Shown here piece after piece: positions 1 to 64,000 of a stretch of DNA of 64,000 bases (position 1 is its first letter; each line of letters starts with the position of its first letter). Below the pieces are notes generated by a model. It did not search any database. It worked only from the letters and a program-made list of their open reading frames with translations, and was not told the DNA's origin. Where the stretch lies: the NCBI RefSeq assembly GCF_030013595.1, contig NZ_CP122768.1; one strand, written 5' to 3'. Source of the stretch: Escherichia coli (GTDB taxonomy: Bacteria; Pseudomonadota; Gammaproteobacteria; Enterobacterales; Enterobacteriaceae). The position numbers were made by a program, and so were the translations under genes.

Positions 1-171
1 CTTCATAAAGAATACCGACTCGGCCGTAACATCTGATTCTTTTAAAAATTGATTCTTTTTCATAAGCCATCACACTTTTTTGTCGTTAGCCAGCAAGAGC
101 CGTTTACTGTTAATCTGTCAGGGAGCCACCTCCCTAACAGTAGCAGAGATCTGCTTTTATATATTTATGCA

Positions 172-585
172 TTAACTGCCACGATAGGTTGAATACCCAT
201 ATTGGCTAAGTAATAAAGGCACATGATAATGCTCGTTCACTTTATTGATATGAAATTCAACGGGGATCTCAGGGAAGAAACTTTCAAGATTTTGTTTCTT
301 GAAATAGTCCCCGGTTTTAAATACGACACGGTAATCGCCCGTAGTTGCAGTTTGCTCGGGCCACAGTGCCTTAATTCGTCCATCCTTATCTGTTTTGGCG
401 GTATTAAGTTGTAACCAGCCGTTATCCGCTTTCTTTTCAAGAGTGACTGTCACGTCGGCAGCGGGTTTTCCTGTTTGCTGGTTCAAAATGTGCACGCTAA
501 GAATGTTTTGTTGTGCAGCATAGACCAAAGAAGGTAATGAAAATGCAGCCGTTACTACGGAGAGTACTAAATAACGCTTTAACAT
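172..585 (-). CDS. hiuH: 5-hydroxyisourate hydrolase (transthyretin-like periplasmic protein)
   Basis: 137-aa ORF with signal peptide and transthyretin-like C-terminal YRGS; K-12 synteny next to hprR. Confidence 0.85.
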
Positions 586-717
586 GTTTATATCCTTGTC
601 ATGTGAATGAGTTTTGAGGATAGCGAAAAAGCGTCCAGGGTAACCTTACAGAAGCATTACAATTTTGTAATGAACCAGGCTGTTTCTATAACATATGATT
701 TATGGCATATTATTTTC

Positions 718-1389
718 ATGAAGATTTTACTTATTGAAGATAATCAAAGGACCCAGGAATGGGTAACGCAGGGGCTTTCCGAAGCGGGTTATGTCATTGA
801 TGCCGTTTCTGATGGCAGAGATGGGCTTTATCTTGCGCTGAAGGATGATTATGCATTGATCATTCTGGATATTATGCTTCCGGGTATGGATGGCTGGCAG
901 ATCTTACAAACGTTAAGAACAGCAAAGCAAACCCCTGTTATTTGCCTTACTGCAAGGGATTCTGTCGATGACAGAGTCAGAGGGCTGGAGAGTGGAGCAA
1001 ATGATTATCTGGTAAAACCTTTTTCATTTTCTGAGTTGCTGGCAAGGGTTCGGGCACAATTAAGGCAACATCACGCTTTGAATTCAACATTAGAAATCAG
1101 TGGCTTAAGAATGGACTCTGTTAGTCAAAGTGTGAGCAGGGACAATATCAGTATTACACTGACGCGCAAGGAGTTTCAGCTACTTTGGCTACTGGCCTCC
1201 AGAGCTGGCGAAATTATACCCAGAACGGTTATTGCGAGTGAAATTTGGGGAATCAACTTTGATAGTGATACCAATACGGTGGATGTCGCCATTCGCAGGC
1301 TCCGCGCAAAAGTTGATGATCCTTTTCCTGAAAAGCTAATCGCCACAATCCGGGGGATGGGCTATTCATTCGTAGCGGTAAAAAAATAA
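718..1389 (+). CDS. hprR: OmpR-family response regulator HprR (YedW); start taken at MKILLIEDN inside the longer 607..1389 ORF
   Basis: Receiver-domain N-terminus MKILLIEDN..., winged-helix C-terminus, 223 aa, stop overlaps hprS start (ATGA). Confidence 0.85.
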   Translation: MKILLIEDNQRTQEWVTQGLSEAGYVIDAVSDGRDGLYLALKDDYALIILDIMLPGMDGWQILQTLRTAKQTPVICLTARDSVDDRVRGLESGANDYLVKPFSFSELLARVRAQLRQHHALNSTLEISGLRMDSVSQSVSRDNISITLTRKEFQLLWLLASRAGEIIPRTVIASEIWGINFDSDTNTVDVAIRRLRAKVDDPFPEKLIATIRGMGYSFVAVKK

Positions 1390-2747
1390 TGAAAAGATTA
1401 TCTATAACCGTCCGTTTAACCTTGCTTTTTATATTGCTGCTGTCTGTTGCTGGCGCTGGAATTGTATGGACTCTCTATAATGGCCTGGCAAGTGAGTTGA
1501 AATGGCGCGATGATACAACACTCATTAACCGGACAGCGCAGATCAAGCAGTTGTTAATTGATGGGGTAAATCCAGATACGTTACCTGTGTACTTTAACCG
1601 GATGATGGATGTTAGTCAGGATATCTTGATCATTCATGGTGATGGCATCAATAAAATTGTTAACCGGACAAATGTCAGTGATGGCATGTTAAATAACATA
1701 CCTGCTAGTGAGACAATCAGCGCAGCTGGCATTTACAGAAGCATTATTAATGACACAGAGATAGATGCTTTACGAATTAATATTGATGAAGTTTCGCCAT
1801 CATTAACGGTTACTGTGGCTAAATTGGCTTCAGCCAGACATAACATGCTTGAACAGTATAAAATCAATAGCATTATAATTTGCATTGTCGCCATTATACT
1901 GTGCTCAGTATTAAGTCCGTTGTTAATCAGAACGGGGTTACGAGAGATCAAAAAGTTGAGTGGTGTAACGGAAGCGCTGAATTATAACGATAGCCGAGAG
2001 CCTGTTGAAGTTAGCGCATTACCGAGAGAACTAAAACCTCTTGGGCAGGCGTTGAATAAAATGCACCAAGCCTTAGTCAAAGATTTTGAACGCCTTAGTC
2101 AATTTGCTGACGATCTCGCTCATGAACTTAGAACGCCAATTAATGCATTACTGGGTCAGAATCAGGTTACGCTCAGTCAAACCAGAAGTATCGCTGAATA
2201 TCAAAAAACAATTGCCGGAAACATTGAAGAGCTGGAAAATATTTCGCGGTTAACAGAGAACATACTGTTTCTTGCCAGGGCAGATAAAAACAATGTTTTG
2301 GTGAAACTGGATTCGCTTTCTCTCAATAAGGAAGTCGAAAATTTGTTGGACTATCTTGAATACCTTTCAGACGAGAAAGAGATTTGCTTTAAGGTCGAGT
2401 GCAATCAGCAAATTTTTGCGGATAAAATTTTACTGCAACGAATGTTATCGAATCTTATTGTTAACGCTATTCGATATTCACCAGAAAAATCGCGCATTCT
2501 TATAACCAGTTTTCTTGATACCAACGGTTCTCTTAATATTGATATCGCCAGTCCTGGAACGAAAATTCATGAGCCTGAAAAACTCTTCCGTAGATTTTGG
2601 CGGGGAGATAATTCGCGTCATTCCGTAGGTCAGGGACTTGGTCTTTCTTTAGTCAAAGCGATTGCCGAATTGCATGGGGGAAGTGCTACGTATCACTATC
2701 TCAATAAGCATAATGTGTTCCGGATTACGTTACCGCAAAGAAATTAA
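1389..2747 (+). CDS. hprS: sensor histidine kinase HprS (YedV)
   Basis: 452 aa with TM segments, H-box ELRTPIN and HATPase motifs; coupled to hprR. Confidence 0.85.
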   Translation: MKRLSITVRLTLLFILLLSVAGAGIVWTLYNGLASELKWRDDTTLINRTAQIKQLLIDGVNPDTLPVYFNRMMDVSQDILIIHGDGINKIVNRTNVSDGMLNNIPASETISAAGIYRSIINDTEIDALRINIDEVSPSLTVTVAKLASARHNMLEQYKINSIIICIVAIILCSVLSPLLIRTGLREIKKLSGVTEALNYNDSREPVEVSALPRELKPLGQALNKMHQALVKDFERLSQFADDLAHELRTPINALLGQNQVTLSQTRSIAEYQKTIAGNIEELENISRLTENILFLARADKNNVLVKLDSLSLNKEVENLLDYLEYLSDEKEICFKVECNQQIFADKILLQRMLSNLIVNAIRYSPEKSRILITSFLDTNGSLNIDIASPGTKIHEPEKLFRRFWRGDNSRHSVGQGLGLSLVKAIAELHGGSATYHYLNKHNVFRITLPQRN

Positions 2748-2853
2748 CATAGGGCTTCAGTACGCCATAAATTAACCGTGAAAAACGCAGCCACGTCGTG
2801 AGTACTAACGCGGCTGCGATTGATTATGCGCTTACATTCAAACGTAACAGGGA

Positions 2854-3705
2854 TTAACCCGCGTAAGCTGCCAGCATTTCCTGCGCCGCCAGTTTACCCA
2901 ACGCATTCGCTGCGAAAGGACTGTCGCCGGTGAGAACTTTACGGTCCTTATGTACTCGCCCGGTGATGTCGTCATTAATGATGTTCATGCCCATTTTCTT
3001 CAGCTCTTCGCCAAAGTACCAGGTGAGATGACCCGGCATATAGCCTATCTCTGGTGTTTGTTTGTCTGCGGCGTCTGGGAATGCGCAAATGGAATAACCA
3101 TTCAGTGGGTTATCGCCGTGGCGAAGTGCCAGAAAAGCCGCCGGGCCGTGGCAAAGGGAGATAACAAAACGGTCATTTTTGATTGCCCACTGTAAAGCGG
3201 CAGCTACGTCCTGGCTTTCAGGTAAACCAATAAGTGCGCCATGACCACCAGGAACAAAGATTGCTGCATATTCGCTGTCAGCGTTGAGGCTGGCGACAAC
3301 ATCCGCGAGTTTCTTCGGATTGCGGAACAAAGATTTATGCTGCTCAAAGAATGGCATTACTTTTTCATCTTTGTGCGGCATAGCCCAGTATTCAAACTTG
3401 GTCATCAGACCGGAAATGGTCGCCACTTCGAATTCGAAACCTGCAGCGTGGAGATGATACAACGGCAGCAATGTTTCAATCGGATGGTTACCGGTCGAGA
3501 ACAGTTTTCCGTTATCGGTCGGCAAATAACGTTCGTCCGCGGCGATCACCAGAATTTTATGTTTACCGCGATACGGTTTTGGATAGTCCACGCCATCAAG
3601 ATCAGAGACAGGACTGGTATATTGGCTAAGCGAATATTCTGAAGGGAAGAATGCATTATCTTCAGCAATATCGACCTGCGGATTTTTACTTGTTTGAACA
3701 GTCAT
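2854..3705 (-). CDS. hchA: Hsp31 glyoxalase III / chaperone (DJ-1/PfpI family)
   Basis: 283-aa ORF matching the HchA sequence (MTVQTSKNPQVDIAED...). Confidence 0.9.
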   Translation of the reverse strand: MTVQTSKNPQVDIAEDNAFFPSEYSLSQYTSPVSDLDGVDYPKPYRGKHKILVIAADERYLPTDNGKLFSTGNHPIETLLPLYHLHAAGFEFEVATISGLMTKFEYWAMPHKDEKVMPFFEQHKSLFRNPKKLADVVASLNADSEYAAIFVPGGHGALIGLPESQDVAAALQWAIKNDRFVISLCHGPAAFLALRHGDNPLNGYSICAFPDAADKQTPEIGYMPGHLTWYFGEELKKMGMNIINDDITGRVHKDRKVLTGDSPFAANALGKLAAQEMLAAYAG

Positions 3706-4295
3706 AGTGTATTCCTTATTGTTGCTTAGTTAGGGTAGTCACTATATTTGCGACTGAGCTGGTCGCTATTTTTAACCAGGCTGGAAAATTGAGTCAATAT
3801 ATCGAAAGCGGTAGTCGTGGGTGTAAGTATGTAATGATGATGCTGCACTGGTGTTGAATATTATTCACGCCAAATTTTCCTTATTGAGCTACGTCGTCGC
3901 AAGTGGCCTCAATGATTTTAGACCATTATCAGAGGTACGGGGCGGCGGGGAGAGATTTAGTGCTGTGGAATATCGTGGTGCTGATGAATATTTATATCCC
4001 GGATTGGCAGAGAAAAAGCTTTTTTCATGCACTATTTTTGCAAATATTTCTATATGGGGGGCGGTTTTGTTGCAGATTAATTCATAAAGAAATGCATTTG
4101 GGTGTTGGCTGGAAGAGACGCTGGTAGATTTTATTGAGCCAGGAGGGGCGGGGTAATGTGCTGTATCGATATGCTTTGGCAAATGCGTGTGCCGCAGATG
4201 GAGATGAAATGCCAATAAAAAAGCCTGAGTTCGATGAGGGACGAACTCAGGCTATTGTTAAGTTTTACAGTAACACGCCGCGGCGCGTTGGCTGA

Positions 4296-5483
4296 TTAGA
4301 ACTGGTAGACTAAGCCCACAGCTACGATATCATCGGTAGCGATGCCGTTTTCTTTGTAGAAGTCGTCGTCGTTGTCCAGCAGGTTGATTTTGTAATCAAC
4401 GTAGGTGGACATGTTTTTGTTGAAGTAGTAGGTCATACCAATATCAACATATTTAACCAGATCTTTGTTGGTGTAATGATGATTGCCCTGGCTGTCGAAG
4501 TTATCACTATTTACACCGCCTAAATCCTTACCTTTAGATTGCAGGTAAGCGATGGACGGGCGCAGACCGAAGTCGAACTGATACTGAGCAACCACTTCAA
4601 AGTTTTGGGTTTTGTTAGCGATCGCATCAGCATCACCGTAACCAGTCATGTTACGGGTTTCAGCATACATAGCTGCTAAGTAAACGTTATTAGCGTCGTA
4701 TTTAGCACCAACGGTCCATGCTTCTGCTGTTTCACCGCCAGCAGTTGCATCGAAGCGATCTCCATAACGAGTGTTATGAGTACCTTTGTGAACCTGATTG
4801 TCGGTACGGTCAGAGTTAGAGTAAGCAGCGCCCAGACTTAAACCAAAGTCAAAGTCATAGGAAGTGGACATACCGAAGCCGTCGCCGTTCTCTTTAGCTA
4901 ACTTACGGCCATTACCGTTACCAGAACCTTCCTGACCGAATAATCCATCATCTTCATTATTACCCTGATATTGCAGAGCAAAGTTCAGGCCATCGACCTG
5001 GCCAAAGAAGCCATTGTTACGGTAGGTTGCAACACCATTAGCACGACCGTTCATGAAGTTGTCGGCACCAGCATAGGTATCGCCACCAAATTCTGGCAGC
5101 ATATCGGTCCATGCTTCGATGTCATATACGACACCGTAGTTACGACCATAGTCGAAAGTACCATTCTGACCAAAGCCTAAACCTGCAAATGCCAGACGCG
5201 TTGCGGTATTACCTTTGTCGCTTTCAGGACCGTTTGCGCCAATGTTAAATTCCCACTGACCATAACCAGTGAATTGGTCAGCGATCTGAGTTTCACCTTT
5301 GAAACCGATACGGGCATATGACATGTCGCCATCGCTGCCAGCATCATCAGAGAAGTAGTGCAGGCCCGCTACTTTTCCGTACAAATCCAGTTTATTACCA
5401 TCTTTATTATAGACTTCAGCCGCATTTGCTGCGCCAGCAACTAATAACGCCGGGACCAGCATTGCCAGAACTTTTCTTTTCAT
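4296..5483 (-). CDS. yedS: OmpC/OmpN-family general porin, intact (yedS-like; yedS is a pseudogene in K-12)
   Basis: Signal peptide [21 protein letters not shown], porin beta-barrel with C-terminal ...GLVYQF; start trimmed from the 5513 ORF. Confidence 0.8.
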
Positions 5484-6030
5484 TATGTATTCCCTTGTGA
5501 TTATAATCTTCATGAATATATCAATAAGTGCTGTTATCCAAAAAAAAGCACATTTGGATACTATTCTATGAAGTTCATTTTATTTTAAAGATTACATGTA
5601 ACAAATGTATTTAAAAGATTTCAAAATGTTTCCAATCTGTTTAATATAATTCAGAATTATGAATTCTGAATATAAATATTCACGAATATTATGAATGCAT
5701 ATCAATATGTTATGAGTTGAGCGGAAACATAGGGAGTATCAATGATTGTTGTGCTAAACGGCTGGTGTGATCTCGCGCACATTAATGAAGGCATAAAAAA
5801 AGCCGGCATCATGCCGGCCCAAAAAATATAAACAAGACGATAAAAGGCTAATAACGGAAGCATCATGACACAGAATAATAAAAAGGGATAATTGTAATCA
5901 GTGCTAATATATTGATTGAATGAATTAATAAAGCCGATATCAAAGATAAATAAAATCGCTCAAAACGATTTTTCCTGTATTCACTGCCATTGCGCAAAAA
6001 TTATCTATTTGTTCAAAAAATGATTGAGTC

Positions 6031-6414
6031 TTGACTGGCTCATCCAATGTGGAAAAATGTGACTTTTATCACATAATAGTACTAAGTCTGAATTTTCCGG
6101 GTTATCTCAAAATGGAATACGGTTCGACAAAGATGGAAGAGAGACTCACTCGCAGCCCTGGTGGCAAATTGGCTTTGTGGGCTTTCTATACATGGTGTGG
6201 CTATTTTGTCTGGGCAATGGCGCGTTACATCTGGGTGATGAGCCGGATCCCCGATGCCCCCGTGTCGGGATTTGAAAGCGATTTAGGCTCTACCGCGGGA
6301 AAGTGGTTAGGGGCACTGGTTGGCTTTTTATTTATGGCTCTGGTCGGGGCATTGTTAGGCAGCATTGCCTGGTACACCCGACCTCGTCCCGCACGTAGCA
6401 GACGCTATGAATAA
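6031..6414 (+). CDS. yedR: small inner-membrane protein YedR (start uncertain: TTG 6031, GTG 6049 or ATG 6112)
   Basis: Two predicted TM helices, K-12 synteny between yedS and yedJ. Confidence 0.6.
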
Positions 6415-6452
6415 AAACTGCTAAGGTTGCGACCCTTGGCAACGGAGCGCGT

Positions 6453-7148
6453 ATGGACGTACAACACTGGCAGGTACAGTTCGAAAACTGGTTGAAAAAC
6501 CATCATCAGCACCAGGACGCGGCCCATGACGTGTGTCATTTTCGCCGCGTCTGGGCTACGGCACAGAAGCTGGCGGCAGATGACGATGTCGATATGCTGG
6601 TGATTTTAACCGCCTGTTATTTTCACGATATTGTGAGCCTGGCGAAAGATCATCCGCAACGGCAGCGTTCTTCAATCCTGGCGGCAGAAGAGACGCGTCG
6701 CCTGCTCCGTGAAGAGTTCGTGCAATTTCCGGCGGAGAAAATTGAGGCCGTTTGTCATGCCATTGCCGCGCACAGTTTCAGCGCGCAAATCGCCCCCTTA
6801 ACAACGGAAGCTAAAATCGTCCAGGATGCGGATCGGCTGGAAGCCCTGGGGGCGATTGGCCTGGCGCGCGTGTTTGCCGTTTCAGGGGCATTGGGCGTGG
6901 CGCTGTTTGATGGCGAAGATCCGTTCGCACAGCATCGCCCGCTGGATGATAAACGCTACGCGCTGGATCATTTCCAGACTAAGTTGCTGAAGCTACCGCA
7001 AACCATGCAAACCGCAAGAGGCAAGCAGCTGGCGCAGCACAACGCGCAATTTTTAGTCGAGTTTATGGCGAAGCTCAGTGCCGAACTGGCGGGGGAGAAT
7101 GAAGGTGTCGATCACAAGGTGATAGATGCGTTTTCACCCGCGGGCTGA
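6453..7148 (+). CDS. yedJ: HD-domain phosphohydrolase YedJ
   Basis: 231 aa with HD motif (CYFHDI); synteny upstream of dcm. Confidence 0.8.
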
Positions 7149-7214
7149 GCGCGTGGCCCTAAATGGCTGTAATTATGTTAACCTGTCGGCCATCTCAGAT
7201 GGCCGGTTAAATCT

Positions 7215-8633
7215 ATGCAGGAAAATATATCAGTAACCGATTTATACAGCACCGGGAATGCCGCACAGGCAATGCTGGAGAAACTGCTGCAAATTTATGA
7301 TGTTAAAACGCTGGTGGCGCAGCTTAATGGTGTGGGTGAGAATCACTGGAGCGCGGCAATTTTAAAACGTGCGCTGGCGAATGACTCGGCATGGCATCGT
7401 TTAAGTGAGAAAGAGTTCGCCCATCTGCAAACGTTGTTACCCAAACCACCGGCACATCATCCGCATTATGCGTTTCGCTTTATCGATCTATTTGCCGGAA
7501 TTGGCGGCATCCGTCGCGGTTTTGAATCGATTGGCGGACAGTGCGTGTTTACCAGCGAATGGAACAAACATGCGGTACGCACTTATAAAGCCAATCATTA
7601 TTGCGACCCGGCGACGCATCATTTTAATGAAGATATCCGCGACATCACCCTCAGCCATAAAGACGGCGTGAGTGATGAGGCGGCGGCGGAACATATTCGT
7701 CAACACATTCCTGAACACGATGTATTACTGGCGGGTTTTCCTTGTCAGCCATTTTCGCTGGCTGGCGTATCGAAAAAGAACTCGCTCGGGCGGGCGCATG
7801 GTTTTGCCTGCGATACCCAGGGCACGCTGTTCTTTGATGTGGTGCGCATTATCGACGCGCGTCGTCCGGCGATGTTTGTGCTCGAAAACGTCAAAAACCT
7901 GAAAAGTCACGATAAAGGAAAAACGTTCCGCATCATCATGCAGACGCTGGAGGAACTGGGCTATGACGTGGCTGATGCAGAAGATAACGGGCCGGACGAT
8001 CCGAAAATCATCGATGGTAAACATTTCCTGCCGCAGCACCGTGAACGCATCGTGCTGGTGGGGTTTCGTCGCGATCTGAATCTGAAAGCCGATTTTACCC
8101 TGCGTGATATCAGCGAATGTTTCCCTGCGCAGCGAGTGACGCTGGCCCAGCTGCTGGACCCGATGGTCGAGGCGAAATATATCCTGACGCCGGTGTTGTG
8201 GAAGTACCTCTATCGTTATGCGAAAAAACATCAGGCACGCGGTAACGGCTTCGGTTATGGAATGGTTTATCCGAACAATCCGCAAAGCGTCACGCGTACG
8301 CTGTCTGCGCGTTATTACAAAGATGGCGCGGAAATTTTAATCGATCGCGGTTGGGATATGGCCACGGGTGAGAAAGACTTTGACGATCCGCTGAATCATC
8401 AACATCGTCCACGTCGGTTAACGCCTCGGGAATGCGCGCGCTTAATGGGTTTTGAAGCGCCGGGAGAAGCGAAATTCCGCATTCCGGTTTCGGACACTCA
8501 GGCCTATCGCCAGTTCGGTAACTCGGTGGTCGTACCGGTCTTTGCCGCGGTGGCAAAACTGCTTGAGCCAAAAATCAAACAGGCGGTGGCGTTGCGTCAG
8601 CAAGAGGCACAACATGGCCGACGTTCACGATAA
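7215..8633 (+). CDS. dcm: DNA-cytosine C5 methyltransferase Dcm (CCWGG)
   Basis: 472 aa; motifs FAGIGG, PCQPFS, ENV. Confidence 0.9.
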
Positions 8634-9084
8634 GGCCACACGCAGCAAAAATATGCGCGCAATTGCCACGCGTGATACGGCGATTGAGAAGCGTCTCGCC
8701 AGTTTGTTAACCGGGCAGGGACTGGCGTTTCGCGTTCAGGACGCCAGTCTGCCCGGACGCCCGGATTTTGTCGTTGATGAATATCGCTGCGTGATATTTA
8801 CCCACGGCTGCTTCTGGCATCATCATCACTGCTATCTGTTTAAAGTGCCTGCGACTCGAACCGAGTTCTGGCTGGAGAAGATAGGTAAAAATGTTGAGCG
8901 GGATCGCCGTGATATCAGTCGCTTGCAGGAGCTTGACTGGCGTGTACTGATTGTCTGGGAGTGTGCGTTACGTGGGCGCGAGAAGCTGACGGATGAAGCG
9001 CTTACCGAGCGTCTGGAAGAGTGGATCTGCGGCGAAGGTGCCAGCGCGCAGATCGACACGCAGGGGATTCATTTACTCGCTTGA
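8614..9084 (+). CDS. vsr: very-short-patch repair endonuclease Vsr; 5' end overlaps dcm 3' end in a different frame
   Basis: ATG at 8614 gives [17 protein letters not shown]... 156 aa; ORF-track entry 8452..9084 is the extended frame. Confidence 0.85.
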
Positions 9085-9993
9085 TGCGTCCTGAATAACT
9101 GGCGCAACTACGGGTTTGGCCGGGAAGAGATATTTTCCCAACGTGACCAGTACCACTGCGAAGACAATTACGCCGAGCGCCAGCCATTCAATCTTCGACA
9201 GCGTCTCTCCGCCCAGTCCCGTACCCAGCAAGACCGCGACCACCGGGTTAACGTAGGCGTAGCTGGTGGCGAGAGCCGGACTGACGTTGCGGATTAAATA
9301 CATATAAGCGTTAATGGCGATAATCGAACCAAACAGCGCCAGATAGCCGACCGCAAGGAAGCCTGAAAGGGAAGGGAGCGCCGTCAGTTTTTCACCCGCA
9401 ATTATCGACGCGATCATTAACACCACGCCTGCCGCCAGCATCTCAATCGCACCCGCCATCATCCCTACAGGTAAGGTAATGCGCGAGCCATAAACCGAGC
9501 CAAACGCCCAGCTAATCGAGCCGATTAAAATCAGAATCGCGCCCCACGGATTGCCGCTTAAATTTCCACCGCTATTGAGCATGATGATTCCGGCAAGCCC
9601 AATGGCGATACCCACCCATTCCAGTTTGCGCGTTTTAATGCCAAACAGGCGGCTGAAGCACAGGGTAAAGAGGGGCACGGTTGCAACCACTACGGCGGCG
9701 ATGCCGGAAGGAACATTTTGATGTTCGGCAACCGTCACCATGCCATTACCGACAGCCAGCAATAACAGGCCAATCAGCGCGGCATTGAGCAACGGACGTA
9801 GCGGGGGGAGTTTGTGTCCGCGCAGTAGCAAAAATGCCAGCAATAAAATACCGGCTGCCAGGAATCGAACGCCCGCCATCATTAACGGAGGCCAGCTTTC
9901 CACGCCAATCCGAATGACAAAATAGGTTGAGCCCCAAATGATATACAACGCAAACAGCGCGCCAAAAAGCGGTAACAACTGGCGGAAACGCAT
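9073..9993 (-). CDS. yedA: EamA/DMT-family inner-membrane transporter YedA
   Basis: 306 aa, 10 TM, tandem EamA domains. Confidence 0.85.
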   Translation of the reverse strand: MRFRQLLPLFGALFALYIIWGSTYFVIRIGVESWPPLMMAGVRFLAAGILLLAFLLLRGHKLPPLRPLLNAALIGLLLLAVGNGMVTVAEHQNVPSGIAAVVVATVPLFTLCFSRLFGIKTRKLEWVGIAIGLAGIIMLNSGGNLSGNPWGAILILIGSISWAFGSVYGSRITLPVGMMAGAIEMLAAGVVLMIASIIAGEKLTALPSLSGFLAVGYLALFGSIIAINAYMYLIRNVSPALATSYAYVNPVVAVLLGTGLGGETLSKIEWLALGVIVFAVVLVTLGKYLFPAKPVVAPVIQDASSE

Positions 9994-10165
9994 AATCCCT
10001 CACGGTGGAAATAAAAAGGTGGGTCATAGTAAACGTGAAAATCATTCTGCTGGCGAGAGATATAATTGCACTTGATTGTTAAAAAAATGTTGACCTGTGA
10101 AGCAAGTATCAGAGCTGCCGTTTTTGCTTCATACTTACACCCTTCAACAATAAAAATGAGAGGGA

Positions 10166-11083
10166 ATGCTTTTGGCCGGGAGTAGTTTACTGACGTTGCT
10201 CGATGATATCGCCACACTGCTGGACGATATTTCCGTGATGGGCAAACTGGCGGCGAAGAAAACCGCCGGTGTATTAGGGGATGACTTATCGCTCAATGCG
10301 CAACAAGTTTCAGGCGTGCGGGCCAACCGGGAACTTCCCGTGGTCTGGGGCGTGGCGAAAGGATCGCTGATCAATAAAGTGATTCTGGTGCCGCTGGCGC
10401 TGATCATCAGTGCGTTTATCCCGTGGGCGATTACGCCACTGTTGATGATTGGCGGCGCGTTTCTCTGCTTTGAAGGGGTAGAGAAAGTGCTGCATATGCT
10501 GGAGGCGCGTAAACATAAAGAAGATCCGGCGCAGAGTCAGCAACGTCTGGAGAAGCTGGCGGCGCAGGATCCGCTGAAGTTTGAAAAGGACAAAATAAAA
10601 GGGGCGATTCGTACCGATTTTATATTGTCTGCGGAAATTGTCGCCATCACGCTGGGGATTGTGGCCGAAGCGCCGTTGCTTAATCAGGTGCTGGTGCTTT
10701 CAGGCATCGCGCTGGTAGTGACCGTGGGCGTCTACGGTCTGGTAGGGGTTATCGTTAAGATTGATGACCTGGGGTATTGGCTGGCGGAAAAATCCAGCGC
10801 ACTGATGCAGGCATTAGGTAAAGGGTTATTGATCATTGCGCCCTGGCTGATGAAAGCGTTATCGATTGTCGGCACGCTGGCGATGTTCCTCGTCGGCGGT
10901 GGGATTGTGGTACATGGAATTGCGCCGCTGCATCACGCCATTGAACATTTCGCCGGGCAGCAAAGTGCAGTGGTGGCGATGATATTACCGACTGTTTTAA
11001 ATCTGATTCTTGGTTTTATCATCGGCGGCATCGTGGTGCTGGGAGTGAAAGCAGTAGCGAAAATGCGTGGTCAGGCACATTAA
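10166..11083 (+). CDS. yedI: DUF808 inner-membrane protein YedI
   Basis: 305 aa, multi-TM, synteny. Confidence 0.8.
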
Positions 11084-11161
11084 TACTCGCACTGGCTATT
11101 ATGCAAAATTCGCCATCTTCAACTAAGGTGAACAAGTTTCACTCGAAAAAAGGAGGCGAGT

Positions 11162-11404
11162 ATGAGCTTTATGGTTAGTGAGGAAGTTACGGTTAAAGAG
11201 GGCGGCCCGCGGATGATTGTCACTGGATACTCCAGCGGTATGGTTGAGTGTCGTTGGTATGACGGTTACGGGGTCAAGCGGGAAGCTTTTCATGAAACCG
11301 AGCTTGTTCCGGGGAGGGGAGTCGTCCTGCGGAAGAAGTTTGAAAGGGTATCATTAACACCAGGCCGGATCACATCCGGCCTGGTGTACCAATGCCTGCA
11401 ATGA
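11162..11404 (+). CDS. yodC: small DUF2158 protein YodC (80-aa form; the 3' end runs through a REP-like hairpin)
   Basis: MSFMVSEEVTVKEGGPRMIVTGY... ; perfect hairpin caggccggat-cacat-atccggcctg at 11361-11385 lies inside the ORF 3' end. Confidence 0.55.
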   Translation: MSFMVSEEVTVKEGGPRMIVTGYSSGMVECRWYDGYGVKREAFHETELVPGRGVVLRKKFERVSLTPGRITSGLVYQCLQ

Positions 11405-11498
11405 ATGATAGTCGCGTCTTATCATGCCACCATTATAAAATTATCGCTGTTTTGCGGTACGTTATCGCCGGGTTATGCCAGAATCATAAAAAAGCAGG

Positions 11499-14038
<2,540 letters not shown>

Positions 14039-14288
14039 TTACCAGGATGATTCTCAAAACAGCACAAATTATCAAAGATGATTTTTTCGGGAGCGATCCC
14101 GTTGACGCCAGAGCCACCAAGGGGTGACGCGCGTCACATTTCTATTCATAAGTAGCGTTAATCATTCATATCACGAATATTTTCTTGTCAGCGAAAAAAA
14201 TTGCGGATAAGGTGATGAACACATCAGATTTCCTGGTGTAACGAATTTTTTAAGTGCTTCTTGCTTAAGCAAGTTTCATCCCGACCCC

Positions 14289-14319
14289 CTCAGGGTCGGG
14301 ATTTTTTTATTGTGCATTC
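14289..14319 (+). terminator. rho-independent terminator (cccgaccc-cctca-gggtcggg + T7), possibly bidirectional
   Basis: GC stem followed by TTTTTTT on the + strand; lies at the 3' end of yodD (minus), which sees it as an A-tract before the stem. Confidence 0.5.
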
Positions 14320-14545
14320 AACGATTCACTTCAGAGACGCTGAAGTCATGAATATCCAGTTCGAAGGCATCCGCCAATTCACGCCATGTATGATATTCAC
14401 GTCCATCGACGCTAACGTGTTCAGAATCGTTCTGGCTGCGATGAACTTCGCTTTCGCTAATTTCATTGATCGCCGCCAGCAGGGCATCGACATCGACGCT
14501 GACCTCACGTTTTGCGGTATCGCTGTACTCTTTTGCGGTTTTCAT
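14318..14545 (-). CDS. yodD: stress-induced small protein YodD
   Basis: MKTAKEYSDTAKREVSVDVDALLAAINEI...; 75 aa, trimmed from the 80-aa ORF. Confidence 0.8.
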   Translation of the reverse strand: MKTAKEYSDTAKREVSVDVDALLAAINEISESEVHRSQNDSEHVSVDGREYHTWRELADAFELDIHDFSVSEVNR

Positions 14546-14617
14546 CATCTTTCCTCGCAACCGTTACTCTGTTGTTGCCGCCAGTCGTTAAGTCCGCCTG
14601 GCATCTCTTAAGTATAG

Positions 14618-14896
<279 letters not shown>

Positions 14897-14907
14897 TTTA
14901 ATTCAGC

Positions 14908-14933
14908 CTGACTGGTGGGAAACCACCAGTCAG
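14908..14933. terminator. bidirectional hairpin between dsrB and rcsA (ctgactggtgg-gaaa-ccaccagtcag)
   Basis: Perfect 11-bp stem between convergent genes; weak U-tracts on both strands. Confidence 0.45.
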
Positions 14934-14939
14934 AATGTG

Positions 14940-15563
14940 TTAGCGCATGTTGACAAAAATACCATTAGTCACATTATCCGTCAGTCGGACGACATGGTAG
15001 ATAACCTGTTTATTATGCGTTTTGATCTTACGTTTAATATTACCTTTATGCGATGAAACGGTCTTGGCTTTGATATTCATTTGGTCGGAGATTTGAATGG
15101 TTCCCTGACCTGCCATCCACATTCGCAACATACTCGATTCGGTTCGGCTCAATGATAACGTCGGCATATTTAAAAACGAGGTTATCGTTGTCTCTTTTTT
15201 CAGAATATCGCCAAGGATATCGTCGAGAGATTCCGGTTTAATCGATTTAGAACTGATCAATAAATTTTTTCTGACCAATAGATATTCATCAAAATGAACA
15301 TTGGCTATTGCCATAAAAACGATAAATAACGTATTGGGATGTTGATTAATGATGAGCTTGATACGCTGACTGTTAGAAGCATCGTGGATGAAACAGTCCT
15401 CATTAATAAACACCACTGAAGGGCGCTGTGAATCACAAGCTATGGCAAGGTCATCAACGGTTTCAATGTCGTTGATTTCTCTTTTTTTAACCCCTCTACT
15501 CAACAGATACCCGGTTAAACCTAGTCGGGTGTAACTACATAAATCCATAATAATCGTTGACAT
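14940..15563 (-). CDS. rcsA: capsule-synthesis co-activator RcsA (LuxR-type HTH)
   Basis: 207 aa matching RcsA; C-terminal LuxR HTH. Confidence 0.9.
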
Positions 15564-15805
15564 GGCATACCCTCACTCAATGCGTAACGATAATTCCCCT
15601 TACCTGAATATTTCATCATGACTAAACGGAACAACATGGGTCACCTAATGCGCCACTCTCGCGATTTTTCAGGCGGACTTACTATCCCGTAAAGTGTTGT
15701 ATAATTTGCCTGGAATTGTCTTAAAGTAAAGTAAATGTTGCGATATGTGAGTGAGCTTAAAACAAATATTTCGCCGCAGGAGTATCCTGGAAGATGTTCG
15801 TAGGT

Positions 15806-15841
15806 ATTATTTTTCGGATAATCCTTAGGATAACATGATAA
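15806..15841 (-). promoter_or_regulatory. putative RcsAB box upstream of rcsA (TAAGGATTATCCGAAAAATAATACC on minus strand)
   Basis: Minus-strand motif resembling the RcsAB-box consensus TaAGaatatTCctA about 250 bp upstream of the rcsA start. Confidence 0.3.
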
Positions 15842-15852
15842 ACGTTACGGAA

Positions 15853-16638
15853 TTATATTAATGGCAATTCACTAATAATATCAGCCAGCAAATTAAAAAT
15901 TTCACTGAATAAATGTTCGCAAAAAGGCGCAATTAACGGCATTAATGCCGCCATTAAAGAGATGCCGACAGTCAGAGTTAATGGAAATCCAATAACAAAA
16001 ATGGATAATTGCGGGGCCATACGATTAAGTAAACCTAATGCCAGATTCAGTGTCAGCAGCAGAGTAATGAGCGGTAACGCCAGCATCAGCCCGTTAAGGA
16101 AAATCAAACTCCCTGCTTTGGTGAGTGCCAGAAACGCATTGCTGTTCAACGGTTCGCCACCAATCGGCAGGGTGTGAAAGGTATCGACCAGCAGTGAAAT
16201 CAACCATAAATGACCGTTAAATGTCAGGAACAGCAGTAACGCCAGCATATCCATGATACGCGCTAAAACGGGCATATTAAGATGGCTGGCCGGATCGACA
16301 AATGTCGCAAATGACAGCCCCATTTGCAGACCGATAATTTCGCCAGCGGTTCGCACAGCGGCAAAGGCAAATTGCATGGTAAAACCAAGCGCAATGCCGA
16401 TCAGGATCTGCTGCACGGCCAGCCACAGAGCAAAGAACGAAAAAACAGGAACATCGTTGGCAGGTAATGATGGGGCAATGGCGAACGTGATCATCATTGC
16501 CAGACCCAGTTTTACCCGTTTCGGTACGCTACGTTCGCTCAGAATTGGCGCGGTAGAAATGAGCGCCAGCACGCGCAGTAACGGCCAGAAGTACAGACTT
16601 AGCCAGGATAGCCATTGATCGCTTGTCACCTGCAACAT
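15853..16638 (-). CDS. fliR: flagellar export apparatus protein FliR
   Basis: 261 aa multi-TM; last gene of the fliL operon. Confidence 0.9.
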
Positions 16639-16646
16639 TGTACGGG

Positions 16647-16916
16647 CTACCCGATGATATACGGCAGGTTAGTGAACAAGGTGCGGACGTAATCCAGCAA
16701 CAGATTGAGCATCCACGGTCCGGCAATAATAATGGCGATAAATACGGCGATGATTTTCGGAATAAACGACAGCGTCATTTCGTTAATCTGCGTGGCGGCC
16801 TGCAAAATACTGATGATAAGGCCCGTGACCAACGCTACCAACAATAGCGGGGCAGCCAGTGCCAGCGCGACTTTCATCGCTTCAGTCCCCATCATCATGA
16901 CCGATTCAGGTGTCAT
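16647..16916 (-). CDS. fliQ: flagellar export apparatus protein FliQ
   Basis: 89 aa, two TM. Confidence 0.9.
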
Positions 16917-16925
16917 TTTGCCTCT

Positions 16926-17663
16926 CTAGCTGTAAAAGCTCTGCGCCAGCGAACCGACCAGCAATTGCCAGCCATCCACCAGTACAAACAGCATCAGTTT
17001 AAAGGGCAGAGCAATGGTGGCTGGGGGAACCATCATCATCCCCAATGCCATCAACACGCTGGCAATCACCAGGTCGATAATCAAAAAAGGAATGAAAATC
17101 GTGAAGCCTATCTGAAATGCGGTTTTCAACTCGCTGGTCACGTAGGCCGGGAGCAAAATGCGCATCGGCACGGCTTCAGGTCCCTGCAACGGGCCAGTAT
17201 TTGCCAGTCTGGCAAACAACCCTAAATCCGCCTCACGGGTCTGACGCAGCATAAACTCACGCAGCGGCTGCGCCCCTTTTTCCAGCGCCTCCTGCATTGA
17301 TATTTTCTCTTCGCTGAATGGCTGGTACGCATCGACATAAATTTTATCGATCACCGGCGACATAATAAAAAAGGTCAAAAACAGCGCCAGCCCCAGCAAT
17401 ACCTAGTTAGGTGGTGCGGAGGGCGTTCCCAGCGCGTTACGCAATAAACCAAAAACAATGATGATGCGAGTGAAACTGGTCATCATCAGTAAAATTGCCG
17501 GAATAAACGTCAACGAGGTGATGAACACCAGCGTCTGCACCGGGAGCGACCAGCTTTGTCCACCGCCAGGCAGCGGCTGGCTGGTGATACCCGGCAGTTG
17601 CGCGAAGGCGAGGGGCGTAACCAGCCAGAGAAGGACAGGTGCGACAGACAACAAACGACGCAT
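16926..17663 (-). pseudogene. fliP: fliP interrupted by an in-frame amber codon (TAG at 17403..17405, where the K-12 FliP sequence has Gln87); otherwise full-length 245-codon FliP
   Basis: ORF track splits FliP into 17403..17663 (...SAPPN*) and 16926..17399; the intervening reading is TAG-GTA-TTG = stop-V-L where FliP has N-Q-V-L-L-G. Confidence 0.7.
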
Positions 17664-18031
17664 CAGGATCTCCCGCTACGCTTAAGCAAGTTTTTCATGA
17701 CCGACTGAAAATCGGTCTGCGGTATCTCTTCCGTTGGTGCTGAAGGGGGAAGTTTATGCAGCAGATTGATTTGCCCAGCGGTAACGCCGAGCACCAGCCG
17801 TGCATCTTCTACATCGACCACCACGACCCGTTCACGCGCGCCCAGCGAAGCACTGGCGCTAATTTTCAGACCGTTAACGCCAGTGCGTTTCGGGGCAAAT
17901 CCCAGCCGTTTTACCAACCAGGCAGCAGCGAGGATCAGGGCAATAATGGCGATGAGTGCGCCGCTCACCTGCAGCAGTGGCGCAGCAGAAACCGGCGCGG
18001 AAGATTGCACAGTAGCGTGGTTATTCATCAC
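17663..18031 (-). CDS. fliO: flagellar protein FliO
   Basis: 122 aa, single TM, position between fliN and fliP. Confidence 0.85.
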
Positions 18032-18444
18032 TAACGGCTCAGGCGACGCATCCGCTCAGACGGAGTAATGATATCGGTGATCCGCACGCCATATTTATCA
18101 GCGACTACGACAACTTCGCCCTGAGCAATTAAATAACCGTTGATCAGAATATCCAGCGGTTCGCCCGCCAGACCGTCCAGCGCCACGACGGACCCTTGCG
18201 TCAGACGCAACAGCTCTTTGATGGTCATCCGCGTACGGCCCAGCTCGACGGTCAGCTTGACCGGAATATCCATAATCAGGTCGATATCCTGCAACGTTCC
18301 GCTGACATCACCACCGCCAAATTGCTGGAACACCGCGTCGGCAGCGCTTTTGCTGCTGGTTGATTTTTGTTCGCTCAACGCTTCAGCCCACAGATCGTCC
18401 ATTGCGCCGTTGTTGTCATCGGCCGGATTATTCATGTCACTCAT
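18031..18444 (-). CDS. fliN: flagellar motor switch protein FliN
   Basis: 137 aa, SpoA domain. Confidence 0.9.
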   Translation of the reverse strand: MSDMNNPADDNNGAMDDLWAEALSEQKSTSSKSAADAVFQQFGGGDVSGTLQDIDLIMDIPVKLTVELGRTRMTIKELLRLTQGSVVALDGLAGEPLDILINGYLIAQGEVVVVADKYGVRITDIITPSERMRRLSR

Positions 18445-19445
18445 TTGGGCTGTTCCTCGTTCAGAGAATTTAAAATCGGGTTAATCAAATGTTCTATCCG
18501 TAACGCATACTGGCCGTTGAGAGTGCCGTACTGACTGGTCAGCACCGGGACGCCGTCAACATGGGCGATGATGCGATCGGGTTTTTCTATCGGCAGGACG
18601 TCGCCGGGTTTCAGTTTTAAAATCTGCGACAGGCGTAGCGAGATATCGGCAAAGTTGGCGACCAGCTCCAGCTGCGAATGCTGCACCTGGCGCACCAGGT
18701 TATCGCGCCAGTTCTGATCTTCATTACGCGAGTTTTCCAGCGGCGGGTTAACCAACAATTCCCGTAGCGGCTCGATCATGCTGAATGGCAGGCAGATATT
18801 AAATTCGCCTGTCAGGTTGCCAATCTCCACATGGAACGGCGTGTTAACCACGATGTCGTTCGGCGAGGTGGTGATATTGGTAAATTTCACCTGCATTTCC
18901 GAACGCACGTACTCAACTTCCAGCGGATTAATCGCCTTCCAGGCGTCGCTATAGCCTTCAAGCGCCAGCTTTAACATGCGGTTGATGACGCGCTGTTCGG
19001 TATGGGTAAACTCGCGACCTTCCACTTTGGTCGGGAAGCGTCCATCGCCGCCAAACAGGTTATCCACGGCGATAAACACCAGACTCGGTGAGAACACCAC
19101 CAGCCCTGTGCCGCGCAGCGGTTTCAGATGGATAAGGTTCAGGTTGGTCGGCACCGGCAGGTTGCGGGCAAATTCATGGTACGGCTGAATGCGGATGGCC
19201 CCGACGGTAATGTCCGGGCTACGGCGCAGCAGGTTGAACAGCCCCATACGAAAATGGCGGGCAAAGCGCTCATTAATGATTTCCAGCGCCTGCAAACGTT
19301 CGCGCACAACCCGTCGTTGGGTATTCGGATCGTACGGACGAATGTCACTTTCGCCGCTAACACTGGCTGTCGGTTCGTCTTTGACTTCGCTGTCACCATT
19401 CAACAGCGCATCAATTTCAGCTTGAGAAAGAATACTATCGCCCAT
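18441..19445 (-). CDS. fliM: flagellar motor switch protein FliM (start at MGDSILSQAEIDALL)
   Basis: 334 aa after trimming the 368-aa ORF; CheY-binding N-terminus. Confidence 0.9.
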   Translation of the reverse strand: MGDSILSQAEIDALLNGDSEVKDEPTASVSGESDIRPYDPNTQRRVVRERLQALEIINERFARHFRMGLFNLLRRSPDITVGAIRIQPYHEFARNLPVPTNLNLIHLKPLRGTGLVVFSPSLVFIAVDNLFGGDGRFPTKVEGREFTHTEQRVINRMLKLALEGYSDAWKAINPLEVEYVRSEMQVKFTNITTSPNDIVVNTPFHVEIGNLTGEFNICLPFSMIEPLRELLVNPPLENSRNEDQNWRDNLVRQVQHSQLELVANFADISLRLSQILKLKPGDVLPIEKPDRIIAHVDGVPVLTSQYGTLNGQYALRIEHLINPILNSLNEEQPK

Positions 19446-19449
19446 GTCG

Positions 19450-19914
19450 TTATCGCAGAATAAAAGCGGTATACAGCACGTCGGTGACATCCTGTTTCGG
19501 TTGCCCGGCAACAAGCGGGGTGGAAAGTGTGGTTTTAATCTCGGCAATCAGTTTTTTCTTGCCTTCTTCTGTCGCCAGTACGGCAGCATCCTGACGCGAA
19601 AACAGTAACAGCAAACGGCTACGGACTTCCGGCAAATACTCACTCAGCCGCGAGCGGGTAGCTTCATCTTTCAGGCGCAGGGTTATGCCGATATAAAGCA
19701 CGCGATCCGCATCGCCCAAATTGACCGTAAAGGTATCCAGCGCATAGAAGACCGGTGAGGGCACGACGCGTTGCTGCGCTTTGTCTTCAGCGGCAACCTG
19801 ATGCGAATGCCAGTAGCTGTAACCTGCGCTGGCACAGGCCGCGAGGGTAATGAATACCAGAATCGGGATCCAAAGCGATCGCTTGCTTTTCTTGCTTATC
19901 GCGTAATCAGTCAT
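19450..19914 (-). CDS. fliL: flagellar basal-body-associated protein FliL
   Basis: 154 aa, N-terminal TM. Confidence 0.9.
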
Positions 19915-20018
19915 GTGTTGCGGTCTTCCTGTGTCGCTACTGCTTATCGGCTAATTATCCTGCGTCTTGAGCGCAACAAAGCGGGGAAAAGACGCGGATT
20001 ACGGTGCTACCTCTGACG

Positions 20019-21146
20019 TTAGGCGAAAATATCAACGCCGCTGTTGCCTGTTACACGCCCTTGTAAAGAGACGGGAACCGGAAGCGTATCGTCGTCTTCC
20101 CCCGCCAGAGGTTCATGGTTTTCTGTGCGTTGGCTTTGCTGTTGTTGGGAAGCAGCCTGCTGCTGACCACTAAAGCTTTCGCCACTGATGTTGCTTTGCC
20201 CTAACTGAATGCCACTTTCGGCCAGCTGCGTACGCAGTACCGGAAGCGCTGCTTCCAGGGCGGCGCGTACGTGTTGATGCGGTGAAACCATCTGGATTTG
20301 CGCCTGGTTATCATCCACTTTGAGGGAGATTTGCACTTCACCTAAATCCTGTGGGTGCAGACGCAACTCTGCACTTTGTTGCCCCTGGCGGGTGAACAGC
20401 GAAATATGCTGGCTTAATGATTGTTGCCATTCGTGAGAACCCAGCGGTGCACTCAAAACAGGCGCGGCGACGGTAGGCAGTGGCTGTGTCTGGTGTGGAG
20501 TGATTAGCGGGCTGGCGGCAGCAGTCACCGGCGAAGGTGTGCTGATGACTTCCGCTTTACTCTGGGCTTCTGCTACCAGCGGTGTTAATGGCTGAGCTGG
20601 TGTGCTGGGGGCGTCATCAGGCTGTGCTGTTGTGAGTTGCGCAGAAGTCAGTTTTGTGAAGAGCGTTGGTTTCTCTGTCGGTAACACGGTTGACGGCACA
20701 TCAGTCACTTTGGGCGTATTGTCAAAACCCGGCAACATCGCAAAAAGAGCGCTCAGGCTTGCGGTGACGTCTTCATTAAGATCATCCGCTTTTTCGTCTT
20801 TTGTCGTATTGTTGTCAGCCGCCGCAGCCAACGTTATCGTCTGAGCGGTGGTTAACGGTGTTGATGTGGATTGTTCGTCGTTGATGACAGGCGGTGTTTC
20901 ATCCACAGGGATCAGTAAATCCGCTTGTTGCGCGTCTGAAAGAATATCGCTGACCAGCGGCTCGCCTTTTGTCGTGGGCTTATCTGTTGCCACCAGCAAC
21001 TGGGGAGTCGCTTTGTCGGTTGTTGCCTCGCCTGTTAATGCTTCGCTCAACAACGCGAGAAAATCTTGTGCAGCATCGCTGGCTTTGCCGCCAGGCAATG
21101 TGGCGTTATCAACGTCAGCGGTAATCAAGGGCGCTATGCGAATCAT
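20019..21146 (-). CDS. fliK: flagellar hook-length control protein FliK
   Basis: 375 aa, Pro/Thr/Ala-rich, C-terminal FliK domain. Confidence 0.9.
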
Positions 21147-21586
21147 TCAGGTTTCCTCATGGCGGCGCGCTGGGCGAACTCATCCATCTTTTTCTGATCG
21201 AGGCGGTTTTCTGCAAGCAGTGCCGCCGTGGATTGCCGTTCCTGCAGTGTCTGCCAGGCCTGCAAACGTTGTTTCTTTTCTCGCCAGCTGTTCAGGGCAA
21301 TGTCAACTTTCTGCGTCCACTGATTAAGTTGCTGGCGATGCTGAGTAATGGCTTTTTCCAGCGTCTGGATAAACTGCTGATAGTTGATCCAGCGGTTGCT
21401 GGTCATCCCGGCACTCATATCGCTATTGAGGTTATTGCGATATTCATTCTGATAATCGATCAGCATTTTGAGCTGTTCTTCCGCCTGCTGACATCCGCGA
21501 CGCATTTCACCCAGCAGGCGCGCGGCATCCTCTACCTCTTTTTCTGCCAGATCTTTCAGGGTCGCCAGCGCGCCATGTTCTGCCAT
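21143..21586 (-). CDS. fliJ: flagellar export chaperone/stalk FliJ
   Basis: 147 aa coiled-coil. Confidence 0.9.
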
Positions 21587-21604
21587 CTGCCGTTATCTCC
21601 TGGG

Positions 21605-22977
21605 TTATGACACTGTCGGGAAAATACGCTCCAGCCCCTGGAGAGACGCTTCCCAGTCCGCGCGTTCAAAAATGCCTTGTTGCAAATAGCCCTCCAGCTG
21701 CGGCCACAGGGCGATGGCTTTGTCGAGCATCGGATCGCTGCCTTTGGCATACGCGCCGACGCTAACCAGATCGCGGTTACGCTGAAAACTCGACAACAGC
21801 TGTTTGAAGGTGCGCACTCGCGCGTAATGTTGCTCACTGATCAACGCCGTCATTGCGCGGCTGATCGACGCTTCAATATCGATAGCCGGATAGTGCCCGG
21901 CTTCCGCCAGTCGGCGAGACAGCACAATGTGACCGTCGAGGATGGCCCGCGCGGAGTCGGCAATGGGGTCCTGCTGGTCATCGCCCTCGGTGAGCACGGT
22001 ATAAAACGCGGTAATCGATCCGCCGCCGCTAATGCCATTTCCGGCACGCTCGACCAGTGCCGGTAATTTGGCAAACACCGACGGTGGATAGCCTTTAGTG
22101 GCAGGTGGTTCGCCAATCGCCAGCGCAATCTCACGCTGGGCCATCGCGTAGCGGGTGAGGGAGTCCATAATCAGCAACACATGCTGACCACGATCGCGAA
22201 AATCTTCGGCAATGCGTGTGGCATAGGCGGCACCCTGCATTCGCAGGAGCGGAGAAACATCCGCCGGAGCGGCAATCACCACGGAGCGTGCACGCCCTTC
22301 GGCACCGAGGATATTCTCAATAAAATCTTTTACTTCGCGCCCACGTTCACCAATCAAACCCACGACAATGACATCGGCGCGGGTGTAACGTGCCATCATC
22401 CCCAGCAGCACACTTTTACCAACGCCGGACCCGGCAAACAGCCCCATACGCTGCCCGCGCCCGACGGTAAGCAGGGCATTGATTGGGCGCACGCCGGTGT
22501 CCAGCACATGTTCAATCGGTGTACGTTGCAACGGGTTAAATGGCGGGGTGATCAGCGCACCGGTTTCCGTCGTATCGGGGGAGGGGAGGCCATCGAGCGG
22601 TTTACCGCTGCCATCCAGAACGCGACCTAATAACGCCGGACCGAGCGGCAACTGCTTGCCGCTTTGCAGTCCTTCAGTCGAAATGTTTTTGGCATAAACA
22701 CGCGCGCCGGGCAGGACACCTTCCACTTCCTCCAGCGGCATTAAAAACAGCCGTTGACCGTTAAAGCCAACGACTTCGCTTTCTACTTCGTGAGTTTCGC
22801 TGCCGTTCTGGCGCTCAATCACACAGGTTGCGCCGAGCGGCAATTGTAATCCGGTGGCTTCCAGCACCAGCCCGGTAGCGCGAGTTAATCGCCCGTAGCG
22901 ACGTACCGCAGGCAACTGCGCCATTTTAGCTTCGAAGTTATCCAGCGTGGTTAGCCAGCGAGTCAGGCGCGTGGTCA

Positions 22978-22978
<1 letters not shown>
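21605..22978 (-). CDS. fliI: flagellum-specific ATPase FliI
   Basis: 457 aa, Walker A GSGVGKS. Confidence 0.9.
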
Positions 22979-26303
<3,325 letters not shown>

Positions 26304-26517
26304 CGCGCACCTCGTGGCTGATTATGGACGGCGTTATTGGCAAAGTGGAACAAGACTCACTCCCGGGTCAGCAAACTCGAAAAATTGACGCTCCCATTAT
26401 TTGTGCTTTCGTTTTTTTCTATCCGCCAATAAACCCGTTTTTTTGTTGCTATTTAGCGCCTTTGTCTTATTGACTTACTGGTAGGCTTTGCTACCAGAAA
26501 TTATCCGGGAGATGAAA
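26304..26517. promoter_or_regulatory. divergent fliF / fliE class-2 (FlhDC-dependent) promoter region
   Basis: Intergenic space between divergently oriented fliF and fliE. Confidence 0.5.
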
Positions 26518-26832
26518 ATGTCAGCGATACAGGGGATTGAAGGGGTTATCAGCCAGTTACAGGCTACGGCGATGAGTGCGCGTGCACAGGAATCACTGCC
26601 GCACCCGACCATTAGTTTTGCCGGGCAGCTGCACGCCGCGCTCGATCGCATAAGCGATACACAAACAGCCGCCCGCACGCAGGCAGAAAAATTCACCCTC
26701 GGTGAACCCGGCGTGGCGTTAAACGATGTGATGACCGATATGCAAAAAGCCTCAGTTTCTATGCAAATGGGGATTCAGGTGCGTAATAAGCTGGTGGCGG
26801 CGTATCAGGAAGTGATGAGCATGCAGGTGTAG
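26518..26832 (+). CDS. fliE: flagellar hook-basal body protein FliE (start [10 protein letters not shown])
   Basis: 104 aa. Confidence 0.9.
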
Positions 26833-27236
26833 GTTTTGTAACCTGTTGTTAATTACATCCGATCTCACCGCGTGGGGCATGGATGGGGCAAACTCACTCA
26901 ATTTCTGGTTTAAAATGGAAACCTGATTCTGAAAGTTTTCTGCCATCCACGATCCGTAAACGCGATAAACCCTCTGTTCATCAGAGTGTCTCATTTGACA
27001 CATCACCACGTCGGATGTTGTTACGACCACAGACGCAACAGTAACGTTTGGATAATTTAATCTTTGTTGATGTTTTTATTCATATTCCGGGCAATGGAAA
27101 TAATTAGGCATAATTGTGTCACTGGAATAGAGGTTTCTTGTGGCGCATGTGGAAGGAGCGTCTAAGGACAAGACATATGCGGCTGGTGATGAATAAAGGC
27201 GTAGCACGTCGAATGCAAGAATGTGCTGCGTCTGGC

Positions 27237-27716
27237 TCATGGCAATTCATTATTTTCGCATAGCGTCAATGACAAAAATCGACTGTGTGGATCAAGTTGA
27301 TAATCAGCAAACGGTTCGCAATCAACGAAACCATGCTTCAAATAAAGTTGATGGCAGGCCGTAAATCCAGCCTGTGTACCCGTTTCTAAGCTCAGGCGAT
27401 GAAGGCATCTGTCATGGGCGACCTGCAAAATGTGGCGTAAAATCAGACTGGCGACACCTCGACGTAAATAATTTGGCGCGGTACGCATTGATTTCAGTTC
27501 GCCATGTTTATCATCCAGCAACTTCAGCGCACCAATTCCTGCGAGTTGTTCGCCTTCCCATACTGACCAGAATGTCACTGTCGGGTTACGTAATTTTTGC
27601 ACATCTAAAGCATGACTGCTTTCGGGGGGAGACTGCTGCAGCATGCCGGAAATATGGTAAGCCACTAATGCTTGCACTGCTGGATGGGTGAGATCATCTG
27701 TTTTAATCGTGAACAT
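27237..27716 (-). CDS. yedL: GNAT-family N-acetyltransferase YedL
   Basis: 159 aa, GNAT motifs. Confidence 0.75.
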   Translation of the reverse strand: MFTIKTDDLTHPAVQALVAYHISGMLQQSPPESSHALDVQKLRNPTVTFWSVWEGEQLAGIGALKLLDDKHGELKSMRTAPNYLRRGVASLILRHILQVAHDRCLHRLSLETGTQAGFTACHQLYLKHGFVDCEPFADYQLDPHSRFLSLTLCENNELP

Positions 27717-27892
27717 GACGATTCCGTATTGGTGTTATTTTTGCAATATGCCAACAGGTACTGAAATCTTTGTCTAATAGAGATTTCTTATGACGCAGTA
27801 TTGTTGATCAATAATCTCCAGGCTTATCAGATAGGTTGAATTAACTCCGCTCCCTGGTTTTTAACATTACCCACCGCGCGCGATACCGGGTG

Positions 27893-28495
27893 CTAGGTGA
27901 ACTGGTTTGCTGGCACACAGCCACTGGTAGCGATTTCTGAGGCTTCTTTACCGCCAATATCTTGCCGCATCCATTCCCGCGCAGCTTCTGGCGACAGTAC
28001 CAGTGGGCGGCGGTCATGAATATCTACCAGACCCTGGTCTGCTGCTGCAGTGACAATCAAAAATCCTTCGGCTTCGTCACCGCGCTCGAACGGTGTGCTG
28101 CCTATCGCGGCCATAAAAACAGGTTGTCCGTCAGCGCGATAGATAAAATAAGGCTGTTTTTTGTCGCCTTCTTTTTTCCACTCAAACCAGCCGTCGGCAA
28201 AACAGATTGCCCGACCGTGTTGCCAGAGCGGTTTAAACATGCGACTGGTTGCGGCAGTTTCTACGCGGGCGTTAATCAGCGGCGGTTTATCCCACCATCC
28301 GGGAGCATATCCCCAGAAAACCGGATCCAGATGAAGGTGTTCATCACGTTCACTGAGCAGAAGAACTTTGGTTCCCGGCGCGACGTTGTATCTGCCAATG
28401 GGTTCGGGATCGTAGGGAATATCGCGTTCAATATCTTCCGCGAGAAGCGCAAGGTAATCTTCACGCGTTTGGGATTGGGCAAAGCGTCCACACAT
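27893..28495 (-). CDS. yedK: SRAP-domain abasic-site processing protein YedK
   Basis: N-terminal MCGRF (catalytic Cys2), SOS-response-associated peptidase family. Confidence 0.8.
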   Translation of the reverse strand: MCGRFAQSQTREDYLALLAEDIERDIPYDPEPIGRYNVAPGTKVLLLSERDEHLHLDPVFWGYAPGWWDKPPLINARVETAATSRMFKPLWQHGRAICFADGWFEWKKEGDKKQPYFIYRADGQPVFMAAIGSTPFERGDEAEGFLIVTAAADQGLVDIHDRRPLVLSPEAAREWMRQDIGGKEASEIATSGCVPANQFT

Positions 28496-28601
28496 AGCAA
28501 CCTCCTGAGATCATACTGAAAAGAATAGGAGAGGGGGCGGGTAAAATCTATGTGTCAGAGGCAACGATGTTCCCGCTGTGGGCCACAGCGGGAATGAGGG
28601 A

Positions 28602-28835
28602 TTACTTCTGAATTAAATAACGAATGGTCGGCCCGTCTTGCTGAATATCCAGCACCGTATAGCCGTGATTACGCGCATCCAGTGGAATATTATTGATCGA
28701 CTGCGGACAGTCGCTCACCACTTCCAGGATCTCACCTTTTTTTAATTGCGGCATCGCCTCAAGGGTTGCGACTGCCGGATAAGGGCAGGGTTCACCCACC
28801 ATATCAAGGCGGTAATCAGGAACGATATTTTTCAT
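28602..28835 (-). CDS. yedF: TusA-like sulfurtransferase YedF
   Basis: 77 aa, CPxP motif (EPCPYP). Confidence 0.8.
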   Translation of the reverse strand: MKNIVPDYRLDMVGEPCPYPAVATLEAMPQLKKGEILEVVSDCPQSINNIPLDARNHGYTVLDIQQDGPTIRYLIQK

Positions 28836-30037
28836 GCGATCTCCTTAGCAGTCTGCGGTGCCGCACGGAGGAAGAAGCGTTTTTCCCAGCCGATAATCAA
28901 CATCAGCGCAGCAAACAACAGCAAATATGTCACCAGCAGGCCACCCATCGGACCAAAGGTTTTCAGTAGGTTGATTTTGTCCCAGTCGGTGGCCAGCGCC
29001 GGAGCGAAATCATCCCAGTAGTACGCCAGAATCGTTGAGCCGATCACGTTGCCCAGACCGACCCACCAGTAGTGCACCTGGCCTTCTACCGCGCGGTACA
29101 TCCAGCCGGTTTCGCAGCCGCCTGCCAGCACGATGCCAAAACCAAACAGTAAACCACCAATTACCGCGTTTGGTCCTGCCCACATGATTTTGGGTTCAAC
29201 GCCTAACTGTACGTAACTGAAGATCCCGATGGCACTTACCGCCATACCGATAATGATTGCTTTCGCCATATGGGTACGTCCGGTGATCCACATATCGCGG
29301 AACGCCGAAGTAAAGCAGATTTGCGCACGTTCAATCAGTAAACCAAAGCCGACGCCAAACAGCATTGCCAGCCCCAGTTTGGGCTGGTTCATCGCCGTCA
29401 GCAGCGCCCAGCCCAGCATGCCGAAAAAGACCAGCATCCCGAGACGAAAACGACGCCGCGCCTGATCCGGTTTTTGCGTCAGCGGCGAGGCGGCAGAAAC
29501 TTTCTGCATTTTCACGGGAATACGGAAGATGGGCAGCAGGGTAAAGCGCGCGCCAAACCATGAACCAATGGCAGTGGCGATGGCAAAGAACCAGGCGTGC
29601 AGCGAGAACTGAGGAATGCCGGTAAAGAACGCCGCCAGGTTACAGCCCATTGCCAGACGCGCGCCAAAACCGGCGATAATGCCGCCAATGATGGCCTGCA
29701 TAATGCGGATACGGCTGCGCGGCATGCGTAGTTTGATATTGTTGGCCCACAGCGCTGCGGCAAAGCAGCCGCCAAACATACCGAGGATCATCATCCCGTC
29801 GATGCGGGTTAATGGCGATCCTTCCAGATGGATAATTTTAAAGTAACCCCACTCTTCAGCATGGACGCCAAACAGCTGCAGGAGCTGACCGCCCCAACGG
29901 GTAAATTCACCCGTGACAGCCCAAAAGGTGCCAGTAATGCCAAAATAGTAAGTGGAGAGAATACCCGCCGCGATGACCGCAGGGATGGGTGCCCAGAATT
30001 TAATCAACCAGGCGTGTTTGAATTGCTGCCATGACAT
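28832..30037 (-). CDS. yedE: YeeE/YedE-family inner-membrane transporter YedE (selenium/thiosulfate-related)
   Basis: 401 aa multi-TM; coupled to yedF. Confidence 0.8.
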   Translation of the reverse strand: MSWQQFKHAWLIKFWAPIPAVIAAGILSTYYFGITGTFWAVTGEFTRWGGQLLQLFGVHAEEWGYFKIIHLEGSPLTRIDGMMILGMFGGCFAAALWANNIKLRMPRSRIRIMQAIIGGIIAGFGARLAMGCNLAAFFTGIPQFSLHAWFFAIATAIGSWFGARFTLLPIFRIPVKMQKVSAASPLTQKPDQARRRFRLGMLVFFGMLGWALLTAMNQPKLGLAMLFGVGFGLLIERAQICFTSAFRDMWITGRTHMAKAIIIGMAVSAIGIFSYVQLGVEPKIMWAGPNAVIGGLLFGFGIVLAGGCETGWMYRAVEGQVHYWWVGLGNVIGSTILAYYWDDFAPALATDWDKINLLKTFGPMGGLLVTYLLLFAALMLIIGWEKRFFLRAAPQTAKEIA

Positions 30038-30220
30038 GAATGTAGCCTCTGAACTCAGAAGGTTTGAAACAAGAGTCGCGAATCATACATCATGCACATT
30101 TATTTTCGGGGTAATAATTCACAAAAATAATAGTTAGATCAAATTTCTCTCTGAACCTGGAAAGGCTGGCGACATCAGGGCTTTAATGCCACAATCCTCT
30201 TTTCTTCTCATGCAGGACGA

Positions 30221-30637
30221 ATGATGAAAAAACTCGCAATTGCAGGCGCGCTCATGTTGCTGGCGGGCTGTGCCGAAGTCGAAAACTATAACAATGTCGT
30301 GAAAACCCCCGCGCCGGACTGGCTGGCGGGCTACTGGCAGACCAAAGGGCCGCAACGTGCGCTGGTCAGTCCGGAAGCGATAGGCAGCCTGATTGTCACT
30401 AAAGAGGGCGATACCCTCGATTGCCGTCAGTGGCAGCGGGTGATTGCCGTGCCGGGTAAATTGACATTGATGTCTGATGATCTCACTAACGTTACCGTAA
30501 AACGTGAGCTGTACGAGGTTGAGCGTGACGGTAACACCATTGAGTACGATGGTATGACGATGGAGCGTGTGGATCGCCCGACGGCAGAGTGTGCCGCCGC
30601 GCTGGATAAAGCGCCGTTACCGACGCCACTGCCGTAA
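30221..30637 (+). CDS. yedD: lipoprotein YedD
   Basis: Lipobox LLAGC. Confidence 0.75.
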   Translation: MMKKLAIAGALMLLAGCAEVENYNNVVKTPAPDWLAGYWQTKGPQRALVSPEAIGSLIVTKEGDTLDCRQWQRVIAVPGKLTLMSDDLTNVTVKRELYEVERDGNTIEYDGMTMERVDRPTAECAAALDKAPLPTPLP

Positions 30638-30644
30638 TGAAATC

Positions 30645-30665
30645 TCCCCGGCTTGCCGCCGGGGA
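30645..30665. terminator. bidirectional hairpin between yedD and amyA (tccccggc-ttgcc-gccgggga)
   Basis: 8-bp GC stem between convergent genes. Confidence 0.4.
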
Positions 30666-30670
30666 TGAAT

Positions 30671-32158
30671 TTAAATCACCTCTTCGATAACCCACACGCT
30701 GACGCTGCCGCCGTTGCAAAAGAAGGTCGCTTCGCCGTTTTCGTCAGTCACTACGCTCTCTTGCCGGTTCCCCAGAAAATCACGCCAGGTTTTATTGCCG
30801 TAATTCTCTCCCAGATGAATGGTTTTTTCGCCATCATCCCCGTTCGACATGACCACCACGCAGCCGGGATATTCGTCAGTGCCACTGCGGCTAAAGGCAA
30901 TGCAGTTCGGATGGTCGAAAAATAACGTCTGTACACCGTGGGCGAAACGCTGACGGGCGAGAATTAACTCATCAAGCTGTTCGATTATTGGCATATCTAT
31001 CGGATAGGTTTGCCCGTCACCACCGACATCTTCGTAATGCGCACCGTAGAGGTCCGGATAGAACACCGAAGGAACGCCATTTTCCCGCAACAAAATTAGA
31101 GCATACGCCAGCGGTTTAAACCACGGTTCGACCGGCGCTTCGAGGGCTTGCAACGGTTGGGTGTCATGATTGGCAACGAGGGTTACGGCGTGGAAAGGAT
31201 CGGCTTCCACTAATGTACCCGTGAAAATCTGCGTCATGTCGTAGTCGCGCCCCATGCGCGATGCTTCATGGAATTTCATCTGCAGCGGCGCATCAAACAG
31301 CATGGTTTTGCCTTCCACCTGATCAATATACGTTTGCAGTTTATCGACTTCATGCGACCAGTATTCAGCCACAATAAATAGCGGCTTTGGTGCAACTTCC
31401 TGTACGTGTTCGATCCACTCTTTATAAAACCACGCCGGAATATGTTTGACCGCATCAAGACGAAAACCGTCGCATTGCGTTTGTTCCATCACCCAGCGCG
31501 CCCAGTATTTAATCTCTTCCGTCACGGCATGATTGCGGAAATCGATATTCTCGCCCATCAGGTAATCGAAATTACCGAGTTCATCATCAACCTGATCGTT
31601 CCAGCCTTCGCCGGTGTAGTCGTTAACAATTTTAAAAATGCCATCTTCATCAGGGTTTTCGATATGGTCGATACCGCTAAAACATTTAAAATCCCAGATA
31701 AACTGCGAGTATTGCCCGGCACGTGCGGGGAAGGTGTAACGCGTCCAGCCTTCGCACTCAATGATTTCTTCGTCAATTTGCGTACGATCGTCAGCATTTA
31801 CACGCTGCACGCGAATAGCTTCTTTTTCATCCGCGCCCATTTTGTGATTGACTACCACGTCCAGCAGCACCGCAATGTCATTACGTTTCAGAGCGTCAAT
31901 GGCGGCCAGCAGTTGTGTTTTATCGCCATATTTAGTAGGGATGCTGCCTTTCTGATCAAACTCGCCTAAATCAAATAAATCATAGGAGTCGTAGCCGACC
32001 GAATACCCGCCCGATGCGCCTTTATAGGCGGGCGGCAACCAGACCATATTGATACCAATATCATTAAAACCGTCGGCGCGCTCGGCCAGTTCAGGCCAGA
32101 GCTTACCGCCTTCCGGGTAATACCAGTGAAAACATTGTAACAGCGTGGGATTACGCAT
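30671..32158 (-). CDS. amyA: cytoplasmic alpha-amylase AmyA (GH13)
   Basis: 495 aa. Confidence 0.9.
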
Positions 32159-32235
32159 TCTTCGACTCCATTCAAGGGGAACATTAGAAGCGTAGCCGTA
32201 ATCGGATTATTCGCGAGCCATCGGCTCGTTAAGAT

Positions 32236-32601
32236 TCAAAAGAGGTTATCCTGCGGAGCCAGCACAAAGCCGCCCTGATCGCCATAGGCACTTAACACCG
32301 ATTTTTGCATCGATGACTGACCGACCAGTTTCGCCAGTTCATCCATCCGAATCTGTAATAACTGCTTCACCTTGCTTTCGTTATCGAGAATCAGGCGCAG
32401 CATCGGGCGGAGTTGCTCCTGCATCGTGGTGGACGGCTCAACCTCTTCAGTCAGGTGTGCAATCTCCTGCACCGCATTCACATACGCCATTTCGCTGGCG
32501 ATGAGTTCGTCCCACTGTTCTTCCGTTGCCAGGCGTAACATGAGCTGGCTTTTTTCGACGAGTTGTTGCCAGGCGAAATACAAATGCGGTGCGTGGTTCA
32601 T
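32236..32601 (-). CDS. fliT: flagellar chaperone / FlhDC antagonist FliT
   Basis: 121 aa. Confidence 0.9.
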
Positions 32602-33011
32602 CAGACTGGGTCCTGAATCAAAGAAGGGGAGAGTAACGACTCTTTCCAGGCATCGGCAATATTGCGCATTAATGCTTCCACTTCTTCGACTGCGGAGACA
32701 TCGTTGCGTAAATTGGCTTGCAGCAAGCGCCTGACCATATAGCTATAAAGAGCAATCAAGTTTTGGGTTAATTCGTCTTTGCTCTCTTCATCAAGACTCA
32801 CCCGCAGCCCGTTCTCAATGATGTTGATCGCTTTTGACAAAGAGACGCCTTTGCCTTGCTGATTGTTGTCCTGCATAAACAGGCGCGCTCTAACCAGTGC
32901 GCTCAGCACTCCATCAAATAGCATGGTGACCAGCTGTTGCTGGCTGGCGCTCATTACGGCGCTTTCGACGCCAATTTGTGCATAGGCCTGGGTGCCTTTT
33001 GCCGCGTACAT
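32601..33011 (-). CDS. fliS: flagellin chaperone FliS
   Basis: 136 aa. Confidence 0.9.
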
Positions 33012-33035
33012 GACCTGTCTCCCGATAAATAATGA

Positions 33036-34442
33036 TTACTTGGAATTACTGTTGTTTTCGAACTGCTGCGTTAAGTAGCTGCTGGTGCTATTTAACGAGG
33101 TCATTAAAACGTCCAGTTGGGTAAATTGTTCTTTGTAGCGAGCGACCTGCGCATCAATGCGATCGCTGGCGGCGTTGTAGTCTTTAGTTAACTTATTCAG
33201 GGTCTTACTAACGCCATCGGTAGCGGCTTTAATAATGCCCGTTGTCGAAAGCCAACTGGTCAGGTTGCTGCCGATGGTGGTCGTGATGCCGGTTTTTTTA
33301 CCATCGCCAACAATCAATGCACCTACGCCGCTGGCATCTTTTTTCAATGCAGCGGTGAGTTTGTCGGCATCCAGCTCCAGTTTGCCATCGCTGGGATCGG
33401 TCGTGATACCAATCTGCGCCAACGTTTTATAGTTGGAAGAACTAACGGTATTACTCAGCATCGACTTCAACTGCGTCTGAATCGTCCGCAACGTGGAGTC
33501 GCCGAGCAGTGCGCCATTGCTAGAACTCTGGCTATCAGCTCCCGCATCTACGGCGGTGTATTTGGTCAGGCTGCTGAAGGTATCTATTAGCGAGTTATAG
33601 GCATTCACCCAGTCTTTAATCGCCGTTTGCGCTTTGGAGGTGTCCTGAGTGATGGTCAGCGTCTGGTTGCCCGTGGTGACATCGTTCAGGTTCAGGGTGA
33701 TGTTTTCCAGCGCGTCGCTGATGGTGTTGCTGCTGTTCTCGATGGCGACGTTGTTGACCGTCAGCTGCGCATTCTGGGCGGCGACCGAGACCTCCATGCC
33801 GTTGCTGCTGGCACTGGCGTCATAGCCTATAAAACTTTGTAGCGCATCATCACCGCTAACCGAGAGCGTCATCGCATTGTCAAGGCCGGTGTCATTTGAT
33901 GTGACTGACAGACGATATTCACCGTTACCCACGTTAATGATGCTCGCGCTAACACCCGATTTTGCGTTGTTGATGGCATCACGGATCCCGCTTAACGACG
34001 AGTTAGCCGCGCTGATATCAATGGTAATCGGATCTTTGTCGCCGCCTTGTTGAATGGTGAGTTTGCTGTCGCTGGTGGCGATCGCCGTTTTCGTATCGTC
34101 TCTGGTGGTACGCGTGGTCAGGGTTTGCGCCTGCGCCAGATGGGTGACGCTGATGGTGTATTTCCCGGCGATGGCGTTACCTGCGGTGGTGGCACTGAAC
34201 GCGGTGGTGCTGCTGGTGGTGCTGGTGGCGGAAAAAAGATCGGCTTTAGACAATGCAGTATTGGCGGTCTGGAAAGTCGTCAGCGCGCTTTTCAGCGTAC
34301 CGTAGGCGCTAAGTTTAGCGGTAAACGACGATTGCTGATTTGAAATAGGGGTTAGCGTCGCTTTTTGCGCGGCGGTGAGGCTATCAAGGATTGAACTTAA
34401 ATCCAGGCCTGACCCGACTCCCAGCGATGAAATACTTGCCAT
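33036..34442 (-). CDS. fliD: flagellar filament cap protein FliD
   Basis: 468 aa. Confidence 0.9.
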   Translation of the reverse strand: MASISSLGVGSGLDLSSILDSLTAAQKATLTPISNQQSSFTAKLSAYGTLKSALTTFQTANTALSKADLFSATSTTSSTTAFSATTAGNAIAGKYTISVTHLAQAQTLTTRTTRDDTKTAIATSDSKLTIQQGGDKDPITIDISAANSSLSGIRDAINNAKSGVSASIINVGNGEYRLSVTSNDTGLDNAMTLSVSGDDALQSFIGYDASASSNGMEVSVAAQNAQLTVNNVAIENSSNTISDALENITLNLNDVTTGNQTLTITQDTSKAQTAIKDWVNAYNSLIDTFSSLTKYTAVDAGADSQSSSNGALLGDSTLRTIQTQLKSMLSNTVSSSNYKTLAQIGITTDPSDGKLELDADKLTAALKKDASGVGALIVGDGKKTGITTTIGSNLTSWLSTTGIIKAATDGVSKTLNKLTKDYNAASDRIDAQVARYKEQFTQLDVLMTSLNSTSSYLTQQFENNSNSK

Positions 34443-34485
34443 GCGATTTCCTTTTATCTTTCGACACGTAAAACGAATACCGGGG

Positions 34486-34512
34486 TTATCGGCCTGAATT
34501 GCGCAAAGTTTA
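34486..34512 (-). promoter_or_regulatory. sigma-28 promoter of fliDST (minus-strand TAAA-N15-GCCGATAA)
   Basis: Plus-strand TTATCGGC-ctgaattgcgcaaag-TTTA read on the minus strand. Confidence 0.55.
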
Positions 34513-34604
34513 CGTTTAATTGTTTTTTTTAATAGCGGGAATAAGGGGCAGAGAAAAGAGTATTTCGGCGACTAACAAAAAATGGCTGTTTGTGAAAAAA
34601 ATTC

Positions 34605-34631
34605 TAAAGGTTGTTTTACGACAGACGATAA
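34605..34631 (+). promoter_or_regulatory. sigma-28 promoter of fliC (TAAA-N15-GACGATAA)
   Basis: TAAAggttgttttacgacaGACGATAAcagg about 75 bp upstream of the fliC ATG. Confidence 0.6.
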
Positions 34632-34707
34632 CAGGGTTGACGGCGATTGAGCCGACGGGTGGAAACCCAATACGTAATCAACGACTTGCAATATAGGATA
34701 ACGAATC

Positions 34708-36360
34708 ATGGCACAAGTCATTAATACCAACAGCCTCTCGCTGATCACTCAAAATAATATCAACAAGAACCAGTCTGCGCTGTCGAGTTCTATCGAGCGT
34801 CTGTCTTCTGGCTTGCGTATTAACAGCGCGAAGGATGACGCCGCAGGTCAGGCGATTGCTAACCGTTTTACTTCTAATATTAAAGGCCTGACTCAGGCTG
34901 CACGTAACGCCAACGACGGTATTTCTGTTGCACAGACCACCGAAGGCGCGCTGTCCGAAATCAACAACAACTTACAGCGTATTCGTGAACTGACGGTTCA
35001 GGCTTCTACCGGGACTAACTCTGATTCGGATCTGGACTCCATTCAGGACGAAATCAAATCCCGTCTGGACGAAATTGACCGCGTATCCGGTCAAACCCAG
35101 TTCAACGGTGTGAACGTACTGGCGAAAGACGGTTCGATGAAAATTCAGGTTGGTGCGAACGATGGCCAGACTATCACTATCGACCTGAAAAAAATTGACT
35201 CTGATACGCTGGGGCTGAGTGGGTTTAATGTGAATGGTGGCGGTTCTGTCGCTAACACTGCTGCATCTAAAGCTGACTTGGTAGCTGCTAATGCAACTGT
35301 GGTCGGCAACAAATATACTGTGAGTGCGGGTTACGATGCTGCTAAAGCGTCTGATTTGCTGGCTGGAGTTAGTGATGGTGATACTGTTCAGGCAACCATT
35401 AATAACGGCTTCGGAACGGCGGCTAGTGCAACGAATTACAAGTATGATAGTGCAAGTAAGTCTTACTCTTTTGATACCACAACGGCTTCAGCTGCCGATG
35501 TTCAGAAATATTTGACCCCAGGTGTTGGTGATACCGCTAAGGGCACTATTACTATCGATGGTTCTGCACAGGATGTTCAGATCAGTAGTGATGGTAAAAT
35601 TACGGCAAGCAATGGAGATAAACTCTACATTGATACAACTGGGCGCTTAACGAAAAACGGCTCTGGTGCATCTTTGACTGAGGCTAGTCTGTCCACACTT
35701 GCAGCCAATGATACCAAAGCGACAACCATTGACATCGGCGGTACCTCTATCTCCTTTACCGGTAATAGTACTACGCCGGACACTATTACTTATTCAGTAA
35801 CAGGTGCAAAAGTTGATCAGGCAGCTTTCGATAAAGCTGTATCAACCTCTGGAAACAATGTTGATTTCACTACCGCAGGTTATAGCGTAAACGGCACAAC
35901 TGGCGCTGTAACAAAAGGTGGTAATTCGGTTTATGTTGATAACAACGGGGCGTTGACCACATCTGATACTGTAGATTTTTACCTACAGGATGATGGTTCA
36001 GTGACTAACGGCAGCGGTAAGGCAGTTTATAAAGATGCTGACGGTAAATTGACGACAGATGCTGAAACAAAAGCAGCTACGACAGCCGATCCCCTGAAAG
36101 CTCTGGACGAAGCCATCAGCTCCATCGACAAATTCCGCTCCTCCCTCGGTGCCGTTCAAAACCGTCTGGATTCTGCGGTGACCAACCTGAACAACACCAC
36201 TACCAACCTGTCTGAAGCGCAGTCCCGTATTCAGGACGCCGACTATGCGACCGAAGTGTCCAATATGTCGAAAGCGCAGATCATTCAGCAGGCCGGTAAC
36301 TCCGTGCTGGCAAAAGCTAACCAGGTACCGCAGCAGGTTCTGTCTCTGCTGCAGGGTTAA
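34708..36360 (+). CDS. fliC: flagellin FliC, 550-aa allele with a long divergent central domain (K-12 H48 flagellin is 498 aa)
   Basis: Conserved N terminus ([22 protein letters not shown]...) and C terminus (...[12 protein letters not shown]); Thr/Ser/Gly-rich variable middle. Confidence 0.9.
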
Positions 36361-36402
36361 TCGTCGTACCTGATTAACTGAGACTGACGGCAACGCCAAA
36401 TT

Positions 36403-36503
<101 letters not shown>

Positions 36504-36532
36504 CTTGAATGGTAATTTGTCAGCAACGTGCT

Positions 36533-36557
36533 TCCCCGCCACCGGCGGGGTTTTTTC
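36533..36557 (+). terminator. fliC rho-independent terminator (ccccgcc-accg-gcgggg-tttttt)
   Basis: GC hairpin plus U-run. Confidence 0.7.
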
Positions 36558-36617
36558 TGTCCGCAATTTACCGGTAACCCCCAAATAACCCCTCATTTCA
36601 CCCACTAATCGTCCGAT

Positions 36618-36653
36618 TAAAAACCCTGCAGAAACGGATAATCATGCCGATAA
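36618..36653 (+). promoter_or_regulatory. fliA promoter region with sigma-28 -10 element GCCGATAA (36646..36653)
   Basis: tcatGCCGATAActcat 25 bp upstream of the fliA start; the -35 could not be assigned unambiguously. Confidence 0.35.
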
Positions 36654-36678
36654 CTCATATAACGCAGGGCTGTTTATC

Positions 36679-37398
36679 GTGAATTCACTCTATACCGCTG
36701 AAGGTGTAATGGATAAACACTCGCTGTGGCAGCGTTATGTCCCGCTGGTGCGTCACGAAGCATTGCGCCTGCAGGTTCGACTGCCCGCGAGCGTGGAACT
36801 AGACGATCTGCTACAGGCGGGCGGCATTGGGTTACTTAATGCCGTCGAACGCTATGACGCCCTACAAGGAACGGCATTTACAACTTACGCAGTGCAGCGT
36901 ATCCGTGGCGCTATGCTGGATGAACTTCGCAGCCGTGACTGGGTGCCGCGCAGCGTGCGACGCAACGCGCGTGAAGTGGCACAGGCAATAGGGCAACTGG
37001 AGCAGGAACTTGGCCGCAACGCCACGGAAACTGAGGTAGCGGAACGTTTAGGGATCGATATTGCCGATTATCGCCAAATGTTGCTCGACACCAATAACAG
37101 CCAGCTCTTCTCCTACGATGAGTGGCGCGAAGAGCACGGCGATAGCATCGAACTGGTTACTGATGATCATCAGCGAGAAAACCCGCTACAACAACTGCTG
37201 GACAGTAATCTGCGCCAGCGGGTGATGGAAGCCATCGAAACGTTGCCGGAGCGCGAAAAACTGGTATTAACCCTCTATTACCAGGAAGAGCTGAATCTCA
37301 AAGAGATTGGCGCGGTGCTGGAGGTCGGGGAGTCGCGGGTCAGTCAGTTACACAGCCAGGCCATTAAACGGTTACGCACTAAACTGGGTAAGTTATAA
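36679..37398 (+). CDS. fliA: flagellar sigma factor sigma-28 FliA
   Basis: 239 aa, sigma-70 regions 2/3/4. Confidence 0.9.
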   Translation: MNSLYTAEGVMDKHSLWQRYVPLVRHEALRLQVRLPASVELDDLLQAGGIGLLNAVERYDALQGTAFTTYAVQRIRGAMLDELRSRDWVPRSVRRNAREVAQAIGQLEQELGRNATETEVAERLGIDIADYRQMLLDTNNSQLFSYDEWREEHGDSIELVTDDHQRENPLQQLLDSNLRQRVMEAIETLPEREKLVLTLYYQEELNLKEIGAVLEVGESRVSQLHSQAIKRLRTKLGKL

Positions 37399-37443
37399 CG
37401 TCAGTAAATGCCGCACTTTAACTTTGACTACCAGGAGTTCTTA

Positions 37444-37995
37444 ATGATGGTGCAGCACCTGAAAAGACGGCCATTAAGCCGCTATCTTAAAGACTTTAAA
37501 CACAGCCAGACCCATTGCGCGCATTGCCGTAAATTACTCGATCGTATTACCCTCGTTCGCGATGGCAAAATAGTGAATAAAATCGAGATTTCCCGCCTGG
37601 ACATGCTTCTTGATGAAAATAGCTGGCAAGTGGAACAAAAATCATGGGCGGCATTGTGCCGATTTTGCGGTGATTTACATTGTAAAACGCAGAGTGATTT
37701 TTTCGATATTATCGGCTTTAAGCAATTTCTTTTTGAGCAAACTGAAATGAGCCCTGGTACGGTGCGTGAATATGTCGTTCGTCTGCGCCGTTTGGGGAAT
37801 CATCTTCACGAGCAAAATATTACCCTCGATCAGCTGCAGGACGGTTTCCTTGATGAAATCCTCGCCCCGTGGCTGCCCACCACCAGCACCAACAATTACC
37901 GCATCGCGTTACGGAAGTATCAACACTATCAGCGTCAAACGTGTACCGGACTTGTGCAGAAATCCTCCAGCCTGCCTGCTTCTGATATATATTAA
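37444..37995 (+). CDS. fliZ: regulator FliZ (start MMVQHLKRRPL)
   Basis: 183 aa after trimming the 195-aa ORF. Confidence 0.85.
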   Translation: MMVQHLKRRPLSRYLKDFKHSQTHCAHCRKLLDRITLVRDGKIVNKIEISRLDMLLDENSWQVEQKSWAALCRFCGDLHCKTQSDFFDIIGFKQFLFEQTEMSPGTVREYVVRLRRLGNHLHEQNITLDQLQDGFLDEILAPWLPTTSTNNYRIALRKYQHYQRQTCTGLVQKSSSLPASDIY

Positions 37996-38082
37996 ATAAG
38001 AATAAGATGTAGCGGAGTTGTTTTTGTGTTTACAAACAATGGCTCTACACTGCAAACAGACATAACAACATTCGGGGTGAAT

Positions 38083-39974
<1,892 letters not shown>

Positions 39975-39988
39975 CTCCGGAAACGCTC

Positions 39989-40657
39989 ATGCAAGAAAGT
40001 ATACAACTGGTTATTGATTCCTTGCCGTTCCTGCTGAAAGGGGCTGGGTATACGCTGCAACTCAGTATCGGCGGCATGTTTTTTGGCTTACTGCTAGGGT
40101 TTATTCTCGCGCTGATGCGCCTTTCACCAATCTGGCCCGTGCGCTGGCTGGCGCGTTTTTATATCTCTATTTTTCGTGGTACGCCACTCATCGCACAACT
40201 GTTTATGATCTATTACGGCTTGCCGCAGTTTGGCATCGAACTAGATCCCATTCCGTCAGCAATGATTGGTCTGTCGCTAAACACTGCCGCCTATGCTGCC
40301 GAAACGCTGCGTGCCGCCATTTCTTCTATTGATAAAGGTCAGTGGGAAGCTGCTGCCAGTATTGGTATGACGCCGTGGCAGACCATGCGTCGCGCGATTT
40401 TGCCACAGGCGGCGCGGGTGGCGTTGCCGCCGCTGTCGAACAGCTTTATCAGCCTGGTAAAAGATACGTCGCTGGCCGCGACAATCCAGGTGCCGGAGCT
40501 GTTCCGTCAGGCGCAGTTGATTACCTCGCGCACGCTGGAAGTGTTCACCATGTACCTGGCGGCTTCGCTCATCTACTGGATCATGGCGACAGTATTATCG
40601 ACGTTGCAGAACCATTTTGAGAATCAACTTAATCGCCAGGAGAGAGAACCAAAATGA
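39989..40657 (+). CDS. tcyL: cystine ABC transporter permease TcyL (YecS)
   Basis: 222 aa, EAA-type permease. Confidence 0.85.
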   Translation: MQESIQLVIDSLPFLLKGAGYTLQLSIGGMFFGLLLGFILALMRLSPIWPVRWLARFYISIFRGTPLIAQLFMIYYGLPQFGIELDPIPSAMIGLSLNTAAYAAETLRAAISSIDKGQWEAAASIGMTPWQTMRRAILPQAARVALPPLSNSFISLVKDTSLAATIQVPELFRQAQLITSRTLEVFTMYLAASLIYWIMATVLSTLQNHFENQLNRQEREPK

Positions 40658-41406
40658 GTGCCATTGAAGTCAAGAACCTGGTGAAAAAATTCCACGGTCA
40701 GACGGTGCTGCACGGTATCGACCTTGAGGTGAAGCCTGGCGAAGTAGTGGCAATTATCGGTCCAAGTGGTTCCGGCAAAACCACGTTGCTACGCAGCATA
40801 AATCTGCTGGAACAACCGGAAGCGGGAACCATCACCGTTGGCGATATCACCATTGATACTGCACGTTCATTAAGTCAGCAAAAATCGCTGATTCGCCAGT
40901 TGCGTCAGCACGTCGGGTTTGTCTTCCAGAACTTTAATTTGTTTCCGCATCGTACGGTGCTGGAAAACATTATTGAAGGGCCGGTGATCGTCAAAGGTGA
41001 ACCGAAAGAAGAGGCCACGGCGCGCGCTCGCGAGCTGTTGGCGAAAGTTGGGCTGGCAGGTAAAGAAACCAGCTATCCACGTCGTTTGTCTGGCGGTCAA
41101 CAGCAGCGTGTCGCGATTGCGCGAGCGCTGGCAATGCGTCCTGAAGTGATTTTGTTTGACGAGCCAACGTCGGCGCTGGATCCAGAGCTGGTGGGCGAAG
41201 TCCTGAACACCATCCGCCAGCTGGCGCAGGAAAAGCGCACCATGGTGATTGTGACGCACGAAATGAGCTTTGCCCGGGATGTTGCGGACCGGGCGATCTT
41301 TATGGACCAGGGGCGGATAGTCGAGCAGGGGGCCGCAAAAGCGTTATTTGCCGATCCCGAGCAGCCTCGCACCCGCCAGTTCCTCGAGAAGTTTCTGCTG
41401 CAATAA
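40654..41406 (+). CDS. tcyN: cystine ABC transporter ATPase TcyN (YecC)
   Basis: 250 aa, Walker A GPSGSGKTT, LSGGQQQRV signature. Confidence 0.85.
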   Translation: MSAIEVKNLVKKFHGQTVLHGIDLEVKPGEVVAIIGPSGSGKTTLLRSINLLEQPEAGTITVGDITIDTARSLSQQKSLIRQLRQHVGFVFQNFNLFPHRTVLENIIEGPVIVKGEPKEEATARARELLAKVGLAGKETSYPRRLSGGQQQRVAIARALAMRPEVILFDEPTSALDPELVGEVLNTIRQLAQEKRTMVIVTHEMSFARDVADRAIFMDQGRIVEQGAAKALFADPEQPRTRQFLEKFLLQ

Positions 41407-41635
41407 TAAGAAAAAATCAGCCCCGACGATTCACCTGTCGGGGCGGGACGCCATTTCAAGCGTAATAAAAGTGCTTAACAAATCAGCATAACTCATTAAT
41501 AACATAAGAGAATACGATAGCTTGCAAAAGTAATTCATTGCCTGAATAATATAAATTATATATAAATCTTATTTATGTGATAGTTTGAATTATCATTATA
41601 AATGATACTCACTCTCAGGGGCGTTGCGGTTTACT

Positions 41636-42358
41636 ATGCAGGATACGGATTTTTTCAGCTGGCGTCGCACGATGCTGTTGCGTTTTCAGAGGATGGAGGC
41701 CGCAGAAGAGGTCTACCATGAAATAGAGCTTCAGGCTCAGCAGCTGGAGTACGATTACTATTCGTTATGTGTTCGCCACCCGGTACCATTCACGCGACCT
41801 AAAGTGGCTTTCTACACCAATTACCCTGAGGCGTGGGTTAGTTATTATCAGGCAAAAAATTTTCTCGCAATTGATCCGGTGCTGAACCCTGAAAACTTTA
41901 GTCAGGGCCATTTAATGTGGAATGATGACTTATTCAGCGAAGCACAGCCGTTATGGGAAGCTGCGCGCGCACATGGTTTACGCCGCGGTGTCACTCAGTA
42001 TTTAATGCTGCCAAATCGGGCGCTGGGCTTTTTGTCCTTTTCCCGTTGCAGCACGCGCGAAATACCCATTCTTAGTGATGAACTGCAATTAAAAATGCAG
42101 TTACTGGTGCGCGAAAGTCTGATGGCTCTGATGCGTTTAAATGATGAAATAGTGATGACGCCAGAGATGAATTTCAGCAAGCGCGAAAAAGAAATTCTGA
42201 AATGGACGGCGGAAGGGAAGACATCAGCAGAGATAGCGATGATTTTGTCAATCTCTGAGAATACGGTCAATTTCCATCAGAAAAACATGCAGAAAAAAAT
42301 CAATGCACCAAATAAGACCCAGGTGGCCTGTTACGCGGCCGCTACTGGCTTAATTTGA
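41636..42358 (+). CDS. sdiA: LuxR-type quorum-sensing regulator SdiA (start MQDTDFFSWRR)
   Basis: 240 aa; autoinducer-binding domain plus C-terminal LuxR HTH. Confidence 0.85.
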   Translation: MQDTDFFSWRRTMLLRFQRMEAAEEVYHEIELQAQQLEYDYYSLCVRHPVPFTRPKVAFYTNYPEAWVSYYQAKNFLAIDPVLNPENFSQGHLMWNDDLFSEAQPLWEAARAHGLRRGVTQYLMLPNRALGFLSFSRCSTREIPILSDELQLKMQLLVRESLMALMRLNDEIVMTPEMNFSKREKEILKWTAEGKTSAEIAMILSISENTVNFHQKNMQKKINAPNKTQVACYAAATGLI

Positions 42359-42385
42359 GCGCTTTTCTTTCTGCGTGCCAGATGC

Positions 42386-42422
42386 AAAAACCGGCTGAAA
42401 GGCACGCTCTCAGCCGGTTTTA
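42386..42422. terminator. bidirectional terminator between sdiA and yecF (aaaaaccggctga...tcagccggtttta)
   Basis: 9-bp stem flanked by an A-run and a T-run. Confidence 0.55.
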
Positions 42423-42424
42423 TA

Positions 42425-42649
42425 TTACTGACGGTAGGCTTGTTTAATTTGCTTAACCGTTTTGGAAAATACTGCAGCCTGGGTTTCGTCTTCGATCAGC
42501 GCAAGCTGTTTTTCCATCTTTAACATCACGCGGCCCGCGTCAGCTTGTCCCATCGCCTGCAGCATCAGCGTCAGCATCGCTTTCAGGCAGGAGACTTCAT
42601 TTGCCAGTTCTTGATTATTCTCGGCAGTAGAAAAATCAGGCGTACTCAT
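42425..42649 (-). CDS. yecF: DUF2594 small protein YecF
   Basis: 74 aa, synteny. Confidence 0.8.
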
Positions 42650-43107
42650 TTATTTTCCTCGTCATGTTGCAATGAAAATTTGCGGTGAAAAATGTTAAGG
42701 CGGCGGAGTATACCATAAGCTTCGCTAAAAATAGCAGTGGTTGTTTTTTGAGCGTGATATCGGCAGTGCTATAAAATACGTTAATATAATGACCAATAAA
42801 TATTTTTATCATGAATGTTTTTTGCCCGTATTGTTCGGGTTAATTAATGTTACATATTCAGCGGGCTGATTTTCATTTTTGCTGAATAAAGTCAATTTTT
42901 GTCACATTTCATCGCAGGGCTTACAGTGAAACGATCCCGGAAGCCGTTGGTGACGGGCGTGACCATAACTGTGGACAATCGAATTTACAAAAACGAGAGA
43001 AAAATCGAATACCCACCATTTTTAACGTTTCAAAGTTGCAATAAAAACCGCTAATATACGAATGACTAACTATCAGTAGCGTTATCCCTATTTCTGGAGA
43101 TATTCCT

Positions 43108-43764
43108 TTGATCAACGTTCTACTTGTTGATGACCACGAACTGGTGCGCGCAGGGATACGACGCATTCTGGAAGATATAAAGGGTATAAAAGTCGTCGGT
43201 GAGGCATCGTGCGGTGAAGACGCCGTTAAGTGGTGCCGGGCAAATGCCGTTGACGTGGTGCTAATGGACATGAGTATGCCGGGCATTGGCGGTCTTGAGG
43301 CGACGCGTAAAATCGCGCGTTCCACAGCTGATGTCAAAATCATCATGCTTACCGTCCATACAGAAAACCCTTTACCAGCGAAAGTCATGCAGGCCGGTGC
43401 TGCGGGCTACCTCAGCAAAGGCGCGGCTCCGCAGGAAGTCGTGAGTGCGATCCGTTCTGTCTATTCAGGGCAGCGTTACATTGCTTCTGACATCGCTCAA
43501 CAAATGGCGTTAAGCCAGATCGAACCAGAAAAAACAGAAAGCCCATTTGCCAGTTTGTCTGAACGTGAATTGCAGATTATGCTGATGATCACCAAGGGCC
43601 AGAAGGTCAATGAGATCTCAGAACAGCTCAATCTCAGTCCGAAAACGGTGAACAGCTACCGCTATCGTATGTTCAGTAAACTAAACATTCATGGCGATGT
43701 TGAGCTGACTCACCTGGCAATTCGCCATGGTCTGTGTAATGCGGAGACATTATCAAGTCAGTGA
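43108..43764 (+). CDS. uvrY: response regulator UvrY (BarA partner; TTG start)
   Basis: 218 aa [21 protein letters not shown]... Confidence 0.9.
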
Positions 43765-45593
43765 GTGATCAGTTTGACGCAAAAGCGTTTTTAAAAACCG
43801 TAACCAGCCAGCCAGGCGTTTATCGCATGTATGATGCTGGTGGTACGGTTATCTATGTCGGCAAAGCGAAAGACCTGAAAAAACGGCTTTCCAGCTATTT
43901 CCGTAGCAACCTCGCTTCGCGCAAAACCGAAGCGCTGGTCGCCCAGATCCAGCAAATTGATGTAACGGTTACTCATACAGAAACCGAAGCGCTGTTGCTG
44001 GAACACAACTACATCAAACTCTATCAGCCGCGTTACAACGTTTTGCTACGCGATGATAAATCTTATCCTTTTATCTTCCTGAGTGGCGATACTCACCCGC
44101 GTCTGGCGATGCATCGTGGTGCGAAGCATGCCAAAGGTGAATATTTCGGCCCGTTCCCGAATGGCTATGCCGTACGTGAAACACTGGCGCTACTGCAAAA
44201 GATATTCCCCATTCGCCAGTGCGAAAATAGTGTTTATCGCAATCGCTCGCGTCCGTGTCTGCAATATCAGATAGGGCGCTGTCTGGGACCGTGCGTTGAA
44301 GGACTGGTGAGTGAAGAAGAATACGCTCAGCAGGTCGAGTATGTGCGCCTGTTTTTGTCTGGCAAAGATGATCAGGTGCTTACGCAACTCATTAGCCGTA
44401 TGGAAACTGCCAGCCAGAATCTGGAGTTTGAAGAAGCGGCACGTATTCGCGACCAAATTCAGGCGGTGCGACGCGTCACCGAAAAACAGTTTGTGTCCAA
44501 TACCGGCGACGACCTTGACGTTATTGGTGTGGCGTTCGATGCGGGCATGGCTTGTGTCCACGTATTGTTCATTCGTCAGGGTAAAGTGCTCGGCAGCCGC
44601 AGCTATTTCCCGAAAGTGCCTGGCGGTACGGAACTGAGCGAGGTGGTGGAAACCTTCGTAGGTCAGTTCTATTTACAAGGCAGCCAGATGCGCACCTTAC
44701 CGGGTGAGATCCTGCTCGATTTTAATCTTAGCGATAAAACGCTGCTCGCCGATTCCCTTTCAGAACTGGCGGGACGCAAGATTAATGTTCAAACTAAACC
44801 TCGCGGCGATCGGGCGCGTTATCTGAAACTCGCGCGCACCAATGCGGCGACGGCCTTAACCAGCAAACTTTCGCAGCAATCTACCGTTCACCAGCGACTG
44901 ACCGCACTTGCCAGCGTGTTGAAATTGCCGGAAGTGAAGCGGATGGAGTGCTTTGACATCAGCCATACCATGGGTGAACAAACCGTCGCTTCCTGTGTGG
45001 TGTTTGATGCTAACGGCCCGCTGCGTGCGGAGTATCGGCGCTATAACATTACTGGCATTACGCCGGGCGATGATTATGCGGCGATGAATCAGGTGCTGCG
45101 TCGGCGTTATGGTAAAGCCATCGACGACAGTAAGATCCCGGATGTGATCCTTATTGACGGCGGCAAAGGCCAGCTTGCGCAGGCGAAAAATGTCTTCGCC
45201 GAACTGGATGTCTCATGGGATAAAAATCATCCGCTGCTACTTGGCGTTGCCAAAGGAGCAGATAGGAAGGCTGGGCTGGAAACGCTGTTCTTTGAGCCGG
45301 AAGGTGAGGGATTCAGTTTGCCGCCAGATTCTCCCGCGCTGCATGTTATCCAGCATATTCGCGACGAATCACACGATCACGCGATTGGTGGGCACCGTAA
45401 AAAACGGGCGAAGGTCAAAAATACCAGTTCCCTGGAAACCATTGAAGGCGTCGGGCCAAAACGTCGGCAAATGTTGTTGAAATATATGGGCGGTTTGCAA
45501 GGTTTACGTAACGCCAGCGTTGAGGAAATTGCAAAAGTGCCGGGTATTTCGCAAGGTCTGGCAGAAAAGATCTTCTGGTCGTTGAAACATTGA
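43761..45593 (+). CDS. uvrC: excinuclease ABC subunit C (GTG start)
   Basis: 610 aa; GIY-YIG N-terminus, C-terminal HhH. Confidence 0.9.
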
Positions 45594-45649
45594 TGTCTCT
45601 GTAGCAACATAGGGGTAATCTTACTGACAACAGATAGTTACCCGTCATT

Positions 45650-46198
45650 ATGCAATTTAATATCCCTACGTTGCTTACACTGTTCCGTGTCATCCTTATC
45701 CCATTCTTTGTATTGGTCTTTTATCTGCCTGTCACCTGGTCGCCGTTTGCCGCCGCGCTCATTTTCTGCGTCGCGGCGGTGACTGACTGGTTCGATGGTT
45801 TTCTGGCACGCCGCTGGAACCAGAGTACCCGGTTTGGTGCTTTCCTTGACCCTGTAGCAGATAAAGTTCTCGTGGCTATCGCCATGGTGCTGGTAACCGA
45901 GCATTATCACAGCTGGTGGGTGACCTTACCGGCAGCAACGATGATCGCCCGTGAAATTATTATTTCTGCGCTACGCGAATGGATGGCGGAGTTGGGTAAA
46001 CGCAGTAGCGTGGCTGTCTCCTGGATTGGGAAAGTGAAAACCACTGCCCAGATGGTGGCGCTGGCCTGGCTGCTGTGGCGTCCGAACATTTGGGTTGAGT
46101 ACGCCGGTATTGCACTTTTCTTTGTGGCTGCGGTACTGACTCTGTGGTCAATGTTGCAATATTTGAGCGCTGCGCGTGCAGATTTGCTTGATCAGTGA
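45650..46198 (+). CDS. pgsA: CDP-diacylglycerol--glycerol-3-phosphate 3-phosphatidyltransferase PgsA
   Basis: 182 aa. Confidence 0.9.
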
Positions 46199-46248
46199 TC
46201 GTTTCGGCGCAATTTTCAGCAAACGATCAAAAGTGGTGAAAAATATCG

Positions 46249-46276
46249 TTGACTCATCGCGCCAGGTAAGTAGAAT
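46249..46276 (+). promoter_or_regulatory. putative sigma-70 promoter of the glyW-cysT-leuZ operon (TTGACT-16 nt-TAGAAT)
   Basis: Hexamers read directly about 75 bp upstream of glyW. Confidence 0.45.
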
Positions 46277-46349
46277 GCAACGCATCGAACGGCGGCACTG
46301 ATTGCCAGACGATAATAAAATCAAGTTATTAACTGATTGCTTGATGAAT

Positions 46350-46425
<76 letters not shown>

Positions 46426-46479
46426 GTTTAAAAGGCATCGGCGTCAAGCGGATGTCTGGCTGAAAGGCCTGAAGAATTT

Positions 46480-46553
46480 GGCGCGTTAACAAAGCGGTTA
46501 TGTAGCGGATTGCAAATCCGTCTAGTCCGGTTCGACTCCGGAACGCGCCTCCA
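46480..46553 (+). tRNA. cysT: tRNA-Cys(GCA)
   Basis: GGCGCGTTAACAAAGCGG...TTGCAAATCC...GGTTCGACTCCGGAACGCGCCTCCA, 74 nt. Confidence 0.9.
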
Positions 46554-46565
46554 CTTTCTTCCCGA

Positions 46566-46652
46566 GCCCGGATGGTGGAATCGGTAGACACAAGGGATTT
46601 AAAATCCCTCGGCGTTCGCGCTGTGCGGGTTCAAGTCCCGCTCCGGGTACCA
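46566..46652 (+). tRNA. leuZ: tRNA-Leu(UAA)
   Basis: GCCCGGATGGTGGAATCGGTAGACAC...TTTAAAATCC... long variable arm ...GGTTCAAGTCCCGCTCCGGGTACCA, 87 nt. Confidence 0.9.
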
Positions 46653-46695
46653 TGGGAAAGATGAGAATAAAATCAAAGCAATAAGCAGTGTCGTG

Positions 46696-46720
46696 AAACC
46701 ACCTTCGGGTGGTTTTTTTG
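46696..46720 (+). terminator. leuZ operon terminator (aaccacc-ttcg-ggtggtt-tttttt)
   Basis: Hairpin plus T6. Confidence 0.75.
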
Positions 46721-46782
46721 TGTCTTCTTTCTCATTTCCGAAGATGCGTCCGAAGATGATTTTTCTCTGGACGCATCATCAT

Positions 46783-47826
46783 TCATTTTCTCTGGCCACC
46801 AACTACGGGCACTACTTTAACTTTTCGGTCATATGCTGCTGTCTGTCGTGGGTTCTTATGCCCGGAAATTGCTTGCTTCTCTTCCAGGCTGCCTTCCAGA
46901 TCAGAGATACCTTTTGCTTTCAGATCATGAAATGTGAAGTCTATTTGCAGATGAGGATATTTTTCCTGTGCTGCCGCTTTGACATCACGCCAACGAGAGT
47001 TAAAACCATCACGGGTGTACTTGCCTCCGGTAGTTTGATGAATCACAAACAGGCTACTGATTCCCGGTTTTAATGGCAGAGAACGAGCCAGAGCTATCGC
47101 TTTCTGCAGACGAGGCGACCAGGCTTTGATTTGCTTAACGCCGGTTTTTCCCTGACGAATGTAGATCCCGGAATCGAACAGCTGGTCTTTCTGTAATGAA
47201 AGTACATCACTCTGTCTGGCCACACATAAGTAGGCAATCTCCATTGCCACGCGAACAACATCAGGAGACACTTCATAAACGGCCTGATATTCTTCATCCG
47301 TAATATAACGTTCGCGTGCTGTCTCTTTAAACTGCTTAACTCCCTGACAAGGATTCCTCTGGACATAACCTCGTTCATAACCCCAACGGAATACCCTGGA
47401 CATAAAGCTTTTTTCCCTATTTGCCTGAGTTCGGCTTGATAAACCGCGTTGATCCATATAGCGCCGAATATGTTCAGGTTTGATTTTATCCGGGTCGATC
47501 TTCCCGAAGACAGGCAGAACTTTTCCGGAATATTTTGTGTAGTCTTTCCTGGTTTCGACTGCCAAATCCATAAAATCAGGGGAGGTCATGAATTGTTCCG
47601 CGAGCGCCTGAAAAGTATTTCTTTCTTTTTCGTCACCGACCGCTTTTTCATATGCCAGCCATACGGCTGATCGTGGCGCATCCAATGCGCACAGGCGTAT
47701 CGCTTTGTTATCTTTATTCCTGAATTCGTAGGCCGCTTTGCCCTGGTAAACACGAGGCGGCATCCAGTTATCTGCTGGGTTCTTTCTCTTTCCGGCCATT
47801 AAATATTGCTCCAAAATCAGGTTCAT
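46783..47826 (-). CDS. int: phage tyrosine integrase (likely start at MAGKRKNP or MPPRVYQ, overlapping the upstream xis-like gene)
   Basis: C-terminal catalytic region (...HDLKAKGISDLEGSLEEKQAISGHKNPRQTAAYDRK), tRNA-adjacent. Confidence 0.85.
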   Translation of the reverse strand: MNLILEQYLMAGKRKNPADNWMPPRVYQGKAAYEFRNKDNKAIRLCALDAPRSAVWLAYEKAVGDEKERNTFQALAEQFMTSPDFMDLAVETRKDYTKYSGKVLPVFGKIDPDKIKPEHIRRYMDQRGLSSRTQANREKSFMSRVFRWGYERGYVQRNPCQGVKQFKETARERYITDEEYQAVYEVSPDVVRVAMEIAYLCVARQSDVLSLQKDQLFDSGIYIRQGKTGVKQIKAWSPRLQKAIALARSLPLKPGISSLFVIHQTTGGKYTRDGFNSRWRDVKAAAQEKYPHLQIDFTFHDLKAKGISDLEGSLEEKQAISGHKNPRQTAAYDRKVKVVPVVGGQRK

Positions 47827-48031
47827 CTTCTTTTCGCGTCGTCACCTCCTGTAAATTGCGAAATTTTATTGGGTTCAAGAAATGGCCCCAGGTTGTTTTT
47901 GGGTGCCCGTCAGCCCTTTCCATGAAGAAAATTCCAGCCCGGCGAAGAGCCTCACATTGCTTTGATTTAAGTGGGCTTCCCGTCAGCTCGACCATTTCTT
48001 CTCTGGTGATTATGTCGTGATCGCTTTTCAT
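47768..48031 (-). CDS. putative excisionase / small DNA-binding protein
   Basis: 87 aa, immediately upstream of and overlapping int; SD aggaaagacc before the ATG. Confidence 0.4.
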   Translation of the reverse strand: MKSDHDIITREEMVELTGSPLKSKQCEALRRAGIFFMERADGHPKTTWGHFLNPIKFRNLQEVTTRKEDEPDFGAIFNGRKEKEPSR

Positions 48032-48422
48032 GGTCTTTCCTCATTATGTAGCTTATTGCGTCATCTGCCTTCTGGCAGGCACGGGCAATATCAGACTCGG
48101 TCAAAGTCTGTTTCCTGACGCTGGCCGACAGTCGGCCAATTTTGATATCAAATGCGGAGAGCAGAGTTGCTCCCGGTTGCCATCGCAGCATTGTGATCCT
48201 CCGGTTACTGGTGAAACGCAATGCTAGCGATGGTGAGTTTTTATTTCTGATTAGGCGTAATCAGTTCTGGTGGGGGGAATGCCGATTTCTCCCGCGTGAC
48301 CTTAATGTTTTCTGGCAGGTGTAGCCCAAGTTCGCAGCGACTCCGTGCTTCAATAATGCCATTGGTACCATCGGCAAGTACCAGGTGAACCGCGTCACCA
48401 CGCTTTAATGTGAGTTTAAGCA

Positions 48423-48992
48423 TTAGCGTACCCTCAGCGAACGTTCGCCGCGTTCCAGATGTGCGCCTGGTACCGGGTTTAATAACTCGGCTGGTGGTGT
48501 TTCTCCACGCGCCAGTATTTCGGCGGCAACCGCCTCCGCAGATTCAATCACTTCTTTAATGGCTCGCTTGTTTGGTGTAATAACCGTTTCTACATCAACA
48601 AGTGACACGCCTTCATACTCATCCGGGATCTTATCTTTGCTATCGATAATTACCCGGATAGCCCCCTGTGCATCAGTAAATGTGTTTTTTGCGGTTTTTA
48701 GTTTATCCAGGCCAGCAGCTTGCAGGCAGGCGAGCATATGCTTCCGAATTGCTTTTTCCTTGCCTTCAAAGGACGTCTTACGGGTAGCCAGGCGAGACAT
48801 TTCTTCAGCGCAGGTACTGGCATTGCCCTGTAAATTACGGCAGATGACCATCATGGCGTCCAGTTTGTCTCCCAGTTCTCCTTCCATACCTTCAAGCGTG
48901 TCGGCGATCATCTCTGGCGTCAGTTCGTCGGAGGTTTCTAACAGGTCAATCAGACTGGCATATTCTTTTGCAATAGCGATAGCAGTGCTCAT
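48423..48992 (-). CDS. Siphovirus Gp157-family protein (accessory to phage recombinases)
   Basis: Pattern Y..L..LLE...E...DTLEGMEGE...NL...E..RL..RK...E...R..L..L..AG..K.KT..FT......I.D...IP.EY matches the Gp157 family; stop overlaps the recombinase-like gene. Confidence 0.55.
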   Translation of the reverse strand: MSTAIAIAKEYASLIDLLETSDELTPEMIADTLEGMEGELGDKLDAMMVICRNLQGNASTCAEEMSRLATRKTSFEGKEKAIRKHMLACLQAAGLDKLKTAKNTFTDAQGAIRVIIDSKDKIPDEYEGVSLVDVETVITPNKRAIKEVIESAEAVAAEILARGETPPAELLNPVPGAHLERGERSLRVR

Positions 48993-51214
48993 GCTGTTTG
49001 CTCCTGTGCTGCGGTGAGGGCGGTGAGGCGTTCGGTTTTGATTTCATTCAAACGGCGCAGGCGCGAACCAAGATAAGTTGAATACTCCTTATCACCTTTG
49101 GATTCTGCGGCCTTGCGGTGAACTTCTACTTCCCGCGCAATAAGGCCATAGACTTTATTAACTTCATTGGGGGTTACGGCTGCAGCCAGTGTTTTGGCAA
49201 CACCTGAGAGTCGTTCATCCAGTTCTTCACGCAGTCGGGTAGCATCCTCTGCTTTCTCGCTTGCCTTCTTAATACTGTATTCTGTATTCAGCTCGGCGGT
49301 GTAGGCACTATCGTTATGCATATCCATATAAACATCTGCCGCAAATCCCAGATGAGATAGTGCTTTGACGGTGGCATCAGTAAGAGACTTTTTGGAGGCC
49401 TCTTTTTCCATTACCAGTGCCCCTTTGTTATTTTTTGATATGTAATCCGTGTGGCCATATGACGGAATAAATCCTTTCACTCCGTTCCAGATGTACCAGA
49501 GATCTATCCGGATGGTGTGTACTGACAGGCAGAACAGGGAACCGTCAGCATCCCTGACAGGTTTTTGTCCAATAATTTTCCCTGTCTGATCCTGTATAGG
49601 TTCAAGTAATGGCACACCGCGATCCACTCGCTCCTCCTTGATTTCAACTCCCCAACCAATGCCTTCCATTCCCAGCACTTCAGTCGCACGCATCAAAATA
49701 TATTGTGCGCGTATGGAGTGCAGTCCTGCACCGTAATCATTATGTGTGACATACGCAGGATCGGTCCGCTGAACGCGATTCCAGATAGCCAAATTTGCTT
49801 TGCTCTGGTCATCATTCATTGCTGACAGATAATGCTCCATGCGAATTGATGCAGTTTTTTCCTCGGCATGGGGCGGCTCAACCAGCGCGTCAACGTTCTG
49901 CACCAGGTCTTTTACCTGCTCGCTAAGTTTTTCTTGTGGAGGAGTCTCTTCTGCCGGGGTAATAGCTGCAGGTTCCCTCTGTGATACGGCGTTATTTTCA
50001 GGTACGTCATACACATGGCGAGGCGTGACAAACTGCTCACGCAACTGCTGCAAACTACGTTCTCCAGCATTTGCTGCTTCGCTTTTTTCGCCCTGATTTG
50101 AGGGTGTTTCTGACATCATTCCATCAATTGAGAATCGCCCGCCGCCGTGGTTGGTGACTTTTACATCATCCTTTGGTGCTGTTTCCTTTGGCTTCTCTTC
50201 AACAGCATTTGCATCACGCTGCCCGTTAGCTTGCAGCCAGTTGTCGATGTGACTGCGCAGGGATTGCGGGAAGTGGTACGTGTCTTTTGCGGGGGCGCTC
50301 TGAATAACACCGAATACTGATGCGCGGTCATAGGCAAGGATCTGATCCGTTGTGCGCAAGGCCATTGACCAGCGTTTAAAATCCTCCCGATCCTGGCTGA
50401 TTATTTCGTCTGCCGCTTTCAGGACGCTGGGGGTGATTTTTTCCGGGCCAACGGGTAACAGGGCGCAGGCAATTTCACGATCCAGTGTGGCGTGAGTCTG
50501 TTGGTAAGGACGTGCGGATGCTGTTTCTGGTTTTACCTCCGGCAGCATTTCATCGCGTTTACCGGGATTCTCTACCCATTTTTTTATAAATTTGGAGATA
50601 GTCCAACTGGTCGGGTTTTGTTCCTGGGTATCGCAACTTGCCAAAATTGCATGTACCAGATTATTCAATCCAGCAATATGCATGTACTCGATGGGCTTAC
50701 ACGCCACCATGGCATCAAGAACGATGCGGTTAAACGCGTCAACCTCATCCTCACTGTCAGTATCACTGTTGTCGAGCATCTCCAGGTATTCACGCGTCTG
50801 CGCAAGCAATTCACTGTCGACTTCGTTGGCGTCGTGGCTGAACAGCAGGACGGCGGCGAAGCGTTCACGAGCCGGCAGTTTCATCAGGTCGTTAACCTGT
50901 GCGATATCTGCTGAACCGCTATCTGAATCAGCGGGGGTGTTAACTACCCATTTTTCGCCATCAAAACTGTGTTCTGTGGCAAACGTCTCATCAAACTCAC
51001 CGACGCCAGGGCGCGGTTGGCCCGGGGCATCTTCCCAGATTTTAGGTTTGAAATAGTTGTCGCCGTGGTCAGGGTAGGCTTCCCACAATTTGCCGATGAT
51101 GATGTTCTCGGCAACTTTTTTGTTAGGGGCGTCGATGGCGATGGCCAGCGCCGGGATCGCGCCGTTTTTGAGCGCGCCTTTTTTCGCTTCTAACAAGCCG
51201 TTAAAGATGGTCAT
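48989..51214 (-). CDS. large phage recombination-module protein: ~470-aa acidic N-terminal region fused to an ERF/Sak(Rad52-like) single-strand-annealing-like C-terminal domain
   Basis: C-terminal segment ...LFCLSVHTIRIDLWYIWNGVKGFIPSYGHTDYISKNNKGALVMEKEASKKSLTDATVKALSHLGFAADVY resembles ERF/Sak cores; operon partner is Gp157. Confidence 0.4.
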   Translation of the reverse strand: MTIFNGLLEAKKGALKNGAIPALAIAIDAPNKKVAENIIIGKLWEAYPDHGDNYFKPKIWEDAPGQPRPGVGEFDETFATEHSFDGEKWVVNTPADSDSGSADIAQVNDLMKLPARERFAAVLLFSHDANEVDSELLAQTREYLEMLDNSDTDSEDEVDAFNRIVLDAMVACKPIEYMHIAGLNNLVHAILASCDTQEQNPTSWTISKFIKKWVENPGKRDEMLPEVKPETASARPYQQTHATLDREIACALLPVGPEKITPSVLKAADEIISQDREDFKRWSMALRTTDQILAYDRASVFGVIQSAPAKDTYHFPQSLRSHIDNWLQANGQRDANAVEEKPKETAPKDDVKVTNHGGGRFSIDGMMSETPSNQGEKSEAANAGERSLQQLREQFVTPRHVYDVPENNAVSQREPAAITPAEETPPQEKLSEQVKDLVQNVDALVEPPHAEEKTASIRMEHYLSAMNDDQSKANLAIWNRVQRTDPAYVTHNDYGAGLHSIRAQYILMRATEVLGMEGIGWGVEIKEERVDRGVPLLEPIQDQTGKIIGQKPVRDADGSLFCLSVHTIRIDLWYIWNGVKGFIPSYGHTDYISKNNKGALVMEKEASKKSLTDATVKALSHLGFAADVYMDMHNDSAYTAELNTEYSIKKASEKAEDATRLREELDERLSGVAKTLAAAVTPNEVNKVYGLIAREVEVHRKAAESKGDKEYSTYLGSRLRRLNEIKTERLTALTAAQEQTA

Positions 51215-51244
51215 TGGTCTTTCCTCATTACAGGTCAGTGGTCT

Positions 51245-51565
51245 TTAGTAGGGGATTTCATCAGTATCTGGCGTGTATTCGATGCAAAGTAACTGCTGGA
51301 TTTTGTCATCGATAGCAGCAATACGCTGTTGGGCGTCGGCGACTGTTTTCTGTTTTTGCTCATACAGCTGCTCGACCTGCAAACCGATGATGTCGATTGG
51401 CTGGGGCTGGTTGACGGTAATTTCAATTTCGCGGCTTTCCAGAAGGATGTACCTGTCTGGAAAATTTTTTGACATATCAACAGTCGCAACAAGCAGCTTT
51501 TCGTGGCTGAAAGTTGAAGTTGCATAATTAATAAAGAGTGTTACTGGGATGGTGCGCGCTTCCAT
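51245..51565 (-). CDS. hypothetical phage protein
   Basis: 106-aa ORF with SD aaggag 7 nt upstream, first gene after the leader. Confidence 0.4.
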   Translation of the reverse strand: MEARTIPVTLFINYATSTFSHEKLLVATVDMSKNFPDRYILLESREIEITVNQPQPIDIIGLQVEQLYEQKQKTVADAQQRIAAIDDKIQQLLCIEYTPDTDEIPY

Positions 51566-52413
51566 AGCGACTCCTTGGTGATGTATACTCGGGACCGATC
51601 AGCGAATATTGATCAGCTTCCATAGCGTCAGTGTCGTTGGTCTTTCCTCATCACAAGTTTGGTCACTTGTGATAAATCCGAATGGTTTGGTCGCCGTTCG
51701 GGGTAACTGGCCCGCCTTGTGCGGGTCTTTTGCTATCTAAAGGGTGCCGGTTACGTTTCCGGCGTCGTTATGTTTCCATCACGACCGTACGGGGCTGGTC
51801 TTTCCTGTTTTGAGCTGGTCAGGCTCATGGTCAACGCTGGTCAGGCGTGGTACTTCCTCCGGTCTTTCCCTGGTGTCACGCTGCGGGTTTGGCCTCTCCT
51901 GTTGGGGACTCAGGCACAGCGATAAAACCTGGCTGTGTGAAAAAATGGCCCATCGTGCGGACTGGGCAAAGGCTAAACACAGCAAATTGATGATGGGCGC
52001 CCGGAATCGAACCGGGTAACGGGCAGGGAGTTCCCGTTAAACACCTGTTCACCACAACCGGGAGCGCACTCCGCCATTTCAAAATTTAACGACAAAGCTC
52101 AAAGTTGAGTCGATGAAGTGCGCTCTCGTGTTGTAGCCAGGACTCTTCCCTGGTGGTCACACCGTATCGCCTTGATGGTGAATCAATCGCTCATACCTGG
52201 CTGTGGCTTGCACATTCCGGCTAGCTGCTATGGAGACAACGCGTTAAGGCTCCGCTTCCATCCAGACCGCTTCGACACATGTGCCATATGCCGGCGAAGT
52301 CTTTCCCTCTGTCATCGTGTTGGCGCCGACGCGCAAAATTTGATGCCGTCTTTCCGGCTGTCAGAACGTGTTTCTGAACAACTGCCGCTGGGTAAGCGTT
52401 GTTGATGAAAGTG

Positions 52414-52442
52414 ACTTTACAATTTGTATTTGTAATGGTCAA
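52414..52442 (-). promoter_or_regulatory. candidate PL-like leftward promoter (minus strand TTGACC-17 nt-TAAAGT) overlapped by palindromic operator TACAATTTGTA (52418..52428)
   Basis: Hexamers and palindrome read on the minus strand about 120 bp beyond the 3' end of the repressor gene, facing the leader and recombination genes. Confidence 0.35.
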
Positions 52443-52561
52443 CGTATTTTTAAAAAATAATTTGTAGTTAGGGGCAAAAAAATATTCACTGTGTAAAGGT
52501 GTTTTTGTGTTAGGGGGAAAGTTGCATGCCAGCAGCGGCTGGCCTGGAAATTTGAACTGAA

Positions 52562-52990
52562 CTATTTTGTCTGGTTTTTGGCTTCAAGTAGTTCTTTTAG
52601 CAGTAGATCGAAGTGCTCTCTTTTTTCTTTTAGCTCATTGATTAATTTATTTTTTTCGCTCTCAGGCAGTCCTCTGAATAGTTGCAGTAGAGCCTGTTCT
52701 TGCGGGGTTAGTTCTTGATTGTAATTACCCGGGTGTAGCGTGGATTCATCCAAATATTCACCTTCATTCATGAAGAAAAAATGAACAGGGTATCCGGTCA
52801 CTTTTGCTAGCTTGTCTAATTTATCTTTTCTTGGAGTTACCCCATTACACCATGCCTGAACTGATTGAGCCGTAACCCCAATATGGCGAGCTAACTCAGA
52901 TTGAGACCAGCCTAAGTCTTTTAGAATCCGTTGTAGTCGGCTAGCAAAAGCCATGTTTTTCGTTTTTGTGTTCATACCGTAAGGATACAA
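52562..52990 (-). CDS. cI-like prophage repressor (XRE-family HTH, no S24 peptidase domain)
   Basis: HTH WSQSELARHIGVTAQSVQAWCNG; divergent from the cro-like gene. Confidence 0.7.
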   Translation of the reverse strand: MYPYGMNTKTKNMAFASRLQRILKDLGWSQSELARHIGVTAQSVQAWCNGVTPRKDKLDKLAKVTGYPVHFFFMNEGEYLDESTLHPGNYNQELTPQEQALLQLFRGLPESEKNKLINELKEKREHFDLLLKELLEAKNQTK

Positions 52991-53074
52991 GGTTTAATTG
53001 TAGGGAGCATTGCAAATATAATTTGTAATTACAGTTATGATTTGTAATGATGGCGCGGACACAAGGAGTCCATA
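52991..53074. promoter_or_regulatory. OR-like operator/promoter region between the divergent repressor and cro-like genes
   Basis: Perfect palindrome TGTAATTACA (53024..53033), near-palindrome CAAATATAATTTG, repeated ATTTGTAAT; SD aaggag for cro. Confidence 0.45.
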
Positions 53075-53304
53075 TGGATAAACAACTGCAAGACAAAATT
53101 CTTTCCGTAATGAGTCAATCCGAGTTAGGGCGGCGATTAGGGAAAAAACCACAAACGGTAAGCCTCTGGTTCAAAGGAAGGGTTCCCGGTGAAGAGGTTT
53201 TGCGCACATCTGAAGCTCTTGAATGGCGCGTGACCCCCCATGATCTTAGACCGGATCTTTACCCAAACCCAGATGACAGCTTGCCTAAAACGAAAGCAGC
53301 TTAA
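53075..53304 (+). CDS. Cro/YdaS-like HTH protein (start MDKQLQDKIL)
   Basis: HTH SQSELGRRLGKKPQTVSLWFKG; SD aaggag 5 nt upstream. Confidence 0.65.
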
Positions 53305-53362
53305 CTGTTGGTGAGCCCCAAATCTGATTAAGCGTAATCAATTTTTAGCGACAGGAGACGCT

Positions 53363-53839
53363 ATGGAAAACCAAGAGGAATTACAAAAAGAGATTTTGAC
53401 CTGGGCGGCAAGGGCAGGGCAGGAACTCGTCACGATTGAAATCTGCCGGGCCTGGTTCAGTCAGGGACGCAATGATGAGTTGAGACTACATGAATTTGAG
53501 GACGCGGACGGCAATGTGGACTGGAGAGCCATCAACAACAATCGGCAGAAAATCTTTCGCTGGTTACGTGGCGAGACAACGGCGGCGCGCCGAAAAACTC
53601 AGGTGCTGGCCAGTGTGATGAAAGCCGTGCTACCCGCAGAACGGCGGGCGCGTCTGGAGTCGCCGGGCGATCCCGTTTTGCTGGCAACGCTGGCGGCAAA
53701 AGAAGGGGTGGAAGCGATTAACGCTGTACATCTCCACTTCGCGCCAGAGATAACTATTCAGGAAATTGACGAAGCAATAGCGGCGCTGGTAGCGACGCGA
53801 GGGGCAGTGATAAGCACTGCGCAAGGCCATCATGCATGA
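53363..53839 (+). CDS. YdaT-family (CII-like) regulator
   Basis: KIFRWLRGETTAARRKTQVLASVMKAVLP resembles Rac YdaT IYHRWLKGETKTQREKIQKLIPAILAILP. Confidence 0.6.
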   Translation: MENQEELQKEILTWAARAGQELVTIEICRAWFSQGRNDELRLHEFEDADGNVDWRAINNNRQKIFRWLRGETTAARRKTQVLASVMKAVLPAERRARLESPGDPVLLATLAAKEGVEAINAVHLHFAPEITIQEIDEAIAALVATRGAVISTAQGHHA

Positions 53840-53878
53840 GCGCCTGACCAGCGTTTAACTTATACCGAGGAAAGACCG

Positions 53879-54103
53879 ATGTTAAGACATATTGACCGCA
53901 TTACCTGGCGTAACGGCTGGCACCTGAATGGACGCCCGGCACATGTTGCAGAGATCCAACCTATTTTTGATGGGCGTATGGCTGCCGCGCTTTCGGTGTG
54001 GGAGCAGTATGAATCCAGGAAGGTCGAGTTGCGCGACAAAGGGCTGAGCAATGCGGACTATGAAGCCGGTTGTCGTCAGATAGCCGAAGCTCTGGAGATC
54101 TGA
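53879..54103 (+). CDS. hypothetical phage protein
   Basis: 74-aa ORF; stop 2 nt before the O-like start. Confidence 0.4.
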   Translation: MLRHIDRITWRNGWHLNGRPAHVAEIQPIFDGRMAAALSVWEQYESRKVELRDKGLSNADYEAGCRQIAEALEI

Positions 54104-54105
54104 GT

Positions 54106-55182
54106 ATGAGTCGTTTGCTGATTAACGAAAACCCCCTTCAGGTCCTGCCCACGTTGGCATGCACTATAGGGTTGAATGAAGCCATCGTTCTACAGCAAAT
54201 CCACTACTGGCTGAATTCATCTCAAAATTTCTTCGAAAATCGCCACTGGGTGTACAACAGTGTGACCGATTGGCAAGAACAATTCCCGTTCTGGAGCGAG
54301 TCGACAATAAAACGCGTGCTGGCCAATCTGGAAAAATTGAATGTGGTATTTACTGGGAACTTTAACAGTGATGCCTGGGATAAAACCAAGTGGTATTCAA
54401 TCAATTATGCCCAGTTATGTAAGATTGAAGAGACAACATTCCCTGTGGCCAATCGATTAGGTCAAGTTGACCCAATCGAAGAGGTCAATGTGACCCAAGC
54501 ATCAGGTCAAGTTGACCCATGCGCTAAGGTCAAAATGACCCAATCTCTTACAGAGAATACAACAGAGAGTACTACAGAGAGTACTACAGAGATAAAAGAT
54601 CCCCCTTACCCCCAAAAGGGGGAGGGCGAGGAAATCATTCTCGCTGACGCTCAAAAAGCTCTGAACTACTACAACGAGAAAGTCGGTACACGCTGCCGCG
54701 ACGTTAAACCGTTTGTCATGCTGCTGACTGCCACCACCACCCGCGCTGGTTACAGCGTGGCTGAGATTCAGTTAGTAATTCGTTGGGTTATTGCGACATG
54801 GCGCCGTCGTAGCGGAAGCGTGCCGAAACCTGCGAACATTTGCCGCGTAAACCGGTTTGACGGATATCTGGCTGACGCTGAGGCGTGGGCCACTGCTGAG
54901 GCTGCCGTTGACCCTGCTGAAGTTGTGAAGGGCTACAACGAGATTCTGGGCGACCTGCTACCTATAGCTGAAATTGATACTGACCGCCGTCGGGCAATCC
55001 TGCGCCTGCTGGCACATATGCGCACGCAAACTCTTGGCGCATTTATCGGCTACTTCGAAAAATTCCGCGATAACGCCCCAGACTTCTATTTCGGCGGCGA
55101 ATATCGCACCGGCTGGCGGGCAGGGTTTGATTACCTGATGAAGCCAGAAACACTGCGTAAAACCAGGGAAGGGGCATTATGA
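54106..55182 (+). CDS. replication initiator, lambda O-like (replisome-organiser N-terminal domain, Thr/Glu-rich linker, C-terminal domain)
   Basis: Contains internal ori iterons; followed and overlapped by a DnaB-type helicase gene. Confidence 0.65.
   Translation: MSRLLINENPLQVLPTLACTIGLNEAIVLQQIHYWLNSSQNFFENRHWVYNSVTDWQEQFPFWSESTIKRVLANLEKLNVVFTGNFNSDAWDKTKWYSINYAQLCKIEETTFPVANRLGQVDPIEEVNVTQASGQVDPCAKVKMTQSLTENTTESTTESTTEIKDPPYPQKGEGEEIILADAQKALNYYNEKVGTRCRDVKPFVMLLTATTTRAGYSVAEIQLVIRWVIATWRRRSGSVPKPANICRVNRFDGYLADAEAWATAEAAVDPAEVVKGYNEILGDLLPIAEIDTDRRRAILRLLAHMRTQTLGAFIGYFEKFRDNAPDFYFGGEYRTGWRAGFDYLMKPETLRKTREGAL
54460..54542. repeat. origin iterons: 4 x GGTCAA-NN-TGACCCA (15 bp, each an inverted repeat) at 22-23 bp spacing inside the O-like gene
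   Basis: Copies at 54460, 54483, 54505, 54528; followed by an AT-richer segment with 2 x ACAGAGAGTACT tandem repeats (54558..54595). Confidence 0.65.
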
Positions 55183-56570
55183 ATCCAGAAGAACTGGAAG
55201 CGATCGTTCTCGCTGGTCTGATTAACGGTGGCGCGACGCCTGACGCGTTTGATGTGATTGCCACTACTCCGGAGGAAGCCTTCAGCATCGTGTTTCACCG
55301 TCGCGCTTTCAGCGAAATCAAAAAGCAGGCACTGGCGAACGGCATGATCGACATGTTGTTTATCAGCGAAGCGCTGGGCGGTTCCAGCCTTGCGGATCTG
55401 TCTCAAATATCCCGGATCCCGGCAACGGTACCGAATCTGAAAGGCTATGCCGGGAAAATGGTGCGGGCATGGCGGAGCCGCAAAATGGCGGCATTGTTGC
55501 AATCTGGCGCGGATGGTATCCGTAACGCTGTAAACCAGAGTCAGCGTGATGAGGTTATTGAATCTCATGTTGCTCAGGTGCTGGATATGAGCGCCGCTAC
55601 CGGCACAGTCCAGCCGGTACACATCAAAGAGCTGTTACCGCTCTACATTGACACCGTTGATAAACGGATGTCTGGCGACGCGCAGGAAATGATGCTGAAA
55701 ACCGGAGTCGAGGATCTGGATGTCGCCCTGGGCGGTATCAACATGACCGACCTTGTTGTGGTTGCCGGTCGTCCAGGCATGGGGAAAACGGAATTTACCC
55801 TGAAGATTATCGATGGCGTTACCGCAGATGGCGGCGGCGCACTGTTTTTCAGCATGGAAATGGGCGCTCAGCAGATTGTTGAACGTACCGTTGCCGGGGC
55901 TGGGAATATGTCCACGTCGCGTCTGCGTAATCCAAAAGAAATGGACGATGAGGATTTGACCAGATTAACCGCCGCGCTTGCAATCATGCAGGATCGCGAT
56001 ATCTGGATTGTTGATGCCACTGATTTGACGATTGAGCAGATCCGCGCCATTGCAGAGACTCATAAACGCCGTTATCCGCACCTGAAGTTGATTGGTGTTG
56101 ATTACATGGGCCTGATCAAAAAACCGAAGGCCGAGCGCCACGATCTCGCTGTCGGGCATATCTCCCGCAACATGAAGACTATGGCCATGCGTCTGCATAC
56201 CCCTGTTTTTGCTCTTAGCCAGCTTTCCCGCCAGGTGGATTCTCGACCTGCTGGCCAGCGTCGCCCGGTGATGTCGGACCTGCGCGATTCCGGCAGTGTT
56301 GAGCAGGACGCTGACAGCATTTTGTTTTTGTACCGCGATGAAGTTTACACACCTGATTCACCTGCAAAGGGTATCGCCGAGGTGATTATCGGTAAAAACC
56401 GTTCTGGCGGGGCAGGTGAAATTATTTATCAGGAATTCCGGAATGGGCATTTCCTGCCAATTGATCAACACGTAGCACGCGAAAAATTACGCATCCAGAA
56501 GGAGGCAGAGCAACCGAGAAAACGTGAAAAACGGTATTCAAACAAAAACTTTAATACGGACCCATTTTAA
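55179..56570 (+). CDS. phage replicative DNA helicase (DnaB family)
   Basis: 463 aa, Walker A GRPGMGKT, DnaB C-terminal motifs. Confidence 0.8.
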   Translation: MNPEELEAIVLAGLINGGATPDAFDVIATTPEEAFSIVFHRRAFSEIKKQALANGMIDMLFISEALGGSSLADLSQISRIPATVPNLKGYAGKMVRAWRSRKMAALLQSGADGIRNAVNQSQRDEVIESHVAQVLDMSAATGTVQPVHIKELLPLYIDTVDKRMSGDAQEMMLKTGVEDLDVALGGINMTDLVVVAGRPGMGKTEFTLKIIDGVTADGGGALFFSMEMGAQQIVERTVAGAGNMSTSRLRNPKEMDDEDLTRLTAALAIMQDRDIWIVDATDLTIEQIRAIAETHKRRYPHLKLIGVDYMGLIKKPKAERHDLAVGHISRNMKTMAMRLHTPVFALSQLSRQVDSRPAGQRRPVMSDLRDSGSVEQDADSILFLYRDEVYTPDSPAKGIAEVIIGKNRSGGAGEIIYQEFRNGHFLPIDQHVAREKLRIQKEAEQPRKREKRYSNKNFNTDPF

Positions 56571-56608
56571 CCACGCATGACCAGCGTGAAATAACCGAGG
56601 AAAGACCA

Positions 56609-57019
56609 ATGACCACCATTTCAGGCAAATTAGAGTACCCGTCGGACAAAGGACACATAGACGACGGTAAAAACTATCTCGACGTCATTTTGTGGAATAT
56701 GAACGCCGGGCCACGTGCGCGCACTCGTGCGGTTTTTGTACCAAGACCCAAAGCAGGCAATTTTTCAACACCAGCTCAGCCTGCCCGTCAGGCATCCGTA
56801 GCCGCAGCGCCAGCAGTGAAATGTAAGGGTAAAACGCACATCGGGATCGCGATTCGCAGAAATGGTGAGCGGCAAGTGAAACTCCACGAAACAGCGACAA
56901 CCTGGTGTGCTTCACCGCATGAAACTTACGACAAGATAACCGGGCAGCGCATTGGTGCGCCTGGTCGCTGTCGCCTGCTGTTGAGCTCCATCACTCCGAT
57001 AGAAAAGAAAGGGGCGTGA
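56609..57019 (+). CDS. hypothetical phage protein
   Basis: 136-aa ORF with SD gaggaaag. Confidence 0.4.
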   Translation: MTTISGKLEYPSDKGHIDDGKNYLDVILWNMNAGPRARTRAVFVPRPKAGNFSTPAQPARQASVAAAPAVKCKGKTHIGIAIRRNGERQVKLHETATTWCASPHETYDKITGQRIGAPGRCRLLLSSITPIEKKGA

Positions 57020-57020
57020 T

Positions 57021-57257
57021 ATGACCGGGCAATCAGATTACCTGCCGCCCGGCTTACCACACAACCGCGCCAAATGGCCCCAGGAATACCAGCTTAAAGA
57101 GCACTACGACATGCGAGCGGCGGCGCTGATCCGCCAACTCTTTGAGAAACGTATTCCGAGGGGAAGCGTGATTGAGCAAATCGGAATGACGCCGGATACA
57201 TACCGGGAATTTTTCAGAGAGCGTCTGAACTACTGGAGAGGGGTGATGGAACAATGA
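57021..57257 (+). CDS. hypothetical phage protein
   Basis: 78-aa ORF tightly packed in the operon. Confidence 0.35.
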   Translation: MTGQSDYLPPGLPHNRAKWPQEYQLKEHYDMRAAALIRQLFEKRIPRGSVIEQIGMTPDTYREFFRERLNYWRGVMEQ

Positions 57258-57565
57258 AATACAAACGGTGGGTGCGTGCGGAAGTCGTAATCATCAAACA
57301 ATGTGCAGGCAGCATGACAGTTGAACGTATAGGGCAGCTTATTGGCAGAACCGGTGCAGCGGTACGCACAAAAGCGCGCGAGCTGAAAATCTGTATGTAT
57401 CTGCGGGGTAATTATCATCAGTCAGCGAAATACTGCCAGGAGGATATCGAGCTGGCAAGGGAATTACATCAGTCGGGTATTAATCGCCAGGATATCGCGG
57501 AAAAACTCGAAATGCCGATCGGAGCGGTGAATCAGTTTGTTTATTTTGAGCGGAGGATTTCATGA
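57254..57565 (+). CDS. hypothetical phage protein, possible HTH
   Basis: 103 aa, overlapping start/stop with neighbours. Confidence 0.4.
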   Translation: MKYKRWVRAEVVIIKQCAGSMTVERIGQLIGRTGAAVRTKARELKICMYLRGNYHQSAKYCQEDIELARELHQSGINRQDIAEKLEMPIGAVNQFVYFERRIS

Positions 57566-57786
57566 AAGAACTTTTTCTGGCATTTGTGCCCCGGTTTATT
57601 AATGACCAGATCGCACTGACTAATAATGGTGAACAATATGAAATTGCCTGCAGCATGGTGGATGTGAATCCTGGCGAACGGTATGACGCGATGTGTGACC
57701 TGAAAATATTTACCTGGCTGGGTTGGGCTATTCCGTGTGGAGAACCAACCAATATTCGCCCATTTGAGAGCAGGGAGGCTGTATGA
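57562..57786 (+). CDS. hypothetical phage protein
   Basis: 74-aa ORF, ATGA overlap. Confidence 0.3.
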   Translation: MKELFLAFVPRFINDQIALTNNGEQYEIACSMVDVNPGERYDAMCDLKIFTWLGWAIPCGEPTNIRPFESREAV

Positions 57787-57949
57787 GTGAATTGAAAATA
57801 CGAATGAACCCAAGTCGCAAGGCGATCAAATTTGCGCAGTGTGTCTTGCAGATGGCTGAAGGTGAATGTTATATAAAAGAGTGTCATGGATAACAAGGCA
57901 CTCACTATCAATGATTATCTGTTAAAAAAGCAATCGACAAGGAGTTGAA

Positions 57950-58207
57950 ATGCAGACTCAATTAAAGGTTAAAGGCGGTTATAGTCATTTTTTCTTCGCC
58001 AATATTGAAGTCTCACAAAGAGAGTCAAATGGCGGTTTGGTTGTCGTTAGGGATGTTAATATACCTATTACAACAACAACTCTCTCTCTGTTAGAGAATT
58101 ACGCTGTAGGGCAGGTGTTGACGTTAGAACAAAAGAATGGCGATTTTTTTGATGTGTATTACGTTGGAACTGATGGGAATAACTTTCAGTTTTCAACGCA
58201 CTGCTAA
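57950..58207 (+). CDS. hypothetical phage protein; its 3' end and downstream hairpin are duplicated at 63186..63420
   Basis: 85 aa with SD aaggag; followed by hairpin ggccctg-tgagc-agggcc. Confidence 0.4.
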   Translation: MQTQLKVKGGYSHFFFANIEVSQRESNGGLVVVRDVNIPITTTTLSLLENYAVGQVLTLEQKNGDFFDVYYVGTDGNNFQFSTHC

Positions 58208-58355
58208 TTTATCAAGGCCCTGTGAGCAGGGCCTTCGAAAGCCTACTAAAGTCTGTTTCATAGAGAGAGTTATTTGCGATTAAAAAGGTATTTGGTCACG
58301 ACCAGCACGATAGAGAATACATCTTTCAAAGTACCGCCCATATAAAACAGTTACA
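58118..58355 (+). repeat. direct repeat copy A (~235 bp, roughly 80-85% identical to 63186..63420) bracketing the cargo segment
   Basis: Shared blocks ttgacgttagaacaaaa...atttttttg.gatgt.tattacgttgga..tgatggga...ctaaagtctgtttcatagagagagtta.ttgcg.ttaaaaaggtatttggtcacgacca.cacga. Confidence 0.6.
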
Positions 58356-58479
58356 TATGCACTTGATGACTAAGCTGGCACCAGGTTAACACCATGCGCC
58401 AGCTTGAAGGAGACTTCAGTTATTGGTTTCTGAGGAAAGCGATTCTTGAAAGGGTCATTTGCGTCTGGCAGTCGACCAT

Positions 58480-58527
58480 TTTCTTGACTTCAGCATCTGT
58501 TCCTTTCTTGACTTCAGCATCTGTTCC
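58480..58527. repeat. perfect 24-bp tandem duplication (tttcttgacttcagcatctgttcc x2), encoding GTDAEVKK x2 in the lipoprotein
   Basis: Read directly from the sequence. Confidence 0.8.
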
Positions 58528-58649
58528 CTGCATTGAAACTTTACCGCACATAGCATCCTTAGTTTTGATCCACTGGCGCTGAGAAGGCAGCAACTTGAAC
58601 CGCCCCGGAAATCCTGGAGACTAAACTCCCTGAGAAAGAGGTAAACAGG

Positions 58650-58976
58650 ATGACTAAAAATACTCGTTTTTCCCCCGAAGTCCGTCAGCGGGCGATTCGT
58701 ATGGTTCTGGAAAGTCAGGATGAATATGACTCACAGTGGGCGGCAATTTGTTCCATTGCCCCAAAGATTGGCTGTACGCCGGAGACTCTGCGTGTCTGGG
58801 TTCGCCAGCATGAGCGGGATACCGGGGGCGGTGATGGTGGGCTCACCAGCGCTGAACGTCAGCGTCTGAAAGAGCTGGAACGTGAAAATCGTGAACTGCG
58901 CCGCAGTAACGATATCCTTCGCCAGGCTTCCGCTTATTTTGCGAAGGCGGAGTTCGACCGCCTCTGGAAAAAATGA
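58650..58976 (+). CDS. IS629 OrfA (HTH transposase accessory)
   Basis: 108 aa, leucine-zipper/HTH typical of IS3 OrfA. Confidence 0.85.
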
Positions 58977-59863
58977 TGCCACTGCTGGATAAGCTGCGTG
59001 AGCAGTACGGGGTCGGACCGGTATGTAGCGAACTGCATATTGCCCCGTCAACGTATTACCATTGTCAGCAACAGCGACATCATCCGGATAAACGCAGTGC
59101 CCGTGCGCAGCACGATGACTGGCTGAAGAAAGAGATACAGCGCGTATACGATGAAAATCACCAGGTATACGGTGTGCGTAAAGTCTGGCGTCAGTTGTTA
59201 CGGGAAGGTATCAGAGTGGCCAGATGCACTGTGGCACGTCTCATGGCAGTTATGGGACTTGCCGGTGTTCTCCGGGGTAAAAAGGTCCGCACTACCGTCA
59301 GCCGGAAAGCCGTTGCCGCAGGCGACCGCGTAAACCGTCAGTTCGTGGCAGAACGACCTGACCAGCTGTGGGTGGCTGATTTTACTTACGTCAGCACATG
59401 GCAGGGCTTCGTCTATGTGGCGTTTATCATTGATGTGTTTGCCGGATACATCGTGGGGTGGCGGGTCTCATCGTCTATGGAAACGACATTCGTGCTGGAT
59501 GCGCTGGAGCAGGCGTTGTGGGCCCGTCGTCCGTCTGGCACCATCCATCACAGCGATAAAGGCTCTCAGTATGTGTCACTGGCCTATACGGAGCGACTAA
59601 AAGAAGCCGGATTACTGGCATCAACAGGGAGTACAGGCGACTCGTATGACAACGCGATGGCTGAGAGCATCAATGGTCTTTACAAAGCGGAGGTAATACA
59701 CCGTAAGAGCTGGAAAAAACGTGCAGAAGTGGAACTGGCCACACTAACGTGGGTGGACTGGTATAACAATCGACGATTGCTGGGAAGGCTGGGCCATACT
59801 CCTCCGGCAGAAGCAGAAAAAGCTTATTATGCTTCCATCGGAAACGATGATCTGGCAGCCTGA
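58973..59863 (+). CDS. IS629 OrfB transposase (DDE; expressed by -1 frameshift with OrfA in IS3 family)
   Basis: 296 aa with DDE residues and rve integrase core. Confidence 0.85.
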
Positions 59864-60939
59864 GTTCACAGATAAAACACTCTCCAGGAAACCCGGGGCG
59901 GTTCAACTCTTTTTTCTTCGCCGGGGTTAACTTGCTCCAGACGGTATTCAAATCAGAGTCAGCATTTGCAAATGCCATTCGGGACTGATCAAGGCTTTCA
60001 GATTTTTGCGGCTGAAGTTGTGCCTGCCTCTCTTTTTGCTTCTCCGCCTCATACCTGGCCTGTTCCTGTGCCCTGAGTTGCACCTGTTGTTCCGCTTCAA
60101 TTTGACTCTGTTGGGCATCCTTAGCCTGCTGGATTTTCTGCTGCTCAACGATCGGGTTGATAATGGAAAGCGATGTCAGTAAAGCGGCGCCCACTGATAT
60201 CGGATTATCAGAAGAGGTTTTTACAAAAACGTTTTTCTGATCGTCGGTCGCCTGCACGGTGTAGGTGATACGCCTTGAAAAGGCGTTTGCGTTGTTCTCC
60301 AAAAACAGATTTTCCATTTGCTTATCGAGATTACGATTAAAATTCTTTCTGTAAGCATCTGAAAGCTGGACGTACTCGTTCGCAGGTAGAGTCATCGTCA
60401 CGGTCCCTTCACAAGTTTTCATTGTGCTGCCCGTGTCACTTGATGTTGTGGAGATTTCAGAGACGGCTAGTTTGATCTTGTCCAGTGTGCTTCGTTTGGT
60501 CTGATTAGTGACATCAGGGTATTTATCGACCTGTTCAGAGAGTCCTTCATAAGCAGATTTTTTTAATAAATCCATGAGAGCTGATTGGGTCATTTCCGAA
60601 GAACAACCGATCTCATCTTTTTTGTTATCACAGCCTGTAAGGGCAATGGCGAGTAAGAGTACTGAGTATTTTAATCTCATGAATTCCCTTTAGAGTAAGG
60701 ATTGGTTTTTAAGACGCGGTCTGTAATCAGTTCCGAGAGCTACAGTAAACAACGCTGAGCACTGAACGCATCACAGGCAAGGTAAAAGGTGATATCGGCA
60801 AAGGCTGTGAAACCTTTAATTCAACAGATGGGAACGGTATGCACAGGATCCTGTAACGACGCTCCCAAAACTGGAAACCTGTAAGGCATGTTTTCGCTGC
60901 TGAACTTAATATACGAACCTGCACTATCATGAACATATT

Positions 60940-61436
60940 TTATATCGTTATACCCCGAGTGATTGTGCCCGGCAATGGATAGTGTCCTGGAGGAATTATT
61001 TCTAATGTAAAAGGAAGATATTTAATTTCGATGTGGGATTATTACCTGTCTATAAGAACAATGACTTTATCTGGCAGTAAGCAGACATCTATTAGCTTAC
61101 TGAAGGGGGGCTGTGATTTGACCATTAACGGCATGAGATATATTGTCTATTGGTGATTGTTCTGAGGCCGATATCACGTTAACGACCAAGTAAAATAACA
61201 TGAAAAATTATTTATTAATGATTGCCAGCATTAAATGTAGTGATACCTCATTAGCAGGGTGCTCCGCAATGACTGCGATGAACTAAAAAATCAGTCATAA
61301 CCATGAAAAAAACAAGTGTATCAGCGAAATTAAATCTGGTGAAAGCATTTAATTACTTGTTAATGACGCAATAAAAACATACTATGGAAATGTAACAGCT
61401 AATCTACAGTTCTTGTCAATAGGGGCGCACAAGAAA
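60940..61436. promoter_or_regulatory. ~500-bp AT-rich non-coding spacer carrying divergent promoters for the lipoprotein gene and the NTase/DUF262 cassette
   Basis: No ORF of 60 aa or more; strongly AT-rich. Confidence 0.35.
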
Positions 61437-62027
61437 ATGTTAAATGAATTTAAGGAAAAGCTACTATCCGACGATATCCGCGATGTCTACCAACGATACC
61501 TTTTAGGACATGACATCTGGTATTTTCGGGAACAAAAAAAATCAATAACCTTTGCTAAAGATTATGATGAGTTTAAGCTATATATGTCTAAGAAGCTTGA
61601 AATTCATGTAAATAATATTGCAATTGTTGGAAGTGCTAAGATGGGATTCAGCTTGAGCCCTGATAAAAATTATCGAACATTTAACGATGAGTCAGATATA
61701 GACTTGGTTTTAGTATCCGACAGAATTTATAAATCTTCCTGGATGGCATTTATTGAATTACAATCAAAGAATTATTTGCCTGTATATGCTCCTGTAGCTA
61801 AAAATATTTTCAAAGGATTCGTGTCATTGAAGGAGTTAGATATTAGAGTCGATTTTTTTAATAAATGGTCCCGTAACGTTGAACCATTAAAAAAAGACAT
61901 TCAAACTATTTTTGGAATACCTAACGACATCAACTACAGAATTTATGACTCTTGGGAGTCCGTTGAACGCTATCACATAGCTGGGTTGAATAGTCTAAAA
62001 GATAAGTTACAAGGACAATTGATATGA
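61437..62027 (+). CDS. minimal nucleotidyltransferase-fold protein (Pol-beta superfamily; MNT/SMODS-like), 196 aa from ATG 61437 (ORF track begins at TTG 61413)
   Basis: Motif IAIVGSAKMGFSLSPDKNYRTFNDESDIDLVLV = hhhhGS...SDhDhhhh; low-GC gene. Confidence 0.55.
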   Translation: MLNEFKEKLLSDDIRDVYQRYLLGHDIWYFREQKKSITFAKDYDEFKLYMSKKLEIHVNNIAIVGSAKMGFSLSPDKNYRTFNDESDIDLVLVSDRIYKSSWMAFIELQSKNYLPVYAPVAKNIFKGFVSLKELDIRVDFFNKWSRNVEPLKKDIQTIFGIPNDINYRIYDSWESVERYHIAGLNSLKDKLQGQLI

Positions 62028-63082
62028 GAGCTATTGATCTAATTAAAGTTGAATCGAAAGACATTAAATGGTTGACGGATAATTTGAAATCAGGTGTTAT
62101 TACAGTTGATAATTCATATCAGAGAAAATATATCTGGCAGCAAAAAGACCAAGTGGCCTTAATTGAGACAATATTAATTGGCTACCCAATCCCTGAGATT
62201 TACCTTTGGGCAAATAATACTGATCCTGACACTGGAGATACTAAATATTCAATTGTAGATGGACAGCAAAGGCTAACCACAATCCAGCGATATTTAAATG
62301 ATGAGTTTAAGTTAAGCAAAGCAGCTATAGATGATAAAGAAGCCGACTATAGTGGGAAAATTTTTTCAGAATTGTCGGCAGATAACAAACGTGATTTTTG
62401 GCGATACCAATTCTCATCCAGATTTATTAATGAATCATTGAGATATGATGAGATTGCAAAGTTATTTTTACGTCTAAATAGAACAAATACTACGTTAAAT
62501 CCTCAAGAACTTCGTAATGCTGAATTTAATGGCGAGTTTTTAAGATTAGCCGAAGAAATTGCACAAAATGAATTTTGGGATAATTATAAGATATTTACTC
62601 AGTCAGATATCCGTCGGATGCAAGACATTCAATTCATCAGCACATTATTGATTTTCTTACGAATGGGTATTGAGCAGGATAATACACAAAAATCAATTAA
62701 TCGAGTGTATGATCAATACAATGAGAATTACCCTGAGGCGACTGAGGACAGAATTATCTTTAACGAAGTGTTAAGGATCATATCTCAAATTATCAACAAT
62801 AAACAAGTATTAGAATCAGTTGTAAAGAAAAAAGGCCATTTGTATTTTATATTTGTGCTGGCATACTATTATTTACAGCTTAGTAAATCTAAGCTTGTTG
62901 ATATGAATGTTATTAGTTCAAAGCTCGAGGATTTTTTTAATATTTATGAGTTAAATGAACAAGATAACCCCCATCCACTGGTTGAGGAATATAGATTCCT
63001 CAGCCAAGAGGGTTCAAAGAAGAGTCATAACAGACAGCGTAGATTTGATATTTTGAAAGAATTTTGCTCTTTACATGATTAA
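62024..63082 (+). CDS. DUF262 (ParB/Srx-like, GmrS/SspE/DndB-type N-terminal domain) protein with an uncharacterised ~120-aa C-terminal region
   Basis: Hallmark motif YSIVDGQQRLTTIQRYL; ATGA start/stop overlap with the NTase-fold gene. Confidence 0.7.
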   Translation: MRAIDLIKVESKDIKWLTDNLKSGVITVDNSYQRKYIWQQKDQVALIETILIGYPIPEIYLWANNTDPDTGDTKYSIVDGQQRLTTIQRYLNDEFKLSKAAIDDKEADYSGKIFSELSADNKRDFWRYQFSSRFINESLRYDEIAKLFLRLNRTNTTLNPQELRNAEFNGEFLRLAEEIAQNEFWDNYKIFTQSDIRRMQDIQFISTLLIFLRMGIEQDNTQKSINRVYDQYNENYPEATEDRIIFNEVLRIISQIINNKQVLESVVKKKGHLYFIFVLAYYYLQLSKSKLVDMNVISSKLEDFFNIYELNEQDNPHPLVEEYRFLSQEGSKKSHNRQRRFDILKEFCSLHD

Positions 63083-63185
63083 ATGACGAAAGTGGGTTGT
63101 TTATAAGAATTGAATAAACAACCCATCATTTTAATGTACTCTGAATCCTCTCATTCTTAGTGAAATATTGTTTTTAGAACACGTA

Positions 63186-63420
63186 TTGACGTTAGAACAA
63201 AAAATAGATTTTTTTGTGATGTATTACGTTGGAGTTGATGGGATAATTATATGTTTTCAATACATTGTTAATTTATCAAGACCCTGCGACTAAGGTGTTC
63301 GAAAATCGACTAAAGTCTGTTTCATAGAGAGAGTTACTTGCGTTTAAAAAGGTATTTGGTCACGACCAACACGAGGCCGAATACCTCAGTTTAAGTACCG
63401 CTCATGTACAACAGTAACGT
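63186..63420 (+). repeat. direct repeat copy B (degenerate copy of the 3' end of the 57950 gene plus downstream region)
   Basis: See copy A. Confidence 0.6.
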
Positions 63421-63603
63421 TTGCTGATAGTGTCGCATTATCTTGCAGAGGACGCAGGTTAAATAGAACAAGCATATGTACCTGGTTTTTGTAATATTGG
63501 GTATAACATATGCTTTATAGGAGCGCGCTCAATGACCAACCGAGAAAGAATCTCCTGACAGATACAGTTATTTTCACCCTCTCCATAACATAAGGGAGTT
63601 TTT

Positions 63604-64000
63604 ATGTCGGAAGTGAGTATCGTAGAAGACGCCCCACGCCCAGTAGTCGCCGAATTGGCAGATCTGTTACAAGCACAACCATTTCATCAGAATCAATATG
63701 ATAACTTATGTCGCTTTATGATTTATTTTTCCCTGGCTGAATCAAAGTTAACATCAATGGCTGCTGGCCTTGGTAGAACTGACGCACTGGCACAGGAACT
63801 GGTTGTGCATAACGGCATGGACAGTCAGACCATAGATGATTGCTATCGTTATTTTATACGACGCTATCGAGACAGCCCTGATAGCGATTACCGCTTCAAT
63901 AAACTGGCCCCGCCTGAGTATGTTAAGAATGCAATCAGAGAACGCTTTGTTACGCTACTTCAGATACAGTCTCCAACAATTGAAGATAAAATCAGCTTTG
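63604..64000 (+). CDS. phage protein, 5' partial view (ORF runs off the window end)
   Basis: ATG at 63604 preceded by aagggag SD; open to 64000. Confidence 0.4.
   Translation, partial: MSEVSIVEDAPRPVVAELADLLQAQPFHQNQYDNLCRFMIYFSLAESKLTSMAAGLGRTDALAQELVVHNGMDSQTIDDCYRYFIRRYRDSPDSDYRFNKLAPPEYVKNAIRERFVTLLQIQSPTIEDKISF

What the first reader, a model, noticed from the sequence alone, without database searches (positions are those of the whole stretch)
61437..63082. Translationally coupled minimal-NTase + DUF262 (DGQQR) two-gene cassette in a prophage moron hotspot: candidate novel defence/TA-like system
Two AT-rich genes sit in prophage cargo next to an IS629 insertion, the opposite of the surrounding ~50% GC genome. 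Gene 1 (196 aa) carries the Pol-beta-type minimal nucleotidyltransferase signature hhhhGS-x20-SDhDhhhh (IAIVGSAKMGF...SDIDLVLV), the fold used by MNT antitoxins, AbiEii, SMODS and CD-NTases. Gene 2 (352 aa) starts with an ATGA overlap and carries the DUF262 hallmark SIVDGQQRLTTI. That is the NTP-binding ParB/Srx-like module found at the N-terminus of GmrSD, BrxU and SspE and in DndB. Unlike GmrSD it has no recognisable DUF1524/HNH nuclease tail, only an uncharacterised ~120-aa C-terminus. I am not aware of a named defence system consisting of a small NTase plus a stand-alone DUF262 protein. The position (lambdoid late/nin-side moron region, bracketed by ~235-bp direct repeats, beside a lipoprotein moron) is typical for anti-phage cargo. 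Possible modes: NTase-produced nucleotide signal or NMP-ylation controlling a DUF262 NTPase effector, or an MNT-like antitoxin neutralising a DUF262 toxin.
Basis: partly seen in the sequence, partly recalled or inferred. Interest (0 to 1): 0.85.

Follow-up and report, generated by a model that had tools for sequence, protein, structure and literature searches.

The report
Nucleotidyltransferase plus DUF262 prophage defence pair
Two overlapping genes carried as cargo by an E. coli prophage, a very divergent nucleotidyltransferase and a ParB-like DUF262 DNA-sensing NTPase, form a widespread and strictly linked pair that sits in known anti-phage hotspots, matched no named defence system in the resources searched, and is therefore a good but untested candidate for a new anti-phage system.

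Summary
Gene 1 (61437-62027, 196 aa) and gene 2 (62024-63082, 352 aa) overlap by ATGA in a 31-34% GC island inside a lambdoid prophage.

- **Gene 2** is a full-length relative of NsnA, the Menshen sensor (DUF262 plus the helical ParBDB domain). All three DUF262 motifs are invariant and there is no nuclease domain.
- **Gene 1** has no Pfam hit of its own. Across relatives down to 23% identity only G65, S86, D87 and D89 are invariant. A third of relatives give sub-threshold Pol-beta NTase hits, and the best structural match is an MNT antitoxin. I read it as a very divergent MntA-like nucleotidyltransferase (about 75% sure).
- **Linkage:** the gene 1 family has about 1,500 clusters at 50% identity. 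In 69 of 70 non-redundant loci with enough sequence downstream, the DUF262 gene follows directly, usually overlapping. There is no conserved third gene.
- **Context:** P2 and P4 defence hotspots, and neighbours such as type I R-M and SIR2-HerA.
- **New finding:** two clades add an operonic C5 DNA methyltransferase, giving an R-M-like trio.
- **Naming:** no PADLOC (2023) model or paper I could search names the pair. DefensePredictor lists a probable allele as an untested predicted defence gene.

Verdict: a new variant of DUF262-based defence. The mechanism is unproven.

The parts
61118..61146 (+). Candidate sigma-70-type promoter (TTGACC, 17 nt spacer, TATTGT) about 290 nt upstream of gene 1. 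Weak and unverified.
   Evidence: Consensus scan, 9 of 12 matches. The region as a whole holds fewer such sites than its shuffles do, so this is only a candidate.
61437..62027 (+). Gene 1: a 196-aa, very divergent Pol-beta-type (MntA-like) nucleotidyltransferase. Putative active site G65-S66 and S86-D87-x-D89.
62024..62027 (+). ATGA overlap of the gene 1 stop and the gene 2 start (translational coupling).
   Evidence: Sequence. The overlap or near-abutment (-17 to +11 nt) is conserved in essentially all loci from Bacillus to Bacteroidota.
62024..63082 (+). Gene 2: a 352-aa NsnA-like protein with an N-terminal ParB/Srx-fold DUF262 NTPase domain (QRxxxW, DGQQR at 79-83, FLRLN) and a C-terminal helical ParBDB-type domain. 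No nuclease domain.
63092..63126 (+). Terminator-like hairpin 10 nt after the gene 2 stop codon: 13-bp stem, 9-nt loop, followed by CAUUUUAAU.
   Evidence: RNA fold -16 kcal/mol, z = -4.25 against shuffles. The simple terminator scan missed it because its loop exceeds 8 nt.
58176..58360 (.). Left copy of the direct repeat that brackets the variable cargo slot (IS3 element, lprI-like gene and the gene pair).
   Evidence: the repeat finder: 185 nt at 80% identity. Pairwise alignment.
63240..63424 (.). Right copy of the direct repeat. It is conserved prophage backbone, present at about 80% identity in about 400 E. coli genomes that lack the pair.
   Evidence: 430 of the 432 E. coli records matched only this segment. 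The equivalent site in strain ZH063 carries a different cargo gene.

Best explanation
The two genes form a self-contained, co-translated anti-phage (anti-mobile-element) module built on the DUF262 sensor scheme.

**Shown**
- Gene 2 is an NsnA-type DUF262 plus ParBDB protein with an intact NTP-binding site and no nuclease domain.
- Gene 1 is a divergent Pol-beta-fold nucleotidyltransferase-like protein whose GS and DxD positions are under absolute conservation.
- The two genes are inherited and diverge together. No third gene is conserved.
- The pair sits in defence hotspots.

**Inferred**
- By analogy with GmrSD, BrxU, SspE, Dazbog and the predicted role of NsnA, gene 2 binds DNA, uses NTP binding and hydrolysis as a switch, and reads a feature of foreign DNA. 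That feature is most likely its cytosine modification state, because two clades of the family carry a C5 cytosine methyltransferase as the first gene of the same operon.
- On recognition, gene 2 activates or recruits gene 1, which takes the place that nucleases or HEPN RNases hold in the sister systems. Gene 1 then acts as the effector by transferring nucleotides (probably AMP) to a nucleic-acid or protein target, which stops phage replication or host growth.
- The clade in this window has no methyltransferase of its own. It would therefore either respond to a phage-specific DNA feature or rely on a host methylase.
For: **Domain calls:** (gene 2; gene 1).

**Linkage**
- 69 of 70 non-redundant loci with enough sequence downstream have the DUF262 gene directly after gene 1. 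The single exception is a deletion remnant.
- Start/stop overlap is conserved across phyla.
- Pairwise distances of the two proteins correlate at r = 0.94 over 58 non-redundant pairs.
- There is no conserved third gene.

**Defence context**
- P4 satellite psu-int hotspot in Klebsiella.
- P2 gpA-portal (tin/old) hotspot in E. coli and Yersinia, the latter next to a PvuRts1I-like enzyme.
- Directly after HsdR in Priestia and after HsdS.
- Directly before SIR2-HerA, and near a TIR protein.
- PADLOC hits among neighbours: PDC-S39, AbiEii, type I R-M, mad2.
- All seven IMG/VR viral contigs found with gene 1 carry the pair.

**Methyltransferase link:** a C5 MTase abuts gene 1 on the same strand in 25 of 66 non-redundant loci with upstream sequence. 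These fall in two clades with two different MTase families.

**Precedent:** DUF262 acts as a modification sensor coupled to a variable effector in the literature (PMC12065111, PMC10952713). Dazbog is triggered by a phage cytosine methylase (bioRxiv 10.1101/2022.08.27.505566).

**Tolerance of loss:** either gene alone seems tolerated, which fits a sensor plus a latent effector. One genome has an intact gene 2 with a truncated gene 1 (L014), and one has an intact gene 1 with a fragmented gene 2 (L029).

**Independent prediction:** DefensePredictor Table S10 lists a 196-aa E. coli protein, very probably an allele of gene 1, with log-odds 10.7 as a 'predicted novel defense gene'.
Against: - No experiment exists. 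Defence is inferred from context only.
- The closest named relatives of gene 1 are MntA antitoxins, which regulate rather than kill. The gene order (small NTase first, overlapping the larger gene) is that of antitoxin then toxin.
- No known toxic NTase family (AbiEii, MenT) is detectably related.
- The clade in this window lacks the methyltransferase, so modification sensing is extrapolated from sister clades.
- The metagenome sample that gave the MTase frequency was seeded with Bacillus-like sequences, so 25 of 66 is not a population estimate.
Confidence: 0.45

Rival explanations
1. Type VII toxin-antitoxin-like control. Gene 1 is an MntA-type adenylyltransferase that keeps the DUF262 protein inactive by AMPylating it. 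The DUF262/ParBDB protein is then the toxic or restricting component, for example an NTP-dependent DNA clamp or a cryptic ParB-type DNase. Infection relieves the modification.
For: - Gene order and the 4-nt overlap mimic mntA-hepT.
- The ParB fold has been described as a DNase domain in R-M contexts (PMC3710099).
Against: - One genome (L014) keeps an intact gene 2 with all motifs while gene 1 has lost its first 123 residues, including GS and DxD.
- Two more genomes have frameshifted gene 1 with intact gene 2, although these frameshifts lie in homopolymers and may be sequencing errors.
- Gene 2 has no recognised toxic domain.
- In every characterised DUF262 system the domain is a sensor or switch, not the killing module (PMC12065111).
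Confidence: 0.2
2. The pair is the restriction half of an R-M-like system. It attacks DNA lacking a specific 5-methylcytosine pattern. In this clade the protective methylation is supplied in trans, for example by the host Dcm or another resident methylase.
For: - The three-gene operon C5-MTase, NTase, DUF262 is conserved in two clades, with abutting or overlapping genes.
- In Bacillus the trio forms a three-gene island between guaA and a permease gene.
- A weak PADLOC REase_II hit falls on the DUF262 domain.
Against: - No methyltransferase lies next to the pair in the window, in L001, or in any P2, P4 or lambdoid context.
- Phages grown on dcm+ hosts would already be protected, so the benefit would be small.
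- No nuclease is present.
- Dazbog shows the opposite polarity, with DUF262 triggered by methylated DNA.
Confidence: 0.15
3. Signalling pair. The NTase makes a nucleotide or oligonucleotide ligand that binds the ParB/Srx-type pocket of the DUF262 protein and switches it on or off (CBASS-like or Hailong-like logic).
For: - The NTase-like active-site positions are invariant.
- DUF262 has a conserved nucleotide pocket.
- The published DefensePredictor table gives a weak HHblits hit of the probable gene 1 allele to a CBASS cyclase (probability 68.6).
Against: - My searches found no SMODS, CD-NTase or mCpol match.
- No known DUF262 protein is regulated by a second messenger.
Confidence: 0.08
4. Not a defence system. 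The pair serves the mobile element itself, for example in DNA modification, regulation (DndB-like repressor) or maintenance.
For: - DndB, a DGQHR/DUF262 relative, is a transcriptional regulator. There is a weak TIGR03187 hit.
- ParB-fold proteins act in partition.
- No phenotype is known for the pair.
Against: - The pair occurs in unrelated mobile elements and in plain chromosomal islands, so it is not tied to one element's biology.
- It occupies slots that hold defence genes in other strains.
- Its closest homologue is a validated defence protein, NsnA.
Confidence: 0.1

Closest known systems
Menshen (NsnA-NsnB-NsnC)
   Same: Gene 2 is the closest relative of NsnA. The PADLOC NsnA model matches at 4.3e-41 over the whole length, and likewise for orthologues from every clade. 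The architecture is the same: ParB-DUF262 plus the helical ParBDB domain, with QRxxxW, DGxQR and FxxxN motifs (PMC12065111).
   Different: There is no NsnB ATPase and no NsnC inPIN-nuclease effector, either in the window or in any of about 70 loci. Instead a small NTase-like gene lies upstream and overlaps gene 2.
PD-T4-2 (DUF262 protein plus HEPN protein, E. coli ECOR65)
   Same: It is a two-gene E. coli system built on a nuclease-less DUF262 protein. Gene 2 hits PD-T4-2_A at 2.5e-19.
   Different: The partner there is a HEPN (RiboL-PSP type) protein (PMC10952713). Gene 1 has no PADLOC hit and is an alpha/beta NTase-like protein, not an all-helical HEPN.
GmrSD / BrxU / SspE (DUF262-DUF1524 type IV and phosphorothioate-sensing enzymes)
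   Different: There is no DUF1524/HNH nuclease domain. The catalytic partner is a separate NTase-like protein.
Dazbog (DzbA/DzbB)
   Same: It is a two-gene system with one DUF262 protein and an uncharacterised partner. [quoted passage not shown]
   Different: Neither gene hits a Dazbog model in PADLOC at E <= 1. In Dazbog the DUF262 gene is first. Here it is second.
HepT-MntA (HEPN-MNT, type VII toxin-antitoxin)
   Same: Gene 1 shares the minimal NTase signature (hhhhGS ... SDhDhhhh). MNT proteins are its best structural matches, and MntA is the commonest NCBIfam hit among its relatives. The gene order, small NTase first and overlapping, is also the same.
   Different: All matches are below family thresholds. 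Gene 1 is about twice the size of MNT, with an extra N-terminal helical region. The partner is DUF262, not HEPN.

Membership tests
Menshen (NsnABC) | NsnA: ParB-DUF262 plus ParBDB protein | tested here: met
   PADLOC NsnA 4.3e-41, residues 9-348 against profile positions 48-379 of 385. DUF262 motifs are invariant.
Menshen (NsnABC) | NsnB ATPase gene immediately downstream of nsnA | tested here: not met
   Gene 2 is followed by a hairpin and prophage backbone. No conserved downstream gene exists in any locus.
Menshen (NsnABC) | NsnC effector (inPIN plus nuclease/toxin domain) | tested here: not met
   No such ORF is present. Gene 1 has no PADLOC hit.
PD-T4-2 | HEPN-domain partner (PD-T4-2_B) | tested here: not met
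   Gene 1 has 0 PADLOC families at E <= 1. Its model is alpha/beta, not a HEPN helical bundle.
GmrSD / BrxU / SspE | C-terminal DUF1524 / His-Me (HNH) nuclease domain | tested here: not met
Dazbog | Matches to the DzbA and DzbB models | tested here: not met
   No Dazbog model is among the PADLOC hits for either protein at E <= 1.
Pol-beta-type nucleotidyltransferase superfamily | hG[GS] motif and [DE]h[DE]h motif on adjacent elements of an alpha-beta-alpha-beta core | tested here: met
   G65-S66 follow strand 61-64, and D87/D89 open strand 88-93. These are the only invariant residues in 60 relatives.
Pol-beta-type nucleotidyltransferase superfamily | Significant match to a family model or structure; presence of a third catalytic carboxylate | tested here: inconclusive
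HepT-MntA type VII toxin-antitoxin | HEPN toxin partner, and AMPylation of the toxin by the NTase | tested here: not met
   The partner is DUF262, not HEPN. AMPylation cannot be tested with these tools.
CBASS (CD-NTase / SMODS plus effector) | CD-NTase or SMODS cyclase plus a nucleotide-sensing effector (SAVED, STING, patatin and the like) | tested here: not met
AbiE / MenAT (DUF1814 NTase toxins) | AbiEii/MenT-type NTase plus an AbiEi-type antitoxin | tested here: not met
   No Pfam or PADLOC AbiEii hit for gene 1 or its relatives.
Restriction-modification (type II-like) | Cognate DNA methyltransferase in the same operon | tested here: not met
   There is none in the window or in clade A loci. 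It is met in clades B and C of the family: 25 of 66 non-redundant loci.

The most novel reading that the evidence does not exclude
The family is a new kind of modification-guided immunity in which the restriction step is not DNA cleavage. A DUF262/ParBDB clamp reads the C5-methylation state of DNA and directs a dedicated minimal nucleotidyltransferase to nucleotidylylate foreign DNA ends, tRNA or a replication protein. This would be an R-M-like system whose 'R' is an NTase. Phage- and satellite-borne versions such as this one would have shed the methyltransferase.
Probability: 0.15. Interest if true: 0.85.

Novelty: new variant of a known kind. Interest (0 to 1): 0.62.

Why it matters
DUF262 proteins are a recurring sensor in bacterial immunity (GmrSD, BrxU, SspE, Menshen, PD-T4-2, Dazbog). 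So far they have been found paired with nucleases or RNases. This pair would add a nucleotidyltransferase as the partner.

The family is large: about 1,500 clusters at 50% identity, spanning Proteobacteria, Bacteroidota, Bacillota and Desulfobacterota. It travels on P2-like and lambdoid prophages and on P4-like satellites.

The clades that carry an operonic C5 methyltransferase offer a direct experimental handle on what the sensor reads. If the system is validated, three things follow:
- a new effector chemistry for DUF262 systems;
- a likely case of an R-M-like trio being reduced to a portable two-gene module on phages;
- a model to add to defence-annotation tools, which at present would at most flag gene 2 as an orphan NsnA.

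Tried and rejected
- **Direct family searches with gene 1** gave nothing usable: Pfam, NCBIfam, PADLOC, and PDB by sequence, including profiles of 37 and 60 relatives.
- **Foldseek of the gene 1 model against PDB** gave nothing significant. The AFDB libraries were not available.
- **Menshen, PD-T4-2, Dazbog, GmrSD, CBASS and AbiE** were each rejected as memberships because a defining partner or domain is missing (see the membership tests).
- **A third conserved gene** was sought and not found. An HNH gene after gene 2 occurs in only one metagenomic lineage.
- **A 392-aa protein that joins the first 141 residues of gene 1 to a DUF262 domain** (P0347) looks like a deletion or frameshift product rather than a true fusion. 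I did not use it as evidence.
- **Frameshifted gene 1 copies in L012 and L013** were set aside as evidence against the toxin-antitoxin model. The shifts fall in T7-T9 runs and may be sequencing errors.
- **GenBank phage isolates** hold no copy, by DNA or by protein. Only two plasmid records do.
- **Literature searches** for a named NTase plus DUF262 system found none. Coverage is limited to open-access papers and bioRxiv, DefenseFinder could not be run, and PADLOC-DB 2.0.0 dates from 2023.
- **The name IS629** was not verified.
Full report
**1. The observation**

The two ORFs are exactly as described. Gene 1 runs 61437-62027 (+, 196 aa) and gene 2 runs 62024-63082 (+, 352 aa), sharing ATGA at 62024-62027. 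GC is 0.31-0.34 over about 60.8-63.4 kb, against 0.50-0.57 in the neighbouring phage replication genes and IS element. A 13-bp hairpin (63092-63126, -16 kcal/mol, z = -4.25) follows gene 2. Only a weak promoter-like site (61118-61146) precedes gene 1.

**2. The setting**

- A near-identical locus exists in only 2 of 5,426 complete E. coli genomes (98.5% identity). It is annotated there as 'hypothetical protein' plus 'DUF262 domain-containing protein'.
- That locus lies in a lambdoid prophage, between the replicative helicase with its small nin-type genes and DUF1367/DUF1364/antiterminator Q.
- In the window, an IS3-family element (58650-59863, ALIL pseudoknot) has truncated an LprI-family lipoprotein gene (59670-60680, - strand).
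- The cargo slot is bracketed by a 185-nt direct repeat at 80% identity (58176-58360 and 63240-63424).
- The right copy is common prophage backbone, found in about 400 E. coli genomes that lack the pair. In strain ZH063 the same slot holds a different gene. It is therefore a variable cargo site.
- The exact proteins occur on 86 and 55 E. coli contigs in the large collection.

**3. Gene 2**

- Pfam gives GmrSD_N (DUF262) at 1e-24 and nothing else.
- In PADLOC the best hit is NsnA, the first protein of Menshen, at 4.3e-41 over residues 9-348. PD-T4-2_A follows at 2.5e-19, with weaker hits to REase_II, SspE and the HEC-05/06 models limited mainly to the DUF262 domain.
- In 31 homologues down to 43% identity, QRxxxW (Q33, R34, W38), DGQQR (79-83) and FLRLN (148-152) are invariant.
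- The AF2 model (pLDDT 83) has a ParB/Srx-type alpha/beta domain followed by an all-helical domain.
- Gene 2 is therefore an NsnA-type 'ParB-DUF262 plus ParBDB' protein (nomenclature of PMC12065111) without any nuclease domain.

**4. Gene 1**

- The window protein hits no Pfam, NCBIfam or PADLOC model and no PDB sequence. Its only hit is the function-unknown phrog_32008.
- The family is nonetheless large: 121 clusters in the indexed search and 1,529 clusters at 50% identity with a profile (824 at E <= 1e-10). Nearly all members are 190-220 aa.
- In 60 representatives down to 23% identity, the only invariant residues are G65, S86, D87 and D89. S66, G70, S72, F82, F98, W102 and Y179 are nearly invariant. 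This is the hG[GS] ... [DE]h[DE]h signature of Pol-beta-type nucleotidyltransferases.
- Scanned one by one, 20 of 60 relatives give sub-threshold hits to PF01909 (best E 5.6e-4) and 5 of 60 to PF18765. In NCBIfam the commonest hit is MntA_antitoxin (6 of 60, best E 0.0095).
- The AF2 model is confident (pLDDT 95). GS follows strand 61-64 and D87/D89 open strand 88-93.
- Foldseek finds nothing significant; its best match is TUT4 at E = 0.55. I found no invariant third acidic residue.
- I conclude that gene 1 is a very divergent, probably active, MntA-like NTase (about 75% confidence). It is not a member of any curated family.

**5. The pair as a unit**

- I collected 121 loci: 14 species genomes, 7 IMG/VR viral contigs, 80 metagenome contigs and targeted look-ups.
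- After dereplication at 90% identity there are 75 gene 1 clusters. Of the 70 with at least 400 bp downstream, 69 have a DUF262 gene directly after gene 1. The exception is a deletion remnant.
- Spacing runs from -17 to +11 nt and is most often the same 4-nt overlap, from Bacillus to Bacteroidota.
- Pairwise distances of the two proteins correlate at r = 0.94 over 58 non-redundant pairs.
- No third gene is conserved.

**6. Contexts**

- Klebsiella: between psu and the integrase of a P4-like satellite.
- E. coli (a 49%-identical variant listed in 206 index blocks) and Yersinia: between gpA and the portal gene of P2-like prophages. In Yersinia it lies beside a PvuRts1I-like enzyme and HicB.
- Priestia: directly after hsdR. 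A delta-proteobacterial MAG: directly after hsdS. Labilibaculum: directly before SIR2-HerA. Ferruginibacter: near Band_7 and TIR genes.
- PADLOC models hit by neighbours in the 14 genomes include PDC-S39, AbiEii, type I R-M, SIR2, HerA and mad2. Many other neighbours are housekeeping genes, as expected for small islands.
- The psu-int and gpA-portal sites are the P4 and P2 defence hotspots, as I recall them from Rousset et al. 2022; the bioRxiv preprint (10.1101/2021.01.21.427644) was queried here only for DUF262/NTase terms and holds none.
- GenBank phage isolates hold no copy.

**7. An unexpected finding: methyltransferase-linked clades**

- In Bacillus a C5 cytosine methyltransferase (PF00145) ends 18 bp before gene 1. 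The three genes form an island between guaA and a permease gene.
- In Flammeovirga a different, larger C5 methyltransferase abuts gene 1.
- In metagenomes seeded with Bacillus-like sequences, almost every member of that clade has the homologous methyltransferase abutting or overlapping gene 1 on the same strand.
- Overall, 25 of 66 non-redundant loci with upstream sequence have it. They fall in two clades: B (Bacillota and gut metagenomes) and C (Flammeovirga-like, with gene 2 about 500 aa).
- Clade A, which holds the window along with other Proteobacteria and Bacteroidota, and clade D have none.
- PADLOC still calls gene 2 of every clade NsnA and finds nothing for gene 1.
- Part of the family is therefore an R-M-like trio. 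The phage-borne clade is the two-gene core.

**8. Mechanism**

- In characterised systems the DUF262 domain is an NTP-driven sensor of DNA modification that controls an attached or adjacent effector (GmrSD, BrxU, SspE; predicted for NsnA; PMC12065111, PMC10952713).
- Dazbog, another nuclease-less DUF262 system, is triggered by a phage cytosine methylase (bioRxiv 10.1101/2022.08.27.505566).
- The operonic C5 methyltransferases in clades B and C point to cytosine modification state as the feature read here as well.
- Gene 1 is the only other component and keeps a strictly conserved NTase-like active site. I therefore favour gene 2 as the sensor and gene 1 as the effector, acting by nucleotidyl transfer to a nucleic-acid or protein target (confidence 0.45).
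- The main rival is a type VII toxin-antitoxin-like scheme, in which MntA-like gene 1 AMPylates and silences gene 2. It fits the homology and gene order. It is weakened by L014, which has an intact gene 2 with all motifs beside a gene 1 that lacks its catalytic half. It is also weakened by the lack of any toxic domain in gene 2.
- L029 shows the converse, an intact gene 1 with a fragmented gene 2.
- Other rivals are restriction dependent on a host methylase, a nucleotide signal, and a non-defence role.

**9. Comparison and novelty**

- The pair fails the membership tests for Menshen (no NsnB or NsnC), PD-T4-2 (no HEPN), GmrSD-type enzymes (no nuclease), Dazbog (no model hits), HepT-MntA (no HEPN), CBASS and AbiE.
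- I found no paper that names an NTase plus DUF262 system.
- The nearest mention is in DefensePredictor (PMC13092281). Table S10 lists WP_064226191.1, a 196-aa, 591-bp E. coli 'hypothetical protein', with log-odds 10.7 as a 'predicted novel defense gene' and a weak HHblits hit to a CBASS nucleotidyltransferase.
- By its length and by the run of accession numbers around it in L001, this is very probably an allele of gene 1. I could not check the sequence.
- Their table of cloned units contains no DUF262 entry, so the pair appears to be untested.

**10. Verdict**

The pair is real, well conserved and unnamed in the resources I could search. It is a new variant of DUF262-based defence, with a candidate new effector chemistry and an R-M-like sister form. 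Defence itself and the mechanism remain inferences.

Limits of this assessment: PADLOC-DB dates from 2023, DefenseFinder was unavailable, no complex prediction was possible, and the literature coverage was open-access only.

Noticed in passing
L026-L029, L015, L042-L091, L117, L120 (related loci): In two clades of the family a C5 cytosine DNA methyltransferase (PF00145) is the first gene of the operon. It abuts or overlaps the NTase-like gene, giving a conserved trio of MTase, NTase and DUF262. This holds in 25 of 66 non-redundant loci with upstream sequence. The window's clade lacks it.
   Followed up: yes
window 61853-61859 (T7) and 61889-61895 (A7) inside gene 1; L012 6416-6424; L013 6413-6419: Gene 1 carries homopolymer runs at the conserved D-F-F codons. 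The orthologues in Pseudomonas neustonica (T9) and Massilia sp. H-1 (T7) are frameshifted at or close to this tract while gene 2 stays intact. This could be slippage-based on/off switching or merely sequencing error.
   Followed up: partly
window 58650-59863 and 59670-60680: An IS3-family element (orfA 108 aa, orfB 296 aa, ALIL frameshift pseudoknot at 58931-59047) has inserted into the 3' end of an LprI-family lipoprotein gene on the - strand. That ORF now reads into the IS. In the near-identical prophage L001 the lprI-like gene is intact (315 aa) and an IS3 copy lies just after gene 2 instead.
   Followed up: partly
L020-L025 (E. coli P2-like prophages), 4279-5010 and 5119-5781: In the P2 gpA-portal hotspot the pair is preceded by two further ORFs (243 and 220 aa) with no Pfam hit. 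These are possibly another unrecognised cargo or defence gene set.
   Followed up: no
L098 7513-8583 and L106: In one metagenomic lineage an HNH_4 endonuclease gene starts 12 nt after the DUF262 gene. The arrangement resembles a split GmrS/GmrD with an NTase in front. It is not conserved elsewhere.
   Followed up: partly
L015, L117, L120 (clade C): The DUF262 protein is about 490-514 aa here, some 150 residues longer at the C-terminus. Pfam finds nothing in the extension, so an extra effector domain cannot be excluded.
   Followed up: no
window 62469-62528 (gene 2 residues 149-168): The most conserved stretch of gene 2 (LRLNRTNTTLNPQELRNAEF, many residues invariant) is the only segment that AF2 models with pLDDT below 50. 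It may be a loop that becomes ordered only on a ligand, DNA or the partner protein.
   Followed up: no
window 63605-64000 (+): An ORF starts at 63605 and runs off the end of the window. Its counterpart in L001 is a 182-aa hypothetical protein (WP_112024295.1). I did not examine it.
   Followed up: no
P0347 (protein from the representative library): A 392-aa protein joins residues 2-141 of the gene 1 profile to a DUF262 domain. It is probably a deletion or frameshift product rather than a genuine fusion.
   Followed up: partly
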